A DNA stretch of 63,926 nucleotides, counting the filler, from Collodictyon triciliatum (taxonomy: Eukaryota): NCBI GenBank assembly GCA_043381765.1. It is 19 parts of 19 records of this genome, joined end to end, with 100 filler letters (N's around TTAATTAATTAA, not from the genome) between each part and the next. Parts side by side here need not be neighbours in the genome. Positions count along the whole stretch, not along the records: positions 3,624 to 7,145 come from JBHJMP010007208.1; positions 7,246 to 10,766 come from JBHJMP010007209.1; 17 more parts are not named here. One strand, 5' to 3'. Position numbers and translations under genes: made by a program. Shown here piece by piece: positions 1-63,926 of this stretch (its first letter is position 1; each line of letters begins with the position of its first letter). A model generated the notes under the pieces. That model saw only the letters and a list, made by a program, of their open reading frames with translations, made no database searches and was not told where the DNA came from.

Positions 1-193
1 TAACATAATCATAATATAATCATAATATAATCATAATATAATCATAACATAATCATAACATAATCATAACATAATCATAACATAATCATAACATAATCAT
101 AACATAATCATAACATAATCATAACATAATCATAACATAATCATAACATAATCATAACATAATCATAACATAATCAAACATAATCAAACATAA
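1..193. repeat. 11-bp tandem repeat (TAACATAATCA)n at window start, probably intronic
   Basis: Directly visible tandem units with minor variants. Confidence 0.9.
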
Positions 194-239
194 TTGCTCG
201 AAAACGAAAAAAAAATAAGAATTTCTGTCAATTTAATAC

Positions 240-2278
240 CGCTTCTTCGCTTTCAGCTTGGAACAGCTTCCTTTCTTCCTCGTTTTGGGCATGTTGGACA
301 GTATAGTGCTCATCACGAAGGTAAAAGAAGACGCGGCTGCATGCTGGCTTGTCAATCAGACAGGCATGCTGAATCTGAGTATTGGTTTATATTGTGACAA
401 TGAAATTGAACTGAATAATTAATTAAAAATACCAACTCAATAAAAACTGATGGTCAATTTACCTCATATTCAGTTACACTCAACCCAGGCATTTTGTTGA
501 TGAAAGGGAATCGGCTATTGGTCTCACTGCGCCATTCCACCCAAATATCCTTCATACTGGCATCAGGGTTTATTTTTAGCAGTTCCTCAAGGCGAGCTTG
601 TTTGTTCAGCTCGGTTTTGTTTTGGTCCGGAATCCAGCCGTAGCGCGCACCGAGAGAGCATACAAAGTATGGGCATTTACCGATGGAGTCCAGACAGCGA
701 ATCACAACCTAATGAAAAAAAAAAAGTAATTAGATGATATTAGTTTGATAAAAAGCAATACATTTTTTCCCCTCTATTCGATTCAAAGAAAAAAAAAGAT
801 ATTTTAAAATTTACACAAAATATGATGATCTTATAACCAAGTGATTACCCATCCGTCACTACTGTCTTCAGAAGTCAGTCCCCAGCGCAAATCGATAAAG
901 ACAAGGTCTAATCCCTTCGATTTCGCAAGTCTTTTCAACCTGTCATGAAGGTCATAGCGTGAGCAAAATAAATTGTGACAAAAAATGGTGAATTTTCATT
1001 AATTCTTAAATAAAAATATATTGAACTTACTCAGGAGCTCCGTTCTTGAAGAACTCATCTCTTTCTCGCTGCATGTCACGGAAAGTCGAGGAAAGGAAGA
1101 CACGGATGACACGCTCGTCAAAGACAATGAGCGGCAAAGGTGTCGAGGTCACGTATCTTTGTGGAGCTGGATTCCATTTCTTGTATTGCCTCTCCTTCAG
1201 GTCTTCACGAGCAAGCTTCATCTGGTTTAAACATGCGTTCATATTTTTAAAAAACTGAATGAATAAGATCATTTTTCAATTCATTTTTAATTTAATTGGT
1301 TACCTTGTCAAGAAGAATGCAAGTGCGGATGAGCACGACAGAGCCTTTTTCTTCCAGACCAAGGCCTGCATCAATCAATTCATCCTTAAATCAGTAAATT
1401 ACTAATAAGCATTCTTAGCACTATTAATAAAAAAAATAAAATAAGGATGATTTATTTTCTGACCTTGAAACGGAAACGGAGCCTTTGCTCTCTCGTAGAG
1501 CTTCTTGGCAATATCGTACCTCTCACGGCATTTTTTCTATGAATATATGTTTTTTTTTAATTAACTGCCTTAAATTTTAACAAATGCCATCAAGGTTAAA
1601 AAAAATCATAATATAATAAATTTCAAAAGAAAGGGCTAATACTCCAAAGCTTCCCAAATGGCTAACGCTTTGTCCAATAAGATACTGGAGCATTACGTGG
1701 ACCAAATCTGAGAGAGAAAAAAGTATCACTCACTCATTGGAAATAAATGGATGATATTTGAACGATGCTATATGTAGATTACTAAATAAGAAAAAGTGAG
1801 GCAAACCGATGTAGTGGGCCTGAGAAGCAACAGCCTCATAGCGCACATTTGATTTCAGAAACCAGCCAAGAATCAGTTTTTGGTTATCTTCAACAAGAAC
1901 CTTCTCTTCAATAGCTTTGTCACTGATAAAAAAAATTATAAGTTCGATAGATTATTAAAAAAAAAAGAGTTAATTTTAATCCTACGCAAACAAGCGGGAG
2001 TGGTAACCCCCCAGGAACTTGCCAGTGATAATCTCAATCAGCGTGACCAAAAAGAACCCGTCCACAAAGTCATCACGGATGTTCTTTGCCTTGAGGCCGA
2101 TTTTTTCCAGGTGATGATTCGCCCATTCGAGGACAGCCTGCGTTCAGTAATTGGCGTAAGTAATTCAAGCTTTCCATCGTACTGATTGGTTATTAATGAC
2201 AATATATGTATGAGAGCACACTTCCTCAATAGTGATCAAGCTGACGTTGACCTCGGTGCTTGTTTCGGTTGCAGACAT
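240..2278 (-). CDS. Multi-exon DUF4062-domain protein (NPHP3/TEP1/TTC41-like), 3' truncated
   Basis: Exons encode IRVFLSSTFRDMQRERDEF, LVFIDLRWGLT, VIRCLDSIGKCPYFVCSLGARYGWIP and SVTEYE, which is the DUF4062 signature. GT-AG introns; probable ATG at 2278. Confidence 0.8.
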
Positions 2279-3523
2279 TTTCAATATTCTGGTATTCTTA
2301 CAAAATTGAATGAAAAAATGATAAAGTCTCATTAAAAATAAATTACGCAGGGCGGCAAGCTAAGTACAAAGCCCCTTCATGAGCAAATTGAAAGAAGAAT
2401 GAGCTAAAATACAAAAGTGGCATTAAATGGATAAAATGATGTCTTGTATATGCACTTAGCATATGCTATAATCATGATTAAGGTTTCATTCCCAATTTCC
2501 CCTATTTTCAATTATTTTTTTGTGCAAAAGAACCCATAATCTATTTCGATAGATATTTATATGAAACAAACAGTAATGTTTAATGGGCGACTAATAAAAA
2601 AAAAGAGTATTCAATAATAATTCTCTTAACAATTTCACAACTTCAGAATTTTAGTTTTGCGTAACATAAATAAACTTTCTGAGTGAGCCAGAATATAAAC
2701 AATACTTTTATCGAATGTACTCTTAGATTTTTCGGATTTACTTGACATCCATTTAAATGTTCTTAACTAATAAATTGCCATTTTTAAAGTTATAAAATAG
2801 AGAATTTGAGGTGTGTAATTCAAAAATATTGGAATTATTCTGATGTTGTGAACTGATAAGTGCTTTCCTTCAATAAATGACCTAGGGAAGACTAAATTAT
2901 TTTTAAAAAATCATAATCAGAATGTTCCAACGCTAAATAAATGACCCAACACATAAAAATCATGGTAAATCGAGGATGGATATTAAATATTAATCTAAAT
3001 TGAAAATTGATAATATTAAACCAAAATATCAAGAAAACCTTGCAATAAAAGTACGATTATTGACGCAAAACCACTTTCATTATATAATTGAGAAATAAAA
3101 TACGTTTCATTTATGCGGATACTTAACTTGCCTCAATTATGATTTAAAGAGTGAAACTAGAGTGTATTTTAGATATCATATTATAAGAAAAATACACTTG
3201 GTTCAGCTTCAATCGAACGATTAGAAAATTAAGGCTTTGAAGTTGGATGGTAGCAGATGCGCCCTTAAAAATACCAAGTGATATCTTAGTTGGTGAATAA
3301 TCTGACAAATAACTAATAATTCGTTTTTTAAAAAATAACCAGGAAAACAAATCCCTAAAAAGAGAATATAGTACTATGCATAAGACTAAAGGATGCAAAG
3401 TGCAAAATAAGCAAACAATTAAAGAAACAAACAAACAAACAAACAAACAAACAAACAAACAAACAAACAAACAAACAAACAATTAAACAAACAATTAAAG
3501 AAAGAAAGAAAGAAAGAAAGAAA

Positions 3524-3623
3524 NNNNNNNNNNNNNNNNNNNNNNNNNNNNNNNNNNNNNNNNNNNNTTAATTAATTAANNNNNNNNNNNNNNNNNNNNN
3601 NNNNNNNNNNNNNNNNNNNNNNN
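3524..3623. other. Artificial contig spacer N44-TTAATTAATTAA-N44 (first of 18)
   Basis: The same 100-bp unit recurs at ~7146, 10767, 14388, 18009, 21631, 25252, 28870, 32488, 36106, 39724, 43341, 46956, 50572, 54187, 57802, 61416 and 62758. TTAATTAATTAA gives stops in all six frames. Confidence 0.97.
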
Positions 3624-3708
<85 letters not shown>

Positions 3709-4771
3709 TTGGGAACAAAAAAAAGATTGAGCACTAGCCATCGACTCACGGGTAGCAAGATGAGTATGACTATAATGCTCAGTGTTAGTAGCTCTGATTC
3801 ATTCATCTGTATCTTTTTTCTTTTTCTTTTCTTCTTCGGTATCATTCAGTCTGTAAATGGATAAACTTCATTACAAAAGTTGTGACGAACTTGGTTTTAT
3901 CCCTTTCAAGACACACCACATTTTTTACATCAAAAGTGTACTCATATATAACATTTTATTGCACAGACAACCATTAAATTAAGTCTGGATTGACGAAAGC
4001 AGGAGTTTTGATGAATTCAAGAAAGAACCGAATAATATAATAGTATGATTAGTATATATCATAAGATTAAAAATACTTTATAATCTCATTTTATTCCTAT
4101 AATTAATTTATATTTTATTTTCCATTATGCAATGCTATCGTTAAAATTCAAATACAAAAAAATTACAAATAATTTGTTGTCTTGGCCCAGACAGAACCCA
4201 CGCTGTAAACCTGCGACCAAACATGCATTTCAAAAAAGTACACAATCCACACTTGCGGCGGTAATCATGTTGTTTGGGGCCGATATCTTGACTTTCGGTC
4301 GCGATGGCTATACGGCCGTCCTTTCGAACTCGCCGAATCGGCTCTCAGCGTTTTGTCTCAAATCACTTATAAAAAACTTGTGTGTTTGTTTGCCACAATG
4401 CGCACGTTTTGAAAGTCTCGGTAGATGCTTAATTATATAAATTGATTTTGTGCAGTTTTTTTTATTTTATTAAATCGACTGATTGACTCAAGTTTTATTA
4501 AGATTGAAAGCTCGGTAGTTCTCTAAAGGAAAAAGTAAAACAAAGACTTTCAGAAAAAGAAAAGAAACCGCCTTGAGTCTGAGAATCTAAAGTCTGTAAA
4601 ACCAAACAATCGAAATGTAAAAACATCTCTAAAGTCGATTGTAAAGAATGCGGATGATTATGACACAATCAACGATACGGTTTTACTGTGTCATAATTTG
4701 GTTACAGACGCTTATCTCTTTGCAAGATGTTACATACTGATATCGCAACAACTCTCAACAATCGATGAAAT

Positions 4772-4772
<1 letters not shown>

Positions 4773-4832
<60 letters not shown>
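4773..4832 (+). repeat. 60-nt poly-T run inside the Fanzor coding region
   Basis: Lies between ..TIDEM and LYALKTVG and shifts the frame. Confidence 0.85.
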
Positions 4833-4833
<1 letters not shown>

Positions 4834-5580
4834 TACGCTCTTAAGACAGTCGGAATAGTTTCATAAGATATCCGCAAGATTAAAAAAAAATATCCAGAAA
4901 TGAGAGACGACATGATGACTTCTTTTCTCAATGATTTTCGATATAATTTGTCCCGATAAGAACGCTTTCCGTTGTTTGAACTGTCTCATTATTACCGTAG
5001 TTGGTGAAGCAAATGTTGACAGCTTATCATAATAACATTAAGGAACATTCTGTAAAGAGGTTATTGTGCTTTATAAATCAAACAGTTCCTAAAGATGAGA
5101 ATATTACGGAAGCTACTAAAAAGGCAGAGTTACGAAAGTTAAAAAAAAAAGTCATCTTCAAGAAACTCAAAATACCGGAACAATATAAATAATGGGCTAG
5201 AATCCATTTGCATCATATTACTACCGGCGATATTGTAAGTGGTATCAAATATGACGTCAAAGTTAATCCAAATAAGTACATTCCGTGTCAGCTTTACATG
5301 AATCACATTTATGAGGACATTGGAGCCAAACTGTTTCAACCAATCTCTGTAAGAACTACCAGTATACCATGCCATATTACTCAAGAAACTGCATGTTTGA
5401 TAAGTCTAAGCATCAACTGGAAAAACATCATTAATGGAGAATATATCAGGATGCAAAGAGACATATGGGATTATTTCTTTGAAATGAAGAATATGGTCTT
5501 TCATCAAAGAGACTACAATTTTAAACACATAATACAAACAGACGGCGATTGGCGGTGTCATTATTATTTGAAAGAAAGGT

Positions 5581-5713
5581 GACTTCTTTCCGGTGCTACC
5601 CTCTCCACGGTAGTGTCTTCTCCTACTCGCGTTTGCTCTCTCCCATGCGCTACATCCCGCCCCTTTGTATGGCATAACCTCGCTACACTTTGAATCGAAT
5701 AAAGGAAAAAAAA
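5581..5713 (+). mobile_element. 5'-truncated LINE 3' end inserted into Fanzor, with A-rich tail and 18-bp TSD
   Basis: ATTATTTGAAAGAAAGGT occurs at 5563-5580 and 5714-5731. The insert closely matches the reverse complement of 10108-10243 and 46409-46545. Confidence 0.9.
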
Positions 5714-6639
5714 ATTATTTGAAAGAAAGGTATTTCAAATTCAAAATCCAAATATAACCAAAAACCCCAAGAATATGTTTATATAGATGAACTTTCCGAA
5801 GAGCAGTTATCTTTATTAGCGAAATAAAATAATAGTTGGAGTGAACGCAGGCAAGTTTAATTTGGTTTACATGGTGGATAAGACAGGTAAGAAATCACGT
5901 TACACGGCTCACCAAAGAAGACGTGATAGCAAATCTCTTAAAAATCGAAATAAACTCTTGCGAGAGAAAAGAAAAATACAATGCTTCAGGGATATGGATG
6001 GCAACAGATTAACAAAGTGCTGTTTCTTTTGGTCCCCTGACTTTTGAAGAGAATCAGCAGTTTGAGACATCAAGAGTATCTTTAATCGATTTAGACACAT
6101 AACTGAGTAGACATAATACATGCACGGTCGATTATGAAAAATTTCGAAAACATGTATCTATGAAATCAAGATACCAGACAGAATTATTCAGATTTTATGA
6201 ACAAGTAACTTTTCGAAAAATGAGATGGGGACAGGATGTTAATACAAAAAGAAGTGGAGAATTGCTTATGGGCCGAATCGAAAAGACATTCGGCAAGGAT
6301 GTTGCACTGGCGTATGGAGACTGGAGCAGAAAATGTCAGGTGAAACATTATATGGTAATAATCGTAAGAGGATTACGAAAAATACTGTCCAAACATTTTG
6401 AAACAGATACTGTAGATGAATTAAAAACGTCCAAGATGTGTTGTAACTGCGAAAAAGAACTGGAATATATGAAACTGAAAGGAAATACAAAAAAAGGTTG
6501 TATAGATGCCTCATATGTAAGGAATGTAATCGCTCAGAAAGCAAACAAAGTGTATTCTTGACAAGGGACTTTAACAGCGCTAATGATAGACTCAAGAAAG
6601 TTCTTTTATTCCTTCAAAATATGCATACACCTTCCTCTA

Positions 6640-6753
6640 AAAAACAGGCTGTCGGGTCTTTCCTGGCAGCCTTCACCACTGCACAATCTTTGTGAAAAAA
6701 GTGGTGCGACCTTGGATACTAGCAGAACAGGTTAACCCATCGAAGGGATGGTG
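6640..6753 (+). ncRNA. Candidate Fanzor omegaRNA scaffold (copy 1)
   Basis: 10-bp stem GGCTGTCGGG/CCTGGCAGCC (6647-6671) and stem CACCACT/AGTGGTG (6674-6706), both conserved in copy 2. Overlaps the ORF 3' end, as is typical for TnpB/Fanzor. Confidence 0.6.
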
Positions 6754-9700
6754 GATGAAGATAGTAAATAAAATAATAACAAACAATATATACATCAAAG
6801 CCAACATCCCCACCGTCCTGCACAAAAATTGAAAGGAAGAATAAAAACAAACAAACAAACAAACAAACAAACAAACAAACAAACAAACAAACAAACAAAC
6901 AAACAAACAAACAAACAAACAAACAAACAATATATACACAAAAAAGATAATGTTAGGAGTTTATTTGGTCGTCCCTATTTCGTGGAGCCTTATGCGATGG
7001 TGGGGCTGGCTTGATAATCATTTATTTATTCATTTATTGTTCTAATTTCCGGGTGTGAATCGGAAACTTCAGAACGCCTAGAGCCCTTCAGGGATTTCGC
7101 TTCAATAGGCAATAAAGAACACATAGCCATTCTTCAGTAGCCTTGNNNNNNNNNNNNNNNNNNNNNNNNNNNNNNNNNNNNNNNNNNNNTTAATTAATTA
7201 ANNNNNNNNNNNNNNNNNNNNNNNNNNNNNNNNNNNNNNNNNNNNAATGATAATGATAATGATAATGATAATGATAATGATAATGATAATGATAATGATA
7301 ATGATAATGATAATGATAATGATAATGATAATGATAATGATAATGATAATGATAATGATAATGATAATACTCTTCGAATGAAGAATTAATCAACATTTTG
7401 AATGAAAAATAGAAATAAATATGACTTCATACTACTGCACCTTGGATTGTTTGTCCAAATTGTTTTAATGTGGGGTGCGTTTCCATTAACCAGTCCGCTC
7501 TTTATGGAGAGCCCCTGTGAAGGTTGCTACTTGCTTGAGCAGTGCTGGTTCTTCCATAGCTCCATGTGGTTGGGTTTAAAAGGGTTGGCATTGTCTTTCT
7601 ATACTTGACTGCTCAGTCTGTGAGTATTTGTGGTGGAGTTAACTATAATTTTTTCTTTTGGCTTTTTCCTTGTGTTCTAGCACGGATTATGAAAGAGAGA
7701 GGGAAACGTACCATGCACGTTGATTTTCTTTTTTATACTTCGATTAGTTTTGATGCCAAAACTCGACAAGCACATCACTAAACAGAATATTTATTAACCT
7801 TTGAAGTAAACTGCGGAAAATAGGAGTTTTGTTTTTCATGTACCTTCAATTTTGGCCTTGATGAACCCAAGAGGAATACTGCAGATAATGGATAGCATAA
7901 AGCTGGCCTCTCTTGATGTGGGCGAAAGAAGAAAATGAATGATTAAGTACTATTTAGCTCTATTTTTTCCAATTCTTTTTTTTGGAAAAGTCTGCTTCGT
8001 ATTCTTGAGGTTGGTCGAATAGCTGTTTGATAGTCTTCTCATTGTGGCACTCAATATCTTTCAGGGCTTGGGCTTATTCTTTCCTTGCCTGTTTGTGGGC
8101 GTGGTAGTTTTGGGCAGTTTGTGCTTACCTCGAAGGCGGACGTGGCAGCTGTGTCCATACAAGTTCTGCTTCTGGGCGCTCTTTGATCGGCGAATAGCTG
8201 CAGCTGGGAAGCTTTGGTCGAGCGGAAGACTCTATTCTTATGCTCGGTTTTGTTTACTTCAAGCCAGCGGTTATGATCTCCACGGCGTTCTTCCGTATAA
8301 ACAATTGAAAAATGGAAAAGAAAACAAAAGAGAAAGGATAAAATAAAGTCATGATACGTTAGATTTGTGACGTATATGCGGGTCATCGAATGAAAACAAA
8401 AATAGGAAATATTAATTGATTGAGACAACCTTCATGTCTATTCTATCAAAGACATTCTTATTCGGTTCTTGGTTGTCTTTGTGAGTAAGAGAGGGAAAAC
8501 CCCCTTGGATTGAGCGCGTGAAAGCAACGACCGGTGATCGGCTGGAAATATGCCCCGTGGTGGCCTAGAAAAACTAATAAATGCACAAAAAGTCGATCAG
8601 CAGCAAATGCCGAATGTCATTGAATGAAAAAACCGAAAAGAATGAGGGGATTGTGGGGGGTGGGAAGAATGGTTAAGGTGAAGGACAGCTGTCACGGCAA
8701 AACATCAGGAAGCAAAAAGGGATTGTGATTAGAAAAAAAATGAGTAACAAGATTGTCAGAAAATCAATCTTGGTATTCCAGATTAGGATAATCTGCATGA
8801 CAAAATCATTACTATGTCCATATATAGATTACCATCTTGATATTTTCCTTTATATTTCTTTTTTTGGATTTAGTTGATGGGGTAAGGGTGGTTTTGGGTT
8901 TGTTAAATCTACACCTGCGCCAAGAAAAAAGAAAAAATCAGTGCATGAGCCCCAGTAAATATCTCATCCACGCATTCATATTCATTTGGATAAAACACTT
9001 CATGCGCCTTACCATACACCAGAAAAAAGGCAGCCAAAGCGAGGCAATGATTTATATGGTTGAGTATGAGCTGTTGCCGAGTGTTTATTTCCAGCCGAGT
9101 CGGGCGGAAAGGGTGATGATATCATAGGCGGCAAACTGTGAGGCGAGGGTGTTTCGATCAGGTAGTTGTTCTTGAGTAATATGTATATTATAATGATGGA
9201 ATTTGCATAGAATGAGAGACTTCTTTCATGTTAAACGTAGATATCAGCTCGGCAAGGACACCTATCCGTTTCATGATAAATAGACACAGCTAGCAAATTA
9301 TGGTGATTGCAAAATTAAAATTCATCTTACGCACAAAAAAAAATTGATAAAATAGAAAAGACAGGTTCTGAAGTCTGCAGGAATGGACATCGCTATGATG
9401 TATCAAGCTTTGATTGGTTATGAAAAGCAAAGTGAAATTGAACAGAACTTAATTGTATTTTTGCTTCATTGGCATATTGATTTCTTTGAATAAAAAAAAA
9501 AACAAATTGAAAAAATTTACATGAAAATAGCAATTCATATAAATATATAGAATGTGGTTTTTCTATTACATACCAGCCCCGTGGCGTTCAATTTTAACAC
9601 ACCGAATGTATGAAATGAATTTTTATTATTTATTCTTTGAATTTTATGGACAACATTGAGACTTCTTGTTTCTCATACAATAACATATCCCAACACCCCA

Positions 9701-10107
9701 CAAATCGTTCCTGAGACCATCTCTTCATATCATCGGAAAAACTAGGAGAAGTTCATCCATCCAACCCTCACCCACGTTAAAGGCAGCAAATCGAGCTGTT
9801 CCCTTTCCCTTGGGTGTTTTGTCTCATGCCATTTTACCTTGTCCTTCGTAGAATTCAAAGTAGGAGATAAAGTTAGCGAAAATCAGGCACAAAAGGTCAT
9901 ATATTCATACATGTGTCTTATTTTGATATAAAAATAATTCAAAATATGACTAAATGAAGTCTATTCGAATATTAAATCTCTTAAAAATAGCCATATCATC
10001 TTCGGTCGGTAGCTGATATTTTGGTATTAAATCATCGTTTTCTCCGACATTCGGTTTAGGTTCTTTTTACTCAATAATGGTGATCATTCATCATTAATGA
10101 AACGAAG

Positions 10108-10766
10108 ACTTTTTTCCTTTATTTATTCAAAGTGCAGCGGGGTTATGCCATACAAGGGGTCGAGATATTAGCGCGTGATAGAGAGCAAACGCGAGTAAGA
10201 GAAGACACTGCCGTGGAGAGGGTAGCACTGGAAAGAAATCAGTGATAGCGAGTTGGTCAGGTGGGCGACCCAACTGGTTGATTGGCTGCGTGGGTAGAAG
10301 GGGTTGGATATGATGTGGGAGATATCGCACGACACATTCCCACATCTCTCTTCGCTTGCGGTCAGAGTAGCGAAGAATGCGAGCGTATTTCATCAGTTTG
10401 TTCAGGAAGCTGTATTGCACGAGGCTTTCAAGCCTGGATACATTGATTTCTCGTTCGGATGAATCATTGGAGCGAGAGAATGCACGCACACTCCATAGGG
10501 ACCACAGCATATGTCCCCTTGTGACTGTCCAGAGTATTCTAGAGTCGCGGGTCATTTGGTATTGTGCGCCAAACAGGATGTCGGACGCACTGAGTCGATT
10601 GGGAGCATAATCAAGCTCAGAGAGCATCTCGTGGGTAGACTCTGTCACTTTTTGAGCAAGGGAGCACTTCACAAATGTGTGTTCGATAGAGTCATCTCCA
10701 CTATGGCACATGGTGCATTCTGGAGAGGTCGTTGCTGCATGGACTACACGCACACCTATCCACAGC
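10108..10766 (-). mobile_element. L1/Tx1-like non-LTR retrotransposon 3' end (ORF2 C-terminal zinc knuckle, 3'UTR, A tail)
   Basis: ORF 10127-10753 contains CTMCHSGDDSIEHTFVKC (zf-RVT-like CCHC) and LWSLWSVR. Ends TTTGAATAAATAAAGGAAAAA; repeated elsewhere in the window. Confidence 0.85.
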
Positions 10767-10866
10767 NNNNNNNNNNNNNNNNNNNNNNNNNNNNNNNNNN
10801 NNNNNNNNNNTTAATTAATTAANNNNNNNNNNNNNNNNNNNNNNNNNNNNNNNNNNNNNNNNNNNN

Positions 10867-10968
<102 letters not shown>

Positions 10969-11112
10969 GATTGGACCTCTCGATGTGTTGTTAATTTTTT
11001 CAAAGGTTAATATATATTGATCCGTTTTTTTCGACTCAAAGTGCAAGAGGATTAAGTCATACAAGGAGCGAGAATAGTGCGCCCAAAAATAGATAGATGA
11101 ATAAGGGAATAC

Positions 11113-25351: not shown

Positions 25352-25860
25352 AAGACGGCTGCGGCTGTTGGCCCAATCCAGGCGATATTTGGGCCTCTGC
25401 AACAGCTGCGCCCAGATGCAAAAACACTCTGGGCGGTGACGCGAGGTCATTTTCTATGGACTATGTGGATAGCGCGCACATACTCACGCAAAGCAAGACT
25501 CAACAACCAGCCACCCATTCCTGATAATAGGCTGGATAACATCATACAAATCTCTTTCCTCAATAGCTTTCTTCGCCACATGCACGTTCTCTACTACCCA
25601 GACCCTGTGAAAAGAAACATGTGGAAGGAGGCTGAGAAGGACATTAAACCTCGCCTTGTCTCTCTCATGCAAGCGCAAGACCCAGAAAATAGTCAGAAGT
25701 GCATGACGCAACCGGACACCAGATTTATTAACGCTTCAATTTGTAGTGACTCATCACCACCTTAAATTTAATTGGGACATGTCAATACCAGTTGGTCATT
25801 AACCATGCCGCAGCACGCTCCACTCATACCCCGGAATTCCGTCTTTAATACAGAGGAATT
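25352..25860 (+). mobile_element. Divergent LINE ORF2 C-terminal fragment
   Basis: LWAVTRGHFLWTMWIART..IIQISFLNSFLRH aligns by eye with LWTVTRGHMLWSLWSVR..LVQYSFLNKLMKY of the 10127-10753 ORF. Confidence 0.7.
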
Positions 25861-26272
25861 GGGAAAATACACAGCTGATTATAACTAGTAAATTTTTTTT
25901 ATTCATTCAGAAAATCAGATCATTTAAATAATTTCAGAAGTTCAGGCGACAACTCAATTCAATCAACTAAGGATATTCATGTAAGTAATTCGTCGTAAAA
26001 TTACCTACATGGCGATATGTAAAGTCCAGTACGAGTTATAATTTTATACAATAGAAATTCACTAGGTTTCTCAATGAAAACTACTACAAGGTTCAGGATA
26101 GAATTTTTTATTAAGATTATATGAGCGTCAAAGATTTGTTAGGAATAACATATATTGTCATCAAGTAGAGGAATTTTAAAGGTTTCTCTCATTCCAGCCG
26201 AAACATATTTAACATTACTTCCATGGTTAAATTTTATTCAAATCGAAATAATTCTAATGTCTACTTTTCTAG

Positions 26273-27801
26273 ATGAGCTTAATTTACCTCTCGACGGCTG
26301 CTCTTACGTTCATGATATCAGCATGGATGGTTGATAACATTCTTGCCGAAGGACCAAAGATGTTCCTATTGAATTTGGAAAAAAATGCTCTTGAGTACAA
26401 AGTTAAGGTTGCAATATAGCGAAAAACTATAGAATTGAATTGAAATGATACCTTTAAACTCAACTGAGATATTCATGTCTTCAAACATTTATCCAGGAGT
26501 TTGTCGATTATCATCGAGCCAATAGTGCCACTTATAGTCGAAAGGTATTAAATAGACTTCCAGAATACGATGCCATGTACTGGTTTTCTGGAGGTTACTT
26601 TTATGTGGAACCTTCTTTATTTAAAAGCTGGAATAAGAGACCAAGAGCTGATTTCTTTGAACCGTCTCTTTACAAATTTTATATGAAATACAAGGAATGG
26701 CCAACGGCTGGTTTAATGATCAAGAATGGAACTGGAGTATATGAAAAGCAAGACATATATTCTCCACACATGATGCATGAGGGTGAGCACTGGATCTCAC
26801 TAACTGAACAAGCAACCTTCTTTGTTTTTAAAAGAGAAGTTTTTGCAACGGATTTATATAGTGTCTTTTCCGGTGCTTGCAGTTCTAAGATGTCCGTCAT
26901 GGGATATAGTATGGTAAACATAAGTTCTATGACAACAAGGTGTATTATTAACAATAAAGTAGATTTGAAATATCAACGTGTTATTTTATTACCGATAGGA
27001 AAATGGGGAGAAAGAAACTATTATCATATATGGTTTGATACTTTGTTGCATTGGTTTACACTTCCTGAACATATCAGAAATAATAAAAAAATCAAGATAC
27101 TCATCGATAGAAGAACGGTTTTTTCCAAATTTGCACTTTCACATTTTGGTATCTCCGAAAATCGCTTGATTGAGTTCTCTCGAAACGATAATTGCTTTCT
27201 CGATTTTAAAGAGGTCATTATACCAACTCTTCCAATTTGTGTCAAGCCTATTTTGCCTCAGATGCTTCTGCTAAGACACCACTTTGGTGTAAAAGAACTG
27301 AACTTAACACAATATTCATTACCTTATAGAGAACCAGTCGTCCCTTTTGTATCAAATACAGACGTAGGAGGCAAAAAACTCATGGTTATTCTAGACCGAC
27401 GCCAACAAAGACCAGTTAATAATACAGCAATCATGGCGTCAGAGCTCATGAAAAAATACGGAAGTAATTGGAATGTTGTACGTTATGAAAACCTATTTAT
27501 CGAACAATCCATCAAACTGTTTAGAAATGCGAAAATGATCATTGGACAACATGGAGCTGGTTTTGTAAACATGTTATTTTCAACATCGACAAGCATCATA
27601 GAAATACACGATACAACTCCCATGACGCCTACAAGGCCACCCGGCATTGTCGATTGTTACGCTGTCATGGCTAGAAAGCTGCAATTTCCGTATATGGCAA
27701 TAGAAGGTGACAGAAGATATTACGATATCCCGAAAGTTATGAGCTACGTTGATAAGATGATGGGGATATTACAGACAGGTCTAACAAGCAACCATGATTA
27801 G
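26273..27801 (+). CDS. Glycosyltransferase family 61 (DUF563) protein
   Basis: Hydrophobic N-terminal exon, intron 26408-26496, and motifs NYYHIWFDTL and LFRNAKMIIGQHGAGFVNMLF..IIEI. Confidence 0.8.
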
Positions 27802-28526
27802 GCGTCTTGGATATTTCAGACATTAAATCCAAACCTATAGTCTTTTTATTCTTAAATTTGTTTACAATTTCACTGAGAACACTTTATATTTTTTTGTTTA
27901 GATTCAAAAGAATAAATGTGTATAGTATCTGATATTTTGTATATTTCCAAGTTTACCTATTCATTATGCTTATTTAAAAGAATGGATAAAAACAGAATCC
28001 GATCGTAGAAAGAGGATGGATTGCTGAGTGAAACTAAACACTATTTGATTAATTATATTATTAGAATAAATAAAGAAGATACTATGGAATATGATTTAAA
28101 TTATTTTTGTTTTTCACATTTCGGTCCACTTTATGTATATAATATATATATATAAATGCTGGTAATAATTTAAAATTAGTTAATCGCTACCTTGTTATTC
28201 ACAACAAATTAAGCTGTTGGCGTCCGTGCCAACTATATTTTTTTTCCAACCACCCAGCATGGATTCCGAGGTAATAAGATAGTGACGAAGGATATCTATC
28301 AGGATGGTTTTGAGATTTGGGATAGAGAAAAGGAGGAAATGGCCATGTGGCTTGATAAGATGTCCAGGGATTCCTTTGAGGATAGGATTTGTGATGAAGA
28401 CCGTGAGAGAGATGGAAGGAAGATGGCTTGATTAGGTTTAGAGGTAGTGGGAGAGGATGGGAGCGCTAATTTGTTGGCGTAAATTGTAGAAAACTTCCCC
28501 TTTGTTTTTGCACAAAAAACACACGT

Positions 28527-28869
28527 ATGGCAACCAAGCCGAGCTCAGGTGCGGTGAGCGCAAGCGAAACGCACAAGAGTGAGGTGCCTCAACTTGACGA
28601 CGAGAATGTGGTCTACGAGCACTACCGGACGCGACCGGTGGAGCGAGCAGCGGGACTGCAGGAGAAGGGACTCTACCCGGCCGGCTGCGTGGTGCGCCTT
28701 GTGGGCGAGTACACTGAGACACTGACGCACGCCACACGCCTGCGCCTGTTGGAGCAGCTGTGCGAAGTCCACCGCACCCGCGAGTGCGCCACGGAGGGCG
28801 TTGTGCTGCTGGCATCCGACCTGTCGAGCGGCCTGGGCCTTGCGTACCCCCGCAGGGAGACGGCCGAGC
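28527..28869 (+). CDS. GC-rich first exon of an unidentified protein, truncated
   Basis: ATG-initiated open frame with GC-rich codon usage running to the contig end. Confidence 0.5.
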
Positions 28870-28969
28870 NNNNNNNNNNNNNNNNNNNNNNNNNNNNNNN
28901 NNNNNNNNNNNNNTTAATTAATTAANNNNNNNNNNNNNNNNNNNNNNNNNNNNNNNNNNNNNNNNNNNN

Positions 28970-29039
28970 CGTTTTTACAGAATGAATCGAGATCGAACTT
29001 GCGAGCGATACGAATGATTCAATCTTCGTTCCAGGCGCG

Positions 29040-29081
<42 letters not shown>

Positions 29082-30547
29082 ACTCAATGGAACTATAGTT
29101 GGATATGAATAGTAAGAAAAAAATGGGTTTAAAAGGAACCAAAATTTTTGCTTGTCTAGGTAATGGAGGCAGCCCTGCAGTCCTTTGGAAAATTTGTCCC
29201 TATGGCAGTCGTTAAAAGGATAGTTGCTGATTCCAATAATCAAGGTCAGTTGTTCTTGGACCGCAGGAATGTGTCAGTAATGTTCACAGGTAAATAAAAA
29301 AGGATATAATTCTGACTACTGCTCTTATTGTTTAACTAATCATGCTGCTCGTGCACACAAATATATGAAACAAAAAAAATTCACATAAATTAAACGTCTT
29401 AAATTTTAAGATTTTTTAATCTAAACCAGATATTGAAGGATTCACAACCTTGTCTGAGTCAATTTCGGCGGAATCATTGGTTGAAATACTCGCTGATTAT
29501 CTGGAGGAAGTTTCTAGCATCATCATAGCTACTGGAGGCACAGTGGTAGACTTCATCGGAGATGCTGTTGTAGTGAGTTCTCAAAAACAAAAGAGGAAAT
29601 CATTCAATCACGAGCAAAATTTTTTAATAATATTATTATAATCCGCCAGGCTATCTGGAACGCGCCTACCGATGTGCCCGATCATGCATTGTGCGCATCA
29701 ATATGTGCTGTTCGATATATGGTAGGACATTTGTAACTTAATCTAGGCATAATTTTGTTTTTCAATTACAGTATTGGATACCACTCATTCTTTATTTGGT
29801 TTAGCGTGTAATGGGAGACCTTAACAATAAATGGCTGTCAAAAAGACTCGTTAAAGATCCTCTAAATGTACGTATTGGTATTCATACTGGACCCGTTTAC
29901 GCTGGTAACATTGGGTCCTCCAAACGTATGAAGTATGATTCTATAGGAGATACGATGAATCTGGCCTCAAGGTAAAGATAGATGCGGATAAGCAAGTATT
30001 GTTCGAAACTATTTATCATATGAAAAGTATCCACAAAGTAATAATAAATTCATGAATTATATAATATTTCCCCAGGTTAGAGGGATTGAATAAGCGATAC
30101 AAGACGAATGTAATCATAAGTGAAGAAACCAGGTGCTCGATACAACCCCGCATGATGTCACGTCCATTAGAGTATGTTGTGGTCAAGGGAAAGTAAGTGG
30201 AATGAAATTTATGTAAATATGACATTTACTAGATATGAGAAAATATGAGTTTATAGGCTATTTAATAATAATGAATCAATCATAGGACAACTCGCACTCA
30301 AATACACGAACTACTGGCCGATACACAAGAGAGCGGGGACCAAGAGGTCAACAAAGCTAACTTCAAACAAAGTGCTTCCTTGCCATTCCAACAATTTACT
30401 CAAATGACTGGTTCCCAGAAGAACGATGCTATTGGATGTTTGAGTGATTATTGTGATACCAACCCTGGTGATAGGCCCATGAAGCTTTTACTGAGCATTG
30501 TGAGTGCACCGAACTACGATGGAGTGACAATTCTAGATGACAAATAA
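28970..30547 (+). CDS. Class III adenylate/guanylate cyclase, C-terminal part
   Basis: Spliced exons give FGKFVP, VSVMFTDIEGFTTLSE, GGTVVDFIGDAVVAIWNAP, VRIGIHTGPVYAGNIGS, YDSIGDTMNLASRLEGLNK and VVVKGK. TAA at 30545-30547. Confidence 0.92.
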
Positions 30548-30749
30548 GAATAGGGAACGGTCTACAATCCTATGTGAGCGGCCTTCTTACACTACCCGTA
30601 GCAATCTCTGGAAAAGTTTGAGTCTGCGCTAGCCTACCTGACAAGGCTGAAAATGAAATCATGAATATGAAATGATGCAATAAAGGCGTCTCTCTTAATT
30701 TATGACACTCCCTGTCATTTTTATGCTTTATGTATATACACGCATTTTC

Positions 30750-32412
30750 ATTTTTCTTTCCTTTATTCGATTCAAAGTCACACAAATTAGCCTTTAATAC
30801 GATACAGTTCGATTGTCTGGACTCACAAGGAAGGAAAAAAACGCATTATGTGAGCTTTTTTTCCTTTATTCGATTCAAATTTCAGCAAGGTCATGCCATA
30901 CAAAGGGGCGAGATAGGTGCGCATGGTAAAGAGCAAACGCTAGTAAGAGAAGACACTACTGTGGAGGGGCTAGCAAATGCATCATGTGAGCTTAATGTGC
31001 ATAGCAGCTGCCTTAAAGCGGAACGGAGATGTGGATGACGAAGTCATTTACGAGTTTCAGTTACTAGTCCCCCAATAGAAGCTGGTGCAAGTCTCCCAGG
31101 GCTTTGATGAGAGGGTAAAATGGTTGCGTAAGTTCCCTTTCGCTCTTGTCTAGCAAATCCTGTCATGAGGATGAATAGGTTGAGTAAGCTGCTCCTCTTG
31201 GTTTCCAGTTCCTGGGACATCATTTACCAACATTTCTACAATGATTGCTGATGAACGAGGGTCTTGGATGTATCCAGGGGGTTTGCTACAGATTAGCCTG
31301 GTGGATGTGTTATTACTGGGTCCCTCGCACACTATTCTGATTCTGTCGCCGAGTTGACGTGGGCTTCTCTTTGATCAGCATCCTCTTTGTTATTCGGAGG
31401 TGAGTTTGATGGGATATCAACAGCTTGAAAAAGTTCATAATATTGAGGGCTGACGATGTTTTCTACATTGCTATGATGGAGCGATTTCATTGCATCATCT
31501 CCTCCATATTCTGGCGAGTTTACATCAGCAGGTTCAAGCGAATGGACAGGTGATTCATCAATGCGCTCGGCATACATATCAAGTTTGGGGCCGTTCATCA
31601 CCCGATGGCTTTACAGTCACTTCGAGCACCTCGCCTGTGGGTATGCAGTCACTATTTTCCCTACTTCTTGGCATCGGGCGATGCTGTCTCCTTACCTTGG
31701 ACCTTGAGGTTGTGCTGCAGACGGTTTTTGCGCACACGAGTCACAAATACCTGGTCAAGCTTCAGTACTGAATAGGTTATCGTTTCTGTGTGTCACAAAG
31801 CGCGTTTGGTATCGCTTTGGTTGTTGCGGGCTACTTAATTGGCAGTGGTTTACCGGATGTTTTTCTTTTCTTTTTTCCACCAAGGAGCTGAATGGTATTC
31901 TAATTGCGGAAATTAATTATAATGTACAATTGGTGCCTGTTTCTGATCAAATTTTTTTACATTTGCTGTACATTTCAATGTGCATCATTTGATTCCCAGT
32001 AGATATAGTGGTTGTCTCACCTTCCTACTCATATGTCTATATTCAGTGTAAATCTTGGGTGGGTTGCGATTTGGCAACGGTTTCTATTAATAGGTAATGA
32101 CCTATATCAATCAATGTGCAGATTTATCGGAAGCCTAAAAACGGCGTACAAATGTGGACCTTTGATATTGGGGCGGTTGCTTTGCTGTGGGTTTGGACGG
32201 CCGCACAGGCGACTCCCACCGCACAAGAAATCCGCCGGGTGAGGCCCTGAAACAGCAAAACTGGAACAGGGATTCCGGTCATTGAAAAAATAGTTTACTC
32301 TCCACTACTGTGTCTCATTGGCAGGGTTGGACAAAGCATATTCTGCCACTTTTGTTTTCGTGAAAGAATAAGCACGACAAACGAGCTCTCCTCCCAATCC
32401 TCTGCTGGGAGG
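30750..32412 (-). mobile_element. Putative decayed non-autonomous retroelement ending in the LINE terminal motif
   Basis: 3' end reads CTTTGAATCGAATAAAGGAAAGAAAAA on the minus strand at ~30750-30778. Interior has broken ORFs (31150-31601). 5' limit uncertain (near contig end). Confidence 0.4.
30858..30974 (-). mobile_element. Second ~117-bp LINE 3'-end insertion with imperfect TSD
   Basis: AAACGCATTATGTGAGCTT (30839-30857) versus AAATGCATCATGTGAGCTT (30975-30993). Insert matches the LINE 3'UTR. Confidence 0.8.
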
Positions 32413-32587
32413 CAAAAAACAAAAAAACAAAAAAACAAAAAAACAAAAAAACAAAAAAACAAAAAAACAAAAAAACAAAAAAACAAANNNNNNNNNNNNN
32501 NNNNNNNNNNNNNNNNNNNNNNNNNNNNNNNTTAATTAATTAANNNNNNNNNNNNNNNNNNNNNNNNNNNNNNNNNNNNNNNNNNNN

Positions 32588-33598
32588 AAAGCCAAAATAA
32601 AAAAAAAAAAAAAAAAAAACAACAACCAAGAATATGTTTATTTCATTGAACTTTCCAAAGACCAGTTATCTTTATTAGCGACAAAAAAAAATATAGTTGT
32701 AGTGGACGCAGGCAAGTTTAATTTGGTTTACATGGTGGATGAGACAGGTAAGAAATTATGTTACACGGCACACCAAAAAAGACATGATAGCAAATCTCTT
32801 AAAAATCACAAAATACTCATGCACTAGAAAAAAAAAGTACAATTCTTCAGCGATATGCATGACAACAGGTTTACAAAATGATGCTTCTTTTGGTCTCAGG
32901 GCTTTTGAAGAGAATCAGCAGTTTGAGATATCAAGAGTATCTTTCATCGATTTAGAGACATAACTGAGTGAGCATAATTCATGCACGGTCGATTATGAAT
33001 AATTTCGAAAATAAATATCTATGAAATCGAGATACTAGATGGAATTTTCCAGATTTTATGAACAAGTAACTTTTCGGAAGGTGAGGTGGAGACATTATGT
33101 TAAAACAAAAAGAAGTGAAGAATTATTTATGGACCGAATCGAAAAGACATTTGGCAAGGATGTTGTAGTGGCGTATGGAGACTGGAGTAGAAAATGTCCG
33201 ATGAAACATTTAACGCCAACAACCAGAAGAGGGTTTCAAAAAATACTATCCAAAAGTTTTGAAACAGTTAGTGTAGATGAATTTAGAACCTCCAAGATGT
33301 GTTGTAACTGCGAAAAGGAACTGGAATATATGAAACTGAAAGGAAATTCAAAAAATATGTGTATAGATGTCTCATATGTAAAGAATGTAATCGCTCAGAA
33401 AGCAAACAAACTGTGTTCTTGACAAGGGACTTTAACAGCGCTAATAATATGCGCAACAAAGTTCTTTTTATCCTTCAAAATATGCTACACCTTGCTCTAA
33501 AAAACTGGCTGTCGGGTTTTTCCTGGCAGCCTTCACCACTACACAATCTTTACGAAAAAGTGGTGAGACCTTGGATAGTAGCGCACCAGGTTTACTAA
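32588..33598 (+). pseudogene. Fanzor1 copy 2, C-terminal half (RuvC plus zinc finger), decayed
   Basis: IVVVDAGKFNLVYM, FYEQVTFRKVRW, AYGDWS, VDEFRTSKMCCNC, YRCLICKEC and TRDFNSANN. Collinear with 5760-6695. Confidence 0.9.
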
Positions 33599-33611
33599 TC
33601 TTTCGATGGTG
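33500..33611 (+). ncRNA. Candidate Fanzor omegaRNA scaffold (copy 2)
   Basis: Same stems as copy 1 at 33507-33531 and 33533-33566, plus terminal GCACCA/TGGTGC pairing. Confidence 0.55.
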
Positions 33612-34339
33612 CACCCCTTCTTGTATTGAATATATTACAGACACTCCCCTCATAAATTTGAAAAAATTCCGTTTTTATTTAAATTCCAGAATTGTGATTC
33701 TAACAAAATTTGAATATTTAAACACACAACCTTGCGTTCGGCAAGGAGATGCGGAGATCGTTTTCTTCCAGGTTTTTTTTTACCCTAATTCTCAGAGCCC
33801 TCCTTGCGTTCTTTGTAATACAAGCACTCCTGACGTTCGAACGGAACGGTGTTCCTTGAATCAATGCGCAATACAAGTACAGCAGAGAAAATTGCAGAAA
33901 AAAAAAAGAAAGAAAAACAGAGAGAACAGGAGAAAAGAAACACAAAACCAAACCAAACAGATATTACAACAATAAAGACAAGAAAACGGGTCACCCAAAA
34001 AGGAGAGGATCCACAACGAGGGACAATGTCACCTTCGCTTCAGTGTCAACGCCCACCACCACCATCATCAAATCACCATCATCAAATCACCATCATCAAA
34101 TCACCATCACCAATATCATCACCAATATCATCACCAATATCATCACCAATATCATCACCAATATCATCACCAATATCACCATCAAACCATCACCAAATCA
34201 CCATCAAACCATCATCGAATCATAATCAAATCACCACCAATATAATCATCAATATCCCCATGCCCATTATCCTGCTGCACACAGACACCCACACCGGAGG
34301 GGAGAAGCCACGACAGCAAGAGCGACAAAGCACAGCCCG

Positions 34340-35359
<1,020 letters not shown>

Positions 35360-36256
35360 CTTCTGCTCGCCCAGCTTTGCTGTGGGTTTGCATGTGTGTC
35401 ATGGCTTTTTTTCTCCTTTTTTTTCCCTCTCTCTCCCTCTCTCCCTCCTTACTTCGCTGTTGGCACCTTTGTCATCGGGCGTAAATTATGCAGATACCGC
35501 TACTCAACACCTGTGTCACTCTTCTCTGTCTTGGCCAGCAAACATATTCTTTGGCTGCGCTGGTTGGCTCTGTCGCGCGTGTGTTGTCACTGTGTGTGAG
35601 GTGTATGATGAGTGTGCTAATGTGCAATCTTCACTTTGCGTTGACTCTCAAGCCTTCCAGACCCCATGAACATCCAAGAGCAGGAGCAAAAAAAAAAAAA
35701 AAGAAAGTGTGTTGATAAAATGATTTAAAGGAAAAAAAAAAGATATACGAGGGAAAATGCGAATCAGAATTTAAGTGATCCAAAGAGAAATAAGAAAAGA
35801 GAAAATAATTGGAAATCATGTTGTGGTCAACTTCTGTGGATCAAATTCTCCAGATTCAAGAAAAACCAAAAAACCAAAAAAACCAAAAAACCAAAAAACC
35901 AAAAAAACCAAAAAACCAAAAAACCAAAAAACCAAAAAACACAAAAAACACAAAAAACCAAAAAACCAAAAAACCAAAAAACCAAAAAACCAAAAAACCA
36001 AAAAACACAAAAAACACAAAAAACACAAAAAACACAAAAAACACAAAAAACACAAAAAACACAAAAAACACAAAAAACACACAAAAAAAACACAAAAAAA
36101 AAAAANNNNNNNNNNNNNNNNNNNNNNNNNNNNNNNNNNNNNNNNNNNNTTAATTAATTAANNNNNNNNNNNNNNNNNNNNNNNNNNNNNNNNNNNNNNN
36201 NNNNNGTTTTTTATGTTTTTTTATGTTTTTTTATGTTTTTTATGTTTTTTTATGTT

Positions 36257-36317
<61 letters not shown>

Positions 36318-36318
36318 G

Positions 36319-37055
36319 GTGTCATACCTGACTTTTATCGAGATTATGTGATTGAAGTTCAGCAAAAGATTGAGGAAAATGCAAGGTTAGTTTCATTCTT
36401 CTCCTTTTTTTTTTTTTGACCATAATTTTTTACCATAATTTATGCTCTTCCTTTTAATTTGTGGAAAATGAGAGGGTCTTACTGCATGGATACGGGTTTA
36501 CGGCGATTGTGTCGAACATAGTCCCCTTAATCTACCTCCATTTTCTGATTTCCCTCCTCATGAATCGGGATTTTCGTTTAAAAGATTGAAACAAAGGCTG
36601 TGTTTGTCTATGTAGGTTGGAGTTTGAATGTATCTGGAATGAACACCAGCGAACCAAGCTTATGCGCTCTCAATTGTCTGACAAGATTTCTGAGAAGGTC
36701 AACCGGTTGAATGACGCTGTAAAGCAATCCGTTCTTTGGGAAGACCTGAGCCTCCGCCGAAAAATTCTTGTGTAAGAACTATACATTGATAATATTCGGC
36801 TTTGAATTGAGCATGTACAATAGGCTTGTCGAAGCTGACAACATTTTATTTTATTTTTTGTAAACCAGGGATGCTGTCCCAAAGAGACTCATAGAATTGA
36901 TTGGGTATGAAGAATTCTCGAAGCGAGTTCCAGAGCCGTATTTAAGGGCTATATTTGGAGCCTATCTCGCCTCTAGATATGTCTACAATATGGGATTGGA
37001 TGCTGCCGAGTTTGCTTTCTTTACCTTCATACGCGGCTATGTTGAGAACCAATAA
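36319..37055 (+). CDS. GDH2: NAD-specific glutamate dehydrogenase (large fungal/protist type), C-terminal exons
   Basis: FYRDYVIEVQQKIEENAR-LEFECIWNEH..LWEDLSLRRKIL..RVPEPYLRAIFGAYLASRYVY..AEFAFFTFI. Confidence 0.85.
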
Positions 37056-38450
37056 ATCAGGCGCGCGCAGCCCCTCATATTTCCGATTCGATATTGCTCA
37101 CTTATATCTGGCCAAAATATCAACTGTTATTGTTGCATGTTGATGTCAGTTTTATTGTGTGTAAGTGAATCAGAAAACTGGCTGAATCATCGAAGATAGT
37201 TAAATATATATCGCATTTGCAGTCATAGACATCCACAATTTGGTAAACTTAGTGCGGATGTTTGGGTGAACACACAGCCCTCGATTTTTCCGGGTTTGTT
37301 ATATTGAATTGGAATATATAGTACAACCATTTATTATACCCACAAAAGTCATTCATTCCATTTCAATGACAATATTTGCATACCCATTTATTATGAAGCA
37401 TGCAAATATATGTAAATTTCACAGCGTGCATACATTCCACTTTTGCAACAGGATGAATAGCGCAATGCTCGTTCCACGCTCATGCACCCGGCACTTATAA
37501 TGATCCCTTTCAGATTTTGTTGACATTACGGGCTCGTAACTGCGGACGAAAGAGGATATTCACACTTGACCTCAACAAACCAGCAGATTTTATCCCAAAT
37601 ACAGGTAATTTCTCTGAAATCCGTTTTGCAGCCACCCGTAAATTCCAGATGAAGACAATTCAAGGTGTTTTGTAGTTGTCATTGAATAGGCCACGTTCGG
37701 TGCTTGTGCAGAAATTGCTTGTTTTGTATAGCACTTGTTCCTCATATTTGTCGCGCTATAGAAAGAAATAATGCACCACAACGGACACCTGCGTAACGGA
37801 CGGCAACCCAAGGCCACCGAGTGTCATATGGCGGGTGCGAGCACACAAAGTCCAGAGAATCTATTGTTGCTCATGCGGTATGAACTGATTGATGCAGCAC
37901 AGACGCAGAGGCGATAAGCACGGCTCATATGCAATCCGAACGCGAGTCCATGTCTTTCGAGTGATTCGTGGGGCCGATGGTCGTTGAGGCCTGGCGATCG
38001 CTTTGGGTTGAGTTGTGGGGTTCTGCTTGCTGCCGTGTGGGGCCTTGTGATACAGACAATTAACAGCAAGTCACCGCAAAGCAGAAAATAAAAAAATGAT
38101 AAAAAGATAAAAGAAAAGAAAAAGGAGTGAGAAAGAGAAGGAATGAAGGAATGGAAAAGCTGTTATGACTAACAAGAAATTAAAGCCCGCCAGCCGAATA
38201 GACCAGAGCCTTATCCGCGTGTCACCAACAACAGTCAGCGAGCCCCTCTTTTCCGAAGCCAAAGCCAAAGCCAAAGCCAAAGCCCACATTCCCTTCCGTC
38301 GAGAGCAAAGCACCTGGCCGGCCAAACAACCTCTTCGCGCAACCAGGTAAACAAAAAACCACAAAGCAGAGGGCGAGAAAGGAGGCAATCGGCCAGCCAC
38401 ATCCACACCCATCGTGAGTCATTAACAGCAGACGCCACAGGCAGCGAGAC

Positions 38451-63926: not shown

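Follow-up and report, generated by a model that had tools for sequence, protein, structure and literature searches.

The window, by which we mean the whole stretch of 63,926 nucleotides that was analysed, consists of 19 separate pieces of about 3.5 kb with 18 identical linkers of the form N44-TTAATTAATTAA-N44 between them. Because it joins unrelated contigs, distances and "neighbours" within it are meaningless. Its DNA is eukaryotic, with LINE, SPRY, DEP and WD40 sequences present. A GT61 open reading frame in the window led to protein atlas clusters from mixed eukaryotic phyla (Annelida, Parabasalia and Rotifera), which is not decisive for the protist source named in the preliminary description. 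Scans of the whole window against Rfam and for tRNAs gave no matches. Two of the pieces carry the remains of a gene for Fanzor1, an omega-RNA-guided nuclease that cuts DNA beside a short transposon-adjacent motif and whose guide RNA is transcribed from the gene's 3' end together with the transposon's right end. Copy 1 lies on the piece at 3624-7145, and copy 2 on the piece at 32588-36105, from its first base. The features are as follows.

4539-6695, + strand: copy 1, near full-length Fanzor1 pseudogene (frameshift-aware alignment 4557-6677)
4539-4844, + strand: open reading frame with the NVKTSLKSI motif, copy 1
4773-4832, + strand: 60-nt poly-T run, copy 1
5193-5582, + strand: KLFQPISVRTTSIPCHI and IIQTDG motifs, copy 1
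5525-5677, + strand: LAVSLLF motif, copy 1
5581-5713, + strand: LINE 3' tail insertion (133 nt) with A-tail, copy 1
5820-6047, + strand: IVGVNAGKFNLVYMVD motif, copy 1
5844-5846, + strand: AAC, Asn at the position of the RuvC-I catalytic Asp, copy 1
6103-6561, + strand: YGDWS and DELKTSKMCCNC motifs, copy 1
6418-6420, + strand: GAA, RuvC-II Glu of DELKTSK, copy 1
6439-6527, + strand: C4 zinc finger (TNB domain), CCNC at 6439-6450 and CLICKEC at 6507-6527, copy 1
6447-6695, + strand: CLICKEC and RDFNSAN motifs, copy 1
6564-6569, + strand: Arg-Asp of RDFNSAN, with the RuvC-III catalytic Asp at GAC 6567-6569, copy 1
6640-6755, + strand: 3' end of the reading frame and about 60 nt still alike in copy 2, candidate omega-RNA scaffold or right-end remnant
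32588-33625, + strand: copy 2, C-terminal half of Fanzor1 (P0165 residues 323-647), truncated by the contig edge
32705-32707, + strand: GAC, Asp at the RuvC-I position, copy 2

Six collinear fragments on the + strand join at 4539-6695 into a Fanzor1 read-through of about 645 residues (645 including 15 X), close to the 648 aa of an intact relative and to the roughly 650 aa estimated in the preliminary description. Every motif listed there was found on the + strand in the order given, and the alignment to relatives requires no intron, in agreement with the intronless protein it had supposed. The frame of copy 1 begins after TAA 4536-4538 without an ATG, and its last frame closes at TGA 6693-6695. 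The second copy mentioned there is real, but it lies on another contig and does not share the locus of copy 1.

Both copies are Fanzor1, as first proposed: the sequence, the profile and the fold of their closest intact relative all agree on this. This relative, the 648-aa metagenomic protein P0165, is identical to copy 1 at 371 of 630 aligned residues (59%, residues 2-640) and to the read-through of copy 2 at 189 of 320 residues; P0003, another relative, matches copy 1 in tblastn at E 1.9e-85. A profile of 37 full-length relatives (604 positions) was compared with the 1934 stop-to-stop fragments of at least 20 aa in the six frames of the window (Z = 1e6). Nine of these match, at E 1e-6 to 6e-43, which far exceeds chance. 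Six matches are collinear in copy 1 over profile positions 6-592 of 604, so that the N-terminal half (REC/WED) of Fanzor1 type is present there, and three are collinear in copy 2 (positions 324-586). The same profile matches three solved Fanzor1s end to end (E 2.4e-103, 4.1e-99 and 1.5e-83) and covers SpuFz1 at profile positions 6-596. When the 152-aa fragment at 6103-6561 was searched against the PDB, all three matches at E<=10 were Fanzor1 chains (Parasitella 1.4e-9, SpuFz1 8.3e-5, GtFz1 0.14), and 1227 of 1.84 billion representatives are related to the fragment at E<=1e-3. The RuvC-I fragment of copy 2 by itself reaches SpuFz1 at E 0.2. Pfam assigned none of six window fragments to a TnpB/Fanzor family, with weak unrelated matches below the cut-off only, while PF07282 was detected on four of four relatives at E<0.01 and lies above the Pfam cut-off in one of them.

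The AlphaFold model of P0165 (pLDDT 85, pTM 0.83), and not of the broken window sequence, matches SpuFz1 with TM 0.73/0.78 (E 8.8e-27), and its best seven structural matches in the PDB are all Fanzor1. TM values against Fanzor2, TnpB and Cas12f are 0.20-0.31, with 0.20 for ApmFz2 (Fanzor2, 9b0l) and 0.24 for ISDra2 TnpB (8h1j), compared with 0.72-0.73 for SpuFz1. TnpB and Fanzor2 share the RuvC and zinc-ribbon core and the RNA-guided mechanism, but their N-terminal half is much shorter. The preliminary description had named the lack of a profile or structural match as evidence that would speak against it; both the profile of the relatives and the P0165 model match Fanzor1.

The Fanzor motif is given as D-X(125,275)-[TS][TS]-x-x-C4-X(5,50)-RD by Bao and Jurka 2013 (PMC3627910). 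The RuvC-I column is an invariant Asp both in 37 and in 40 relatives; copy 2 and the family have this residue and copy 1 has Asn instead, the codons being GAC and AAC exactly as previously read. About 194 codons separate RuvC-I from [TS][TS] in copy 1 (5844 to 6427; D364 to T558 in P0165), within the range of 125-275. The RuvC-II Glu stands directly before the zinc finger, in DELKTSKMCC of copy 1 and DEFRTSKMCC of copy 2, and in copy 1 it aligns with IDEfrTS of Parasitella Fanzor1 and DEyKTS of SpuFz1. The preliminary description had relied on this Glu and on the GDWS motif, and both fall on columns without variation among 37-40 relatives. The series CCNC, CLICKEC and RDFNSAN is found in both copies only across a frameshift common to the two, which near 6496 splits the halves of the zinc finger in copy 1. 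The RuvC-III Asp is likewise invariant in 37 and in 40 relatives.

The solved Fanzor1s SpuFz1 (8gkh), PpFz1 (9cf0) and GtFz1 (9cer) show collinear full-length homology to the family profile, resemble P0165 in fold, and share with the window copies the layout of Asp, Glu before the zinc finger and Asp together with the GDWS and DExxTS motifs. Their identity to P0165 in the structural alignment is only about 20%, and they differ from the window copies in that the latter are broken genes, copy 1 with Asn at RuvC-I. According to PMC11423790, the natural Asn of GtFz1 occupies the third rather than the first catalytic position.

The two genes have been dead for a long time, and neither is able to make the protein. 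The lesions of copy 1 comprise six in-frame stops, at least eight frame-breaking indels, the poly-T run, the LINE-tail insertion and the missing start codon. At the poly-T run, where relatives have Phe-Phe, the frame is broken: the alignment jumps 52 nt (mod 3 = 1) at 4773-4824. The LINE tail is flanked on both sides by an 18-nt target-site duplication, ATTATTTGAAAGAAAGGT (5563-5580 and 5714-5731). It is 87-90% identical to 10110-10241, 46407-46544 and 30856-30975, which are the ends of LINE ORF2 remnants, and gives a translated match to a LINE C-terminus; besides this inserted tail, no LINE protein match was found in the left flank of copy 1. Copy 2 has four stops (32961, 33000, 33012 and 33036) and four frame shifts. 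Some single-base frameshifts fall in A-runs, and assembly errors are possible in this very fragmented assembly.

The two copies are 86.5% identical in DNA over 989 nt. Their alignment is gapless at about 5830-6620, which makes both the shift near 5973 and that near 6496 common to the two, and the TAA at 6100 of copy 1 corresponds to that at 32961 of copy 2. Over 276 codons the dN/dS ratio is 1.07, with 28/42/36 differences by codon position. Two frameshifts and one stop in common, along with this neutral divergence, mean that both copies descend from one ancestral copy that was dead before they diverged. A consensus of the two had been expected to restore the D-E-D triad. It does restore the RuvC-I Asp, but the reading frame stays broken because the two frameshifts and the stop are common to both copies.

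In a quick IQ-TREE with SH-aLRT support, the window copies pair at 99 and form a clade with P0165 and P0001, also supported at 99; the giant-virus Fanzor1 clade is the sister of this clade (SH-aLRT 93, not starred). The idea of an undescribed Fanzor family is not supported, as the copies nest inside Fanzor1 beside P0165 and near giant-virus mariner-borne Fanzor1s. P0165 resembles both read-through copies at 59% identity and differs from them in its open frame and in Asp-Pro at RuvC-I, where copy 1 has Asn-Ala and copy 2 Asp-Ala. The protein atlas gives the Pfam family PF26935 for P0165 and for the clusters nearest to P0003. No relative of P0165 was found in viral_contigs; in metagenome_contigs it has a single locus (L006, 21% identical), which was left unused. 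A search of the 18 closest protein clusters for names returned none that was informative and one that was evidently wrong.

The closest labelled relatives are carried by Tc1/mariner-type transposons on giant-virus contigs. The atlas clusters nearest to P0003 are 92-100% Viruses, most commonly Nucleocytoviricota, and copies of P0003 with 80-88% identity lie on giant-virus contigs, where the relatives carry terminal repeats, a target duplication and a transposase. One such element, L001, is bounded by perfect terminal inverted repeats of 32 nt with TA flanks and encodes a DDE_3 transposase. These elements (L001-L004), which are of the kind that Bao and Jurka 2013 (PMC3627910) described as PGv-1 / Mariner-1_OLpv, represent a sister lineage with open reading frames of 634-648 aa, and their Fanzor gene stops a few tens of nucleotides before the right end, just as the similarity between copies 1 and 2 ends near 6755. 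They differ in being only 44% identical (261/595) to the window copies and in having the DDE_3 transposase, inverted repeats and TA flanks, none of which was recognised in the window. In the 3.5-kb contig of copy 1, a scan for terminal inverted repeats gave AT-rich or low-complexity pairs only, an 18-mer at the 3' boundary of the copy had no inverted mate, and no target duplication of the transposon was found; the giant-virus transposase, used as a tblastn query against the window, reached only E>1. In the candidate omega-RNA region at 6640-6755, two hairpins are predicted in both copies with fold z of only -2.0 and -2.2; the equivalent region of an intact giant-virus relative has a fold z of -4.96.

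Many variant family members occur in other public runs and are free of several copy 1 lesions. Contigs of these runs (X2, X3 and X4), which are other samples and maybe contain copies of other organisms, were aligned to 4400-6900 at a likeness of at least 80%, giving 493, 87 and 198 contigs respectively. Among the matches listed, base 5844 is G, hence GAC, in all covering contigs (14 X2, 1 X3, 4 X4); base 6100 is G in all covering contigs (17 X2, 5 X4, none covering in X3), and base 5190 is G in nearly all. Also among the matches listed, 2 nt at 5547 are absent from all covering contigs (4 X2, 1 X4), and three X2 contigs connect 5571 directly to 5722, without the LINE tail. The depth of aligned contigs drops before about 4484 and past about 6751, a measure that cannot define the element ends. 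Word shares in all runs are small (0.05-0.15) and give no ground for naming a habitat or strain, and no RNA data set matching 5750-6736 was found among the listed public runs; the tentative RNA label of X2 is a guess.

That the gene is alive, its breaks being introns, recoded TAA/TAG codons or sequencing errors, is very improbable. The ten in-frame stops found in copies 1 and 2 comprise only TAA and TAG, never TGA, several shifts fall within A-runs and the assembly is highly fragmented, all of which would suit a living gene. Only two of the ten stops align to Gln, however, the rest aligning to Glu, Lys, Tyr, Leu, Ser or an insertion, and the non-Gln stops are single-base changes from A-rich codons. 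The frameshifts persist under any genetic code, and the standard one leaves host reading frames of 729 and 447 aa uninterrupted; a code with TAA and TAG as sense was rejected on these grounds. Nor are the shifts introns, since no aligned residues are lost at them. The LINE tail with its target duplication, the poly-T run, the lack of an ATG and the dN/dS ratio also argue against a functional gene. There is even less reason to credit a contaminant that brought another protein of the TnpB superfamily (Fanzor2, prokaryotic TnpB or Cas12), an origin to which we attach almost no probability. The RuvC and zinc-ribbon core is common to the superfamily and PF07282 is found on the relatives, but the best seven structural matches and all significant PDB sequence matches are full-length Fanzor1, the TM values for Fanzor2, TnpB and Cas12f are low, and the contig bears a eukaryotic LINE tail that is found also on other window contigs.

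The copies could also be what is left of a giant-virus segment that had integrated, or of a mariner-Fanzor element brought in by such a virus, rather than of a long-resident host transposon family. The viral label of the closest labelled relatives and the sister position of the viral clade point that way, as do the published mariner-Fanzor1 elements of algal viruses; the same report suggests that viruses spread Fanzors (Bao and Jurka 2013, PMC3627910). We nevertheless regard this origin as unlikely: the copies are distant from the viral form and group with unlabelled metagenomic proteins, P0165 has no relative in viral_contigs, neither 3.5-kb contig has a viral gene, many variant copies exist in other runs, a host LINE tail is inserted in copy 1, and the mariner transposase is absent from the window.

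With high confidence, the two copies are decayed members of a single family of Fanzor1-carrying DNA transposons within the genome of a eukaryote. Judging from Fanzor1, an intact member would encode an omega-RNA-guided nuclease of about 650 aa, with a REC/WED N-terminal half and a split RuvC made up of Asp, Glu before the C4 zinc finger and Asp. Its guide RNA would presumably come from the gene's 3' end together with the transposon's right end, and the nuclease would be expected to cut DNA beside a short transposon-adjacent motif.

The discovery value is small, as Fanzor1 is well characterised with three solved structures and both copies are dead; 3655 Fanzor nucleases across eukaryotes and viruses are catalogued in PMC10530073. 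The locus is a clean example of recognising a nuclease gene across frameshifts at first reading. We can only tentatively suggest that behind the two relics stands an abundant Fanzor1 transposon lineage of a freshwater eukaryote, perhaps active to this day and sister to the giant-virus mariner-borne Fanzor1s. If this were true, a compact nuclease (about 650 aa) would be gained from natural members that are intact, and the lineage would be a concrete case of virus-host exchange of RNA-guided transposon cargo. The finding places on record a Fanzor1 lineage adjoining the giant-virus mariner-Fanzor elements, and the complete genome of the source organism may contain intact members.

All the motifs listed in the preliminary description were found in the order and frames claimed, and AAC at 5844-5846 and GAC at 32705-32707 were both confirmed. 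A profile built from 37 full-length relatives was run over the complete six-frame set of 1934 stop-to-stop fragments from the window (Z=1e6); it matched nine and no others, with E-values from 1e-6 to 6e-43. Copy 1 (4539-6695) gave six collinear plus-strand matches spanning profile positions 6-592 of 604, and copy 2 (32588-33625) gave three collinear matches spanning positions 324-586. As a Pfam search of the six copy 1 fragments returned no TnpB/Fanzor family, spotting the motifs in separate frames was a genuine success of the preliminary description.

The PDB search with the 152-aa fragment at 6103-6561 yielded three matches at E<=10, all of them Fanzor1, from Parasitella (1.4e-9), Spizellomyces (8.3e-5) and Guillardia (0.14), in which equivalent residues align to the Glu of DELKTSK and to GDWS. 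A search of 1.84 billion representative proteins with the same fragment retrieved 1227 relatives at E<=1e-3, of which many measure 590-700 aa. Alignments of 37 and of 40 such relatives show no variation at the RuvC-I Asp, at the Glu preceding the zinc finger or at the RuvC-III Asp, and the 37-sequence profile aligns from end to end with each of the three solved Fanzor1s (E 2.4e-103, 4.1e-99 and 1.5e-83). The closest intact relative is P0165, a metagenomic protein of 648 aa. In frameshift-aware alignments, copy 1 is identical to its residues 2-640 at 371 of 630 positions and copy 2 to its residues 323-647 at 189 of 320. The AlphaFold model of P0165 (pLDDT 85, pTM 0.83) has Fanzor1 as its top seven structural matches in the PDB; it matches the Spizellomyces protein SpuFz1 at E 8.8e-27 with TM 0.73/0.78, whereas Fanzor2, TnpB and Cas12f reach TM 0.20-0.31. 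The defining Fanzor1 motif, given as D-X(125,275)-[TS][TS]-x-x-C4-X(5,50)-RD (PMC3627910), is present here, the first Asp of copy 1 excepted. The identification as Fanzor1 is correct and well supported by motifs, profile, PDB matches and the fold of P0165. Both copies carry Ala after the RuvC-I position (5847-5849, NAGK; 32708-32710, DAGK), a position at which Pro (D-P-G-K) is invariant among the 37 and 40 relatives.

Both copies are decayed. Mapping of copy 1 against P0165 showed no ATG between the upstream stop at 4536-4538 and a poly-T run, save for a Met aligned to an internal residue. The lesions are as follows.

4773-4832 (+), poly-T run of 60 nt in copy 1, Phe-Phe in relatives
4864, 4957, 4998, 5190, 6010, 6100 (+), in-frame stops of copy 1
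near 4990, 5415, 5461, 5547, 5822, 5973, 6496 (+), frameshifts of copy 1
5581-5713 (+), inserted LINE 3' tail with A-tail, 133 nt, with an 18-nt target-site duplication on both sides
5844-5846 (+), Asn at the RuvC-I Asp position of copy 1
32961, 33000, 33012, 33036 (+), stops of copy 2
near 32822, 33357, 33476, 33498 (+), shifts of copy 2

Aligned as DNA, the two copies show no gap from about 5830 to 6620; they therefore have in common both the shift near 5973 and that near 6496, and also the TAA at 6100/32961. The dN/dS ratio, calculated from 276 comparable codons, is 1.07, and the differences number 28/42/36 at the three codon positions. Together with the shared lesions, this neutral divergence indicates that both copies derive from one already dead copy and have been drifting since. 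The preliminary description proposed that a consensus restores the catalytic triad and that the family could be reconstructed; a consensus of the two does restore Asp at RuvC-I but no reading frame, and reconstruction from these copies is not supported by the tests made here. The claim of an intronless gene holds, as neither copy requires an intron for alignment.

TGA does not occur among the ten in-frame stops of the two copies, which are all TAA or TAG; single-base changes from A-rich codons account for this most simply. A variant genetic code was rejected, because only two of the ten stops align to Gln and the frameshifts would persist in any code. In GtFz1, the Guillardia Fanzor1, a natural and active Asn is described at the third catalytic position (PMC11423790), whereas the Asn of copy 1 occupies the first. 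That precedent is therefore not applicable, and the question of activity is moot in a gene so broken.

The window is not a single locus: it strings together contigs that are separate in a fragmented assembly. All 18 linkers (3524-3623, 7146-7245, ... 62758-62857) are identical and have the form N44-TTAATTAATTAA-N44, so neighbourhood among the 19 pieces has no genomic meaning. Seventeen pieces measure 3514-3523 nt, with lengths falling almost steadily, and the remaining two 1242 and 1069 nt. Copy 1 lies within piece 3624-7145, and copy 2 starts at the first base of piece 32588-36105. A 562-N block at 58504-59065, unlike the 44-N linkers, lies inside one piece and is either a scaffold gap or a withheld stretch of sequence; it breaks an ORF adjoining a DnaJ_C-like gene (59701-60645, minus strand).

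The window DNA is eukaryotic: microsatellites are numerous, a zf-RVT motif occurs in its LINE remnants, and its genes encode SPRY, DEP, WD40 and GT61 domains. The LINE family comprises ORF2 C-terminal remnants and a common 3' tail.

10104-10810 (-), LINE family member
46406-46955 (-), LINE family member
30856-30975, LINE family member
5581-5713 (+), LINE family member, in copy 1

These copies are 83-90% alike and share a 3' tail of about 130 nt; the zf-RVT motif scores E 1.3e-4, under Pfam's cut-off. Since the tail family is common to the copy 1 contig and three other pieces, those pieces belong to one genome. The tests made here do not bear out the proposed protist host. WD40-repeat genes with near-identical tandem units lie at 24509-25251 (+) and 54717-56906 (-); the units at 24676-25251 are 88-91% alike, and a 729-aa WD40 ORF includes an (SQ)n microsatellite in frame and ends in a C-terminal portion that no Pfam family accounts for. 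At 26458-27801 (+) there is an intron-free 447-aa glycosyltransferase-61 ORF (Pfam E 3.1e-17), for which the closest atlas clusters belong to Annelida, Parabasalia and Rotifera.

Further family members occur in other public sequencing runs. A word search with 5750-6736 found small shares (0.05-0.15) in 13 runs. Contigs of four runs, which come from other samples, may be copies from other organisms and can prove presence, never absence, were aligned to 4400-6900 at >=80% likeness (X1 4, X2 493, X3 87 and X4 198 contigs matching).

5844, G (Asp) in all covering contigs (X2 14, X3 1, X4 4)
6100, G in all covering contigs (X2 17, X4 5)
5190, G in X2 for 177.8 of a depth of 190.5, and in every contig covering it in X3 and X4
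5547, 2 nt missing in all covering contigs (X2 4, X4 1)
5408, extra TT in some contigs
5463, extra C in some contigs
5571 to 5722, direct junction in three X2 contigs, which thus lack the LINE tail

These variants coincide with the shifts and interruptions of copy 1, so that many family members are free of several copy 1 lesions, including, among the differences listed, one common to copies 1 and 2. In X2, the summed contig depth of the LINE tail is roughly ten times that of the Fanzor part.

No transposase and no convincing terminal repeats were found in the window, and its RNA-fold signals at the 3' end are no more than modest (z -2.0 and -2.2). The intact relative P0003 (634 aa) shares 44% identity with the read-through of copy 1; its closest atlas clusters are mostly Nucleocytoviricota, with PF26935 present, and giant-virus contigs bear copies 80-88% identical to it. 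On one of these contigs, L001 (also on L002-L004), an intact 3.3-kb Tc1/mariner-type element occupies 2637-5952, bounded by terminal inverted repeats of 32 nt that match perfectly (2637-2668 and 5921-5952), with TA at either flank. Its minus strand codes for a DDE_3 transposase of 346 aa, divergent from the plus-strand 634-aa Fanzor1, an arrangement matching the Tc1/mariner-Fanzor1 elements described by Bao and Jurka (PMC3627910). Its last 263 nt fold with z -4.96 (none of 200 shuffles was equally good), as would be expected of an omega-RNA scaffold that overlaps the ORF end.

A quick maximum-likelihood tree of 50 rows paired copies 1 and 2 at SH-aLRT 99 and united them with P0165 and P0001, another metagenomic relative, also at 99. 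The viral-element clade is the sister of this clade (support 93, not starred). Within the tests made here, the suggestion of an undescribed Fanzor family is not supported. Judging from what is established for Fanzor1 (PMC10432273, PMC10530073, PMC11423790), an undamaged member would act as a double-strand DNA endonuclease guided by an omega-RNA, with its gene at a DNA transposon's right end. The Fanzor1 of the window adds a new member to a known kind, but a dead one.

Follow-up and report, generated by a model that had tools for sequence, protein, structure and literature searches.

A probable omegaRNA module at the 3′ ends of two decayed Fanzor1 elements in Collodictyon triciliatum

Introduction

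Two copies of a TnpB-like element in the genome of the eukaryote Collodictyon triciliatum end in a cluster of hairpins, after which the DNA of the two loci abruptly ceases to be alike. We asked whether these hairpins belong to the scaffold of an omegaRNA whose guide is supplied by the flanking DNA, as an earlier note on this DNA had proposed, or whether they are better explained as DNA features of the element end or as the remains of a dead gene. Both eukaryotes and their viruses are already established as carriers of Fanzors with guide RNAs encoded 3′ (PMC10432273, PMC10530073, PMC11423790), and in the tested Fanzors the omegaRNA or fRNA extends from the 3′ end of the ORF to the right end of the element (PMC10432273, PMC10530073). 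Positions refer to the window, the whole stretch of 63,926 nt that was analysed, in which 19 parts of the genome assembly are joined by filler, and all features lie on its plus strand.

Both copies are decayed genes of the Fanzor1 family

Judged by its protein matches, the ORF of the element is a Fanzor1-family (eukaryotic TnpB-like) gene, which bears out and narrows the TnpB/Fanzor attribution made earlier. A 152-aa fragment of copy 1 (6103–6558) has 1227 relatives at E ≤ 1e-3, and the 634-aa relative P0003 matches SpuFz1 over nearly its full length (residues 14–607, E 9e-37). Direct matches to the solved Fz1 proteins were found with a 127-aa piece of copy 2 (33039–33419), which hit PpFz1 at E 1.7e-11, SpuFz1 at 3.4e-5 and GtFz1 at 3.5e-4. 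In Pfam, the window pieces gave a match to Cas12f1-like_TNB below threshold only (E 0.017), and the same domain scored above threshold in two of the seven relatives scanned (P0014 and P0022).

Using P0003 in tblastn, we traced copy 1 over 4554–6753, with amino acids 2–64 aligned to 4554–4739, 133–415 to 4989–5975, 412–554 to 6064–6492 and 556–610 to 6492–6656. These remnants lie in three frames and contain in-frame stops, about 68 residues are absent around a poly-T tract, and the RuvC-I motif carries Asn in place of Asp (GVNAG). Two X3 contigs have a loose end before 4503, a hint that the left boundary of this copy may lie near 4490. Copy 2 (32588–33611), whose 5′ side is cut at 32588 by the edge of a 3.5-kb piece, is likewise broken by frameshifts and stops; it retains the RuvC motifs VVVDAG, DEFRTSK and TRDFNSA, together with CCNC and CLICKEC, as placed by eye against the invariant columns of the relatives rather than by a scored alignment. 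Among 26 relatives, D372, E530, D581, C537 and C564 are invariant and C540 is nearly so. An intact ORF of about 600–700 aa is absent from both copies, each of which would need frame changes and contains in-frame stops, and on this sequence both are pseudogenes of the Fanzor1 family. Since both ORFs are broken, neither locus would yield a nuclease, and any RNA made from them would be a leftover or would have to act in trans.

The mode of decay can be read from the differences between the copies: substitutions in the ORF fall evenly across the three codon positions (18/22/22) and non-synonymous codon changes dominate over synonymous ones (41 versus 11), from which we conclude that the ORF has decayed neutrally. 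Copy 1 additionally carries a 133-bp SINE-like retroposon (5581–5713) with an A-run at its end and an 18-bp target duplication (5563–5580 and 5714–5731). Three more copies of this retroposon occur elsewhere in the window, and contigs of runs X2 and X5 span across it, joining for example 5571 to 5722. The insertion lies outside the candidate omegaRNA and marks copy 1 as dead.

The two copies share a sharp right boundary

In pairwise comparison, copy 1 from 5768 to 6753 and copy 2 from 32620 to 33611 are about 87% identical. Identity is 87% over 5768–6639, rises to 92% (61/66) over 6640–6706, falls to 74% (34/46) over 6707–6753, the least conserved segment, and drops to 40% (19/47) over 6754–6800, directly past the end. 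Because identity is 74–92% before 6753 in copy 1 and 33611 in copy 2 and only 40% after, we take the common right boundary to be real. Both copies terminate in GATGGTG (6747–6753 and 33605–33611) and then diverge into GATGAAGATAGTAAAT in copy 1 versus CACCCCTTCTTGTATT in copy 2; the terminal 7 nt are identical, whereas the preceding 40 nt vary. The earlier description of this end, with GATGGTG closing both copies and unrelated flanks beyond it, is thus accurate, and homology between the two copies stops at 6753 rather than running on past it.

In these two copies only, then, hairpins lie at the 3′ end of the ORF, reach the right end of the element and are followed by locus-specific sequence, the arrangement of an omegaRNA. 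By position only, the candidate guides would be 6754–6773 in copy 1 and 33612–33631 in copy 2, where the flanks are unrelated. The 12-mers of the copy 1 candidate have one match elsewhere in the window, at 42288, to which we attach no meaning, and those of the copy 2 candidate have no match elsewhere in the window. Over 3724–4600 we looked for the right end repeated in inverted or direct orientation, and the scores were no better than those of shuffled sequence.

The 3′ end folds into conserved hairpins on the sense strand

Four stem-loops, A to D, can be drawn in both copies. Stem-loop A (6647–6671; 33507–33531 in copy 2) has 10 bp including two G-U pairs, formed by GGCTGTCGGG at 6647–6656 with CCTGGCAGCC at 6662–6671 and, in copy 2, by 33507–33516 with 33522–33531. 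It lies within the ORF tail and immediately 5′ of a TTCAC motif. As had been reported for this stem (stem 1 in the earlier note), its arms are identical between the copies and only the loop differs (TCTTT versus TTTTT). TTCAC and stem-loop B (stem 2) together occupy 6672–6706 (33532–33565), with a 7-bp stem that pairs CACCACT at 6674–6680 with AGTGGTG at 6700–6706 (33534–33540 with 33559–33565), and we regard it as the candidate equivalent of SL1 in Fz1 omegaRNAs. Here too the claim of a conserved stem around a variable interior agrees with what we see, the arms being identical and the interior differing by three substitutions and one indel.

Stem-loop C (6708–6733; 33567–33592) pairs GACCT with AGGTT and adds two inner pairs around a variable interior; in RNAalifold on the two copies its pairs are kept in both, with one U-A to U-G change. 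Stem-loop D (6735–6752; 33594–33610) pairs ACC(C)ATC with GATGGT, with one C-G to U-G change, and thereby makes the element's final bases part of a helix adjoining the boundary. The upstream pairing previously suggested for the terminal GATGGT therefore holds in both copies, with the exception of GCACCA as the partner in copy 2: the same partner serves both copies (ACC-ATC in copy 1, ACT-ATC in copy 2, the C-to-U change giving a G-U pair), and the GCACCA pairing would need a base past the boundary.

The fold of the 3′ end is exceptionally stable. The 114 nt of copy 1 (6640–6753) fold at −40.6 kcal/mol (z −3.43) and the 113 nt of copy 2 (33499–33611) at −37.7 kcal/mol (z −3.69), with none of 200 shuffles as good in either case, and when the element was scanned in 16 windows, none had a lower consensus energy than this region (−33.9 kcal/mol), the runner-up reaching −19.1. 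The antisense strand reaches z of only −1.3 and −1.4, which, together with the two G-U pairs in stem A, favours a sense-strand RNA. Stem A accounts for most of this unusual stability: once it is left out, the remaining 82 and 80 nt reach z of only −1.6 and −2.1. Stem-loop A may belong to the scaffold as a 5′ addition specific to this lineage, or it may fall outside, in which case the scaffold would measure about 80 nt rather than the 110–130 nt proposed earlier. A stable, conserved, sense-strand fold with the 7-bp stem B in both copies is what the structure of Fz1 omegaRNAs would lead one to expect. Rfam returned no match at gathering score and two antisense matches at chance level (E 1.9 and 7.5).

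Substitutions between the copies avoid the stems, at 2 of 60 paired versus 15 of 52 unpaired positions (Fisher p 3e-4, post hoc), and both changes at paired positions keep a G-U pair. When the 17 substitutions were placed at random, the observed consensus energy was reached in 1.0% of 1000 trials; the same test on the copy 2 MFE gave 6.8%, and the substitution test is weak, two other windows of the 16 along the element also reaching 0.02. Among the 30 pairs none shows a double change, and the two one-sided changes keep the pair; the covariation across copies to which the earlier note had looked was thus not seen with RNAalifold on these two copies.

Giant-virus relatives carry a comparable 3′ module

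Among the relatives are Fz1 loci of giant viruses (IMG/VR, L019–L177) whose proteins are 37–46% alike to the window fragment. The viral relatives amount to 469–511 IMG/VR loci. Their 49 non-redundant scaffolds start with GTCTTTCAC and a hairpin and end with GGTGTA(A). This first hairpin, the viral SL1, covaries: 94.8% of cells pair and 44 cells are double-changed, giving a covariation score of 0.314, where shuffles give 0.097 and none of 500 equals it, and G-U variants are kept (UG in 5 cells, GU in 6). Likeness falls from 72% to 32% across the viral scaffold end, and this loss is seen in 49 of 49 insertions with distinct flanks.

A descriptor consisting of TTCAC and a hairpin of at least 7 bp matches both window copies and 28 of the 49 viral scaffolds; it was defined after the data were seen. 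In the window it matches two further places, unrelated and rich in AT, besides the two copies, where 50 shuffles average 2.2 matches. Two covariance models for which only viral scaffolds were used, R1 for the 5′ module (51 positions) and R2 for the whole scaffold (137), found nothing at 6640–6753 or 33499–33611 when searched to E 10 with filters off, so that scaffold homology between the window and the viruses is not demonstrated and the window module is classed only as sharing TTCAC and the 7-bp hairpin with the viral scaffold. The ORF tail of the window (AAFTT...RKSGETLD) gave no BLASTP match to the viral tail (LTFT...EKVGQSVD), which leaves the ancestral stop codon without a position, and the window ORF at 4132–4440 shows no likeness to the small ORF upstream of viral Fz1 genes.

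Searches for further copies were run on larger collections. The stem-1 pattern hit 11 loci in metagenome contigs, none of which goes on with TTCACCACT, and these were rejected as chance matches. Neither a 26-nt coding pattern nor a close-relative protein scan had a match in the genome or viral contig collections, and the 96-aa ORF tail used as a query recovered one close protein, P0105, itself a broken fragment. Contig depth over 6684–6835 is below that of the element body, a measure that cannot rank the parts of a stretch.

Discussion

Our conclusion is that a decayed Fanzor1 element probably has its 3′ omegaRNA module at 6640–6753 and 33499–33611, and that this module survives as a relic or could act only in trans. 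The Fanzor1 ORF, the 3′ position, the strand-specific structure and the SL1-like stem B support this reading; the lack of compensatory change in 30 pairs, the failure of the viral covariance models to find the region, the low conservation of the final 46 nt beside the candidate guide, the missing inverted repeat and Rfam match, and the dead ORFs count against it. In working members of the family, the DNA from the 3′ end of the ORF to the right end is transcribed in sense, and the RNA folds into a scaffold bound by the Fanzor protein and continues about 14–21 nt into the flank, which serves as the guide. TTCAC and the 7-bp stem-loop B would most likely correspond to SL1 of Fz1 omegaRNAs, stem-loops C and D would fill the space to 6753 with the guide from 6754 on, and stem-loop A would be an added 5′ hairpin or lie outside the RNA. 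The RNA of the two dead loci would be a relic, or would work with protein from an intact copy elsewhere.

The alternative that survives best, which we nevertheless consider unlikely, is that the region has no function: what is left of a dead gene, its C-terminal coding tail and 3′ end, would be decaying neutrally, and the hairpins would persist since the copies are young. The even spread of substitutions over codon positions, the excess of non-synonymous changes and the absence of compensatory pairs all fit, as does the value of 0.02 in two other positions of the sliding-window control, and at 87% identity 34–44 stem bases would stay unchanged by chance in roughly 1% of cases, for stems that were picked post hoc. 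Decay accounts for the conservation of the structure but not for its origin: the 3′ fold is the most stable of the element by 15 kcal/mol, is strand-specific, and sits exactly at the RNA site of the family with the TTCAC and 7-bp module. Because decay leaves that origin unexplained, we read this alternative as describing an omegaRNA relic, and hence as part of the preferred explanation.

It is quite improbable that the hairpins are instead cis-acting DNA features of the right end, for example sites recognised or folded into hairpins for a moving enzyme with no guide-RNA role: they do occupy the last 110 nt up to the sharp boundary, with an identical terminal 7 nt after 40 variable nt, as at many transposon tips, but the fold is much better in sense than in antisense and uses G-U pairs in stem A, the left side yielded neither a comparable structure nor an inverted repeat, the equivalent hairpin of the relatives keeps G-U variants (UG in 5 cells, GU in 6), and in tested Fanzors the same region is the omegaRNA (PMC10432273, PMC10530073). 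The two roles are compatible with each other.

If the omegaRNA reading is right, one may further speculate, with little confidence, that selection has kept the 3′ modules of decayed copies so that omegaRNAs acting in trans are stored at scattered loci, each guided by the flank of its locus, to serve the few intact nucleases of a genome with very many element copies. The contrast between a neutrally decaying ORF and spared stems (2/60 versus 15/52; 1.0% of simulations) is a hint in this direction, and another is that 489 and 467 contigs of two runs, whose type we guessed, fall on the element. Such loci would resemble the ORF-less 'ghost' loci described for S. punctatus, arising here by decay.

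Should the RNA be real, the known Fanzor1 lineages would gain another whose scaffold is compact, at about 80–110 nt. This lineage resides in a eukaryote while having a large giant-virus clade among its relatives, and its scaffold would be wired differently around a common TTCAC and 7-bp hairpin. It would then be useful for mapping how scaffolds change around a constant SL1 and may help to locate an intact editor in the same genome. Existing knowledge is left unchanged, and both loci are dead copies.

Comparison with known systems

The viral scaffolds resemble the window module in their TTTCAC start and mostly 7-bp covarying hairpin, against TTCAC and the 7-bp stem B in the window, in last bases (GGTGTAA) that pair back with an upstream TTACAC, and in a sharp right boundary with unrelated flanks. 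They differ in an outer helix (GUCU/AGAC) and linker AAAAAGTWAGACCATC that are missing from the window, where the bases 5′ of TTCAC pair upstream in stem A instead, and in extending about 65–80 nt beyond the stop codon; the viral RNA is itself inferred.

The SpuFz1 element of Spizellomyces punctatus is roughly 2.1 kb, occurs in many full, partial and ORF-less copies and encodes at its 3′ end an RNA that ends at the right end, with a 75-nt scaffold and a variable, flank-derived guide of 14–15 nt (Saito et al. 2023, PMC10432273). In the published structures, SL1 of its omegaRNA has 7 bp and a single further stem-loop comes after it, and SL1 is 7 bp in all three solved Fz1 omegaRNAs (PMC11423790). 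The window shares with it a Fanzor1 protein of similar size and a candidate RNA at the element 3′ end that reaches the right end. Spu-1 carries inverted repeats of 30 nt, with a CA preceding its left end, whereas no inverted repeat was found for the present element; the SpuFz1 RNA follows the stop codon, whereas the window hairpins overlap the ORF tail; and two stem-loops compare with three or four hairpins and broken ORFs in the window.

The omegaRNA or reRNA of TnpB (IS200/IS605 and IS607) and the fRNA of the Fanzor2 ApmFNuc follow the same logic as our reading, in which the 3′ end of the ORF together with the right end supplies the scaffold, the flank supplies the guide and a target-adjacent motif (TAM) lies on the left-flank side (PMC10530073). 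The proteins concerned are prokaryotic or belong to Fanzor2, their scaffolds are different, and the window module has no Rfam family match. GtFz1 of Guillardia theta, the most distant of the three solved proteins matched (E 3.5e-4), has an omegaRNA of about 150 nt with four stem-loops and a 7-bp SL1 that overlaps the C-terminal coding sequence by 17 aa (PMC10432273, PMC11423790), and it is in this overlap and in the 7-bp SL1, likened by description and not by sequence, that the window module resembles it.

Two decayed copies of a Fanzor1 element

The window holds a Fanzor1 element with a probable 3′ guide-RNA module, a new member of a kind already known, seen here as two pseudogene copies. Copy 1 (ending at 6753) is located in the piece 3624–7145 and copy 2 (ending at 33611) in the piece 32588–36105, whose edge truncates its 5′ side, and only copy 1 retains the left side of the element. 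In translation both fall into pieces broken by frameshifts and stops, which carry the motifs VVVDAG (GVNAG in copy 1), GDWS, DEFRTSK-CCNC, CLICKEC and TRDFNSA; in Pfam these pieces match Cas12f1-like_TNB only, below threshold. In a search space of 1.84 billion representative proteins, the 152-aa piece translated from 6103–6558 of copy 1 has 1227 matches with E ≤ 1e-3, 280 of which reach E ≤ 1e-10, and its full-length relatives are mostly 600–700 aa. One 634-aa relative, P0003, matches the solved Fanzor1 (Fz1) proteins SpuFz1 (9e-37), PpFz1 (7e-34) and GtFz1 (7e-16), and the copy 2 piece matches PpFz1 (1.7e-11), SpuFz1 (3.4e-5) and GtFz1 (3.5e-4). By tblastn, residues 2–610 of P0003 align along 4554–6656 of copy 1 in three frames, with residues 65–132 lacking a counterpart around a poly-T tract. 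Because the translations are broken and match Fz1 proteins, both copies are pseudogenes of a Fanzor1 element. Within 6103–6558 the copies differ at 18/22/22 sites by codon position and at 41 non-synonymous vs 11 synonymous codons; this codon pattern of the ORF is one of neutral decay.

Outside the window the element recurs many times: contigs on 4500–6835 at ≥80% likeness number 489 and 467 in two small sequencing runs (X2 and X5) and 85 in a third (X3). A possible left end near 4490 is hinted at by two X3 contigs, which share a loose end, and a search of 3724–4600 for an inverted copy of the right end gave nothing above shuffle level. A segment with a 61-T run occupies 4752–4891 of copy 1, about where the relatives' residues 65–132 are expected; individual contigs from X2 and X5 jump over 4718–4899 and 4752–4891, and the segment may be a second insertion, in the opposite orientation. 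Copy 1 also contains a 133-bp retroposon ending in an A-run (5581–5713), flanked by an 18-bp target duplication (5563–5580 and 5714–5731). Some X2 and X5 contigs join across this insert, and contigs of all three runs diverge from the window left of 5580 with loose ends, as if other retroposon copies were longer at their 5′ side.

The window itself consists of about 18 pieces of ~3.5 kb each, linked by N44-TTAATTAATTAA-N44 (63,926 bases in all; linkers at 3524–3623, 7146–7245 and so on, every ~3620 bases), with a single 562-N run at 58504–59065. It is not one continuous locus, and distances between features of different pieces are meaningless. Its DNA appears eukaryotic, with a GC content of 38%, numerous microsatellites, a SINE-like repeat and long ORFs that code for WD40, GT61, SPRY and DnaJ-C domains. 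The WD40-repeat genes lie at 24676–25251 and 54717–56906 (minus strand), the first with tandem 126-bp units (88–91% DNA likeness) and the second as a 729-aa open frame. A 552-bp repeat, 89.7% alike and partly SINE-like, is common to two pieces (10104–10654 and 46406–46955); the SINE-like retroposon family is present in four pieces (5581–5713, 10110–10241, 30856–30975 and 46407–46544).

A structured module at the shared right end

Identity between the copies is 87% over 5768–6639, 92% over 6640–6706 and 74% over 6707–6753, and falls to 40% over the 47 bases after the boundary, in agreement with the unrelated flanks described in the earlier note. The two hairpins which that note reported are present, with stem A pairing 6647–6656 with 6662–6671 and the SL1-like stem B pairing 6674–6680 with 6700–6706, as is the common end GATGGTG (6747–6753 and 33605–33611). 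The proposed pairing of this end with upstream sequence forms in both copies, but the separate partners suggested for it are not needed: in RNAalifold the same ACC/ACT-ATC serves, and one common upstream partner for the terminal GATGGT is simpler than two different ones.

The last 114 nt of copy 1 and 113 nt of copy 2 fold at −40.6 and −37.7 kcal/mol (z −3.43 and −3.69; as well in 0/200 shuffles), and two-copy RNAalifold gives four helices with 30 pairs, stems A and B being followed by stems C and D. Among 16 overlapping 115-column windows of the two-copy alignment, the last has the lowest consensus energy (−33.9 kcal/mol; next −19.1). The structure belongs to the sense strand, because the antisense strand folds worse (−31.3 and −27.6 kcal/mol, z −1.3 and −1.4) and stem A holds two G-U pairs. 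Once stem A is removed, nothing stands out in the 82 and 80 nt that are left (z −1.6 and −2.1).

Seventeen substitutions separate the copies in the last 114 nt, 2 on 60 paired positions, both retaining a G-U pair, and 15 on 52 unpaired ones (Fisher p = 3e-4, for a structure derived from the same alignment). When 17 substitutions were placed randomly and RNAalifold was redone, the observed energy was reached in 1.0% of 1000 trials, a noisy test in which two other windows give 0.02 and the copy 2 MFE alone was matched in 6.8% of trials. The covariation that the earlier note proposed to look for did not appear, RNAalifold of the two copies finding a compensatory change in no pair of the 30. The reading frames of the copies differ after a 1-nt indel, and their ORF tails have no scored likeness to viral Fz1 tails.

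The earlier reading of this region as an omegaRNA (Fanzor guide RNA, also fRNA) is partly supported: its position, structure, sense strand and SL1-like module favour it, and against it stand the absence of compensatory changes and the failure of viral covariance models to find the region. By these four features, 6672–6753, perhaps from 6640, is most readily taken as the putative scaffold and 6754 onward as the candidate guide, and we infer transcription, protein binding, guide length and target-adjacent motif (TAM) for them. With both ORFs dead, any such RNA would be a relic, or active only if an intact copy supplied the protein; that selection keeps the stems of dead copies as trans-acting guide sources seems to us improbable.

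Putative 3′ scaffolds with a covarying hairpin in giant-virus relatives

Used as a probe for further copies, the stem A pattern gave only chance matches in metagenome contigs, and no close copies of the element were found in the genome or viral contig collections scanned. P0153, a relative of 634 aa, pointed the way to giant-virus contigs in IMG/VR, where alignment-based scans gave 469 and 511 relatives; from these, 79 and 80 loci were retained (the sets overlap in contigs). All are 37–46% alike to the 152-aa piece, so none is a close copy of the window element. Fifteen of the first 79 loci lacked an anchor (9 a GTCTTTCAC-like motif, 4 a RuvC-III motif in the longest ORF, 2 an end motif), and the rest collapse to 49 distinct 3′ regions; alignment A4 has 48 rows, L087 being omitted for a long GC-rich insert, and A5 covers the 5′ module in 36 distinct rows. 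The loci (L019–L177) make up a large clade in which the Fanzor1 genes are intact. Many of L027–L097 have, in the equivalent place, a small conserved ORF typified by L029 2129–2434 (101 aa, coiled-coil-like), which stops ~65 nt before the Fz1 start codon and in many loci ends in ...NI stop; that of L029 matches no Pfam family above cut-off, and the small ORF has no likeness to the window ORF 4132–4440.

The viral 3′ regions share GTCTTTCAC, a mostly 7-bp hairpin and a linker AAAAAGTWAGACCATC, followed by the stop codon, a small hairpin, CTATTGATTTTACA, a variable hairpin and a terminal GGTGTA(A) whose pairing partner is an upstream TTACAC. From GTCTTTCAC to GGTGTAA the scaffold spans ~116–155 nt with the stop codon inside it, and the conserved ORF-tail peptide SSFT is encoded by the module's TTTCAC motif, which 59/62 distinct 3′ regions in the second set carry. 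Covariation is seen in the first hairpin together with an outer GUCU/AGAC helix, with pairing in 94.8% of 386 cells and both-sided changes at 5/11 pairs (44 cells); the covariation score is 0.314 vs 0.097 in shuffles (0/500 as high) and 0.046–0.107 in slid controls. At the sharp right boundary, mean pairwise identity drops from 72% over the final 26 nt to 32% over the 25 nt that follow, in 49/49 distinct flanks. We infer that these scaffolds are RNAs.

Comparison with known Fanzor guide RNAs

Passages of Jiang et al. (2023, PMC10530073) place viral and eukaryotic fRNAs in the 3′ region adjoining the right end, and report genomes with up to 122 Fanzor copies. Those of Saito et al. (2023, PMC10432273) describe a ~2.1-kb SpuFz1 element with a 75-nt scaffold across the right end and then a 14–15-nt variable guide, and a 17-codon overlap for the GtFz1 RNA. 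According to passages of Xu et al. (2024, PMC11423790), the SL1 stems of the GtFz1, SpuFz1 and PpFz1 omegaRNAs are each seven base pairs long, and the part past SL1 varies, apparently little constrained.

A descriptor chosen after seeing the data (TTCAC and a hairpin having ≥7 bp, no more than one G-U and a loop of 8–25) matches 28/49 viral scaffolds and, in the window, the two copies and, on the opposite strand, 2 AT-rich places; 50 shuffled windows gave a mean of 2.2 places and a maximum of 7. The viral sub-clade nearest to the window has an additional hairpin immediately 5′ of (A/T)TCAC (L019 4298–4451, L020 4298–4450, L102 3026–3182; by eye, in 3 sequences only), its arms passing from CCGTG/CACGG through CTGTG/CACAG to TAGTG/CACTA by synonymous third-position changes; it is a positional analogue of stem A.

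Covariance models from viral sequences alone (R1, 51 positions, 11 pairs; R2, 137 positions, 15 pairs) report neither 6640–6753 nor 33499–33611 at E values of 10 or below when run with filters switched off. In the window, CTTCAC directly precedes stem B with its 7 bp, and TTCACCACT is even common to the window and one viral type. The viral linker and outer helix are absent from the window, whose bases 5′ of TTCAC pair upstream in stem A instead. Given these differences and the lack of R1 or R2 matches, we claim for the window not membership of the viral scaffold family but a module shared with it.
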